The translations under genes were made by a program, and so were the position numbers. DNA of 64,000 nt, from the NCBI RefSeq assembly GCF_006345805.1, contig NC_043009.1, positions 44,144,001 through 44,208,000 of the forward strand. The letters run 5' to 3'. The DNA comes from Octopus sinensis (taxonomy: Eukaryota). Shown here one piece after another: positions 1-64,000 of the stretch (the stretch's first letter is position 1; each line of letters begins with the position of its first letter). The notes beneath the pieces were generated by a model. That model was not told the origin of the DNA. It did no database searches and saw only the letters and a list, made by a program, of their open reading frames with translations.

Positions 1-129
1 ACAAGATAAATGAAAACAAAAGTAAGACTGTTAAGTCTTTTATGCTCCTAATGAAGATGAGGAAAGAGAGGGTTACGTGGGAGGGGGGTTGAGAGTACGG
101 GGGGGGGGGCAGAGAGTGGAGAGAACAGG

Positions 130-350
130 AGGCTGAGCAGAGACTTCTGTTGTTGTTGTTGCTTGATGATGGTCATTAAGTGTACTGGAATCTACAGTAA
201 GCTTACTGGCCTAAATCTGTTGTTATGGTTATTGTTGTTGTTGCCTTAACTTATAATTGGTCCTGAAATATTCACCACCAATGCCACCACCACCACCACC
301 ACCGACATCACCACCACCAGCATCATCATCACTAAGAACAACAGTAAAAC

Positions 351-383
<33 letters not shown>

Positions 384-514
384 CGAGAAAATATGTAAAA
401 TTTTGATGAAGGTAGCCTGTTATTTGGTGGCTTGGTGCACTTAATAACCAGCTGCTCCTGACAATATATCTTATATATATATATATATATACATACATAC
501 CTATATATATATAT

Positions 515-545
<31 letters not shown>

Positions 546-723
546 GGATCATCATATTATCACGCTAAATGAATGATGAATGATGATGATAATATATATA
601 TATATATATAATATATATATGTGTGTGTATATATATATATAGGTATGTATGTATGTATATATATATATATATATCATCATCATCATCATCATCATCGTTT
701 ATAGGTATGTATATATATAGGTA

Positions 724-779
<56 letters not shown>

Positions 780-1681
780 TATGTGTGTATATATATATAT
801 ATAGGTATGTATATAAACATGTGGCTGTGTGTATATAAAGTACATCTGTAAAGATAAGGATTCTTGTCAAAGAAGTGACAAGGCAGGGAAGTAAAATAAA
901 AATAATAAATAAAGGGAGGAAGGTGAGAGAAGAGACAAAAATGTGGGAGAGAAGGAGAGGGAATGGTGATAGTGGTGGTGGTGGTGGTGGTGGTGGTGGT
1001 AGTGCCATGTTAACTGAAGGAGGTTAAAGCATTGTCTTGAGAACTGGAGCATTTGGGTTTTAGTGCAAAAATCAGGATGCTGATGGTGGTGGTGGTGGGG
1101 TGGTGGTGGTGGAGGTTGTGGTGGTAGAGGTGCAGCTGCTAGTGGTGATGATGATGATGATGGAGGTTGTAGTGCTGGTGATGGTGATGATGATGATGAT
1201 GGTAGTAGTGGTGATAATGGTAACTGCAGTGATGATGATGAGTGTTGTGATGACATGGCCGATGATGACAGCAGCAGTGGTGGTGGTGGTGGTGATAATG
1301 ATGACAGCAATGATGGTGATGACAGTGTTGTGATGACATTGATGATGATGATAGCAGCAGTGGTGACAGTGGCAGTGGTGGTGGTGATGACAACAACGAT
1401 TGGTGATGACAGTGTTGTGATGACGTTGATGATGACAACCATTATCATCATCACCATGAAGATATGAAGATGGCAACGAGGAGGATGACGACAAACGTGA
1501 TGATGAGGATGAGGTAGGTGATGAGGAGGGCAACGGTGGTGGGAATGGTGTGATTAGCAAGTTTTGAGTGCACCTCCACCTCCACACAGCTGATGAAGAA
1601 GAGATAGCAGTATGCATACATATGCACACATATATATACAAATATATATACACATGTACACACGTACACACATATACAGAT

Positions 1682-1716
<35 letters not shown>

Positions 1717-1881
1717 CATACATGTACAAATATGCATATATATGCATACATATATATATACATACACATGTATGTATATACAAATGCACACACACACATA
1801 TATATATATACGTTTATACATACAAATGTACATATATATATACATACATATACATGTATACAAATATACATATATACCTAC

Positions 1882-1919
<38 letters not shown>

Positions 1920-2250
1920 ATACATATATACACATATGCACATGCACATACATATGCACACACCCATATACATACATGCATGCATACATACACACACACA
2001 CACACACCCATATACACAAATATATATATATTTTTCATATCCATGTGTATAAGCGACTGCGATGCACAAACAATAGACTGACTGACAGACAGACAGAAAG
2101 GTGTTTGTGTCTGTGTTGAAGACCAAAATGCTGCCACTGAGTGCAGTAATGTTACATGTGATGGATGTGTGTTCCAAATGCCTCCATACAATGGCCTTTA
2201 TGACGCAAGAGGGTGGCGGCGGTGGTGGTGGTGGTGGTGATGTAGTTGAT
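130..2250. repeat. Compound microsatellite field: (TA)n, (CA)n, (GGT)n, (GAT)n with short unique spacers
   Basis: Visible simple repeats; source of many spurious ORFs. Confidence 0.95.
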
Positions 2251-2285
2251 GGGAACCAGTCTTAATTCTTTGATATTTCAATATA

Positions 2286-2710
2286 GGCGCAGGAGTGGCT
2301 GTGTGGAAAGTAGCTTGTTTACCAACCACATGGCTCTGGGTTCAGTCCCACTGTGTGGCACCTTGGGCAAGTGTCTTCTACTATAGCCCCGGGCCGACCA
2401 AAGCCTTGTGAGTGGATTTGGTAGACGGAAACTGAAAGAAGCCCGTCGTATATATGTATATATCTATATATATGCGTGTGTGTGTTTGTGTGTCTGTGTT
2501 TGTCCCCCTAGCATTGCTTGACAACTGATGCTGGTGTGTTTATGTCCCCGTTACTTAGCGGTTCAGCAAAAGAGACCGATAGAATAAGTACTGGGATTAC
2601 AAAAGAATAAGTCCCGGGCTTACAAAAGAATAAGTCCCGGGGTCGAGTTGCTCGTTTAAAGGCGGTGCTCCAGCATGGCCGCAGTCAAATGACTGAACCA
2701 AGTAAAAGAG
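2286..2710 (+). mobile_element. tRNA-derived SINE, family A (GGCGCAGGAGTGGCTGTGTGG...TGACTGAA(A/C)CAAGTAAAAGA)
   Basis: Pol III A-box TGGCTGTGTGG and B-box GGTTCAGTCCC, internal (TA/TG)n; many further copies, e.g. ~7050-7390(-), 7780-8155(-), 8470-8845(+), 9045-9450(+), 9670-10075(-), 23255-23640(+), 36668-37025(+), 61135-61480(+). Confidence 0.9.
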
Positions 2711-3096
2711 TATATCAGAGTCAAAGAATGGAGCAGGGAATGGCTGAAAACAGAAGAATGCCAAAGTTAATATATCTCACACTACTTACTTTTGATTCTT
2801 CACATACCAAGTTCAAAACTCACCAGAGTCACCTTTAAATTCTTTCCTTTGAAGTTATCAAATTAATTAAATAAATTTGAAAACCTAAATTTCTCTTTTA
2901 TCCTAGAGGAGCATTTGTACTTTCACAACATATATCAGTCCTGATCATATCTATGATCATTGATATTTCCTTCTGACCTTGTGCTTTCCCTTCGAAAAAT
3001 TCAAGGACAGCGCCTGCATACATACATATGCACATAATACATACATATGTACATAATACATACATATGTACATACATACATATGTACATACATATG

Positions 3097-3133
<37 letters not shown>

Positions 3134-3869
3134 GTATGTACAAACATACATACATACACTGTGGGCCTCTTTCAGTTTCCATCCATCAAATCCACTCACA
3201 AAGTTTTGGACAGACTGGGAAACAGAAGACACTTTCCCAAGGCACTATGCAGTGGAACTGAACCTAAAACCACATGGTTGAGAAGAATTTCCAACCATAA
3301 GTTTCAGTTGTTTGGTAACTAACTACTAATTCAATGAATAGGTGTGTAAGTGGCCAAGTATTCCATAGACATGTGTACCCTTAATCTTCAGGCAGAATCA
3401 GTGTGACAATGTGTGTCAAAAGTGACCCCTTAAATTACAGGTACGATCCATCAGAAGAGCTTCCACACAGTTTCCATCTACCCTATTTCACTAACAAAAT
3501 AAACACCTTTAATCTCATTATCCTTTATTGGTTCCAGTCATCAGACTGGTCATGCTGGAGAAACACTATGAAGAGTTTTAGTTGATTTTATCAACCTCAC
3601 CCCCAGCCCCGCCTCTCCAGTACTTGTCTGAGCCTTCTTTTATTGACCTCACAGAAAAACTGAAAAGTAAAGTCAAGTAGTTGTAACTGAGACAGAACAA
3701 AATACTCAGTGGCATTTTCATTTGCCATTTATTTTGCCATTCCATGCTGACAAACTCACACACACACTCATTATAATCAGTACCCCCTCACTCATTCCCT
3801 ATTGCTGTCTTTCACTTTTACCATACATTCTTGCAACACTTACCCACCCAAACTTCCAATTCTGTACCC

Positions 3870-4470
3870 ATTCACTTCTATTTACCAACATTCGGAATGC
3901 TCACAGCAGCCATATTCCTACCGCTCTATGTCACGCTGGTGAGACCCATATTGGAGTACAGGATTCAAGCCTCTTCTCCTTATCTCCTCAAAGACATACA
4001 TCATCTGGAAAGAGTTCAAAAGCTGGCTACCCGCATGGTTCTTGGTCTCAAGCATTTGTCTTATGAAGAAAGGCTGAAGACGCTCGACCTTTATTCTCTA
4101 GAAAAACGACGACGACGTGGTGATCTCATTCTTGCTCACAACATCATAAGCGAAAAGTATAACCTCTCGAAAGAGCTGTTCTTCACTCCTGCTCCAGAGC
4201 ATCGGCTGCGGGGTCACTCCGAAAAGCTCTATCTGCGACGATTTCATCTCAATCGAAGGAGAGGGGCTTTCTCCGTCCGGGTTGCGGATCCGTGGAATAA
4301 GCTGCCGGACGAGATAGTGAAGATGCCGACGACCACTCGGTTCAAAGTCTCCCTTGACTACAAATGGCCTGAACTCTTTACATGAACACCACCCTGTTCA
4401 TAACTCCATGTTCCCCTACATGGCCTTGCTTTTTGCTTTTTGAGCCCAAAAATTAACTAACTAACTAACT
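3870..4470 (+). mobile_element. 5'-truncated CR1-clade LINE: ORF2 C-terminus, 3' UTR and (CTAA)n tail
   Basis: ORF 3831-4385 has LVRPILEY..WSPY-like, LERVQK.ATRMV.GL..LSYEERLK.L.LYSLEKRR.RGDLI and FS.RV..PWNKLP; tail at ~4452-4470. Confidence 0.9.
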
Positions 4471-4639
4471 TGTACCTTCACTATCCACCCAACTACTTCA
4501 TCCCCAATATTTTATCTCCTTTCCAGCTCCACCTGGTATTCCTGTCTTCTCTTCTATGATATAAGTAGTTATAGAGCTCACCTACAGTGTAGAAAAGAAA
4601 AACTTGTCTTGTTATGGCCCCTTCTCTCATAATTTAATC

Positions 4640-5110
4640 TCTCAAAACTCTACTTGTGAAGACCTGTTGAGGCAAGTGAGAATCGAAATCGATCAACATC
4701 AATGGAAATTGTAGCTGTGATACCAGTGCCGGTGGCACATAAGAGAACCATCCGAACGTGGCCGTTGCCAGCACCGCCCCGACTGGCCTCGTGCTGGTGG
4801 CACGTGAAAAGCACCATCCATTCGTGGTCATTGCCAGCCTCACCTGGCCCCCGTGCTGGTGGCACGTAAAAAGCACCATCCAATCGTGGCCGTTTGCCAG
4901 CCCCGTCTGGCACCTGTGTTGGTGACACGTAAAAAGCACCCACTACACTCACGGAGTGGTTGGTGTTAGAAAGGGCATCCAGCCGTAGAAACATTGCCAG
5001 ATCAGACTGGGCCTGGTGCAGCCTTCTGACTTCCCAGACCCCAGTTGAACCATCCAACCCATGCTAGCATGGAAAGCGGACGCTAAACGATGATGATGAT
5101 GATGATGATG
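4640..5110 (+). mobile_element. Family B retroelement 3' end (SINE or truncated RTE-type LINE) with internal GGCACGTAAAAAGCACC repeats and (GAT)n tail
   Basis: Conserved block GGTTGG(C/T)GTTAG(G/A)AAGGGCATCCAGC...GCATGGAAAGCGGACG(T/C)TAAACGATGATG; copies at ~12470-12790(-), 20080-20295(+), 22350-22830(-), 32950-33250(+), 39100-39495(+), 47815-48225(-), 57240-57590(+), 61835-62125(-), 62335-62505(+), 63600-63915(-). Confidence 0.85.
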
Positions 5111-5707
5111 ATCTCTGGGCATAAAGCTGCCTCCTGCCCTACTGTAACCCTACTCAGCTGAAATGGATCTTTAGTCTTGGAAGCAGCTTGGTGTCTCACT
5201 TGTGCTGGTGCCATGAAAAAAACACCCAGTACACTCTGTAAAGCGGTTGGAGTTAGGAAGAATCTGTACCAAAGTAGACACTGAAGCACAATATAGTCTT
5301 CAGACCAGTCAGATCCTATCAAATTGTCCAAGCATAGAAGACAGATATTAAAAAATGATGATGGTTGCTTTGACTTTGCCTCGAGCCCTCAGCACTTGAT
5401 ATGGTTGTGGGGTCTCTACTGTGACATACGGTATGTCTTGGGTACTTTTTATCCTGGTGGTACCCATCCCTCTCTAAGTCTAACCACAGTTGATTTCTTC
5501 CAGAAGAAAGACAGACAAGACAAGAGAGAGAGAGTGAGAAAAAGAGTAGTATCAACCCCAGTACAGGGCTGGTACTTTATCAAGTCCCAAAGGATGAAAG
5601 GCAAACTTGACCTTGGTGGGATTTGAAATCAGGACACGCAGAACTAGAACATGAACTTCTGCAAGGCAACTGACCTGGTGCTCTAACAGTTCAGCCACTT
5701 CACTACC

Positions 5708-5740
<33 letters not shown>

Positions 5741-7132
5741 TATACATGTGTGAATGTGTCTATGTATGTGTGCATGAGTGTGTCTATGCATGCATGTGTG
5801 TGTTTATGTATGCATGCATGTGTGTGCCTATGTATGCCTAATGTGTGTGTCTATACATGTGTGAGTGTCTATGTATGCATGCATGTGTATGTGTGTGTCT
5901 ATGTATCCAATGTATGTGTCTATATATGTGTGTGTGAATGAGTCATGAGCTTCCACACAGTTTTTATTACCTGACCCTAGGGCTAACGTAAAAGATTTTC
6001 ACCCAAGTGTCGCACTCCAGGATTGAACCCTGAAACCTCACGACTGCAAAGTACAGTGAACATCTTAAACAACACAGCCATACTTATGAGACCAAATTCT
6101 TAACCACACCACCATCATAAAAAAAAGCTGCAGGAACCAATTTTTTTGTGTTTTTCATTTTCCTACTGCTTGAAAGTTCTACAGAAGAGAAGAGAAAGCT
6201 GAAAAATAGAAACACTAGGAACTGTTGTCTGTTTAGCAATGTTTAGAACTGTTGTTCTTGGGAACAAAGAGATATCTGTCACTGTGCCAAACAAACAAAT
6301 AACTCTGTGTATTATATATATTATAATATACACCAAGGCATGATGAAATGGTGTCATCCCGCATCTTGTTCTTGTTCTTCAGCCAAAGCAGAGCAAAGTA
6401 AAGTGTTTAAGTTGTAGCGCATGTAGCTTGTGAATGGTTTAACAGTAATCATCTAACCGATGGTTTAATGAGATAAACACCATAACACTCTTCCTAATGA
6501 AAAGAATTATTATTCTCCTAGGTGACTGTATGCTGATGATGATGATGAGGAGGAGGAGGGAGAGATTATGATGGTAAGTATGATGAGGATGAGGAGGAGA
6601 GAAGAGGTTTATGATGGTGATGATGATGACAATGATTATGAGGAAGAGGGTGGTAATAACAATGATGATAAATATGAAGATGATGATGATGATAAAGAGT
6701 TGGGAAGAATGGTAATAACAGTGATGAAACTGATGATAACGACAATGATTACAAGAAGGATGGTGATGTCAATGATGATGATGATCATCATCATCATCAT
6801 CATCATGATCTGGAGGAGAAGAAGGTTGACCCACAGCATGGGTCACCAAACTACAGCCCACGGCATCAATTTGTCCAGCCCGCCAATGTATGCTGAAAAA
6901 AATAAACATGTTTTTATACTGCTTCTTACACTTCTTAGATTACGCATGTTGTATGTATACTGAGTCAGTCACATCCACGCGCTACGTATTTCGCGCTCCG
7001 TGATAATTACTACAGTACATCACGTGTGCCTCAGGCTTGTCGGTTATTAGTGATTACAATAAAAACAAGAATATCTGACGACATCGGTTGTCAAGCGATG
7101 TTGGGGGGACAAACATAAACACACAAACATAT

Positions 7133-7223
<91 letters not shown>

Positions 7224-8149
7224 TACAACGGGTCTCTTTCAGTTTCCATCTACCAAATCCACTCACAAGGCTTTGGTCACCCCGAGGTTATAGTAGAAGA
7301 CATTTGCCCAAGGTGCCACGCAGTGGGAATGAACCCGGAACAATGTGGTTGGTAAGCAAGCTACTTACCACACAGCCACTCCTGCGCCTAATGTTTAGTT
7401 TGAACTGTAGCAACTTAATAATAGGTGAGTGAGTGGCAGTAGGGGGGGGGGACATAGATCTGGAGTGAGGCCCAGAGAAATATGCCTGGTGACTGCAAAG
7501 GTTGAGAAAAGTATTCAGTGTTGAGAGACTCAAGGTAGGAAGGGAGAAAACAAGAGAGTTGAAGTGGAGTTCAGGTCAATAAGTTCAGTAAGTGCTGGGA
7601 CTGTTATCACAACAGTGGTTGTTGTTAAAACCCCAGGTTAAAACTGACTGGCAAAACCCATGAGAAAAGGTGTTACTCCAGGGAGCTTCCTGCCTTTTTT
7701 TATATATTTTCATCCTAGCATGGTATATCCAGGACTACAAAATATCCAGTTTATCTCTTTCTTTTTTTATATATACTCTTTTTACCATCTTTTCACTCTT
7801 TTACTTGTTTCAGTCATTTGACTGTGGCCATGCTGGAGCACCGAGCAAATTGACCCCAGGAACTTATGCTTTGTAAGCCTAGTACTTATTCTATCCGTCT
7901 CTTTGTTCTGAACTGCTAAGTTACGGGGGACGTAAACACACTAGCATCGGTTGTCGAGCGATGTTGGGGGGAGAAACACAGACACACAAACATACACACA
8001 CACACACACATACATACATATCCACTCACAAGGCTTTGGTCAGCCCGAGGCTATAGAAGAAGACACTTGTCCAAGGTGCCACGCAGTGGGACTGAACCCG
8101 GAACCATGTGGTTGGTAAGCAAGTTACTTACCACACAGCCACTCCTACG

Positions 8150-8208
<59 letters not shown>

Positions 8209-8601
8209 GACCTCCTGATATTTGTTTTGTTTATTTCAGGGGGATCTAGAGGCAGGACTAAGATATTGTAATCCTATGCAATAATTCTTCAGTCAATGAC
8301 AGGGGTCTCCAACTGGCCCCTGGACAACAGTCTCTAAGGCTCTTACCTTAAATCAGTGCTGAAGGGATGAATAGCAGGATTTTAGACACAAAACAAAATG
8401 GTACAAAGCATCTAGTCTGGTGGTCTCCAAGAAGAAAATCTATGCAAATGCAAGATTAATGCATAACCAACCACATGGTTCTGGGTTCAGTCCCACTGCA
8501 TGGCATCTTGGGCAAGTGTCTTCTGCTATAGCCCTGGGCCGACCAATGCCTTGTGAGTGGATTTGGTAGACGGAAACTGAAAGAAACCTGTCGTATATAT
8601 G

Positions 8602-8642
<41 letters not shown>

Positions 8643-9205
8643 CTGTGTGTGTCTGTGTTTGTCCCCCTAGCATTGCTTGACAACCGATGCTGGTGTGTTT
8701 ACGTCCCCGTTACTTAGCGGTTCGGCAAAAGAGACCGATAGAATAAGTACTGGGCTTACAAAGAATAAGTCCCGGGGTCGATTTGCTTGACTAAAGGCGG
8801 TGCTCCAGCATGGCCGCAGTCAAATGACTGAACCAAGTAAAAGAAAGAAAGAAAGAAAGAATCCAAAAAATGTAAAATAATTAATAAAAATTTCTTAAAA
8901 AATATACAAAAACAAAAACAACGTACCCATTTTCAGATGCGGTTTTGGCAGGAATCAGAGTTTCAGAGGCTGAAAAGATAAAAGGTAGAAAATGTAAGGA
9001 ATAAACAACCCATAAAAGGCACAAAATGAAATAAATTGCATAATGAGTGCAGGCATGGCTGTGTGGTAAGAAGTTTGTTTCCCAATCACTCGGTTCCAGG
9101 TTCAGTCCCACTGTGTGGCACCTTGGGCAAGCATCTTCTACTCTAGCTTCGGGCTAACCAAAGCTTTGTGAATGGATTTAGTAGACAGAAACTGAGAGAA
9201 GCCCA

Positions 9206-9256
<51 letters not shown>

Positions 9257-9863
9257 TTCCCCCACCACCACTTGACAACCAGTGCTTGTGTGTTTACATC
9301 CACGTAACTCAGGGGTTCAGCAAAAGAAACCCACAGAATAAGTAACCAGGCTTAAAAAATAAGTACAGGAGTTGATTCATTTGACTAAAAAATTCTCTAA
9401 GGCAGTGCCCCAGCATGGCCACAGCCAAATGACTGTAACAAGTAAAAGAAGAAAAAAAATAATTTAGATAAATTGTTTATAAAGGTTATACATTTAAAGG
9501 GTTCAAAAATCAAATGTCACTCTCACAAGGTTCGGAGTCATAGTAGAAGGCACTTTCCCAAGGTATCAGGCAGTGGAACTGAACCCCAAAATCATTTGGC
9601 TGGCAAGCAAACTTCTTAACCACACAGCCATGCCTTCCTCAACTTATGTTACTTTGAGTTATGTCTTTCAGTCATTTGACTGCAGCCATGCTGGAGCACC
9701 GCCTTTAATCGAGCAACTTGACCCTGGGACTTATTCTTTTGTAAGCCCAGTACTTATTCTATCGGTCTCTTTTGCCGAACCGCTAAGTAACGGGGACATA
9801 AACACACCAGCATCGGTTGTCAAGCAATGTTAGGGGACAAACACAGACACACAAACACACACA

Positions 9864-9946
<83 letters not shown>

Positions 9947-10370
9947 TACGACGGGCTTCTTTCAGTTTCCATCTACCAAATCCACTCACAAGGCTTTGGT
10001 CGGCCCAAGGCTATAGTAGAAGACACTTGCCCAAGGTGCCACGCAGTGGGACTGAACCCGGAACCATGTGGTTGGTATTTTTTAAAAGAAATTAATGGGA
10101 AAAATATGAACCTCATATTTTTCCCATTAATTTCTTTTAAAAAATACCTCAACGCCAACAAACATATTTAAAAGTATAAACATTTTAAGAAAACACACCT
10201 AAAATTCAATACTGAAAAGGAAAATCAAATAAAATACATGTGCAAATATGTACAAATCTTTTATGAAAACAGACATAAGCTAATAAATTTTTTGAAGAAA
10301 TGTTTCCTCATGCTACATTGTATTTTGAGTTAAGTTGCATGTCTTAGATCCAATTATAGACATATGTTAA

Positions 10371-10590
10371 CCCTTTAGCATTCAGATTATTCTATAAAAT
10401 GTAAAGCTTATGTATTCACACCATGTAAAATTAATCTTTTATCATTTCATGGCTTTGAGATTTCAATGATGTGATTCTTTATTTTTAAAATGACACAATA
10501 AGATAGCTATGAATGACTATATCTGACTAGTTTGAACATAAAATAGGTAGAATATTTTAGCCGGATATGGCCAGTTTAAACACTAAAGGG
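10371..10590. mobile_element. piggyBac-type MITE (TTAA|CCCTTTAG...CTAAAGGG|TTAA)
   Basis: TTAA at 10367-10370 and 10591-10594, CCC/GGG termini; related copies near 30246-30460, 55450-55830 and 57856-58074. Confidence 0.75.
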
Positions 10591-11613
10591 TTAAGGATGA
10601 TGATGGTGGTGGTGGTGGTGGCGGTGGTGTATGTGTGTGTGTGTGTGTGTAGGTGCAGGTGTGGTAAGAAGTTTGCTTCCCAATCACAAGGCTCTGGGTT
10701 CAGTCTCACTGCATAGCACCTTGGGTAAGTATCTTCTACAATAGCCTCAAGACAACCAAACCTTGTGAGTGGATTTGGTAGATGGAAACTGAAAGAAGCC
10801 TGTTATATATATTTATACATGCGCACACACACACACACACATGCTCTGGGTTCAGTCCCACTGCATAGCACCTTGGGTAAGTATCTTCTACAATAGCCTC
10901 AAGCCAACCAAACCTTGTGAGTGGATTTGGTAGATGGAAACTGAAAGAAGCCTGTTATGTATATTTATACATGCACGCACACACACACACACACACATAC
11001 ACACACATATGTGTGTGTGTGTCTTTGTGTCCCCACTACCAGTGGTGGTAATGATGGTGATAGTAGTAATGGTGGTGGCTTCTTTCAATTTCCATCTTCA
11101 AAATCCACTCACAAGGCCTTGGTAAGCCTGGGGTTATAGTAGAAAACACTTGCCCAAGGTATCCTGCAATGGAACTGAAAAAAAAAAAGGATGGGATGAT
11201 CATAGCTTATCTCAACAGCACCATCAACAACAACAACAGCCCTGAATTATGATATATCTATGCTATGCAAGTAGAATCATTTGTTTTCACACCAAACTAA
11301 TGAGGTTTACAACATTTTGGTGGTGACTCACCACTTGTGAAACACTGACCCAAGAGAATTTTCTAGAAGAATTAAAGACAAAAGCCTTTTGAGGGAACAA
11401 ACTTATCTGGGAAGGTGCTTTAGTGCAAAGCTATTACCCCACTTGCTTTTATTATTTTTTTTGTTTATGATCAAAAAAGTTCTTAGTTCAGATGCTATAA
11501 TAGTCTGTGTTCATGTAAGATTCCTTAAAACATAATTCTCAAGAAGAGATACATATGTAAAAACATAATAAAATAATAAGAAAAGAAGAGAAAAAATCAA
11601 CAAAAATAAAATA

Positions 11614-11644
<31 letters not shown>

Positions 11645-13254
11645 AAGAGGAACTTTGACATCAAATGGGTCAAATGTATGCCAGGACAGTGCACTTGTAG
11701 GAAGATCAAAAATAAGGTGGGAACCCCAAAGATCTGTATTTTTAGAATAACACAGTTAAGGAATATGACTAGCACAGTACAACAGTGAACTTCAATTATG
11801 AAAGAGAAAATACAAAGAAAAGAAAGAAGGGATAAGGAGTGGGGGACAAAACGTCCTCAGATTCACTGATGCGAGACAAATTGTCTGTTTTCTTTTATTC
11901 TTTGTTTTGGTTTTGGTTATGGTTTTTGTTTGAGATTTTGAAGAGACAATTAAGTGCAGCTTATAAGAATTAGAGCTGTCAGAATACTTGAGTGTACTGA
12001 ACAACTTGTAGATTCTTTGTATAAAGGAACAATGTGTTATGAACCAATTTAATAGATGCTGCTGCTAGCGGAATTGGCTTGCATGTGAAGGACAGGCTGT
12101 AAAAACCATTTAGGTGAGGTCAATGTTTTCGTGAATCTGTGTTATGCATTAAGAGTTCATTTGTGTGTGTGGTGGCAACAACATGTGCTTCTTTGTGAGA
12201 AAGAGTGAAAGAAAAAGAGAGAAAAAGAGTGTGTGTATGTGGTGTGTGTGTGTGTGTGTGTGCATATAATAAAAAATAACAGAGTTAGAGACGAAAATAC
12301 ATCATCTTCATTTTAAATTCCTCCACTCTGGGCTTGCATGGGTCAGATAGAGTTTACTAAAGTAGGCTTTTAACAGTCAGATGCCCTTCCTGTTTCCAAC
12401 CCTCACCTGTTTCCAAGCAAGGTAAAATTTCCACATGACCAGACATGTTTTTGTAGAATGTCATTCGTTCATCGTCATCGTTTAGCGTCCACTTTCCATG
12501 CTGGCATGGGTTGGACAGTGCAACTGGGGTCTGGGAAGCCAGAAGGCTGCACCAGGCCCAGTCTGATCTGGCAATGTTTCTACGGCTGGATGCCCTTCCT
12601 AACGCCAACCACTCCATGAGTGTAGTGGGTGCTTTTTACGTGCCACCGGCACAGGTGCCAGACGAGGCTGGCAAATGGCCACAATCGGATGGTGCTTTTT
12701 ACATGCCACCGGCACGGAGGCCAGGCAAGGCTGGCAAACGACCGGTGGCTGGCGAATGGCCCGAGGCTGGCGAACGGCCCGAGGCTGGCGAACAGCCCGA
12801 GACTGGCGAACCATTTCCAATAATCACACAATCACGACAAGGAGACAAAACGCACACATGCAATGAACCTCTTTCAGTTTCCATCTACCAAATTCACTCA
12901 CAAGGCTTTGGGGCTTTGGTTAGCCCAGGGTTATAGTAGAAGACATTTGCCAAAGGTGCTATGCCCCAAACTGAGCCCCAAACCATGTGGTTTGGAAGGA
13001 AATTTCTTAACCACACAGTTATGTGTGTGTATTAATGAGTGAATGTATATATGTAACAAAAACAAATAAGAGACAAGTATGCACATACATCATCACCATC
13101 ATCATTTGACGTCCATTTTCCATGCTGGAATGTGTTGGAGAGATTGATAGTAGCTGGCAAGCCAGAGAGCTGCACCAGGCTTCAATTGTCTATTTTGGCA
13201 AGGTTTCTACAGCTGATGCCCTTTTTAGTGCTAACCACTTTACATAACTTCCCT

Positions 13255-13705
13255 GGGCATGGACACATTGAAACTCCGACATCTGGCAGCTGACTTGGCA
13301 GACACCCATAAAATTATCAACCATCTTACAAACAATAACTTTGAGCACCTTTCAAACTCCACCCGTCTAACACCCGTGGACATACTTACAAAGTCAGAAA
13401 ACAGCATAGCTCCCATGACTTTAGGAAACATTTTTTCACGCTGAGAGTTGCTGAAGCATGGAACAAACTGCCAGCATCAGTTGTTAGTTGTCGGAGCACT
13501 GCATCCTTCAAAACTTCCATGCTTTCTGAGATTCGCCAACACTACACCTGATTTTCTCCCCTCCATACACACACAAGCATGTATCTGACTCATACATTGT
13601 TCGCTTTCCAGACATTTGTACATTACTGCATATATTCTGTACACACTTTCTGACAAGTTGTGGTGCACCTGAGCACTGTATACAATAATTTCATTATTAT
13701 TATAA
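13255..13705 (+). mobile_element. CR1/L2-group LINE 3' fragment with (ATT)n tail
   Basis: Frameshifted LADTHKII...TRGHTYKVRKQHSSHDFRKHFFTLRVAEAWNKLP. Confidence 0.8.
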
Positions 13706-13714
13706 TAAATGTGC

Positions 13715-13945
13715 AAAAAAAACCAAAGTCTTAGTAAGTAGGACGGCTGACAAATCACAAACCTCTTCAGGTAGATGGCCCTGTTCAATCTGTAGAAAAG
13801 ACATGGGTAGAAACTCCATACGATGTACCCGGTGTAAGCAATGGACATATAAAAGGGGCAGCAATATCAAAGGAAGGTTAACCAGAAAGATAGTTTATGT
13901 GTGTAGCAGATGTACAGGGGCAATAAACACTGAAGACATCCACTG
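13715..13945 (+). mobile_element. RTE-type LINE ORF fragment with Cys-rich finger (SGRWPCSICRKDMGRNSIRCTRCKQWTYKR...VYVCSRC)
   Basis: Manual translation; same family as the minus-strand fragment at 32090-32640. Confidence 0.7.
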
Positions 13946-14804
13946 AAATGCATGTTGCTGGATTTGATCCCTTAACCCCTGGGACCAGAATTTGAACACA
14001 GAGGGACTATAACCACAGTCATATCGTTAGGAAGCAGGCTTTTTAATCACACACCCATACCCACATTGTGTGAAAAAAATATGTGGTGGTCATAGGTCTG
14101 CTTAATCAGGACTGACCTATTACAATCTACCTAGACCGTTACCCTCTGAAATATTATGTCCCACACAACAAGTCCCCTCTCCCTACCACACAATAAGTCC
14201 TCTCTTCCTACCACACTCCATAATATATGATAAGCCTTGAATATGTCAGTGTATCTTGCACAAACATCTCACCAAACTCTAGGATTTCATTCGGAAATAC
14301 TTAATCTGTTAGCTTCCTTTATAATATAGCTCTGATGGAGCAGGGCTCCCAGAAACAACAGTAGTATCAACAGCAACAGCATCAACAATAATAACAAGCC
14401 AATGAACTGCTAGAAATAGCAACCAAATCCCTCTCATATCACCCTGCTTACTTATTTAAGATCTTTGTTCCCTATGAAGCATAGGTCACCAACAACTTTT
14501 CTCCACTAATATTGACTCTAAGCTCCCAGTTCTTGTTGCTTTTGAATTGTTATCAATGCCCATCTAATTTTACTTTATTCTAGGTAGGGGTGTTGACCTT
14601 GTGCAAACCCATTTTTACCTCTGAGAAGAGATAGTCTGGTCCATATTAGTTTGGCCTCTATCTTTTGACTTGTCCAGCATAGGAGGTTCTATCAGGAGTT
14701 TCTGCTCCACTGGTATGGCCCTCAGGGTCACTGAGGCACACAACCCATGACAACACAATGAGGACTGGACATTGTGACAGAAGTGATATCTGAAAACCAA
14801 GGTG

Positions 14805-17735
14805 CCATGTAAAAAGTATTATTGTGAGTGCTGGTGTTATATAAAAAGCACTGGTGTAGGTGCTATGTAAAAAGCACTGGTTCAGGTGCTATGTGAAAAG
14901 CACTGGTGCTGGTGCTATGTGAAAAGCACTGGTTCAGGTGCTATGTGAAAAGCACTGGTGCTGGTGCTATGTAAAAAGCACTGGTGCTGGTGCTATGTAA
15001 AAAGCACTGGTGCTGGTGCTATGTAAAAAGCACTGGTGCTGGTGCTATGTAAAAAACACTGGTGATGGTGCCATGCAAAAAGCACTGGTACAGGTGCTAT
15101 GTAAAAAGCACTGGTGATGGTGCCATGCAAAAAGCACTGGTGCAGGTGCTATGTAAAAAGCACTGGTGCTGGTGCCATGCAAAAAGCACTGGTTCAGGTG
15201 CTATGTAAAAAGCACTGGTGCTGGTGCCATGCAAAAAGCACTGGTGCAGGTGCTATGTAAAAAGCACTGGTGCTGGTGCTATGTAAAAAGCACTGGTGCT
15301 GGTGCTATGTAAAAAGCACTGGTGCAGGTGCTATGTAAAAAGCACTGGTGATGGTGCCCTGCAAAAAGCACTGGTGCAGGTGCTATGTAAAAAGCACTGG
15401 TGCTGGTGCTATGTAAAAAGCACTGGTGCTGGTGCTATGTAAAAAGCACTGGTGCAGGTGCTATGTAAAAAGCACTGGTGCAGGTGCTATGTAAAAAGCA
15501 CTGGTGCTGGTGCTATGTAAAAAGCACTGGTGCAGGTGCTATGTAAAAAGCACTGGTGCTGGTGCTATGTAAAAAGCACTGGTGCTGGTGCCATGTAAAA
15601 AGCACTGGTGCTGGTGCTATGTAAAAAGCACTGGTGCAGGTGCTATGTAAAAAGCACTGGTGCTGGTGCTATGTAAAAAACACTGGTGCTGGTGCTATGT
15701 AAAAAGCACTGGTGCTGGTGCTATGTAAAAAGCACTGGTGCAGGTGCTATGTAAAAAGCACTGGTGCTGGTGCTATGTAAAAAGCACTGGTGCTGGTGCT
15801 ATGTAAAAAGCACTGGTGCTGGTGCTATGTAAAAAGCACTGGTGCTGGTGCTATGTAAAAAGCACTGGTGCTGGTGCTATGTAAAAAGCACTGGTGCTGG
15901 TGCTATGTAAAAAGCACTGGTGATGGTGCTATGTAAAAAACACTGGTGCTGGTGCCATGTAAAAAGCACTGGTGCTGGTGCTATGTAAAAAGCAATGGTG
16001 CTGGTGCTATGTAAAAAGCACTGGTGCAGGTGCTATGTAAAAAGCACTGGTGCTGGTGCTATGTAAAAAGCACTGGTGCTGGTGCTATGTAAAAAGCACT
16101 GGTGCTGGTGCTATGTAAAAAGCAATGGTGCTGGTGCTATGTAAAAAGCACTGGTGCAGGTGCTATGTAAAAAGCACTGGTGCTGGTGCTATGTAAAAAG
16201 CACTGGTGCTGGTGCTATGTAAAAAGCACTGGTGCTGGTGCTATGTAAAAAGCACTGGTGCTGGTGCTATGTAAAAAGCACTGGTGCTGGTGCTATGTAA
16301 AAAGCACTGGTGCTGGTGCTATGTAAAAAGCACTGGTGCTGGTGCTATGTAAAAAGCACTGGTGCTGGTGCTATGTAAAAAGCACTGGTGCTGGTGCTAT
16401 GTAAAAAGCACTGGTGCTGGTGCTATGTAAAAAGCACTGGTGCTGGTGCTATGTAAAAAGCACTGGTGCTGGTGCTATGTAAAAAGCAATGGTGCTGGTG
16501 CTATGTAAAAAGCACTGGTGCTGGTGCTATGTAAAAAGCACTGGTGCTGGTGCTATGTAAAAAACACTGGTGCTGGTGCTATGTAAAAAGCACTGGTGCT
16601 GGTGCTATGTAAAAGCAATGGTGCTGGTGCTATGTAAAAAGCACTGGTGCAGGTGCTATGTAAAAAGCACTGGTGCTGGTGCTATGAAAACACTGGTGCT
16701 GGTGCTATGTAAAAAGCACTGGTGCTGGTGCTATGTAAAAAGCACTGGTGCTGGTGCTATGTAAAAAGCACTGGTGCTGGTGCTATGTAAAAAGCACTGG
16801 TGCTGGTGCTATGTAAAAAGCACTGGTGCTGGTGCTATGTAAAAAGCACTGGTGCTGGTGCTATGTAAAGAGCACTGGTGCTGGTGCTATGTAAAAAACA
16901 CTGGTGCTGGTGCTATGTAAAAAGCACTGGTGCTGGTGCTATGTAAAAAGCACTGGTGCTGGTGCTATGTAAAAAGCACTGGTGCTGGTGCTATGTAAAA
17001 AGCACTGGTGCTGGTGCTATGTAAAAAGCACTGGTGCTGGTGCTATGTAAAAAGCACTGGTGCTGGTGCTATGTAAAGAGCACTGGTGATGGTGCTATGT
17101 AAAAAACACTGGTGCTGGTGTATATGTAAAAAGCACTGGTGCTGGTGCTATGTAAAAAGCACTGGTGATGGTGCTATGTAAAAAACACTGGTGCTGGTGC
17201 TATGTAAAAAGCACTGGTGCTGGTGCTATGTAAAAAGCACTGGTGCAGGTGCTATGTAAAAAGCACTGGTGCTGGTGCTATGTAAAAAGCACTGGTGCTG
17301 GTGCTATGTAAAAAGCACTGGTGCAGGTGCTATGTAAAAAGCACTGGTGCTGGTGCTATGTAAAAAGCACTGGTGCAGGTGCTATGTAAAAAGCACTGGT
17401 GCTGGTGCTATGTAAAAAGCACTGGTGCAGGTGCTATGTAAAAAGCACTGGTGCTGGTGCTATGTAAAAAGCACTGGTGCAGGTGCTATGTAAAAAGCAC
17501 TGGTTCTGGTGCTATGTAAAAAGCACTGGTGCAGGTGCTATGTAAAAAGCACTGGTGCTGGTGCTATGTAAAAAGCACTGGTGCAGGTGCTATGTAAAAA
17601 GCACTGGTGCTGGTGCTATGTAAAAAGCACTGGTGCAGGTGCTATGTAAAAAGCACTGGTTCTGGTGCTATGTAAAAAGCACTGGTGCAGGTGCTATGTA
17701 AAAAGCACTGGTGATGGTGCCCTGCAAAAAGCATC
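14805..17735. repeat. Minisatellite, 26-bp unit ATGTAAAAAGCACTGGTGCTGGTGCT, about 110 copies
   Basis: Direct reading; no unique spacers; followed at 17735-17900 by a family B 3' end. Confidence 0.97.
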
Positions 17736-18133
17736 CAGTACATTCTGTAACGTGGTTGGCATTAGGAAGAGCATCAAGCTGTAAAGACCAAGCCAAAGCA
17801 GACTATGGAACTTGGTGCTGCTTCTGGCCTTGCCAGTTCTTGTCAAGCCGTAAAACCCCTGCCAGCATGGAAAGCAGACATTAAATGTTGATGATGATGA
17901 TAATGAGTGTTTTGAAAAATCAAGATAGAGAATGTAGTGTTAGATATAAAATAATGGGGGAAAAAGACAGGACAGCTGTAGTTGGAACACCTTTAATTGT
18001 AGTTTTTCTTAATTGGGGCTGACGATAACAACAACAAAGACAGGCAATTACCTTAATAATAAAGTGTTCATTAAGATACAAATATTTACTACAACAACAA
18101 CAACAACAGTAATAAAGAAGTATTTCTGCTTAC

Positions 18134-18359
18134 TATGTGTAGAATTTTCTGTAGCTAGTTTGCGAAACGTAAATGATATTCTTGTTTCTCTTTTGACCAG
18201 AGTCATCGAACTGTCTGGAAGGGGTACAATGTCTGACTTTCTTGGAGTGATCCCATGGGACCAAATATATCTAGATTCTCCTGTCATTACTAGAAGACTT
18301 CTTTGTGGTAGGACTACACTCCTGTGATGACCATCAGGATGATGAAACTCCATGACAAC
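18134..18359 (-). CDS. ALKBH8: ALKBH8 exon 6 ([10 protein letters not shown]...[24 protein letters not shown]...[16 protein letters not shown])
   Basis: ctttatttcag acceptor, GTAAGC donor, 226 nt, phase 0/1; distal Fe-ligand His (WSHGI) and 2OG-binding RxSxTFR. Confidence 0.96.
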
Positions 18360-18571
18360 CTGAAATAAAGAACAACGAATGGAAATGAACCATTTGCCAA
18401 GATTCTTTGACAAAAGTGACAACAAAATTTTCCCATTTACATCTCTACAACAAGAATTCATAGGATTAACAGCAGTTCTAAAACAAAGTGTAATTTACTT
18501 TTTACTCATTTCTCATTTTGATTAATACTCAAATAAGTCATTGAAGATTTGTTCCTAGGTTTTGCTGAAGT

Positions 18572-19028
18572 GCACAGAAAGTGTGTCAATAGCCAGCTGG
18601 AGGAGGTGTCCTCCTGGGGGTACAAGCTACAGTAGCATCCACCCTTAGGGGTTAGCCACATTTAAGTGGCAAATATACTTCACGATGTTGTGCAGCTACT
18701 GTTTATACCTCGCTCAGAGATTTATTATTGCTTGTTTACACTTTTTCAATATCAGTGACTTTTCGTCACTGGAAAAAAAGGATATATATTTGCAAAGGGA
18801 ACCCACTTTTCATCAGCAATCAGTGATTGTCACATGCTGATGACGGGTCAATACCCAGAAACTCGAGTCCGTGTGTATCATGTCAGATTCAAGATGGGAT
18901 GGATGGCTTCCCTTTGCAAATACTGATAGGGCACAGAAAGTGTGTCAATAGCCAGCTGAAGGAGGTATCCTCCTGGGGCTACAAGCTACAGTAGCATCCA
19001 CCCTTAAGGGTTATCCACATTTAAGTTG

Positions 19029-19036
<8 letters not shown>
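18572..19036 (+). mobile_element. Retrozyme / Penelope pLTR-like unit with ~105-bp direct repeats (18572-18677, 18931-19036; period 359 bp)
   Basis: Near-identical direct repeats flank a hammerhead motif. Confidence 0.65.
18831..18875 (+). ncRNA. Minimal type I hammerhead ribozyme motif, GUC cleavage after 18869
   Basis: CACATG-CTGATGA-C-GGGT caat ACCC-A-GAAA-C TCGA G-TC|CGTGTG: 6-bp stem I, 4-bp stem II, palindromic stem III. Confidence 0.75.
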
Positions 19037-19061
<25 letters not shown>

Positions 19062-19564
19062 CACCACCCTAAAGGGTTTATTTTAATCATAAAATCGACC
19101 CCAGGACTTATTCTTTGTAAGCCTAGTACTTATTCTACCGGTCTCTTTAGAATAATGTCTTCTACTATAGACCAGTCAGGCCGAGTCTATAGTAGAAGAC
19201 ATTTTCCCAAGCTGCCACACAATGGGACTGAACCTGGAACCATGTGGTTGAGAAGCAAGCTTCTTACCACACAGCCATGCTTGCATGGTGTTCAGCATCT
19301 TTTAATTTGCAGAGAAATAGATTTTTCCTGTTTGTATGTACATATGTGTGTGCTTGTGTCTCTTGGTTTTTCACAAAGTGGAGGTTGTAAATGAGCACAA
19401 GCATATGCCGTTTGTTTCCAATATTCTACAAGAGATCGTCTGGTCATGGGGAAATATTACCTTGGTTGGTAAGGGTTGACTACAGCAAAGGCATCCAACC
19501 ATAGAAAAAAAGTGCCTCGACAAATTCTGTCTGACCCATACAAACATCGAAAAGTGTATAAATA

Positions 19565-19595
<31 letters not shown>

Positions 19596-19630
19596 ACGTG
19601 GTGTGTGAGTGTGTGTGTGTATGTGTGTGT

Positions 19631-19672
<42 letters not shown>

Positions 19673-20441
19673 GTGTGTGTGTGTGTGTGTATGTGTGTGT
19701 CACTACTACTTGACAACTGGTTTTGGATGTTTACATCCCTGTAACTAAACGGTTCGCCAAAACAGACCGGCAGAATAAGTACAAGGCTTAACAAAAAACA
19801 AATACTGGGGTCAATTCTACTAAAAATTCTTCAAGGCGGTGCCCCAGCATGGGCGAAGTCTAGTTGACTGGAACAAAAGATAAAATATATTCGCAGAAAT
19901 TTTCATTTTTCTGTAATTAAGGGACAAAACTTGTAAAATAAATATCCAGAGTTCTCTCCCTTGAAATACTAAAAATTTCATCACATTTCATTGCAGGAAG
20001 AGATATTAAGTATTAAAATGCTTCCAAGACGTAATACAGAAGAATCGACTACAAAAACTGAATTCCGTGACTGGACTGGTAGCACGTTTGATAGCCTCGT
20101 CTGGTACCTGAGCCGGTGGCACGTAAAAAGCACCCACTACACTCACGGAGTGGTTGGCGTTAGGAAGGCCATCCAGCCATAGAAACACTGCCAGATCAGA
20201 CTGGGCCTGGTGCAGCCTTCTGGCTTCCCAGATCCCAGTTGAACCGTCCAACCCATGCTAGCATGGAAAGCGGACGTTAAACGATGATGATGACGGTATG
20301 CAACAATCATATTAAATACTAATAGTTGTAGCCATTTCAGCAAACGAACTCTTACAGACCTCTAACCGTACACACACACAATAAACAAAAAGTTTGTAAG
20401 AATATTTAGAAAATAAAATTCTGTATAGTTCGAACTCTCAC

Positions 20442-20512
20442 CATAGAGCCAAGACTTAAAGAAACGATTCCATCTTCGAAAGCCGAAGGAGTATCTACAT
20501 GTGGTGGTATAC
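20442..20512 (-). CDS. ALKBH8: ALKBH8 exon 5 (GIPPHVDTPSAFEDGIVSLSLGSM), Fe(II)-binding HxD motif
   Basis: AG/GT boundaries, 71 nt, phase 1/0; HVD iron motif and SLSLGS. Confidence 0.96.
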
Positions 20513-20749
20513 CTACAAGTAAATATATATTAATGTTCATAATTAATGTAGTAACATGGTATATAGAGGACAACATGTGAGAAAAAAACTTCATGTTACA
20601 GAAATACAAGAGGTTCCATCTGTCCATTCATTCCTGGAAGGGTTGTTAGAGTAGAGTCCTTGGGCATCTCCTCCATAGGGTCCTATCAGAAGCAACTGTC
20701 ATTAGACTTTCTGGATGGATACCCAAGTATGACCAGCTGAGATTATGGA

Positions 20750-20995
20750 TATTAATACCTATTTCTTTACTACCCACAAGGGGCTAAACACAGAGGGGAC
20801 AAACAAGGACAAACAAACGGATTAAGTCGATTACATCGACTCCAGAGCGTAACTGGTATTTAATTTATCGACCCCGAAAGGATGAAAGGCAAAGTCGACC
20901 TTGGCGGAATTTGATCTCAGAATGTAACGGCAGATGAAATACGGCCACGCATTTCGCCCGGCATGCTAACAATTCTGCCAGCTCGCCACCTTAAT
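20750..20995 (-). mobile_element. tRNA-derived SINE family C (GGCGAGCTGGCAGAAT...GCCTTTCATCCTTTCGGGGTCGATAAAT...), possibly MetaSINE-like
   Basis: Pol III-type head and conserved central block; decayed copies near 26530-26750, 34600-34790, 54620-54810 and 60770-60980. Confidence 0.75.
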
Positions 20996-21781
20996 GGATA
21001 TTAAAACCATTAGGTCCCCTGCCAGTTGCCTCAGTTTAAAGAACCTGTCTTGCAATACTTTCTTGCATCATGCTAATCACAAGTCTTTAGTACAAGAGGT
21101 GTTACTTCTCAATGTAGAGAAGTATCAACTCAATCTGGAGAGCTAAATCACCTGAGATCCTTCACAGGAACCCCATTTCAGGCACTTGTATTCACAATCA
21201 CATTGTCTCAGTCATGACCCAAGAGATTGCCATTAATAATGGCATAAATGAATTAAAGAACAAGAGAAATAAGATAACATCTGGAACCTTCTTCCACATA
21301 TTGTTCTGCAAAGACCAAGAGACAAGTGGTGAGTAAAACCACATTTTTCTCTTTGTGGTCAAAAAAACCCAAAAGACTGGCCTGACTAGCTTCAATGTTT
21401 TTTAACAATTTGTTCACAGGTCAGCTATTCATCTATCTATCTACAGAGAAAGAGAGAAAGGGAATTATACTTCACAGCTTATAGGCCTACACCTAGACAT
21501 AGTGTACACAATTTGCTTGTATTAAACGCACATTTTTTTCCTGTAGTGCTTCTATTATCTTGAATAAACAGGCAATTATCAAGATTCATACATTCAACTT
21601 TTGAATTCCTTAAATTAGTGAAAGTTTGAGGAATATGAACACATGAAATTTGAACTGACAAATCTCAAGGATTTCCTGTATACACACACAAAACTTTTAT
21701 TTCGTTAAACACACACACACACGAAACAAATAGTGACAAAAACTGAATGTACAAATACTGAGCGGCTTGATGCAAACATAC

Positions 21782-21982
21782 CTTGTCCTGGTAAGTATTG
21801 GTTGACAGTCAGCTGGTCTGGACAGTGGTTAATTAATCCATGTTGCATAACCTTTGAAATTAATTTATCACATACTGGAGGGATTCCACACGGAAGAGGA
21901 GTGCTTGGATCAACATTGTTTGTGCTGTACAAGAACTCATATCCATAGTGCTTTGTTTTTCGGTGTTTCAAAGTTGTTTGGG
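21782..21982 (-). CDS. ALKBH8: ALKBH8 exon 4 (QTTLKHRKTKHYGYEFLYSTNNVD...PDQLTVNQYLPGQG)
   Basis: AG/GT boundaries, 201 nt, phase 1/1; LKHR..HYGYEF.Y..NNVD and PDQLTVNQY.PGQG are ALKBH8-specific motifs. Confidence 0.96.
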
Positions 21983-22985
21983 CTGTGTAATTAAACAACA
22001 AGAATTGAATTTTAAAAAAACTACAAAATGAAATTTTAAGTAGGGCACAACATGTCTGTGTTGGCTTTAGTCAACCAGCTTAAAAATTTATAACCGCCAT
22101 ATTTTAAATGTTATTGTTGTTTAATCCAAGGTCAATACTGATTGAGCTGAACAATGATCAGAGATATTCTGGTTGAGACTAGCCTGTCTTTACATGGGTT
22201 ATAGAGTTATCTAGGACTACATTGTCTAGTGTCCCTTTTTTAAGGCAGTAGGATGAGATATGAGAGTTGGCTGCAATTTCTAGCAGGTCAAGCAACTGTA
22301 AAGAGATTCTTCTTGTTGGCTCATTATTTATTAATAGATCATCATCAGCATCGTCATCATTTAGCATCTGCTTTCCATGCTAGCATGGATTGGACGATTT
22401 GACTGAGGTCTGGCAAACCAGATGGCTGCAGCAGACTCCAATCTGATCTTGCAGAGTTTCTACAGCTGGATACCCTTCCTAACGCCAACCACTCCGAGAG
22501 TGTAGTGGGTGCTTTTACATGCCACCAGCACAAGGGCCAGTCAGGCGTTACTGGCAACGGCCATGCTCAAATGGTGCTTTTCATGTGCCACCTGCACAGG
22601 AGCCAGTCCAGCGGCACTGGCAACAACCTCACTTGAATGTGTTTTTTACGTGCCACCAGCACAAGTGCCAGTAAGGGGACGCAGGTAACGATCACACTCG
22701 AATGGTGTTTTTTATGTGCCACCGGCACAGAAGCCAGCTTGTTGCTCTGGCAATGATCACGCTCAGATGGTACTCTTAGCGTTCCACTAGCATGGATGCC
22801 AGTCATCGAATTTGATTTCGATGTCAATATTAAACTCTAAATAAGGTGGAAAGCTGGCAGAATCATAATCACACAATTTGGAATCACATCTAAAGAAATA
22901 AATGAGAGGAGATGTAAAGATATTTAACCAATAGAGTTGTTTTGTATTTACTCTACTGGAAAATAAACAAAAAAAAATACTTTAC

Positions 22986-23111
22986 TTGGATTATCACAGT
23001 TGGCCCATTCTATAGCACTGATCAGCTGGGTTTCATAATCTTCACTGATGAAATCTTTCAGAAGAATCAAACCTGGTGGTAGGTCTGTGGATGGAACTAA
23101 GCACGATGGAA
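22986..23111 (-). CDS. ALKBH8: ALKBH8 exon 3 (PSCLVPSTDLPPGLILLKDFISEDYETQLISAIEWANCDNP)
   Basis: AG/GT boundaries, 126 nt, phase 1/1; LPPGL..DFIS is the start of the ALKBH8 AlkB domain. Confidence 0.92.
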
Positions 23112-24309
23112 CTACCAAATACAAAAAAAAAAATGAAGTCAAAGAACTCATTGATTACAGTGATGTATTTAAGGGTTCCATTGGGTCACAGAAAGGGAGA
23201 GAATAAATGAAGATGGCATGGGTCAACAACTAAGAGGTTTCTGTTTTAAAATCTTCGGGCGTGGCTGTGTGGTAAGACGCTTGCTCCTCAACTACATGGT
23301 TCTGGGTTCAGTCCCACAGAGTGGCACCTTGGGCCAAGTGTCTTCTACTATAGCCTCAGGCCGACCAAAGCCTTGTCAGTGGATTTGGCAAATGGAAACT
23401 GAAAGAAGCCCATCGTGTGTGTGTGTCTCTGTGTCTGCCCCCCCCCCATCCCATCTCCACTTGACAACCAGTGTTGGTGGGTTTATGTCCCGTAACTTAG
23501 CGGTTCGGCAAAAGAGACCGTTAGAATAAATACTAGGCTTTAAAAAATAAGTCCTGGTGTTGATTTGTTTGACTAAAACGTTTCAAAGCAGTGCTCCAGC
23601 ATGGCTGCAGTCAAATGACAGAAACAAGTTAAAGAATAGGAGAAAAGAATACATTTCATGGTCTCTTAATTCGACTTAGCTGTCTAGAAACAGATACCAG
23701 ATCTACTAGGGGATGTTACTAGCTATGGAATAAATGTTATAACGTATAGCGGGCCATTCTATCCAGGGATAAATGTATTTTCATCTATTCATGAACAAAA
23801 CCAAGGGAATGTACAAGGAAGGTAACTCTTGCAGTTTTTTATTACAACTAATCTCATGCTTATTAGCACCTTTTGTTTTTTTAGAGCAATTTAAATGCTA
23901 ACATGAATATCATTATATAGCAATCTAAATGTGAGCATTGATATCACAATTTCTGCATAGTTAAGCATTTGCAAAACTGCTATCACTGTTAAAAAATCGT
24001 TCAGAACTTAACCACTTATCAGTGAGATAGAAATAGTAAGTTTTGAGAGAGTGGACTATGACAAACAGAGTAATGTACCTTGGTTAGGAACACTCCAATC
24101 AACCTATTTTACCAAATTTCTGTTGAAATGTAATGTTACTAGATTAATTTAAAAAAAAAAAAAAAAAAACAAGAATTTCATAAAATAAGTGAGTCAATAT
24201 TAAGCAAATAAATGAATATGAAATTTTGATAGGAAGCTTGAATTTCTATCATTTTAAAACGAAGAGTTTCTATCAACGAAGAGTTTCTCACCAACAACAA
24301 CACTGAATA

Positions 24310-24585
24310 CCTTTTTGATCTCCATGTGTCCAACACACGTGGACATGCCTACAAAGTCAGAAAACAACACAGCTCCCATGACTTTCGGAAACATTTTTTC
24401 ACGCTCAGAGTTGCTGAAGCATGGAACAAACTACCTGCGTCAGTTGTTGACTGCCATGACACTGCATCCTTTAACGCCCTCATGCTTTCCGAAATCCGCC
24501 GAAACTACACCTGATTATACATACACTTTAGATGAGTTGTAGTGCACCTGAGCACTGTACACAATGTTTTATTATATTATTATAC
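24310..24585 (+). mobile_element. CR1/L2-group LINE 3' fragment (same family as 13255-13705)
   Basis: ORF 24326-24514 TRGHAYKVRKQHSSHDFRKHFFTLRVAEAWNKLP; (ATT)n tail. Confidence 0.8.
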
Positions 24586-26153
24586 AATCAGGGGTAGTCT
24601 CAGAAGGATTGTATCAAAAGGGTTAAAGTAAACCCATGTTTCTAGGATGTTGCTTCATCTATATTATTATTAGCATACATATCTGCCACGAAAAAATTCC
24701 TCACAAGTTAACATGTTCGAGATACTCAGCAAGTAAGGCAGCAAGCTGACAGAAGCATTTGCATACCAGACAAATTATTTGGTGGCATCTCATCTGTCAA
24801 AATCTGCCATGGTCGATTTTACCTTTTGTCCTTACAGAGTTGATAAAATAAGTACCAAAAGTGTTAAGGCTGCATTCCATGGTGAAGAGGACTGGCCTGC
24901 AAGAATCCTGTGCCAGTGCCACATAACAAGCACCCATGCTGGCACCATGTAAAAAGAGCTTTATGCTGGTGGCATAATAAAAGCACCTAGCACACTTTGT
25001 AAAGTGGTCGGCATTAGGAAGGGGATCCAGCTGCAGAAACCAAACCAAATCAGAGTGGAACCTGGTGAAGCTCTCCAGCTTGCCAGCTCTGGTCAAACCA
25101 TCCAATCCATACCATACTAGCATGGAAAATGGACATTAAAGAATGATGATGAAGAGAAGGAGAATGACCACTGGGGTCAATGTAGTTGACTTGGGCCCCA
25201 CCACACCCTCAGGAAATTGCTGCTCTTGTGCCAAAATTTGAAAACCAATTTACATGAACATAGGTACACGCATGACAGAGAGGTGATAGAAGTTTTAACA
25301 CCTTCCAACAATAAAGAAAAGAAAACCAGTTATAAACACCAGTTTGAGGCTTTAATCCATCCACAAATTCTATGATATTTACATGCAAAACTAATCAGGG
25401 TTACTCAACCACAGCTTATTCCTCAATGAAAGTTACAATGTAAACTTATGTATAACCAATGTATAAAAACAGATGCATAATTACAAAATAAATATCATTA
25501 TCATTGTCATTTAGTGCCTGTCAGTCATGCCAGCATATGTTGAATGGTTTAGCAGAATCCAAGTCAGAAGATTGTGTCATGCTTCAATGTCTGCTTTGGT
25601 ATGGTTTCAATGACCAGATGCCCTCTCTGTTGCCAACCACTTTACAGAATGTAACTGGGTGTTTATTTTGCAGCAGTAGTTCTAGAGGAGTTACGATGTA
25701 ACTCACAAGACAGAAAAGCTTCCTTGACCGAGTACAAGTGTAGTAGAAAAGGTGGCTCTAGGCCGTTAAGGTGATAAAGTATGAGAGAGAGAGAGACAGG
25801 CATAACTGAAGAAGAGATACATGACTAATTTGCATTATATAAAAGGTGTGTTGGAATAGCTAGAAAGAAATATAAATGCAAGAAGGTGAGTAGAAGAGAG
25901 AAAAGGGATAGAAGATCAGGAAGGTTGGGTGAATAAGTTTGCAAGAATGTGAGAGGAGAAAGACAGATGATTAGAGATGAGTATAGAAGTGATTGTAGTA
26001 AAAGGATGCCCCTTGTGGGTAATAAAAAATCATGTAGTAAAAGGATGCAGATGTGGTCAATGGTAAATACGAGCTTGAAGGGAAGGTGATATAAAATAGA
26101 AGTGGCCTGAGGAAGAAGAGTTAAATAGTAAAAAGAAAATACTGATCACTTAC

Positions 26154-26379
26154 TTGTCTTTAAAAAAGAAATATAGATGTTGTTTCCATTACTTAGTTTA
26201 GTACCGTTCAATTTATTGGCGGCCTGCACTGCATCTTCAGTAGAAAGGTAACATATAAAGGCATAAGGTCTTTGAGGCAGCATGATAATTTCTTCAGCAT
26301 GGACATCTTCACAGAAAGCCTCTTCTATTTCTTCCTTGCTCACACCAGTGTCCAGTCCACCATTGAATACACAAAGAAT
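26154..26379 (-). CDS. ALKBH8: ALKBH8 exon 2, RRM domain (ILCVFNGGLDTGVSKEEIEEAF...PQRPYAFICY...LNGTKLSNGNNIYISFLKT)
   Basis: ttttcctag acceptor, GTAAGT donor, 226 nt, phase 0 in / phase 1 out; matches ALKBH8 RRM motifs NGGLGNGVS and PNKPYSF. Confidence 0.93.
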
Positions 26380-29300
26380 CTAGGAAAAACAAAAGCAACA
26401 ATTTTGGAGAATATTAAGTTTTTGCATTGGAAAACTACTTTTATTTCAGTGAGTAAAATAAGTTGATATCTCCTCTCTTTTTCAGTTTCCTGAACTCAGT
26501 TGTTTGATGGTGATATTTGTTTAGAATAAAGCAGAGAGCTGGCAGAATGGTTACCATGCTGGGAAGAATGCTTAACAGCATTTCATCTGACTTTATGTTT
26601 TGTGTTTGAATTCTGTCAAGGATGACTTTGCCTTTCATCCTCTCAGAGTTGATAAAATAAGTACCAGTTGAGCACTGAGGTAAACCTAATTGTCTTATCC
26701 CACTCCCTCGAAATTACTGGCCTTGTGCCAAAATTTGAAAGTAATATTTGTTTAGAATTAGTGCACAATGTCCAAACAAGGAGTCACACAAACGCTTGTG
26801 CACATGCATGCAGAGCCACTCACAAGACTTTGGTTAGGCTGGAGCTTAGGTAGATGTTTGCCCAAGGTGCTGCACAGTGGGACTGAACCTGAAACCACAT
26901 GGCTACAAAGTAAACTTAACCACCGCAATTGCCTGCATATTGTACAAGTACATACATACAGATTATATATATATATATATATATAGTGTAATAAATAAAA
27001 TATATGCATACATACATACATATATGTACGTACCTACATCTACATGTATATATACATGCATATATAAATATATATACGTGAGTACAGGACACCACAAATA
27101 GACATAGAACTCAACGAGAAACGAAAACGTAAAAACAAACTACACAAGGAAAAATCCCCTATTATCAGCTGTCCCTAGTTCAACTCCAGCGTGTTTCATT
27201 TAATGTCAATTTTCCATGCTGGCATGGGTTGGGCAGTTTAAATGGGACAGGTAAGCCGGAGACTTCCACCAGGCTCCACTCATCTGTTTGGCTTGGTGTC
27301 AATGGCTGAAATGCCCTTCCTTAATGCCAACCATATTACAGACTATACTGAGTGATTTTTATGTCACTGGCACAGGTGCCTTTTATGTGTCACCAACACT
27401 GGTAATGATCATGATCCACTTAGTTTGATGTGTCTTTTCAAGTACAGAAAATCACCAGAAGTCTCAATCATTTGTCATTGCCTCCATGATATATATATAT
27501 ATGAACCAAACTACCTCTCACTATGTTCTATGCCTACCTCTCCCCTCTGCTCCTGCAGCCAATTTCACTGTCATCTTTCTCGTGTCCTTCTGTCCACAGA
27601 ATCATTATTGTCCTGCCACTCTCACCTACCTGCTCCCTCTGGCATCCCTCTATCTTCCCAAACTCATGACCTATTGGTTATCACCCTTCAACTCTACCCA
27701 ACATTTTTACAGTTGCAGGCTGCCTCCTGATCCCTGTACACTCTTGCAAATCCCAGATACCCATTCCTTTCTACTCACCTCAGATCTTGAGGGGTTACTC
27801 TGAACACCTCATATCTCTTCACAGGTCCTACTGATCATTACCTCTCTCCCCTACTAAATGTGAGTAAAAATACAGCTCTACTAGAAGAAACTGCTCTACC
27901 CCCGCTTCTCTTGTACCTTAACTTATCCCATAACATAAAGCTGTGTTTACCTTCCTCAGGGCTCTTAGTCTTGTAAACTGCATGGAAACCTCAATAGAGC
28001 CGGTGGCCCAAAAAAGAAGGCACCTAATACACACTGTAAATTGGTGGGCGTTTGGAAGGACATCTGGCCTTGGAAACAGTGCCAAAGCAGATACTGGAGT
28101 TCGATGCTATTTTTGGCTACATCAAATCCTGTCAACCTATGCCAGCATGGAACATGGACATTAGACAACAAGGATGATGATGATATATTATTTTACATAC
28201 AGCCTGATCTACACCTTTCAGTCATTAGTGCTAATTATTTCTGTTGCCCTTTCTTGCCCACCCCAACCCCACAAGGAAGAAGACACATGCCCAAGGTGCC
28301 ACACTATTAGGACGAAACTCAAAACCTTGTGGCTGGAAAGAGAACTACATAACCACAGTCACACCTGCACATCAAACCATAAAATCCCCTCTCTCTAATA
28401 ACTCCCTTTCTAAACCCATGCTAGCAAGGAAAATTGTAGAGTAACCCTTTCACATTCAGATCTTTCTGTCTAATGTAAGACTTATTTATTCACATTGTTT
28501 TGAATTAATTATCTTTTATCTGTTGCATGTTTCAGTCATTTGTCTGCAGCCATGCTGGGGCACTGCTTTGAAGGGTTTTAGTCAAACATTTAGTCAACTC
28601 CAGGCCTTTTATTTTTTTTTTTTAAGCCTGGTACTTATTTTATCAGTCACTTTTGCCAAATCGCTAAGTCACAGTGACGTAAACAACCCAACACTGATTG
28701 TCAAGCAGGGAGCTGGGTTCAAAATCAATAACACACACACACACATCTCCCTCAGGGCTCATTGTCTTATGAATTGCATGGTGACCTCAATAGTGCAGGT
28801 GGTTTGAAAATAAGCATCCAGTGCACACTGTAAAATGGTTGGCATTAGGAAGTGCATCAAGTGAAAACCAGGCCACGACAGATATTGAAGCAAACTGCAG
28901 TCTTTGGACACATTGGATCCTATCAAACCGTCCAACCTATGCCAGCATGGAACATGGACATTCAATGATGATGATGATGACGATTATGCTTCCTCACAGT
29001 TTCCATCTACCAAATTCACTCACAAGGCACTATGCAGTCCAGGGCTAAAGTAGAACACACTTGCCAAGGTGCTGTACGGTGGGACTGAATTAGAAACCGT
29101 TTTGTTATAATGTTAAAGAGACACATTATCATATGTACTTATATCACAGACAACTAGTTATAAAGTATTACACTATGTCAAACAATAAATGTTTTATAAG
29201 AAGTGGGGAAAAAAGCAACATTAACCATTAGCCATGCTCTACTTTTTACTCAAAACCAAAAAGAGAAAACATATTAACAAGTTGTCTATCTGTGTGTCTG

Positions 29301-31644
29301 TAAGTGATTCACATTCTCAACAACTCTACTTAACACAACCACTTTAAAAAAAGTTAAGCTTCAAACATTATTAGACATTAAAATGTAGACTGGCAAAATT
29401 GTTAGAGCATCAGATGAAACTTTAGATTCTGCTCCAGCTGTTCATTTAAAATATTGGGTTGACCCAAAAGTTTATTTACATTTTTTTTCCTCTGCACATG
29501 CATACTTGCTAGATACCTGACACTCTAACATAGTTTGACATGAACTTGCAATGAGACAGGTTGAATTTTGTGTGCATGAGATCACTCCCTTGCCCCAGTG
29601 ATAGGCATATTGTAAACATGTAACCAATAACATTGTTATTCTTTAATTGTCATATAAAAACATAAAAAATACAAAAACAAAAATAAGTGGTTGAGTTGAT
29701 CAAATAAATTATACAAACAATTACTCAAATTTGTGGCCACATGCTAATGTTCGAAATTGATATTAACAGAGATCAATATATTCTGTGACAAACACAATAT
29801 TTCTTTCATCCCAACACTCCATTTACCTTCCACCCTGTTACAACATAACACAAAATGATTTTTAATCATTCTCCAAATTTGAAAATTGATCATTTTTTTT
29901 TTTTAAATCAAGCTTTTCAAACTACAAATTTTGAAGTTATATTCAGTTACCAATCCAATCAGAGAAACTTTTTTTTAACTCTAGCAAATAAGCAAACAAT
30001 TCATATCTAAAAGCGCAAAAAAGTAGATCACATGTGTATTTAGATATTTTAGTTTACTGATAGTATAGTAACTCTTTTGATACCAGCCTGCCCAAGAGCA
30101 CCCATAGTTCTATGATATACATTCTTTGTTTTAAAATGATTTAAATTAAAACTTTCCACTAAAATTTCAAGTCAATTTATGTACCAAACACCAAATGAAC
30201 AATGACATGTGTTTTTACTAAATTCTTCATTAATTTTACAATTAACCTTTTAGCATCGGTCATATCAGGTCCAAATTTTCAACCCGTTTCATGTTCATAC
30301 AGGCTAGATCCAACCTCCCGTACCTATCCTACAATTTCATTCTGAAAATAAACAATCACATCATTGAACTCTAGAAGCTACATGATAATCCACGATTAAC
30401 TCAGAACAAATTGAATAAATAAGCATTACATTTGACAGGGTAATCTGAATGCTAAAGAGTTAATAGAAACAAAGGTAACATATTTTAACAGAAATACAGT
30501 AATAAAAGATTTTTAAAATATATAGGACATTACAGCATATTATACAATATGCTATTAAAACAAAGGTAGTCACCTGATGATTAAGACATTATTTTCAAAT
30601 ACACATAATGATTTTCCTGATTTTTCTTTTCAAAATACCTGGAGCTCAAATTCCTTTAAGATAAAAGTATAGGGGTAGCAAACAGTTTGAATCAAACAGC
30701 AGCATATATACACAAACTTACATATTTCCTGGCTCATAAGATGAACTTTATTCTGAAAGAACTCCTTAAAAATTCCCCTACATCTCATTATTTCAATAAA
30801 ATGTAAAATGTCAGCTGATAAAACATCATTCAACAACTGGGCCTGATCTTCACAATAAACCCCATTTCGTAATGTACATCTGTATTCACACATACTAAAT
30901 ATATCTTGGATTTATGATTACCATATTCATTAGTTTTGTAATTAATGGTAACTAGTAGCTGTTTGGCACTGGTAACAGAATGTCATTTGTTTGATTTATG
31001 GTGAATCAATAACACTGATGCTTCACATCTTTTGTAGGCCAACAGTAGTACCTCTGAATTAGACACCATCTGTTACCTGTCAGTTAAGTTATTTAACTGA
31101 CAACCCCTCTACAATGCTACACATGCAGAGAAGATAGGCATAATTACAAGCTACAAGTTTTGTATATGTCAAACAATACAGCAACTAGTACACTCTGTGA
31201 AGTTCTTGACATTAGGAAGAGTGTCCAAGCCAGCATGGAAAAATGGACATTAAATGATGATGATGATAAGAGTGGAACAAGTAGGTACACTTGTCCCCTA
31301 CTCTCAAAATTGCTGGCCATAAGCTCTGGACTGATGTCCCATTCAGGGGAAATGCTGTGATGTTGGTCACTCATACACCAGGAAACCCAGGTAACCAACC
31401 TAATGAGACTTAGGGCTCAAAAACAAAAAGCAAGTGACCTGCTACTGTACTGATATGTCAATAGGTGAAGTCATCATAGGCAACTATAAGAGCAGAAATA
31501 ACAGCCATGGTTTAAAAAATATTTTGTAATCAGTAATGATATATAGCACAGAAGATGAATTTCTCTAAGATAGCAATGATCAAAAAAAAAAAAAAAACAG
31601 CCGTGATAGTGGTGTTGATAACAGCACTGATTGATGTATTAATC

Positions 31645-32640
31645 ATCATCATCATTTAATGTCCATTTTCCATGCTGGCATAGGTTGGATGGTTTAACAG
31701 GAGCTGACCAGCCAGAGAGCTTTCCATACTCCAATTGTCTAAGTATGATTTATATGGCTGAATGCCCTTCCTAACACCAACCAGTTTATAGAGTATACTG
31801 GGTACTTTTTAAGTGACACCGACATGTGTGCTTTATACATGGCACTGGCATAGGTGTCTTTAATGTGGCACCAGCAGAGGTGCCTTTCTACATGGCACCA
31901 GCTCATCCACTTTTATGTGAAACCAAAATGGATGCTTTTTATATGGCACCAAAATGAGTGCTTTTTACATGACATAAAAATGGGTGCTTTTCACATAACA
32001 ACAGCACCTGCAAACCCACAAGACAATGACCTCTCAGCTGAGAGAGGTAGTGGGGGACATAGCAGAAAAGGACACGCCTGTATGTATGGATGGCCATGAT
32101 TTTACTTAGCTTGATATGCCTTCTCAAGTACAGCAAATTGCCAGAAGTCTTCGCTCCTTGTCATCTCCTCAGTGAAGCTCAAAACTCAAGATCCTTTCTC
32201 ACCACTTTCTCTCACGTCACCTGAGTCTACCCCTTCCAAAGGTTCCCTCCACAATTGAAGATAGACACTTCTTTATGCAGCTGTCCTCATTCATATGCAT
32301 CTCATGACCATATTAGTACTGTCTTCACTCTTGCATGCAGCATCTGATATTCCTTAATACCCAATTTTTTTCTCAAATCATTTACACTGACAGTCCCCAC
32401 TGGACATTTGAGGAAGTGTACCCTCTATGCATTCTTAGTGTGTATTGTACCCACACATCTGTCACACACAAAGACAACTTTCTCTGTTAACCTTCCTGTG
32501 ATACCACTGCACCTCTTATGTGTATATAGCTAGCACTGGGTACGCCATATGTAGTTTCTACCAATACCTTTCCAACATATCGTGCAGGGCCATCTCCCTT
32601 AAAGAGACTTGTGATTTGTCTGTTTTCCTTCTTACTAGGA
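31645..32640 (-). mobile_element. Decayed RTE-type LINE 3' end: ORF remnant (32640-32100) followed by a family B-like 3' UTR and (GAT)n tail
   Basis: Translation shows KRCSGITGRLTEKVVFVCDRC...YGH..MNEDSCIKKC...FAVLEK; contiguous with the family B block. Confidence 0.7.
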
Positions 32641-34246
32641 AAACAGACAAATCACAAGTCCCTTCAGAGAGATGGCCCTCAGCTATTTGTGGCACTCTCA
32701 AGAAATATATTTCAGATTAAAGATTGATTTTGATGTAGAGACTAGGAAACTGTTTTTAAAAACAAAAAAATTATTGACTCATTCTGACACAAACTCAGTC
32801 TCCCTCTGAACATAAGGCCAGTATTTAGAAACATGCTTGAATTACCTGCACGAGTATTAGCAAATGTAAGCCCTGGTTTTTATTTTTAAAAACGTTTATT
32901 TTTATTTTTAAAAACGTTTATTTTTAAAAACGTTCAACCCCCCCCCCCAAAAAAAACCACCATCCAAGCGTGGCCGTTCGCCAGCCTCGTCTGGCACCTG
33001 TGTCGGTGGCACATAAAAAACACCATCCGAGCGTGGCCGTCTGCCAGCCTCGTCTGGCACCTGTGTCGGTGGAACATAAAATCACCCACTACACTCTCGG
33101 AGTGGTTGGCGTTAGGAAGGGCATCCAGCTGTAGAAACATTGCCAGATCTGACTGGCCTGGTGCAGCCTTCGGGCTCCCCAGACCCCAGTTGAACCGTCC
33201 AACCCATGCTAGCATGGAAAGCGGACGTTAAACGATGATGATGATGATGTTCATGACAAGGAAATCCAATAGCAGTGAACAAAATTTTATCAATGTACAG
33301 CTATTTTACTCTAAATTTAGAAATTTTTACAAAATAAATCTTTGGCAATATATTGTCAAAAGCTTCTTATTCACACCCGAATATATATGTCGCTAATTAT
33401 AGGGTGTGTTTTATCATTTTGTAAGCCGGGAAAGACGGTAGAAGCAGGTAAACAGAAAGTTGCGTTCCGCATTTCGGTTTTTCATTTTACTTTAGAATGG
33501 TTTTGACATGTTTGATTCAGAATGTTAGCTCTGGGAAATGGTAAAGCCACTACTTGAATCTTCATTCTTCCAAAGATCATGCCGGTCACTACTTGAATCA
33601 TCATGCTTCCATAGATGATGCCGGCCAACTTTCTTTCGGCATCATCGCAACAAAAGTGACCACCGACGTATAAAATTTTCATCGTTATTAAGTGAAGTGT
33701 AAGTTGGCTTCCGAGCAGGAAGAAACACCATCAGACGAAGGATCGCCAATAAAAAAAAAGTTTAAAACAGCTATAATCACCAGCACCCCACCCAACTCAC
33801 ACGCTGACTGGCAATCTTACGTCTGTTCGATCAGTACTAGCCTGGGGGCTGGACAACAACACTAATGATGTTGGGCTATAGTATTGAAGAAGAATCCTAA
33901 TTCGATTCTCTTTTTATTTCTATTCCGAAGCCATTTTTCATTAAGCGAAAAGTCAATTCTCTAGCAATAAGCTACCTTCTCTTCGCTATTTTCTCCTACA
34001 TAAAACATCTTACCAACTACGAACGAATGAACATTTATAGTTTTGAAATGGCACAGTGAATAAATTGCAACAAGGATATTATAAGCACTCCTCATATACA
34101 GATATATATGTGTGTATGTGTGCTTATAAAACACTACTTAATCTACAAAGCTAATATCTTATACATAACATCAGAGCGTCTGCTAGGCGGAAAAAAATAT
34201 TCAAAAAAAGCAATTTAACATCGAAAATAATTTTAAAATATCTTAC

Positions 34247-34372
34247 ATTAGTTTGCTCATTCGATAAACTGATATTATCTAACTTGCGTAAAGTATGTCG
34301 ACATCGCTGAAGTTTTTTCTTCACTTTTTTGTCTATGATTATCGGCATACTGGCAGACATAGGCGCCGCCAT
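34247..34372 (-). CDS. ALKBH8: ALKBH8 coding exon 1 (MAAPMSASMPIIIDKKVKKKLQRCRHTLRKLDNISLSNEQTN)
   Basis: ATG at 34372, 126 nt, GTAAGA donor in phase 0 that joins exon 2 in frame; K/R-rich helix with HTL resembles the ALKBH8 N-terminus (KKFLRKQIKAKHTLL). Confidence 0.85.
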
Positions 34373-35669
34373 GATATAAAACCCCGCATTAAATATTGAG
34401 ACGAGCACATGCATGTACTTTCGTTTCAACTCAAAATTGAAGAGAGATTTTTGTCTGTTTTTGTTCAATAATTTTTATTTTTAAAATTAAAAATATATAG
34501 TATATAGTTTAAGCTAGAATTTTTAATATTTTTGTTTATTTATCATTATAAAATGCAACATTTCTCCGTAGACCGCTGGACGAGTTGTCTTGTAGTAATT
34601 GTGAGCTGGCAAGACGGTGAACACGTTGGCTAAAATGCTGCGCGGTCTTTCTTCCGGCTCTTTACATTTTGAGTTCAAATCCGGCCGAGATTACCTTTGC
34701 CTTTCATACTTTCAGGATAAAATAAAGTATTTGTCAAGTACTGAGTTCGATGTAATCGACTTACCCCCTCCACTAAAAATTACTGGTCTTCAACTAAGAA
34801 ATGGACTGGCATCCCGTTTCTGTGGGAAAGTTGTCATCTCGGTGATACGCCAGGGAAAACGAGTAACCGGCCTCATGAGTACGAGGGCTCGAGAAAAAAA
34901 TAAATAACTTGAGATCAACTTATCTAGGGAGGTCGATAAAAACAAAGCACCACTCAAATTCTGAATCGATATAATTTACTGTAGCCTTTCTTCGAAATTT
35001 GTAGATTTAAGTGGCTTTATACCTCTGTTAAAAATCTACGGGGTGGGCCAAAAGTCACGCACCAAAACATTTATATTACGTTATTAGAAGTAGAGCGGCG
35101 AGGCGAGCTGGCAAAGTGCTTAGAAGACATTTCGTCCGTCTTTACACTCTAAGTCGATAAAATAAGTAGCAGTTGAGCTCTGTCTTGCGCCAAAATTTGA
35201 ATCTATTATTTTATCTTTTACTTGTCTCAGTTATTTGACTGTGGCCATGCTGGGGCGCCACCTTGAAAGATTTTAGTGGAACAAATGGACCCAGGACTTT
35301 TTTTAAAGCCTAGTACTTATTCTATCGGTCTCTTAGCCGAACCGCTAAGTTACGGAGATGTAAACACACCGACACTGATTGTCAAGCGGTGGTGGGGACA
35401 AACACACACACACATATACACCTGCGCCTAGTTTCTTGCCAAGTATAGCAAGATGCAGGGCACCAAACTCAGAAAAGGCTGGAGTGCGCAATACGAGCCA
35501 AATAACAAAAAAATATATTAAGCTGAAAACAGGTGTCGTGTTCAAAGCGTTATGGGACATGCGCGCGTTTCATTAAAATGCTAAAATAATTACATAACAA
35601 ATGTAGAAATGCTATGTACCTGCCTTATTTATAAAGCTTTGAATACCACACCTGTTTTCTGCTTATATA

Positions 35670-37880
35670 AATCTCTGTGTGTAGTGTGAGAGAAATATGC
35701 AGTGATATACATGTGAAAGATCCTAAAGTGACGGGCACCAAACTTTGGAATTAATAGTTATACCAGTCCCCGAACAGGACGCCATGACAATTTCCTTCTA
35801 TCTCGTCTAGAGTAGGTGGTCACCAAACTTATGGGCCGCGAGGTCAGTTCATCTGGTCTGCCGCCACACTGTATCTTCTTTGTAAGTACTTGCATTGAGA
35901 GTTCATTCCTGCAGCGATCCTGTTTTAATTTGCATCACCACGTTTAAACATTCTCTTCACAAGAATGTTCCGTTGGTCTCTTTTTTTGCTCGACTGCTAA
36001 GTTATGCAGATCTCAGCAAACCAACACTGGTTATCAAATGGTGGGGACAAACAATGATACAGATGCATAGACATAGACACACACACACACAAGCATATGT
36101 GTATGTATATATATATATATATATTACTAATGTAGGATAAAATTTTTTCCGAAAAAATTTTTTTTATCAATGGCCAGCATATCAAAAAATACCTTTAAAG
36201 GTTAAATTTATAAATAACTTATAAAATAAGAGCAAGAGTAAAATTCTAATGCCAAATATGCTGAAAAAAGACAAAATTGTCAATAACCATTATAATTTAT
36301 GGGTCTCGAAACAAGCCGATAGTAATTTCTAAAAAAATCCGTAACAAAATAGTGCATAAGATGGCAGAGCGAGGAAAACCGTTTACAGACGGCAACTTCA
36401 TCAAAAAGTGCATGACAGAAGCAGGAAATGACTTGTATCCTGAGAAAGCCAATTTGTTTGGAAGCATCGGCTTTTCAGCAAGCTCAGAGTTATGGAGAAC
36501 AGAAGAGCTTGGGGAGAATGCAGTGATTTCTGCAGAATCAACAAAGGATTTCAGAGAAAGCTATCATTATTTGAAGTGCAACTTGGAAGGAGGAAACTTC
36601 TCTAATTTTCAGTATTTCAAAGAGTTTCCGAAGAAGATAATTTGTGACTTAAATAAGTATTTTTTGGAGAGTGGCTGTGTGGTAAGTAGCTTGCTTACCA
36701 ACCACATGGTTCCAGGTTCAGTCCCACTTCGTGGCATCTTGGGCAAGTGTCTTCTACTATAGCTTCAGGCCGACCAAAGCCTTGTGAGTGGATTTGGTAG
36801 ACAGAAACTGAAAGAAGCCTGTCATATATATGTGTGTGTCTGTGTTTGTCCCCCTAGCATTGCTTGACAACCGATGCTGGTGTTTATGTCCCTATCACTT
36901 AGCAGTTCGGCAAAAGAGACCGATAGAATAAGTACTAGGCTTACAAAGAATAAATCCCGGGGTCAATTTGCTCGACTAAAGGCAGTGCTCCAGCATGGCC
37001 ACAGTCAAATGACTGAAACCAGTAAGGATTTTCAGATCTCGACAGAATTGAGAGTGACATTCTTCTGTCCCAGAATCCGTTTCAGTTTTGATGATGTGCC
37101 AGTCGAACTATAGTTGGTGCTCATTGGTTTGTTGAATGAGAAGCACAGAGAAGGAATAGTTGTGTAGAATTTTATCACTGCTTACCTGATAATGAGTTTT
37201 CAAATTTGAAGAAATTTGCCTCTGGTATGGCATCAGTGTTTGGAACAATTTATGTCTGTGAGCAAACATTTTCAAAAATGAAGTAACCTGACTGATGAAT
37301 GTTTGAATGTAATTCTATTGGTTGGATGCAGCAATTCCAAAGCAAATATTAATGATATCTTAAAAGCTAAGCACCAGTTTCACAAATCTCACTAAACTTT
37401 TTTTGCTGTTTAGTCTGTGAAATTCAGATATGTGCACATTGAGTGTGATATAACTATCTTATTGTTAACATCGCCTTCTTTGATAATTTTTTGTAAATAA
37501 ATATATTGGGTTTTTTTTTTTTGTATATTCACTGTATTGTATTGAACAAAATGGTTATACGGCCCATGCTCACCATTCTCTCAGTTATCTGGCCCTCTGT
37601 AAAAAAAGTTTGATGACTCCTGGTCTAGAGGAAAGACAAGGCACAACAATAGCTTGAGATTTAAAGGTATACATCTATTTAACATCTTGCCTGAGACATC
37701 TACATGGAGTAAGGACAGATGCTTTCTTGAAACACCTTGACCTGCTGTCCAAGATCCCGGATGAACATACATCACAGCAAGAAACTAAAATGAGGGCAGC
37801 AATGTCGAACTCATTCACTAAAAGCCAACCACATGAGAATTCCATTGAAAAGGTGATGATACTTGCGGTACCCCAGCATA
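35670..37880 (+). mobile_element. CR1/L2-group LINE fragment (35670-35812 + 37631-37880) split by the hAT insertion
   Basis: EKYAVIYM*KIL..APNFGINSYTSPRTGRH on the left continues as NSLRFKGIHLFNILP...LDLLSKIPDE on the right. Confidence 0.65.
35813..37622 (+). mobile_element. Internally deleted hAT DNA transposon, Buster/Charlie (SPIN/GTF2IRD2-like) type
   Basis: Perfect 8-bp TSD GTCTAGAG (35805-35812, 37623-37630); imperfect ~16-bp TIRs; transposase remnants ERGKPFTDGNFIKKCM...PEK and hATC FGTIYVCEQTFSKMK. Confidence 0.88.
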
Positions 37881-37925
37881 ACCACAACCTGTGTGTGTAT
37901 GTGTAAATATATACATGTGTATATG

Positions 37926-37968
<43 letters not shown>

Positions 37969-37979
37969 ATATGTATATA

Positions 37980-38305
37980 ACTCAAGAGTCATCTTTGTAG
38001 TCATAAAGTGAGATAGATGAGTGACAACCTGGCCACTGGTGGTGGTGTAACACACAATACTAATCATATCTGTCGGGCATGTGGAAGAGAGTGTAATTCG
38101 GCAGGAGGACTTAAATGACATGCAAAGGTACATGAAGCCCAGTTGCAACTACAGCCAGCTATTACCGGTAAAGGTTTTAGTTGCCATTTCTGTACAAGAC
38201 ATTGTAGATCTTTAGCTGGGCTAAAAAGTCACATTCGATCACAGCACCAATAACAGTTAAGCTTCGTGCAATGGCCATACTTGATAACGAGGGGGCAGCC
38301 ATCAT
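37980..38305 (+). mobile_element. Non-LTR retrotransposon 3' end with tandem C2H2 fingers (probably RTE clade), in-frame stops
   Basis: HICRACGRECNSAGGLK*HAKVH...FSCHFCTRHCRSLAGLKSHIRSQH* followed by a short UTR. Confidence 0.6.
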
Positions 38306-38318
38306 ATATATATGTGTA

Positions 38319-38349
<31 letters not shown>

Positions 38350-38482
38350 TTATATTAAGGGCATTACTATACATAAATGCCTCACGCCAGGAGGGACTCT
38401 TAAAGTCAAAACTACTATAATAATAACCACATTGTACCGAACGCAAGGGAATGCAACTCTTGAAGCGAGCCTCCTAAAAACA

Positions 38483-38557
38483 GACTTAGCTGCATATCAT
38501 ATGATTTCGTAATTAGTGCACAAAATGCACTTTTCACTCATCAGTGCAAGCATAGTC
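38483..38557 (-). ncRNA. Type I hammerhead ribozyme motif, AUA cleavage between 38495 and 38494
   Basis: Minus strand: TTGCA-CTGATGA-GTGAAAAGTGCATTTTGTGCACTAATTAC-GAA-ATCATATGAT-A|TGCAG; G10.1-C11.1 pair present, 10-nt palindromic stem III. Confidence 0.75.
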
Positions 38558-40429
38558 AAGACATATAAAAATAAACAAAAATCAACATATCAGACGAACA
38601 CCAAATGTATCCAGCATAGTACATAGAAATCGCTTACACTTATATATCTATGTAAGAGGCAGGCTTTTCAAATTGCATTTCGGTACTCGTGTTTATTCAG
38701 AATAAAATTCAGCACTGAATATATTCCGGTTAAATTTACAATTTAAATGTAGGATAAAATCTTTATAAGAATTCATCAAGTAGTTAGCGTGAAAAAACGT
38801 CATAAGGGAAAAATTTATTAATTATTCCCTTTCAAATTTTTCCTTGATGAGTATGACAACCTCTCATCTTAAAGGTGTATGCTACCCTGTCATGGTCGCT
38901 AAGGTGGCTTTTAAGATCTGCTGGCCACCTGTTGTTTCTATTGCAGGTTACACATATATATGATCCCACCATCCATATCTGTTGATTGCCGTTGTAATGT
39001 GATATATCAATGCACCTTGTTAAGCCTGATTTCAATCAGCAGGTTTGTATATAGTAAAGTTAGAATCATGAAAATGCTTGTGCTGTTTATCTGGTGATTC
39101 CAAGCTGTTGCTCAATCCAAACTAAGAAATCAGAATATAGTGATGGTGATTTCAGCGCCAACTCGACTGGCTTCCATGTCGGTGGCACGTAAAAAGCACC
39201 ATCCGAATCGTGGCCGAAGCCAGTGTCACCTCGACTGGCTTCCGTGCAGGTGGCACGTAAAATGCACCAATCCGACCGTGGCCGATGCCAGCCTCGCCTG
39301 GTTCCAGTGCAGGTGGCACGTAAAAAGCACCCACTACACTCATGGAGTGGTTGGCGTTAGGAAGGGCATCCAGCTGTAGAAACATTGCCAGATAAGACCG
39401 GAGCCTGGTGCAGCCTCCTGGCTTCCCAGATCCCCGGTCGAATCGTCCAACGCATGCTAGCATGGAGAACGGACGTTAAACGATGATGATGATCCATTTG
39501 TTGTTGCCTTGGCGGGAATTTTATGTTTTTCATCTTGCAAGTTGTACAAGAGATAATATCAGTTTCTATATTTCCTTTGTCATTATAAATCTGCCTTTTC
39601 CAAGTTTCCCTGCCACATACGTAACACGTTATCAATATATTCTATTTTTAAATTCTGATTTCTGCTTCTTTTACATCAGTTTCCAAACAATTTTTATTAG
39701 TAGTGTGAAATAAGGTAAGCTCACAGCGACCTAGTTTCATTTCCCATTTGTAGTTGTATGTATGTCCCTTCCATAATAATCATGAGGATTATAATACTGT
39801 ACACTTTGATTAATATATTCATATATATATATATATATTACAAATAAGAAAATGGAGAAACACATTACTTGGTTTATCAGCTTTAGGATATTAGAATGTT
39901 GACTTATTTAATTATCAAAACTACAACCATGGATTTCCCCCACTCCTAGTGCATAAGTACTAATACTTTAGCCGCATGAACAAAAGACTATATGTCCTTC
40001 CTAGTTTTTTCTTAATGATGTTAGAACATTGTTCATTGGTTGAGTGGCGCTTAAGAAAATATAAAGGTAAGGCTGGCGGAAATTACAGATGTATTGTTCA
40101 TCAGTATCCATAACAATAAAACAATTAAATAGACAATTTCATTTTTAGGTCTAATATTTTATAAATATCTTAATGCACTTTATAATTGAATAATAATCTC
40201 TTTCAGTGAATCTAAAACATTAACTGAAACATCAATTTAAAGATGACATTGGAGGGTGTTGTTTGAGAGACAAGCAATGGAATCCCCGTTGGACTTGAGC
40301 CAAGTTATACCACCTCAATTTCTTTGAAACTCTCTCCTTTGCACTGATAACAGCTTTTACAGAAACTATAATCACCCAAACATACTCTTTCTATCACATA
40401 TCGTATAACAACTTCATGTATATCTAGGT

Positions 40430-41398
40430 CAGTGCTCCACAATCAGTATGTTGCAGCACATAGGTGTGCCACGAGACGATGCAATGTGTGCCGCAGTGTA
40501 AACTGTACATAATTTTTTTCCTATACCTTTAGTTATATTTTTAGTTCAGGTGTGCCGCTGAATTTTGAAAAGAAAGTGAATTGCAAATGTAAAAAGGGGA
40601 TCTTTTCCTTTTGAACGGCACATGTCAACATAATTTCTAGTTGACTAAAAAGTTTTAAACTTCGTATACTGGTAGAATGTGTTTATAAAACATTATTTTT
40701 TCTTGAGAAAATTCTATATGTTGTAACATATTTCGTCTTTAATTTCGAGCATTTCGGCAATTTTAACCAATCGCTGACCTCCATTTATGTAAATAACATT
40801 CTGTGCGTAATGAATATGTCCCACCTTTAAGAAACAGATTGGATTTATTTACATTTGTGAAGAAAAAAGATACCCTTCCCCCACCCCTAACTCTAAATCT
40901 AAAATAGATTGAAATGCAATAGATCGATACTAGGGTTATAATTATGGGTGACAATTTCATACGACACCGCTACGGAAAACGGGATTTTTTTCTAGCGGTG
41001 TCAAATGAAAATGTCACCCATGATTATGGCCCTAGTATTGATCTATTGCATTTCAATCTATTTTAGTTCTAGGATTAGGGGTGGGGAAAGGGTATCTTTT
41101 TTTCTTCACAAATGTAAATAAACCCAATCTGTTTCTTAAAGGAGGGACATATTCATTATGCACAGAATGTTATTTACCTAAATGGACGTCAGCGATTGGT
41201 TAAAATTGCCGAAATGCTTGAAATTAAAGACAAAATATGTTACAACATATAGAATTTTCTCAATAAAGCCAAGAGAAAATAATGTTTCATAAACACATTC
41301 TACCAGTATACGAAGTTTAAAACTTTTTAGTTACCTAGAAATTATGTTACAAAGTGCCGTTCAAAAGGAAAAGATCCTAAAAAGGTTGTGGAGTACTG
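40430..41398. mobile_element. Charlie-type hAT MITE interrupted by a foldback element
   Basis: TIRs CAGTGCTCCACAA / TTGTGGAGTACTG; degenerate 8-bp TSD atctaggt / acctaagt. Confidence 0.7.
40598..41377. mobile_element. 780-bp near-palindromic foldback DNA element (Merlin- or MULE-like)
   Basis: Termini GGATCTTTTCCTTTTGAACGGCAC and its reverse complement; perfect 8-bp TSD TAAAAAGG (40590-40597, 41378-41385). Confidence 0.85.
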
Positions 41399-41800
41399 AC
41401 CTAAGTTTCATTATAGGAATATAAATATCTAATTAATTGCGGATTGATGAAAGGCAGAGCTCCATTTTGTAGGATTTAATTCAGAATGCTAAAAAGCAAA
41501 TAAATACCATAAATCATTATATATCTAACGTCCTAATGGTTAAGCCACGATTAAGTTCTTTCTATCTATCTATCTGTCTGTCTGTCATTCCATCCCTCTA
41601 TCCATATATATGTATGTTCCAATATATATAATTAATTGTCTATATGCTTGTACGTATGTTTAATTGTGCCTATTTATGTATTTATGTACATGTATAGGTG
41701 TATATATTTGCTTATGTATATATAGATATATATTTATATATATATTAAATTGTATGTGTATCTTGTTTCATGTATATATTTATATTTTGAAAGTACTTTA

Positions 41801-41930
41801 TAATCTCTGATGAGGCCTATGGATGTAAATAAGTACCTCATTTTTAACTGCTTACAATCTCAATATCATTGACAAGTATAGGCACAAAAAATTACTTTTT
41901 TCCATAGGCTGAAACAGCTGTAAGTGATTT
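41801..41930 (+). ncRNA. Penelope-type hammerhead ribozyme motif with long loop II, GUA cleavage after 41922
   Basis: CTGATGA-GGCCTATGGA...TCCATAGGCT-GAAA-C AGCT G-TA|; 10-bp stem II; weak, bulged stem I. Confidence 0.6.
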
Positions 41931-42344
41931 TAATGATTCTAACATTTTATATTAGGGTTTTTTTAATAACTACTTGTATTCTTATCTTAAATGTATTGAA
42001 TTTTATACTGTAAATATGTATGTTATTATGGTTGTAGTTTTGATAATTAAATAAGTCAACATTCTAATATCCTAAAGCTGATAAACCAAGTAATGTGTTT
42101 CTCCATTTTCTTATTTGTAATATATATATATATATATATATATGCATATATTAATCAAAGTGTACAGTATTATATATCCATTACGACCGATCTTACCAAT
42201 CAGTGTCTGCTGCACTAGGAGTTCAACGGAGTGTTAGGTAACAGCCCGATTATGTAACCCTTCACTCTTCAGAGATGGTAGTTATCGAATGAAATATAGA
42301 GACCGCTCTCTATTACTGGAGGTTATAAGACATATCCGGATATG

Positions 42345-42397
<53 letters not shown>

Positions 42398-42895
42398 GAT
42401 GTTTCTTTTATAAAAAGTGTCGAGAAAAATCCTTTGAGATATTTATTTCTTCCTACTCTTAATGCTTTGAATCCAAATCCTGCTGAAGTCAACTTTGCCT
42501 TTCCTCTTTCTGAGGTCTATAAAATGAAGTGTCAATCAAGTACCAAATTGAAAGTATTCAGTAAACTCCCTTCCTTCAAAATTGCCAGTTTTGTACCGAC
42601 TACTTCAGTTCGGTACTTGCTGGTACTTCATTTTATCGACCTTGAAAAGAGGAAAGGCAAAGTTGATATCAGTGGGATGGATTTGAATTCAAAGCATAAA
42701 GAGTAAAAAGAAATACCTCTAGGGATTTTCCCCAACACCTTTAATAAAAGAAACATTGACCCTGCATATATAACACATTATATAAACATCGACCCTGCAT
42801 ATATAACACATTAAATACTCTTTTTTGAATTATGTTCTGTTTCACTAATGATCAAAATATACCCAACCTCCACATATATATATAACATTTAACCT

Positions 42896-44078
42896 GGATC
42901 TTTTTGGTTTGAACGGCAGTTTTTTCTAGTGGTGTCATATGAAATTGTCACCAATAATTATAACCCTAGTATCGATCTATTGTATTTCAATCTGTTTTAG
43001 GGTTAGGGGTGGGGGGAAGGGTATTTTTTTTCTTCACAAATGTAAATAAACTCAATCTGTTTCTTAAATGAGGGACATATTCATATGGCATAGAATGTTT
43101 TTTTATCTCAATATACGTCATTGATTGGTTGAAATTGCAGAAATTGAAGAAAAAAAACAACAAATATCTTACAAACCATAGAATTTTCTCAATAAAGCCA
43201 AGAGAAAAAGATGTTTTATAAAAACATTCTACCAGTATACAAAGTTTAAAATTTTTTAGTTACCTAGAAATTATGGATCTTTTCCTTTTGAGCGGCACAT
43301 GTCAACACAATTTCTAGTTAACTAAACACTTTAAAACTTCGTATACTGGTAGAATGTGTCAAAATAAAACATTTTTTTCTCTTGGCTTTCTTGAGAAAAT
43401 TGTAATTTGTTTGTTTAACGTAGTTTAATTTTTCGAATTTTAACCAATGAATCGCCTCTAGTGAGCTAAAATCATTTGCTGCGTCTAAAACTGAGACAAC
43501 ATCCTGTCACTAACCCTAACACTCACCCTAAATTTTAGCCTTTCGTGTTTTTTTTCTTAATTGTTACGCGTGTCTAAAATTATTCGTTTTGAGTTTTTGC
43601 TTTCGTTTTAGCCTTTCGTTATGTATACATACGGAAAGCGTGTGTATAAAATTATAGAATTATTTTGTTTGTTAATTGTTTAAATTATTTTCCATTGCTT
43701 TCGTTTTTTTTTCTTCTTAATTGTTATCCTTAAATTAATTTAACAATTAAGAAAAAAATACGAAAGGCTAAAATTTAGGGTTAGGGTTAGGTTTAGGGTT
43801 AGTGACAGAATGTTGTCTCAGTTTTAGACGCAGCAAATGATTTTAGCTCAATTAGAGGCAATTGATTGGTTAAAATTCGAAAAATTAAACTACGTTAAAC
43901 AAACGAATTACAATTTTATGAAGAAAGTCAAGAGAAAAAAATGTTTTATTTTGACACATTCTACCAGTATACGAAGTTTTAAAGTGTTTAGTTAACTAGA
44001 AATTGTGTTGACATGTGCCGTTCAAAAGGAAAAGATCCGAAATTATGTTAAAAACTGCCGTTCAAACCGAAAAGATCC
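42896..44078. mobile_element. Monomeric relative of the foldback family (short TIR GGATCTTTT.GGTTTGAACGGCA) hosting a nested insertion
   Basis: TIRs at 42896 and 44078; body homologous to one arm of 40598-41377; no TSD found. Confidence 0.7.
43275..44038. mobile_element. 764-bp foldback element with ~270-bp arms carrying TTAGGG-like repeats
   Basis: Perfect TSD GAAATTAT (43267-43274, 44039-44046); same TIR as 40598-41377; TTAGGG-like run at 43775-43802. Confidence 0.85.
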
Positions 44079-44370
44079 CAGATCATTACCAAAGATTTTT
44101 CGAAATGATCATTTCCCAAACTTAAATTGTTCAACAGAGAATAACCAAGTTATTCCAATGTGTTCTGTTTTTAAACAGTAAGGTAGGTGTCACTTGATGG
44201 AGATTTGGCTGCTATTTCTACCAGATTGAGGAACCATGTAGATGCTTACGTATTGGCCTCGACCGGCAAATTTGTAAGAGCAATATTATGAAATTGCAAA
44301 CAATTCAAATTGCTCAGACATGCAAAAATTAAAATGGGTCCCACGTTGGTCAGAAACAGAGCGGCAAGCT

Positions 44371-44392
44371 GTGACGTCACTTCCTCTTCCGG
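44371..44392 (+). promoter_or_regulatory. Overlapping CRE (TGACGTCA) and tandem ETS sites (ACTTCCT, CTTCCGG) about 30 bp upstream of the THOC2 ATG
   Basis: Sequence GTGACGTCACTTCCTCTTCCGG seen directly. Confidence 0.7.
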
Positions 44393-44421
44393 CGTCTAAA
44401 ACATTTCTGCTCCCAAGTAGA

Positions 44422-44486
44422 ATGGCTGCCATCCGAGTTACCGTGGAGGCCTGCAAAAATTGGGAAAAAAATGGGAAAATAGAATT
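44422..44486 (+). CDS. THOC2: THO complex subunit 2, coding exon 1 (MAAIRVTVEACKNWEKNGKIEF)
   Basis: ATG at 44422, GTAAGT donor after TT (phase 2); resembles the recalled human THOC2 N-terminus [24 protein letters not shown]; preceded by a promoter-like motif cluster. Only 22 codons are visible. Confidence 0.8.
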
Positions 44487-46398
44487 GTAAGTAACGTATT
44501 ATCGATTGGTAATTTTACTTTTATCATCCACAATGGCACTCCAATAATTTCTAACATTCTATATTTATGCTTTTAACCTTAAAAGTTGTAACGGTTATTG
44601 TATATACATAACATACATAGAGGTATATATTTATATCTATCTATACAGATATATATACATATATATATGTATATATATACGTATGTATGTGCTTAGACGC
44701 CAAACGAGAGTCGGTTGTTGTACGTTATGTTATTTAATAAAAAAAAAGAAGCTTGCTTTGTAATTTTAGTTCATGCTTTTTGTCGATCCTTTTCAAATGA
44801 GACTTATTATTATTATTATTATTATTTGAGCAAATTATCGCTCATAAACAAAAGTTAAATGAAGCAAACTATATCAAGTTACTAACAATGTCCTCGGAAA
44901 GAAAGCATGAACATCACACAAACTCATTTTCTCTTCCCCCGTATAAGTCTAAATGGCAATGTTTCATAATTAAATGAAAGCCAAAAACATCGTATTTGTG
45001 AATAATTTGAGTATATTATCACTTACTAAGACATCTTGTAGACATGAACATCGTGTAATCTCATTTTTTTTATCACTTCTAATATATATCAGGCTTTATA
45101 TAAGAAATGAGTGTGCGCGTGTTTATAAATATAATTTTTTTTATCTCCTTAAACGTAATAATAACAGCCTGCTCAAATTTTTAAGATTTATTCTTCAACC
45201 TCTATAATAAAATAATCGTTTTGACATGAAAGTTAGAATGATTTAAGGTAGAAAAACTTGCGGAAAAAGAAATGTATATTTACTGATCAGGGGAATAAGC
45301 CTCTACGTGGTCACACGAGCTGCTAGAAAAAACAAGTCATATTTTCCTTAACCCAGTACTGTCTTAATTGAAGAAGGATACCTAAAAACAAGCTGTCTGT
45401 GCTATGCAGAAATAAAAAAGGAAAAGAAAAACTGAACGATCACGGATGGAACGCTTTTGATTCTATGTCTACTCGATTTCGGTCTGGAGCTAAACAACAA
45501 AGATACCAATACTTATACATAGGTCCTGCTCTGTCAGGAAATGACCTGGGACTAATCAACTACCATCACACCGCCACCACGAGTGAACGAAATAGCCACT
45601 AAGTTGCTCCACTTGCTAGAAACAGCAGTAAAAAATTTACTTTATCATTCTGATAAACATTATCTTCGTTATTATTATTATTATTGTTGTTGTTGTTGGA
45701 CAGGTCAGGCGTGATCAAATAGACTTATGGTCAAAGGCTTTCCAGTTACCACCATCCCGTCCTTGTTTCGGACATTGTATATCCTAAACTACACGTCCCA
45801 ATGTGTCCTCTTTTCGAGACGGTAGAGTGTATATTTGAGAGAGAATTTACTGTTATTTCTCACATCTTGAGCTACCCACCCGTGTTATAATATTTAGTGT
45901 TGGTAGTGTTGGCTGTTCTCGTGTTTTGGGTTTTTTTAATATAATATCGTTTTGATACAGACTAAAATTCTCTACTATTTTTGAAAATTAGACAAATTAT
46001 ATCGTCCGACTCCCCTACTTCTGATACCGAGCGATCTCTCCTGTTGCGTATTATCCGCGTTAGTAGGGAGTGTGTATGTATATATATATATATATAGTTG
46101 TGTGTGTGCATATACACCGTATGAATCTATATAGGTAGATAGATGCACGTGTGTGTGTATTTATAACCGTTGTACTCATTTCAATGTTTTATTGCTTTTC
46201 ACTTGGTTAAAGTACTTTGCAATAACAGTATTTCCTTACTTTTGTCAACATGAATTATTCTCGACAAATTTAATAGATGTTATATATATATATATATATA
46301 TATATATTTAGAATATAGTTGACTGGTTGTTTTATCTGTTAATGGATTTTATATAGACTTAACATTCGTATCTCTTAGCATATCTATCTATCTGTTTA

Positions 46399-46552
46399 CT
46401 GTTGTGTCTGGGGAGAGCCATTCTCTTTTAGTACCTTATAATTTAACACTCATCGGTAAAATTTCCACTCAATAAGTAAATGAGTGGAAATTTTACCGGT
46501 GAGTGTGTTAAATCAGGCACTAACAGAGAATGACTCTCCCCGGACACAACAG
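46399..46552. mobile_element. 154-bp hairpin MITE-like palindrome in THOC2 intron 1
   Basis: CTGTTGTGTCTGGGGAGAGCCATTCTCT... pairs with ...AGAGAATGACTCTCCCCGGACACAACAG; arms pair almost to the centre. Confidence 0.75.
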
Positions 46553-48239
46553 AATATGCTTCAACATACGAAGTCACACAGAATTTTGCAAACCAAATCC
46601 CCAAACGAGATATATATTTATGCTGTGTGCATCTATATAGACTAAATGTTTGTAGCTTTTATTTCTACCTGTATATTCAGTAAACTGGTTTCTCCAGCTT
46701 TGTCTTCCCCGTTTGTGTTAATCATAAAAAATTATATAATCGTGTGATTTACTGCATTTTCATCATCCTTGTGTGTCTCTGACTGTCAAAACGAATTTTT
46801 ACTGTTGCATTTTATAATTTGCACAACTACCGTATTTGCTTATAGGTCGCACCCCTAATTTACCGTTAACTCTTTGTACAAATTTTGGCACACCTAACTA
46901 AGCAAGTGTGCCCTCCACTATCGACTTTGCTTCCTCATAACTTCCAGAGAAATGGATATTTTTGAATGAAATTTTCTACAAATCTGCTTCAGATGATGTA
47001 GTTCCGATTACATCGGAATTTGTTGTAAAAATTTTTTTTCCAAGAGTGGGGAAATGAATTTCGGAAAATTCACACGAGCGCGCCTGTTTCCTCATAACTT
47101 AAAGAAAAATAGGTATCTTTTTATGAAATTTCCTATGAATACCTTTCAGATGCTGTAGATTACGATTATATCGAAATTTAATAGGGGGAAAAAAGGAAAA
47201 AATGGTGGGCTTGCACATATACTTACAGACAGGCATACCATATATCTATAAATATGAAATTTCGAAAATTGAGGTATATGTATGCATCCCCTATCCATTT
47301 CTCTGAAAGCTATGAGGAAACAAAGTCCAGACGGGGCATATTTGTGTAGATATGCCCAATCTCTTCCCCTTCATAGTTTTAGCTTTGACTCCTGTATCAG
47401 TCACACTCAAGTTTTTTTCCAGTTAAAATTGTGTGACTTATACGTGAATAAATACACTAATTAATTGTAAGATGACTTGAATCATTGTAGATGGCTCAGT
47501 GTTTTATTTATATTATTTCCTCATCCATTTATATCAGTTGTAGCGATTTCCGAAGGAAAGAATATTAACTTTTATAAAGTTGAATATTGTTTAATAGCCA
47601 TAGTGTTTTCATTTTTTTCATTGTGCTTGTAAACTTCAAACTCAATTGAAGACTTTGGCTTTTTAGTAGATAGGTAGAGAATTTTATAGATAGTAGATTC
47701 ACGTATCTTTTACCGTAGGACTACTAAAGCCCAGGTTGACCAAAGCCTTGTGGAAAATGAAAGAAGCCTGTCATGTATATAACGTGTGTGTGTTTGTGTA
47801 TATATATATATTATCATCATCATTTAACGTCCGCTTTCCATGCTAGCGTGGGTTGGACTGTTTGACTGAGGTCTGGTGAACCAGACTCCAATCTGATCTG
47901 GCAGAGTTTCTACAGCTTGATGCCCTTCCTAATGCCAACCACTCCGAGAGTGTAGTGGGTGCTTTTACGTGCCACGGGACGTGGGCCAGTTTGGTGGTAC
48001 TGGCAACGGCCATGTCCAAATGGTGCTTTTTATGTGCCACCTGCATGGGAGCCAGTCCAGCAGCACTGGCGACGTCCTTGCTCGAACGTTTCATGTGCCA
48101 CCAGCACAAGTGCTAGTAAGGCAACGCAGTAACAATCACGCTCGAATGGTGTGCTTAATGTGCCACCGGTACAAAGGCCAGTTTGTTGTTCAGGCAATCT
48201 CACTCGTATGGTACTCTTAGCGCTCATATATATATATAT

Positions 48240-48610
48240 GGAAGCACTCCGTCGGTTACGATGACGAGGGTTCCGGTTGATCCGAATCAACGGAACAGCC
48301 TGCTCGTGAAATTAATGTGTAAGTGGCTGAGCACTCCACAGACACATGTACCCTTAACGTAGTTCTCGGGGATATTCAGCGTGACACAGAGAGTGACAAG
48401 GCCAGCCCTTTGAAATACAGGTACAACAGAAACAGGAAGTAAGAGTGAGAGAAAGTTGTGGTGAAAGAGTACAGCAGGGATCACCACCATCCCCTGCCGG
48501 AGCCTCGTGGAGCTTTAGGTGTTTTCGCTCAATAAACACTCACAACACCCGGTCTGGGAATCGAAACCGCGAGTCCGCTGCCCTAACCACTGGGCCATTG
48601 CGCCTCCACG
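48240..48610 (-). mobile_element. tRNA-derived SINE family D
   Basis: Minus-strand head GGCGCAATGGCCCAGTGGTTAGGGCAGCGGACTCGCGG..TTCGATTCCCAG; decayed relatives near 3350-3420 and 50930-51110. Confidence 0.75.
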
Positions 48611-51496
48611 TCATATATATATATATTGTGTGTGCAAGTACTCTTGATGTTGTGTGATGGTTGTAAACAAGTATCACCATTATACAAACAATGATGTTCA
48701 TTATTTCCGGTCTGCCATGCAAAACACGTCTGGCCATGGGGGAACATATTACCTTACTTGGAAATAAGTGACGTTGGTGACAGGAAGGGAATCCAGCCAT
48801 AGAGAAGCTGCCTCAACAAATTCCATCTGACAGATGCAAGCACAGGAAAGTGGACATTAAATGGTGGATTAAAAATATAGACTCTGGACTGTTTGTCAGG
48901 AATTAATTCTGTAACGTGATTAGTCTATTCAGTTAGTTATTGGTTTGTAGGACATTGCTGGCAAATGACCTACTGCAATGGATGTCAAAGCATGCCTGTA
49001 CTTGAGCAGGTCGCCCGAGCACAACATATGTAGCTCAAGTCACCAGAGATACTGGATACCTCCCCAAAGACCTCCGTCGACTAATGAAAGACTGACTAAT
49101 GGATGGTGTGTACAGGTTAAAAATATCCAAACAAGCTCGATCAGGTGATGATGATTGCCTCCAGGTTTTGTTTTTGATTTGTCTCTTGTTAAACCTCTGT
49201 TTGAGTTTTAACAATAATGGTGTATGTATGGATCAATTTTGGTCTATGCCAATGTCATTAACAGAAATAAGAACGTTTGGGGTTAGCAGACTTTTATCAT
49301 TGACTCCTTTCATGGAATCATTGATAACTTACTTAAAATAAAATTAAAAGTATAAGACAAAATGCTTATTTAAAAGCAATTCCTTCATTCTTTTGTGTTG
49401 TTCTTGGCTTTTAATAAGAAATATTAAAAGAAACTTAATGATATAAAGAACAATAAAAATCCAGTCATGTTATATTAATATAGTTAGAATATTTAATTTT
49501 TATGTTTTGTGAATACTAGTTTTTTTTTTTCTGATCACAATACTTTTCAAAATGTTCTGAAATAAAAACATAAATTCTTACTTCATTTGCACAAAACTTA
49601 TATCAGATCTAAACTAGAATATACTGTTGATATTTGAAACCTATCTTATATCTGTCTATAATAGTAAAAACAAAATTCTGTCTGTCTGTCTTGGACCCCT
49701 GTATCTCAGTCTAAATTTGATCTACATAGTTTTATTATACCTTTTTAGAATCGAGATGATCCTGGGATTGAAAATCTGCCCTTCATTTGATTCTTGTACA
49801 TCTAGCATTGGGATCAAGTCTGGATGATAATTTGTTATAGGCTAACAATGATAATTTGTTATAGGCGTTAGGAAGGGCATCCAGCCGTAGAAACACTGCC
49901 AGATCTGACTGGGCCTGATGAAGCCTTCCAGCTTCACAGACCCCAGTTGAACCATCCAACCCATGCTAGCATGGAAAACGGATGCTAAATGATGATGATG
50001 ATGATGATAGCTGAAAATTCAAATTTTAAAAGAACTCTAAAAATTTGTGAATGTACAAGTTCTTCATTTAAACTGAATTTAAAGTAATACCTTATTGGTA
50101 AGGTACCAATAAATGCTTTATTATTGCTCTTTTCAGTTTTGGGTTACTCGCCCAATTAGCCCTCTGCAGGAATCAGCTGAAACCTCTGCACAGTGTACAG
50201 CTTTTAAGCTAGTTCAAATTATAAAATAGAATGATATGAGTAAGTTTTAAGACATCCAATGGATAGTGGGAATGTCAAATCCAGAATGATTGCTTGAGCA
50301 AAAATTGAAATGTTTTGAACAGAGATGAATGATCAGAAGCCTGTATGCATATCTACACTTCAATATATATATCCATCCATCCTCCGGGGGCAACTGACTT
50401 TTCTTTTCATCCTTTCAGGACTCGATAAAATAAGTACCAGTTGAACACTGGGGTTGATGTAATCAACTTCTCCCCTAAAATTGCTAGCCTTGTGCCAAAA
50501 TTTGAAACTGATATATATATATATATATTTGTATATTGTCATCCTACTTTCTGATCTACCCTCCTTTCTGAGCCAGTTCTATCTCTCCTACTCACCCCCA
50601 TACTGATATTTCCCATCAACCTCACCATCACCTTTGTTTACTTATTTTGTTCGCTTCTACTCCCATCTCTAACCATCTGTTATTATCTTCTCACAATCTT
50701 ACGAAATTACCAACCCTCTCCTTCCCTCCCCTGATCCACTACAAGCATTCTCCCTTATACTCATTTTGTACCTTAACACCAAAAGACATTCCAGGTTAAC
50801 AAATTACCATGTAGCTTTGCACTTTCAAAGGCAAGTGACATAAAAGAGAATTCTTTACTTGGAAAACAGTTAAGGGTTAGCTAAGGGCTGTAAATGAATG
50901 CCCTTAGTAACAAAACAAGTTGACTAGACTGGCACCCCATCAATTACGATGATGAGGGTTCCAGTTGATCTGATCAACAAAACAACCTGGTCATGAAATT
51001 AATATGCAAGTGGCTGAGCATTCCACAGATATGTGTTTCCTTCACATAGTTTCCAGAGTGATTCAGTGACATAGAATGTGACAAGGTTGGCTCTTTGAAA
51101 CACAGGTACTATTAATTTTTTTGTTGTTGTTGTTCTGGACCCTTCCCTCTCACTTTAAACTCCATGTCGTAATCCCATTTATTCAAAGGGTATCTTAAAG
51201 ACTTGCAGGCTACATAATGACCTCACTAATGCTGGTGCCATGAAAAAGCACTCAAGTGGTTGGCATTAGGAAGGTCCTCCAGCTATAGAAATGATGCCAA
51301 GGTATAGTACAGTTTTCAGCCCTTTTGGAACCGATCAAACAGTCCAACCCATGCCAGCATGGAACATGGACATTAAATGACGAGTCATGTGCATGTTGAA
51401 TCAAATTTCTTAACATTAGCTTTAATTTTGTATATTTTTAGTTTATAAAATATGAAAGAATTACGGAATTTGAAACCTAACCAATGCCTAATTTTT

Positions 51497-52140
51497 TAAC
51501 TGAGTCTCACAGCAGGACCTGGCTCAGTGTGGTGCCATCATTCACAACTGGTTTGATAGCCACTGTCTGCACATCAATGTTTCCCTGAAGCAAGGCCTCC
51601 AGATCTGTGAACCTCATGAATGCCACTGCAGACCCACTGTGGATTCTTTTGGCCTCCACTCACTGTCATGCCATCAGAGTGCTGGTCACCTTCCATGCCG
51701 TGCAGCTCATAACAAGATCATAAAGCATGGCCTAGTCAGCACAGGCTTCCCTTTCCTGCTCAAGCAATCAGATCTAGACTGAAGGGACAGTAAAAGGCCT
51801 TATGGTATGGCAATTTTTCCATTCCGTGGCAGTAGGCCTTTCATTTGGGATTCCACATGCTGTGATACCTTCTCCAGTGGCAATTTGGTATGTTCAGCTA
51901 CCAGCCCAGGCTCTGCTGCCCGTCAGGCTAACAAAAGCAAACTTGCAAAGTATCGGTTGCCCTCTGACAGGTTTATGGTTGAACCTGTGGCAGTGAAGAC
52001 CTCTGGCGTTCTCGGTCCCCAGACCATATCCCTGCTCACTGCTTTTGGAATGGAGATGGCTATATGTGAGTGTGAGCCCTTTGAGTCAAAGTAACTGTTG
52101 CAGCATATCTCATCTCCCTTGCTACCCTCCAGAGTAATGC
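51497..52140 (+). mobile_element. Decayed CRE-clade (restriction-like endonuclease) non-LTR retrotransposon C-terminus
   Basis: TWLSVVPS...CEPHECHCRPTVDSFGLHSLSC (zinc knuckle)...D*RDSKRPYGMAIFPF.GSRPFIWDSTCCDTF...KLAKY...VEPVAVKTSGVLGP, matching the recalled RPDGxTxxPW-G-LxWDxT RLE motif. Confidence 0.75.
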
Positions 52141-52480
52141 CTTTCTGCTGAGACTATGGGGCAGTCCGAATTACAGGAAATTGTATATCTCACTCCTTAA
52201 TGTAAAGTTAAGTACAGGAATAGATATGAAATACAAGTTCATAAAAGCAAAGAACTATTAATTAAATATGTCGATGTGGAAATAGTGCAACAGATAAAAT
52301 GAATTTTAGCTGTATTAAACACACTGGAGGCAAACAGCCTTAATTGTGCTATTTTTAACCCTTTCATGACCGTATATCTAATGACACACATTGTCTACCA
52401 CTTTCAATTAACTTTGATAATAAATAACTAGCTTTTAGGATTGAATAAATTCCAAACTATTTTATATATATATATATATA

Positions 52481-52851
52481 GGCGCAGGAGTGACTGTGTA
52501 GTAAGTAGCTTGCTTACCAACCAGATGATTCCAGGTTCAGTCCTACTGCGTGGCACCTTGGGCAAGTGTCTTCTAGTATAGCCTCGAGTCAACCAAAGCC
52601 TTGTGAGTGGATTTGTTAGATGGAAACTGAAAGAAGCCCATCGGATATGTGTGTGTGTGTCTGTGTTTGTACCCCACCATCGCTTGACAAACAATGTTGG
52701 TGTGTTTACATCTCCGTAACTTAGCGGTTTGGCAAAAGAGACTGATAGAATAAGTACTAGGCTTACAAAGAATATGTCCTGGGGTCGATTTGTTTGACTA
52801 AAGGCGGTGCTCCAGCATGGCTGAAACAAATAAAAGAAAAGAATATATATA

Positions 52852-52884
<33 letters not shown>

Positions 52885-53240
52885 GGCGCAGGAGTGACTG
52901 TGTAGTAAGTAGCTTGCTTACCAACCAGATGATTCCAGGTTCAGTCCTACTGCGTGGCACCTTGGGCAAGTGTCTTCTAGTATAGCCTCGAGTCAACCAA
53001 AGCCTTGTGAGTGGATTTGTTAGATGGAAACTGAAAGAAGCCCATCGGATATGTGTGTCTGTGTTTGTACCCCACCATCGCTTGACAAACAATGTTGGTG
53101 TGTTTACATCTCCGTAACTTAGCGGTTTGGCAAAAGAGACTGATAGAATAAGTACTAGGCTTACAAAGAATATGTCCTGGGGTCGATTTGTTTGACTAAA
53201 GGCAGTGCTCCAGCATGGCTGAAACAAATAAAAGAAAAGA
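52481..53240 (+). repeat. Tandem duplication of one family A SINE copy (period ~404 bp)
   Basis: Copies start at 52481 and 52885 and share private variants (GTGACTGTGTAG, CCAGATGATTCC, GATTTGTTAG). Confidence 0.9.
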
Positions 53241-54207
53241 ATATATATATATATATATAGATAAGAAAGTTGGTTTGTGAAAGCACGTGGTTGAATATAT
53301 AGAAAATAGTAAAAAGTGAAAAAACTACAGAAGGCTTAAAGGTTAAAAAAATATATATATTTGCGTCAATATGTCTGAAGAATATTAAAAAAATTTTTTC
53401 CCTTACAATGATATAATTTAGAAGAAAGACGACCGGTATATATATATGTATATATATATATATATATATACACATCAGTCATTTATATCCCAGAAGTCAA
53501 ATTAATAATGACAGATCTGCTTTTATTTATTTGGTAGTTGGAATATATCCTAATAAACATTTTTTACTTGAAAAACATGATGGTTGGACTTAAATTAAAT
53601 TTTGAAATAGGAGATTCTGTATTATAGAAACCAAAGTGGTCTCTAGTTGGTTGGTGTCAGATGGGTATTATGTTTGCTGTTCTTTTCACCTGATTAATTA
53701 GCTATCATCTTTGTAACATATATATGTGTGTGTGTATGTATATATATCATCATCATCGTTTAATGTCCGCTTTCCATGCTAGCATGGGTTGGATAATTTG
53801 ACTGAGGACTGGCGAACCAGATGGCTGCACCAGGCTCCAATCTGATCTAGCAGAGTTTCTATAGCTGGATGCCCTTCCTAACGCCAACCACTCCAAGAGT
53901 GTAGTGGGCAATGCTGGTAACAATCATGCTCGGATGTGTATATATATGTGTGTATAACATATGTATGTATGTATATATATATATATATATATGTATGTAT
54001 TAGAAGAAATGAGGTACTCAGAAAATCGGATGGTTTATATTTACAGATATTTATTTGTATATTACATTTTTTATACATCATATAACTTAGATCATGTATT
54101 AGCGCTTTCTCCCATTCTAGTGGGGTTTTCAAATCAAACTAAGTTCCTGTGTGAAAAGTTTTGACCATTTTATAGTGGTGTATAACATATATGTATATAT
54201 ATGCGTA

Positions 54208-54238
<31 letters not shown>

Positions 54239-54303
54239 TGATAGAAATGGTAAGACAACAAAAGAAAGAAAGAGACCTCAATATTATATAAATAGAGGAA
54301 TTT

Positions 54304-54475
54304 ATCTGTAAATGTAATATGTGACAATTATTCGGTAGCCATAATAAAACTCTGAGTTTCGGATGTCGAGGGCCGGATAACTGAAGAGAAGGCAGCATGG
54401 ATTTCCACCCCGACATCCAAAACTCCGAGTTTTATCATGGCTACCGAATAATTGTCACATATTACATTTACAGAT
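54304..54475 (+). mobile_element. Penelope-like pLTR end with inverted truncated partner and decayed hammerhead (54376-54436)
   Basis: ~65-bp inverted arms; plus strand GATAA-CTGAAGA-...-AAAAC TCCGA GTT|TTATC; inverted copy retains CCGAAAC. Confidence 0.6.
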
Positions 54476-55228
54476 ATATATATATATATATATATATATA
54501 CCACGTGAACTACGATGAAAAAATATGAGAAAGATATGGTATATAATTTTTTTTGTGTAAGGGTTCCTTGAGACATGTAATATATATGTATATATATATA
54601 TATGTATGTAAAATCATTAGCATACCAGGAAAAATGCTTAATGCCATTTTGTCCGTCTTTATGTTCTGAGTTCAAATTCTGCTGAGGTTGTCTTTGCCTT
54701 TCATCCTTTCTGGGTTGATAAAAAGAAGTACCTTTTGAGCACTGAGGTTGATGTCATTGACTTAGCCCTTCCTCCAAAATTGCTGGCCTTGTACCAAAAT
54801 TTGAAACCAATATAATGCGTGTGTGGTTAAGCAGCTTGCTCCGTAACCCGCTAGTTTCTGGTTCAGTCCTACAGACACCTTTAGCAGGCATCCTCTACTG
54901 CAGCCCTAGGTTGACTAAAGCCTTGTTAATGGATTTGGTGGATGGAAACTGAAAGAAGCCTTTTGTGTGTGTGTGTGTTTGCATTTCTTTTTCTTGACAT
55001 TGTGTGATAGATGTAAATGATTGTCACTCATACAAGCAGTTTCATTTATTTTCAATATTCTGCAAAACCATGTGGAGGAAATATAAACCTTGCTTTAGAA
55101 ACAATTAAGGGTCCTGACAGGCAGGGAATCTAGACATAAAAAATCTGCCTTGATAAACTCCATTTGACCGATTGCAAGCAGAGAAAAGTGAATGTTAAAA
55201 CAAGTTTTGACAATTTTAACAAGTTTAA

Positions 55229-55448
55229 CCCTTTCATTACTGTATTTATTTTGAGATGCTCTGTGTTTCTTTCAATTACTTTAAATATAACAAAGAATTT
55301 AGTAAAATAACTTAGTTATCATTCAGCTAGTGTTAGGAACATAAATTGTGACTAAGGTTTGGTGGAAGATTTTAATTCAAAACTTATGAAAACAAGATAT
55401 TGGTACTCAGAGTCAGAGCCGGTGTCAGCCGGGTTGGTAATGAAAGGG
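55229..55448. mobile_element. piggyBac-type MITE, second family (TTAA|CCCTTTC(A/G)TTAC...GTAA(T/C)GAAAGGG|TTAA)
   Basis: TTAA flanks and 12-bp TIRs; second copy at 60208-60428. Confidence 0.75.
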
Positions 55449-58400
55449 TTAACTCTTTAGCATTCAGATTACTCTCAAATGTATTGCTTATTTATTCACA
55501 TTAAAAAAAAAACTAATTATGTATTATTTTTAGAATAACATTGTAGGGTAGGTATGAGATACTGGATCTGGTCAGTTTGAACATAAAACAATTTGGGCTG
55601 GATATGGCTGAGGAAAGGTAAATTACTCCTTAACCCTTTAGCATTCAGATTAATTAACCTGTCAAATATAATGCATATTTATTTACATAGTTTTGAATTA
55701 ATCATTCATTATCTCATAGCTTTGAAACTTTGATGATTGGCCGCTTATTTTTAGAATGACAATGGAGGGTAGGTGTGAGAGGCTGGATCTGGCCAGTTTG
55801 AACATAAAATATATAGAATATTTCAGCTGGATATGCATGATTTAAATTGAATCGGAGGGCTTCACCTTGCTACGGGCCAATAAAAAATTTTTTTTCTTCA
55901 CCATTCTAGTGGTTCAAGGTACATAGAATTACTTATTCAGCACAAACACAACAAAATGCTAGCTTTGGTTGTTGAACTCGTGACCTGTCAGTACAAATAA
56001 CCCTCAAATTAAGTGCTTTATCAACTTGGCCATTTCAAAATCTCTTAATAACAAAGGATTTATCTTTTTTCTATTTATTTTGTTTTTGTTTCTAGTCATC
56101 AAAAAGTTCTAAATCTTGACATTCGCCTATTTTCGTTTCTGTATGCTCTAAGATGATATGAAACTAGCAAAAAGGTCTTATCCTATCTCTGTTTCAGTGC
56201 TATCTATAACTAATTAGTTGATATACTCGCACCAGCTTTCAGTGCCAATTATTAGCAGCAGCTTGTAGGATTAGTCTAATCAATTGTACTGGTCTATTTA
56301 CAAAAGCTGGCTTTATGCCTAGAATTAATGGTATTATCATCAATTTATTACTAATGCTCTTCGAAAATACATGTAAACTATAAACAATTGTGTATCTAAA
56401 ATTATTTTCAGCAACCATCTTTTTAATGGAAATTTCATTGCATTTTGTTCTATTTTCTTTCAATTGTTCTCTTTGAGAAATACCAATAAAATGGCAGGCT
56501 GCTGCTGTTATTGTTATTCAGTCCTAGGTCTGTCCTGATTGAGTAGATATATGATTAAAGGTGTTTCTTCTGTAGTTATCCTATCTTATTTATCCACAAC
56601 TATGTTGCCTAGCATGACCCTTTTTCTTTTATATTTTCATCATATTCCTGTTGAAATGAAGGTGCATGGCTTAGTAGTTAGAGCATCTGTCTCACATTCA
56701 TGAGGTAGCGAGTTCGATTCCTGGACTGTGTTGTGTTCTGGAGCAAGTCACTTTATTTCATGTTACTCCAGTTCACTCAGATGTAGAAATGAGTTATGAT
56801 GTCACTGGTGCCAAGCTGTATTGGCATTTACCTTTCCCTTGGCTACCATCAGTGGCATGGAGAGGAGAGGCTGGTATACAAGGACGACTGCTGGTGTTCC
56901 ATAAACAAATTTGCTTGGACTTGCACCTCAGAGGGGAACTTCCTAGGTGCAATTTCATGGTCATTCATGACTGAAGTGGGTCTTTACCCTTTACTCCAAC
57001 TTTTCTCAACAGGGATTCCACAAAAGGTTCCTAGGGCTCCCGTGAGGAAGAGTGAGATAAGCTAATGCTAATTTCATGATAGTAATATTACTATACATGC
57101 GCAATATATTATTGGTTAATGTAATATAGGCATCATCCTATCTAACCTATTATGTTATCAAAAAAATATAACAACCATTGGGGATATATTTAGTGATTTC
57201 TGTAATTTATAGATATCCAATATATATGTTTATTCAAAAAGCACCATCCGATCGTGGCCGTTGCCAGCCTTGCCTGGCCTCCGTGCCGCTGGCATGTAAA
57301 AAGCACCATCTGATCGTGTCTGTTGCCAGCCTCACCTGGCCCCCGTGCCGGTGGCATGTAAAAAGCACCATCCGACTGTGGCCATTTGCCAGCCCTGTCT
57401 GGCAACTGTGCCAGTGGCACGTAAAAAGCACCCACTACACTCATGGAGTGGTTGGTGTTAGGAAGGGCATCCAGCCATAGAAACACTGCCAGATCAGACT
57501 GGGCCTGGTGCAGCCTTCTAGCTTTCCAGACCCCAGTTGAACCGTCCAACCCATGCTAGCATGGAAAGCGGACGCTAAATGATGATGATGATATATGATA
57601 TTTACCATGTGAACTACGATGAAAAAAATATGAGAAAGATATGGTATATAATTTTTTTTTGCGTAGGGGTTCCTTGAGATGTAATTTATTTTAAGGGTCA
57701 TGCAACGGTAAAAAGGTTGAGAAACACTGCTTTACTCTGTTGTAACAGCATTGTTTTTGTTTCACTTTACTTCGAAAATAATGAAGAATTTATTAACCTT
57801 TTTGCATTTAAACCAGTCAAAGCCAGCTGAATTATTCTACCTGTTTTATGTTTAACCCTTTAGTGTTCAGATTATTCAGTCAAACATAATGCTTACTGAT
57901 TCCCATTGATTTGAATTAATCATGCATTATCTCATATCTTCAAGATCTTGATGGTGTAATTACTTAATGTAGAATAACATTGTAGGGTAGGTGTGAGAAC
58001 CTGGATCTGGTCAGTTTGAACATAAAACAGATTAACTATTTTGGCCGGATATGGCTGGTTTAAATACTAAAGGGTTAAACCAGCCAAACTTACGGTCATT
58101 CCAGAAATAATCACATCATTGAAATCTCAAAGCTATGGGATAATGCACAATTAATTCAAAGCAATGTAAATAAATAAACATTACATTTGACAGAGTAATC
58201 TGAATGTTAAAATAACTGAATGTTAAGGGTTAAAATAACTCATTATTAATCTAGTATTTGGAATATAAATTAACATGAAATTTTGAGAGAAGGTTTTAAT
58301 TTAGATCACTTTAATACCAAAGAGTTTGTATTATAGAACCAAGATCAGTATCACGTGGACTGGTGTCAAAATGTATTAAGACAGGGTATGAATGATTTCA

Positions 58401-60688
58401 GGGAGGTTTGGCTGCTATTTCTAGTAGTTGGAGTAACCATGTAGACATTCTCTCTCATTGGCTCATTAAACTGTTATGTTAAATTGCTGTTTACCTAAAT
58501 CAGTTTTATTAGTTCAAGATCATCAAGTCTGTTTTCCATGCAATAGAAAACGTAGTAGTAATACTACTACTACTAGGAGTAAATTGAAGTGTTGCTGGTT
58601 CAAAATCACACAGGAATGGTTCCTTTAAACTTTTTACTTGTTGCAGTCATTGTACTTTGGCCATGCTGGGTTGTCTCCTTGAAGGGTTTAAGCTGAACAG
58701 ACTGAGTCCAGTTCTTATTTTTTAAGTCTGGTACTTATTCTGTCAGTCTCTTTTGCTGAACTGACTACTAAGTTACTTGGATGTAAACAAACCAACACCA
58801 ATTGTCAAGTAATGGGATTGGGCAAGTAACACACACACACACACATTAATACAATAGAAGCAACTGTTAGCTTTATAAGGTGACTTCTACAATAAAGATG
58901 TGATTTTCTCTATTTTTGTTATATATAGCGGTTACCAGTTTTTTATAGTGGATACCAGTTTTTATATAGCAGATGTTTTCTGGTTGGTTTGTTTACTGTT
59001 AGTGTAACGCTACTTTTATATGTTTCCTATTTTAAAATGGATAAATATATTTAGCTTTTGAAGTAGGGATATATAATGATAAACCCGTCACTTGTAAGTG
59101 TTTTCATTATACATAAATTCTGACTCCAGCTACATAAATGCCATAGCGAGAAATATATTTTCTGAAACGCTAATGGACATTATGCGTGCATGTATGTTGA
59201 ATATAAATAATTTTGTGTTCTTTTAACCGCTATAAAAAAATACAGTTTCATAATTACAGAAATACATTTCATTAATAAGTTGAAGAACGTGAAAAAAGAG
59301 AAAGTTGACTCATTTAATGTCAGAATAGGTTTTTACTGAAAAATTAATGGCTTAAATATGTATAATGAAGTTGACTTTTATTTATGCTGGACAGTATAAT
59401 GCTTACTTTTTCTGTATAAATGTACTAAAACCATTAAATGATTAACTAGTTTTTGAAGTCTGACATTCATGCTGGTAAACACGGTCCAGGCCATATTCTA
59501 CATTGCTTGGAGTTGCTACCTATCGCAATAGAGCACATATTTAATTTCTCTTGCGCAGTAAACGATTCATAAGTTCTGCTCATACTGACAATAACAGTAA
59601 TGACAAATTTTAAAGTTTGCTTGACATTTTATAAGTGTAAAAGGGATTAAAATTTCAATACTCTGTATCAAAGGTTCCGACAAGAATAGACGGAAAAGAA
59701 TTTCGTTTACATAATCAGATTGATTGGCCACCTTCCTCTGTCAGTTGAGTAAAGTGTCATCCAAGCTGATGTTTATTGGTAATTAAAGTTATGCAACACC
59801 TGTGCATATTTATCAGTTCTGTTTTTGTTGGTAATTCAATATCAACAACTTTTCCTGTGATCATGATTTGAGAACACAGCAGTATGCTAAAGATCGGACA
59901 TAGTCTCTTGTAGGCAAGAAATGTAAAATAAAGTTTATGATAAACAACACAAACACTTCATAATTTAATAGCTTTCAATGTGATACCTGTTAAACAGAAA
60001 TTAGTTTTATTTAATGAAAATTTAATAAAATCTTATCATAAGTAAGTGAAATTATGCTAAATACAACTAAATTAAAAGCCCTTTTCCCTTGGCTATATCG
60101 GCACTTGCCCAAGGTGCCATGCAATGGGACTGAACCCAGAATGATGTAGTTGGGAAGCAAACTTCTTACCACACAGCCACACCTGTGCCTCAGCTAGACT
60201 TTCTTAACCCTTTCGTTACTGAATTTATTTTGAGATGCTCAGTGTTTCTTCCAATTATGTTAAATATAACAAAGAATTAAGTAAAATAACATCGTTATCA
60301 TTAAGCTAGAGTTAGGGACATAAATTGTGACTAAGGTTTGGTGGAAGGTTTTAATTCAGAACTTTTGAAAACCAGACATTTGTACTAAAGAGCCAGAGCC
60401 GGTTTCAGCCGGGTTGGTAACGAAAGGGTTAATCCAATGTAGGAGCCTCTCTGGAGTCATTCAACTTGCTAGAAATAGCAGCCAAAATCTCAATCAGCAA
60501 AATAAAAAAAAGTAAACATTAGATTATATAGTTTCAGTTAAACTGTGAACAAGGATAGTTATAACTGCGGCAACTTGGATTACAATTCTGTTTGATCAGT
60601 ACTGACGTGGTATGAAACTATTTTAAACAAGTTTCCCTTTTGAAAATTTATACCCTTTAGTAATTTGAAGAACGCATATACAGCTAAC

Positions 60689-60746
<58 letters not shown>

Positions 60747-63456
60747 TCTTTTAAATATCTTAAGGCAGCAAACTAGCAGAATCATTAGCCTACTGGGCAA
60801 AATGCTTAGCAGTATTTCATCTGTCTCTATGTTCTGAGTTCAAATTCTGCTGAGGTCAACTGTGCCTTTCACCCTTTTGAGGTCCGTCAAATTAGTACCA
60901 ATTGGGCACTGAGGTTGATCTAATCGACTTACTTCCTGCCTGAAATTGCTGGCCCTGTGCCAAAAATTGAAACCACTAGTTGTCCAACCCATGCCAGTAT
61001 GGAAGGCGGATGTTAAGTGATGATGATCATGATTTTTAAATATCTTTTAGGGCTCAGACCCTTGGAAAGGATCCTGGTTTTCTTGTCTCTCTACCTTGAA
61101 GACTTATATAAATGCTTGATTTTGGCATCTTTCTCAAGGTGCAGGTGTGGCTCTTTGGTAAGAGACTTACTTCCTAAATATGTGGTCCTGGGCATAGTCC
61201 CACTACATGGCACCTTGGGCAAGTATCTTCCACTATAACCGTGAACTGACCAAAGCCTTGTGACTGGATTTGGTACATGGAGATTGAAAAAGCCCGATCC
61301 TCTACCACTGCTTGACAGCCAGTGTTGGTTTCTTTGTCTCCATTACTTAGTGGTTCAGCAAAAGGAAACCAATAGAATTAGTACAAGGCTTAAAAATTAG
61401 TGTAGAGGCCAATTTGTTCAATGAAATCTTTCAAAGCAGTGCCCAAGCATGGCTGCAGTCCAAAGATCGAAACCAGTAAGAGATGAGTATTGTACAGAAA
61501 TTCTGACCATTTCCTACTTGTCTTTACTAATGTCATAAATATTTTTAAAATGATGGTTTTGAAATCTGACAGGATATCCAGTAATTTTGTCTGATAGCTG
61601 TTTACTCCAGCTGTAAGTTCTCAACAAGTTCTAACCAACTGTTTTGATGTTCCTGGTTGGAACTTCTCTGCAATTGCCAGTCTTTTCCTTTATAAATTTG
61701 ATCCTCAAATGTTAAAGTAATTGAAGACGCTACCACTTAAAGTACTTTAAGGCAAACATGTCACTTTGAGAAGTAGAATTTTTAATTGTTAGATATGTTT
61801 ATGTATGTGTGTGTATATATATATATATGTATATCGTTGTTGTCGTTTAATGTCCACTTTCCATGCTGGTAAGGGTTGGACGGTTTGACTGAGGACTGGC
61901 GAGCCAGAAGGCTGCACTAGGCGCCAATCTGATCTGGCAAAGTTTCTACAGCTGGATGCCTTTCCTAACGCCAACCACTCCAAGAGTGTAGTGGGTGCTT
62001 TTACATGCCACCGGTATGAGGGCCAGTCAGGCAGTACTGGCATCAACCTCACTCAAAAGGTGTTTTTTACGTGCCACCTGCATGAGAGCCAGTCCGGCAG
62101 GTCTGGCAACGACCACACTCAAATGTTTTATAAAAATATATATTATTTGTTATTTATTTATTGGTTTATGTCTATCACTGTTTGAGTTGCATAATAGTAG
62201 TTTTATCTCTAATTTATATTTGATATATTTATACTGTGAAATTTGATTTAATACTAAATCGAATTTTTCCCTGTAAGTTTGGAGTTATACTCCCTAATAT
62301 TATTATGTATATATATATGTGTGTGTGTGTATGTATAAAAACCACCCACTACACTCCTGGAGTGGTTGGCGTTAGGAAGGGCATCCAGCTGTAGAAACCC
62401 TGCCAGATCAGACTGGAGCCTGGTGCAGCCCCTGGCTTCCCAGACCCCGGTCGAACCGTCCAACCTGTGCTAGCACGGAAAACGGACGTTAAACGATGAT
62501 GATATGTATGTATCCACATGAATGTCTGTCTGCAAATACATGCTATGTATCTATCACTAAACATTTGATACTGTAATAGATATCAGTGGTGTGACCTCAT
62601 TTCTTTGAAGCATGGAGATTATTGAATAGCAATATTTTTAATTTACCACTGTATTTTGTTATATAGATATACACAGACCCATTGTGTTGAAAAGGTAGTT
62701 ACTGAGAATCAATTGTTTCATTCCACTCAAATGTTCAACTTAAAGTACATGAAACACAAGTGTAATCAACCACGTTTATTGCAAATGGCTGACTGCCAGA
62801 CTTCACCTAAAATACACCATAATGCCCTTGGACTGAAACGGCTTCTAATTTTGAGTGATGGCACCAGACTGCTCCCACTTACATGTCGAGTCTAGCTTCC
62901 TGCTTCCCAGCATATCACTGCAGTAATCATTGACATGATCACCATCACTGGTCTTAGATCTTACTTGGGTCACACTCAATAATTGGAACGCTTTTCTGTA
63001 AAAGCAGAGTTTGATTGATTTCCTGTGGAGTTTAGTCTTCTAGGTGAAGTAGTGGTGGTGGTGATGGGCTCTATCTTTAACTGTGACTGTCCACTTGACC
63101 ATCTCATGTCAGGTTTGTTGCAATGCAAAGGAGGGATATAATTTCATGGTGTAATTCCTCTAAACCATTACTCTATTATTATTTTACCTGGTAACTTTGA
63201 GTAAACATCAAGTTGTATTTTCTTTTAGAGTTCCATTTTAACTGTTTCCACTATAATTTTAGAATAGTAGAGTTAACAGTTATTTGAAACCCCAGTGATC
63301 ATTTATTCGCAGTTTTCCTATATTGGTGGCAACAGATTTTGTTTTATCATGTTGTTGGTTATGAGTACATGCTACTGCCAATGTTCAATGAGGCAGAAAT
63401 GCTTCTAGCATTCTCACCATCCACTGCACAGATCATTTTTGTCTACCTCCTATATG

Positions 63457-63498
<42 letters not shown>

Positions 63499-64000
63499 CA
63501 GTAATGCTTGGGTATATGAGTTAATTTGTTCCTGGAGATTGCTCATAAAGTGAAAACTTGTAAAGCCGAGCAATAATTTCCCATAGTAGCATTGTTGCCA
63601 TTATTTAATGTTCGCTTTCCATACTGGCATAGGTTGGACAGTTTGACTGGGGATTGGCAAACCAGGAGGCTGCACCAAACTCCAATCTTATCTGGCAATA
63701 TTTCTACAGCTGGATGCCCTTCCTAACACCAACCACTCCAAGAGTGTAGTGAGTGCTTTTTACGTGCCACGGGATCCAGTTAGGTGGCACTGGCATCAGC
63801 CACGTTCGGATGGTGCCTTTTACATGCCACCGGCACAGGAGCCAGTAGGGGCGGGGAGAGGGGGCTGGCATTGACCATGTTCGGATGGTGGTTTTTACAT
63901 GCTGCCAGCACAAATCGTAATTTGTTCCCAGAAAATTAATTTACCTGTAAAATTTATAGTACTCATAAATAAATGGCAATAAAGCAACGGTAGAATGTAA

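Follow-up and report, generated by a model that had tools for sequence, protein, structure and literature searches.

ALKBH8 is a bifunctional tRNA wobble-uridine enzyme, which is composed of an RRM, an AlkB-type hydroxylase, and a Trm9-like methyltransferase. The enzyme converts cm5U to mcm5U and, in tRNA-Gly(UCC), mcm5U to (S)-mchm5U. In most eukaryotic ALKBH8s, a structural Zn(Cys3His) knuckle, i.e., the ZnF, clamps the segment after the last AlkB strand onto the AlkB core. The fourth ligand of the human knuckle is presumably His242, for which the support here is co-variation.

The three Zn-coordinating cysteines of human ALKBH8 are Cys341, Cys343, and Cys349 (Zdzalik et al. 2014, PMC4051686). 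Of ancient origin, the RRM/AlkB/ZnF architecture occurs in plants, Cryptosporidium, and animals (PMC4051686). A human knuckle mutant with all three cysteines replaced by alanine hydroxylated mcm5U normally in vitro, and deletion of the RRM abolished the activity (PMC4051686). The ZnF, dispensable in vitro, has been reported to raise protein stability (PMC4051686). ZnF-less ALKBH8s are already known in protists and bacteria, and that of Tetrahymena thermophila still hydroxylates mcm5U (PMC4051686). The function of the knuckle is still poorly known: despite conservation that reaches from plants and apicomplexans to vertebrates, its mutation does not eliminate the in vitro activity. The literature was also searched for ALKBH8 together with molluscs, and the one paper found to mention both dealt with m6A motifs.

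The DNA analyzed here, referred to as the window, is a stretch of 64,000 nucleotides from Octopus sinensis (contig NC_043009.1, positions 44,144,001 to 44,208,000). It is eukaryotic DNA of approximately 38% GC with many microsatellites and SINE-like repeats. Exons were located by tblastn, using as probes a human ALKBH8 sequence and database proteins. Seven ALKBH8 exons were identified (Table 1). Every one of them (7/7) has AG...GT borders and compatible phases, and intron 6 measures 9164 nt. A previous sequence-only reading had covered 18134-20512, and these limits coincide exactly with the end of exon 6 and the start of exon 5. The peptides given there for both exons and the phase-1 intron after exon 6 were reproduced by the minus-strand translation and the A/GTAAGC donor.

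Table 1. ALKBH8 exons in the window and positions of the catalytic and former zinc-site residues (slashes mark splice borders).
Feature	Position	Strand	Description
Exon 1	34247..34372	-	Start codon at 34372; MAAPMSASMPIIIDKKVKKKLQRCRHTLRKLDNISLSNEQTN; basic N-terminal helix; located by tblastn with cuttlefish and O. bimaculoides proteins; GTAAGA donor
Exon 2	26154..26379	-	RRM domain; Pfam RRM_1
Exon 3	22986..23111	-	RRM-AlkB connector and start of AlkB domain
Exon 4	21782..21982	-	AlkB domain, LKHRKTKHYGYEF...PGQ
Exon 5	20442..20512	-	Translation (20512-20442) GIPPHVDTPSAFEDG; reads GIPPHVDTPSAFEDGIVSLSLGSM; Fe ligands His231, Asp233
His231	20501-20499	-	Exon 5, Fe ligand
Asp233	20495-20493	-	Exon 5, Fe ligand
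Pro235	20489-20487	-	Exon 5, codon CCT
Exon 6	18134..18359	-	Starts VVMEFHH; tail KLATENSTH; phase-1 donor A/GTAAGC
His285	18257-18255	-	Exon 6, distal Fe ligand
RISFTFR	18182-18162	-	Exon 6
Ser323	18143-18141	-	Exon 6 tail
His325	18137-18135	-	Exon 6 tail
Exon 7	8927..8969	-	43 nt linker exon, (T)SETLIPAKTASEN(G), no Cys/His; acceptor ttttcag/CC, donor GG/gtacgt; found by tblastn with O. bimaculoides P0398

The product of the seven exons has 339 residues, and 332 of them (98%) are identical, in an ungapped alignment, to residues 1-339 of O. bimaculoides ALKBH8 isoform X1. The inferred splice junctions are therefore those of the annotated model. No methyltransferase exons were detected at positions 1-8926 of the window by tblastn with ALKBH8 proteins of human, mussel, and other origin that include this domain, so that intron 7 is longer than 8.9 kb. 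Judging from the congener O. bimaculoides, these exons probably lie beyond the start of the window. Comparison of the window downstream of exon 6 with 25 kb of cuttlefish downstream sequence by tblastx gave only low-complexity matches. The region is best explained as the middle of an intact Octopus ALKBH8 gene. A pseudogene reading was considered and rejected.

In Pfam search, 2OG-FeII_Oxy_2 (74.9 bits, cut-off 31.2) and RRM_1 (23.8 bits, cut-off 20.7) were assigned to the octopus protein, and exon 2 was aligned with the human and cuttlefish RRM. The best PDB match by phmmer was human ALKBH8 (3THP/3THT, E=6e-30), with Ofd2 far behind (1e-8). Foldseek with the AlphaFold model of the octopus orthologue likewise returned 3THP/3THT (E approximately 5e-30), with ALKBH6 at 7e-13, and the C-terminal half of the model matched Trm9-Trm112 (5CM2, TM 0.88). 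The O. bimaculoides and Argonauta proteins carry the Trm9-like methyltransferase domain, as do all full-length mollusc orthologues. By phmmer, Foldseek, and the identity with O. bimaculoides, the nearest family is ALKBH8, ahead of ALKBH6, Ofd2, and other AlkB homologues. The Zn(Cys3His) knuckle of this family was not found in the octopus gene. The gene is still classed as ALKBH8, as a knuckle-less variant, because the knuckle is a conserved non-catalytic accessory and the orthology is secure. The minimal AlkB-only ALKBH8-like class of bacteria and Tetrahymena was ruled out, since the RRM is present, the orthologue carries the methyltransferase, and only the ZnF is missing.

The catalytic center of the octopus enzyme is complete. 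The iron ligands His231, Asp233, and His285 and the motif R310-x-S-x-T-F-R316 are all present, in agreement with the intact HxD, distal His, and RxSxTFR reported before. The zinc site was numbered in an alignment of 49 sequences with the gibbon orthologue as reference. Octopus Pro235 was placed at human His242, Ser323 at Cys341, and His325 at Cys343, i.e., the same residues as in the earlier calls of H242->P, C341->S, and C343->H. The third cysteine, Cys349, has no counterpart, as exon 7 is free of Cys; in O. bimaculoides, the 44 residues from FRK to the methyltransferase motif HVHQVY contain no Cys. From the residues of exons 5 to 7, all four Zn ligands are absent from octopus ALKBH8. The sequence-only reading, a lost Zn site beside retained catalytic residues, was thus right, and the loss is more complete than it had noticed.

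The missing cysteines could be an artefact of the gene model, if true transcripts used another end of exon 6 or another exon 7 that restores CxC...C. The first description was made from sequence without transcripts, intron 6 is 9.2 kb long, and exon 7 is short and easily missed. However, no usable donor follows FRK. The sole GT between FRK and GTAAGC is poor (tac/GTTTCG), and its use would delete the conserved FR; read-through past the exon 6 donor gains no Cys. The O. bimaculoides and Argonauta models share the junction and the Cys-free exon 7. The same Cys-free junction is carried by a full-length decapodiform transcript (P0393) and by a probable gastropod transcript (P0009, run SRR26439020), whose tail KLTPNAG resembles gastropod tails. 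The His-to-Pro change in exon 5 is, moreover, independent of splicing. An artefact is scarcely credible, and the end of exon 6 stands as it was first read.

The distribution of the knuckle was then compared across taxa. In the first database search, both changes were found in cuttlefish and Mytilus, whereas sea urchin, Ridgeia, vertebrates, and arthropods showed HxDTH and CxCx5CDS. When 1.84 billion representatives were searched exhaustively with HMMER, the scallop Ylistrum, the caenogastropods Pomacea and Batillaria, and the pulmonate Lymnaea ranked directly after cuttlefish; these four have no ligands and carry the methyltransferase domain. A search with a full-length mollusc profile covered 39 named species, drawn from chitons, bivalves, gastropods, and the cephalopods Octopus and Argonauta, and the His plus CxC...C triad was absent in all of them (39/39). 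They include the chiton Liolophura, the protobranch Solemya, scallops, pearl and true oysters, ark shell, mussels, unionids, and venerids. Among gastropods, Lottia, Patella, three Haliotis species, Gigantopelta, caenogastropods, and many heterobranchs lack the ligands, and the named cephalopods are Octopus bimaculoides and Argonauta hians. No second, Zn-bearing mollusc paralogue was found among the named search matches.

The loss was confirmed at the DNA level by the genomic exon 6 of cuttlefish and mussel. The cuttlefish exon ends ...FTFRKLVNPDHQVPCQ/GTGAGC, in phase 1 like that of octopus; it was read from the genome, as the NCBI model P0001 is mis-predicted past the start of exon 6. The mussel exon, with the ending ...FRKIIHPKDRIGRIVPFQTS, precedes a small linker exon, after which come the methyltransferase exons. 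Most molluscs have Pro at position 242, which is probably the ancestral mollusc state, and derived groups have V, I, T, R, G, or L instead. The nearest outgroups, i.e., the nemerteans Lineus and Tubulanus, the brachiopod Lingula, and the annelid Ridgeia, keep His and PCxCx[FY]PxxCDSQ. His and the triad are also kept in echinoderms, hemichordates, vertebrates, and arthropods.

The earlier reading was of a lineage-specific event, here taken as one in octopods or cephalopods, in which the coordinated loss signals a new remodelling of the C-terminus. The substitutions in the octopus gene are real and coordinated, and the cephalopod tails after FRK are unlike those of other molluscs. However, chiton, bivalves, and gastropods share the loss, Pro at 242 is the commonest residue in molluscs, the linker is variable, free of metal ligands, and modelled as disordered, and the protein runs on into a standard methyltransferase domain. 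Because molluscan orthologues generally lack the ligands, an outcome named beforehand as speaking against the claim, the loss is not lineage-specific. Such an octopod or cephalopod origin is extremely unlikely, given that all 39 named molluscs share the absence and that nemertean, brachiopod, and annelid outgroups keep the ligands. This distribution is most simply read as one loss in the stem lineage of molluscs.

The specificity of the loss was examined over approximately 660 aligned positions. Nine columns were invariant or nearly so in 14 outgroups yet essentially absent in 35 molluscs. Eight of the nine belong to the knuckle, i.e., H242, R337, C341, C343, P346, C349, D350, and S351, and the ninth is His597. 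This indicates that the knuckle was lost as a module while the remaining protein stayed under constraint. The knuckle can be recognized by a clean sequence signature, His242 plus R-x3-C-x-C-x2-P-x2-C-D-S.

The histidine and the cysteines co-vary. In 312 homologues covering both sites, a set that is not phylogenetically independent, His and the triad occurred together in 227 and neither occurred in 78. The triad without His was not found (0), and His without a detected triad was counted in seven, mostly truncated isoforms or regex misses. This co-occurrence argues that the paired loss is not chance. Independent co-losses of His and triad were found in the leech Helobdella, the calcareous sponge Sycon, aphid paralogues, and many unnamed lineages. 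These recurrent losses, with no case of a triad lacking its His, support a functional partnership of His242 with the cysteines.

A conserved structural element is gone, and position 242 has drifted since then (P, V, I, T, R, G, L). This might be the first symptom of a decaying hydroxylase half in molluscs, under relaxed selection or with loss of function. Decay is nevertheless very unlikely. More than 500 million years on, HxD...H, RxSxTFR, and the RRM are still invariant across all molluscs, and the columns that set molluscs apart from the outgroups are those of the knuckle alone. The proteins of both Octopus species agree in 98% of 339 residues, and the human Cys-to-Ala mutant is active (PMC4051686).

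The segment after FRK differs in length and composition between the two groups. It has 30-48 residues (median 36.5) and 0-2 scattered Cys in molluscs, versus 39-49 residues (median 42) and 3-4 Cys in outgroups. The linker is conserved only inside sub-clades, i.e., KIIHPKDRI in pteriomorph bivalves, KL[ST]xxAG in several gastropods, and KLASENS in octopods. In AlphaFold models built with the same 49 sequences, a shallow alignment giving pTM of 0.47-0.60 and with metals outside the models, the pLDDT of 10-residue blocks after FRK was 47/36/50 in Octopus versus 87/76/80 in Lingula. Residues 324-347 of the Octopus model fall below pLDDT 50 and form no secondary structure, whereas Lingula has no stretch below 50. 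The contrast between a disordered mollusc linker and an ordered Lingula segment is suggestive only, given the shallow alignment and the metal-free modelling. No indication of a remodelled C-terminus came out of this comparison: the linker is variable, has 0-2 Cys, is modelled as disordered, and leads into an ordinary Trm9-like methyltransferase in O. bimaculoides.

Other residues, such as those of the His-rich octopus loop EFHHPDGHH combined with His325, might have formed a replacement metal or structural site. Octopus does carry additional His close to the DSBH loop, and its tail has one. These His are not conserved in other molluscs, where the consensus is DFRHPDGRHLS and Mytilus has EFSHPGGQQIS, and the tail is modelled as disordered. 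A substitute site of this kind is very improbable.

It is highly probable that the octopus gene encodes a knuckle-less ALKBH8 in which the knuckle was lost once in the Mollusca stem, its ligands were replaced, the catalytic residues were kept, and the former knuckle became a variable tether. One loss in the stem lineage would have been inherited by every sampled living class. The ex-knuckle would now be a tether of approximately 30-48 residues from hydroxylase to methyltransferase, probably disordered and presumably flexible. The substitutions, their distribution among taxa, and the retained catalytic residues were read directly from the sequences. The mollusc enzyme should still hydroxylate mcm5U and presumably binds no structural zinc. 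The active human Cys-to-Ala mutant makes a fully functional hydroxylase/methyltransferase without the stabilising clamp the most likely account of the mollusc protein.

The loss is ancient and phylum-wide, it concerns a dispensable stabilising element, and it is no octopus novelty. An entire animal phylum without the knuckle and with every other domain kept appears to be new. Mollusca can be regarded as a natural experiment of more than half a billion years without the knuckle, which suggests that the knuckle is unnecessary for the essential in vivo function of the enzyme. The wider consequence is modest, as the gene is otherwise ordinary and gives no pointer to a new activity. It is unlikely that losing the zinc clamp in the ancestral molluscs changed the coupling of the hydroxylase and methyltransferase halves. 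If it did, altered stability, redox or zinc sensitivity, or tRNA channelling between the active sites would be possible. The balance of mcm5U and (S)-mchm5U in mollusc tRNA-Gly(UCC) would then differ from that of other animals, and in those animals the knuckle would serve regulation and not structure alone.

Among known systems, human ALKBH8 (3THP/3THT) has the same layout, i.e., a basic N-terminal helix, an RRM, an AlkB double-stranded beta-helix with HxD...H and RxSxTFR, a linker, and a methyltransferase, and octopus shares approximately 40% identity with it over RRM-AlkB. It differs in His242, Cys341, Cys343, Cys349, R337, P346, D350, and S351, all missing in octopus and all molluscs. Helobdella, Sycon, and the aphid paralogues are similar to molluscs in that His and the Cys triad were lost together, and the leech also changed His to Pro. 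However, each of these cases arose on its own and is confined to one lineage or to paralogues, whereas the absence in molluscs extends over the entire phylum, as sampled. Annelids are divided, since Ridgeia keeps the Zn site and Helobdella lost it. The knuckle-less aphid paralogues have DnaJ and a DPH-type Zn finger as fusion partners.

The AlkB-only ALKBH8 of Tetrahymena thermophila and bacterial ALKBH8-like proteins are likewise naturally ZnF-less (PMC4051686), but they are also without the RRM and the methyltransferase, both of which molluscs kept. The human C341A/C343A/C349A mutant, which is knuckle-less, has its RRM and AlkB intact, and is active in vitro (PMC4051686), is by analogy the best functional counterpart of the natural mollusc protein. 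It is engineered and keeps His242 and the backbone of the knuckle, whereas molluscs replaced the whole motif with variable sequence.

The conserved columns of ALKBH8 were compared in alignment A4 (14 outgroup and 35 mollusc sequences, human-style numbering). Outside the knuckle, i.e., the structural zinc site, a single column that is (near-)invariant among outgroup sequences has been lost by molluscs, namely His597 of the C-terminal VPWHLK motif. Most molluscs have Gln at this position, and cephalopods have Thr (VPWTKK). Human position 597 lies outside the window and was read from the alignment.

In the 1263-nt Logan contig from SRR26439020 (L001), the RRM is closely preceded by a stop codon in the same frame. 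It reads FRKLTPNA and then directly G|GTGATA, and this KLTPNAG tail is similar to gastropod tails. The contig probably represents an incompletely spliced mRNA that retains introns at both ends.

One of the compared gene models is faulty, and a second probably is. In the cuttlefish model P0001, only 16 residues of exon 6 are read before low-complexity junk sets in, yet the genome has this exon intact (L002 34887-35121). In the Mytilus galloprovincialis model P0038, the exon for VGSDRSVNLSEICHGRSHE is placed six times in tandem (L003 5415-6034), which is probably an assembly or annotation artefact.

Intron 5 of the octopus gene holds two direct copies, roughly 110 bp each, of one element (gcacagaaagtgtgtcaatagccagctg...ccacatttaag).

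Features around ALKBH8 in the window and in cuttlefish
Feature	Position	Strand	Remark
Direct-repeat copies, intron 5	window ~18571-18680 and ~18931-19040		spacing about 360 bp
Long (TG)n tract	window ~19560-19700
SINE-like ends ...catggaaagcrgacrttaaa...gatgatgatga	window ~17862-17900 and ~20255-20295
Conserved block MAAIRxTVEACKNWEKNGKIEL	window 44395-44493	+	90% amino-acid identity to cuttlefish L002 8674-8772
Deposited cuttlefish ALKBH8 gene	L002 (GCA_903632075.3) 10001-50569		model P0001

The cuttlefish counterpart of the conserved block is found at the start of a gene with THOC2 Pfam domains (L002). Accordingly, ALKBH8 and THOC2 are arranged head-to-head with ~10 kb between them, and this order is common to octopus and cuttlefish.

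Knuckle losses were also found outside molluscs. In the leech Helobdella robusta (P0243), His is changed to Pro (HVDTPEVF) and the Cys triad is also gone, whereas the annelid Ridgeia piscesae (P0005) keeps both; the leech His-to-Pro change is convergent. The sponge Sycon (P0266, HVDTSWAF) has likewise lost the zinc site. Aphids and adelgids encode ALKBH8-like RRM-AlkB paralogues without the knuckle (P0070, P0086, P0101, P0102, P0104, P0111, and P0116), which are fused not to the methyltransferase but to DnaJ and DPH-type zinc-finger domains (Pfam PF00226 and PF05207).
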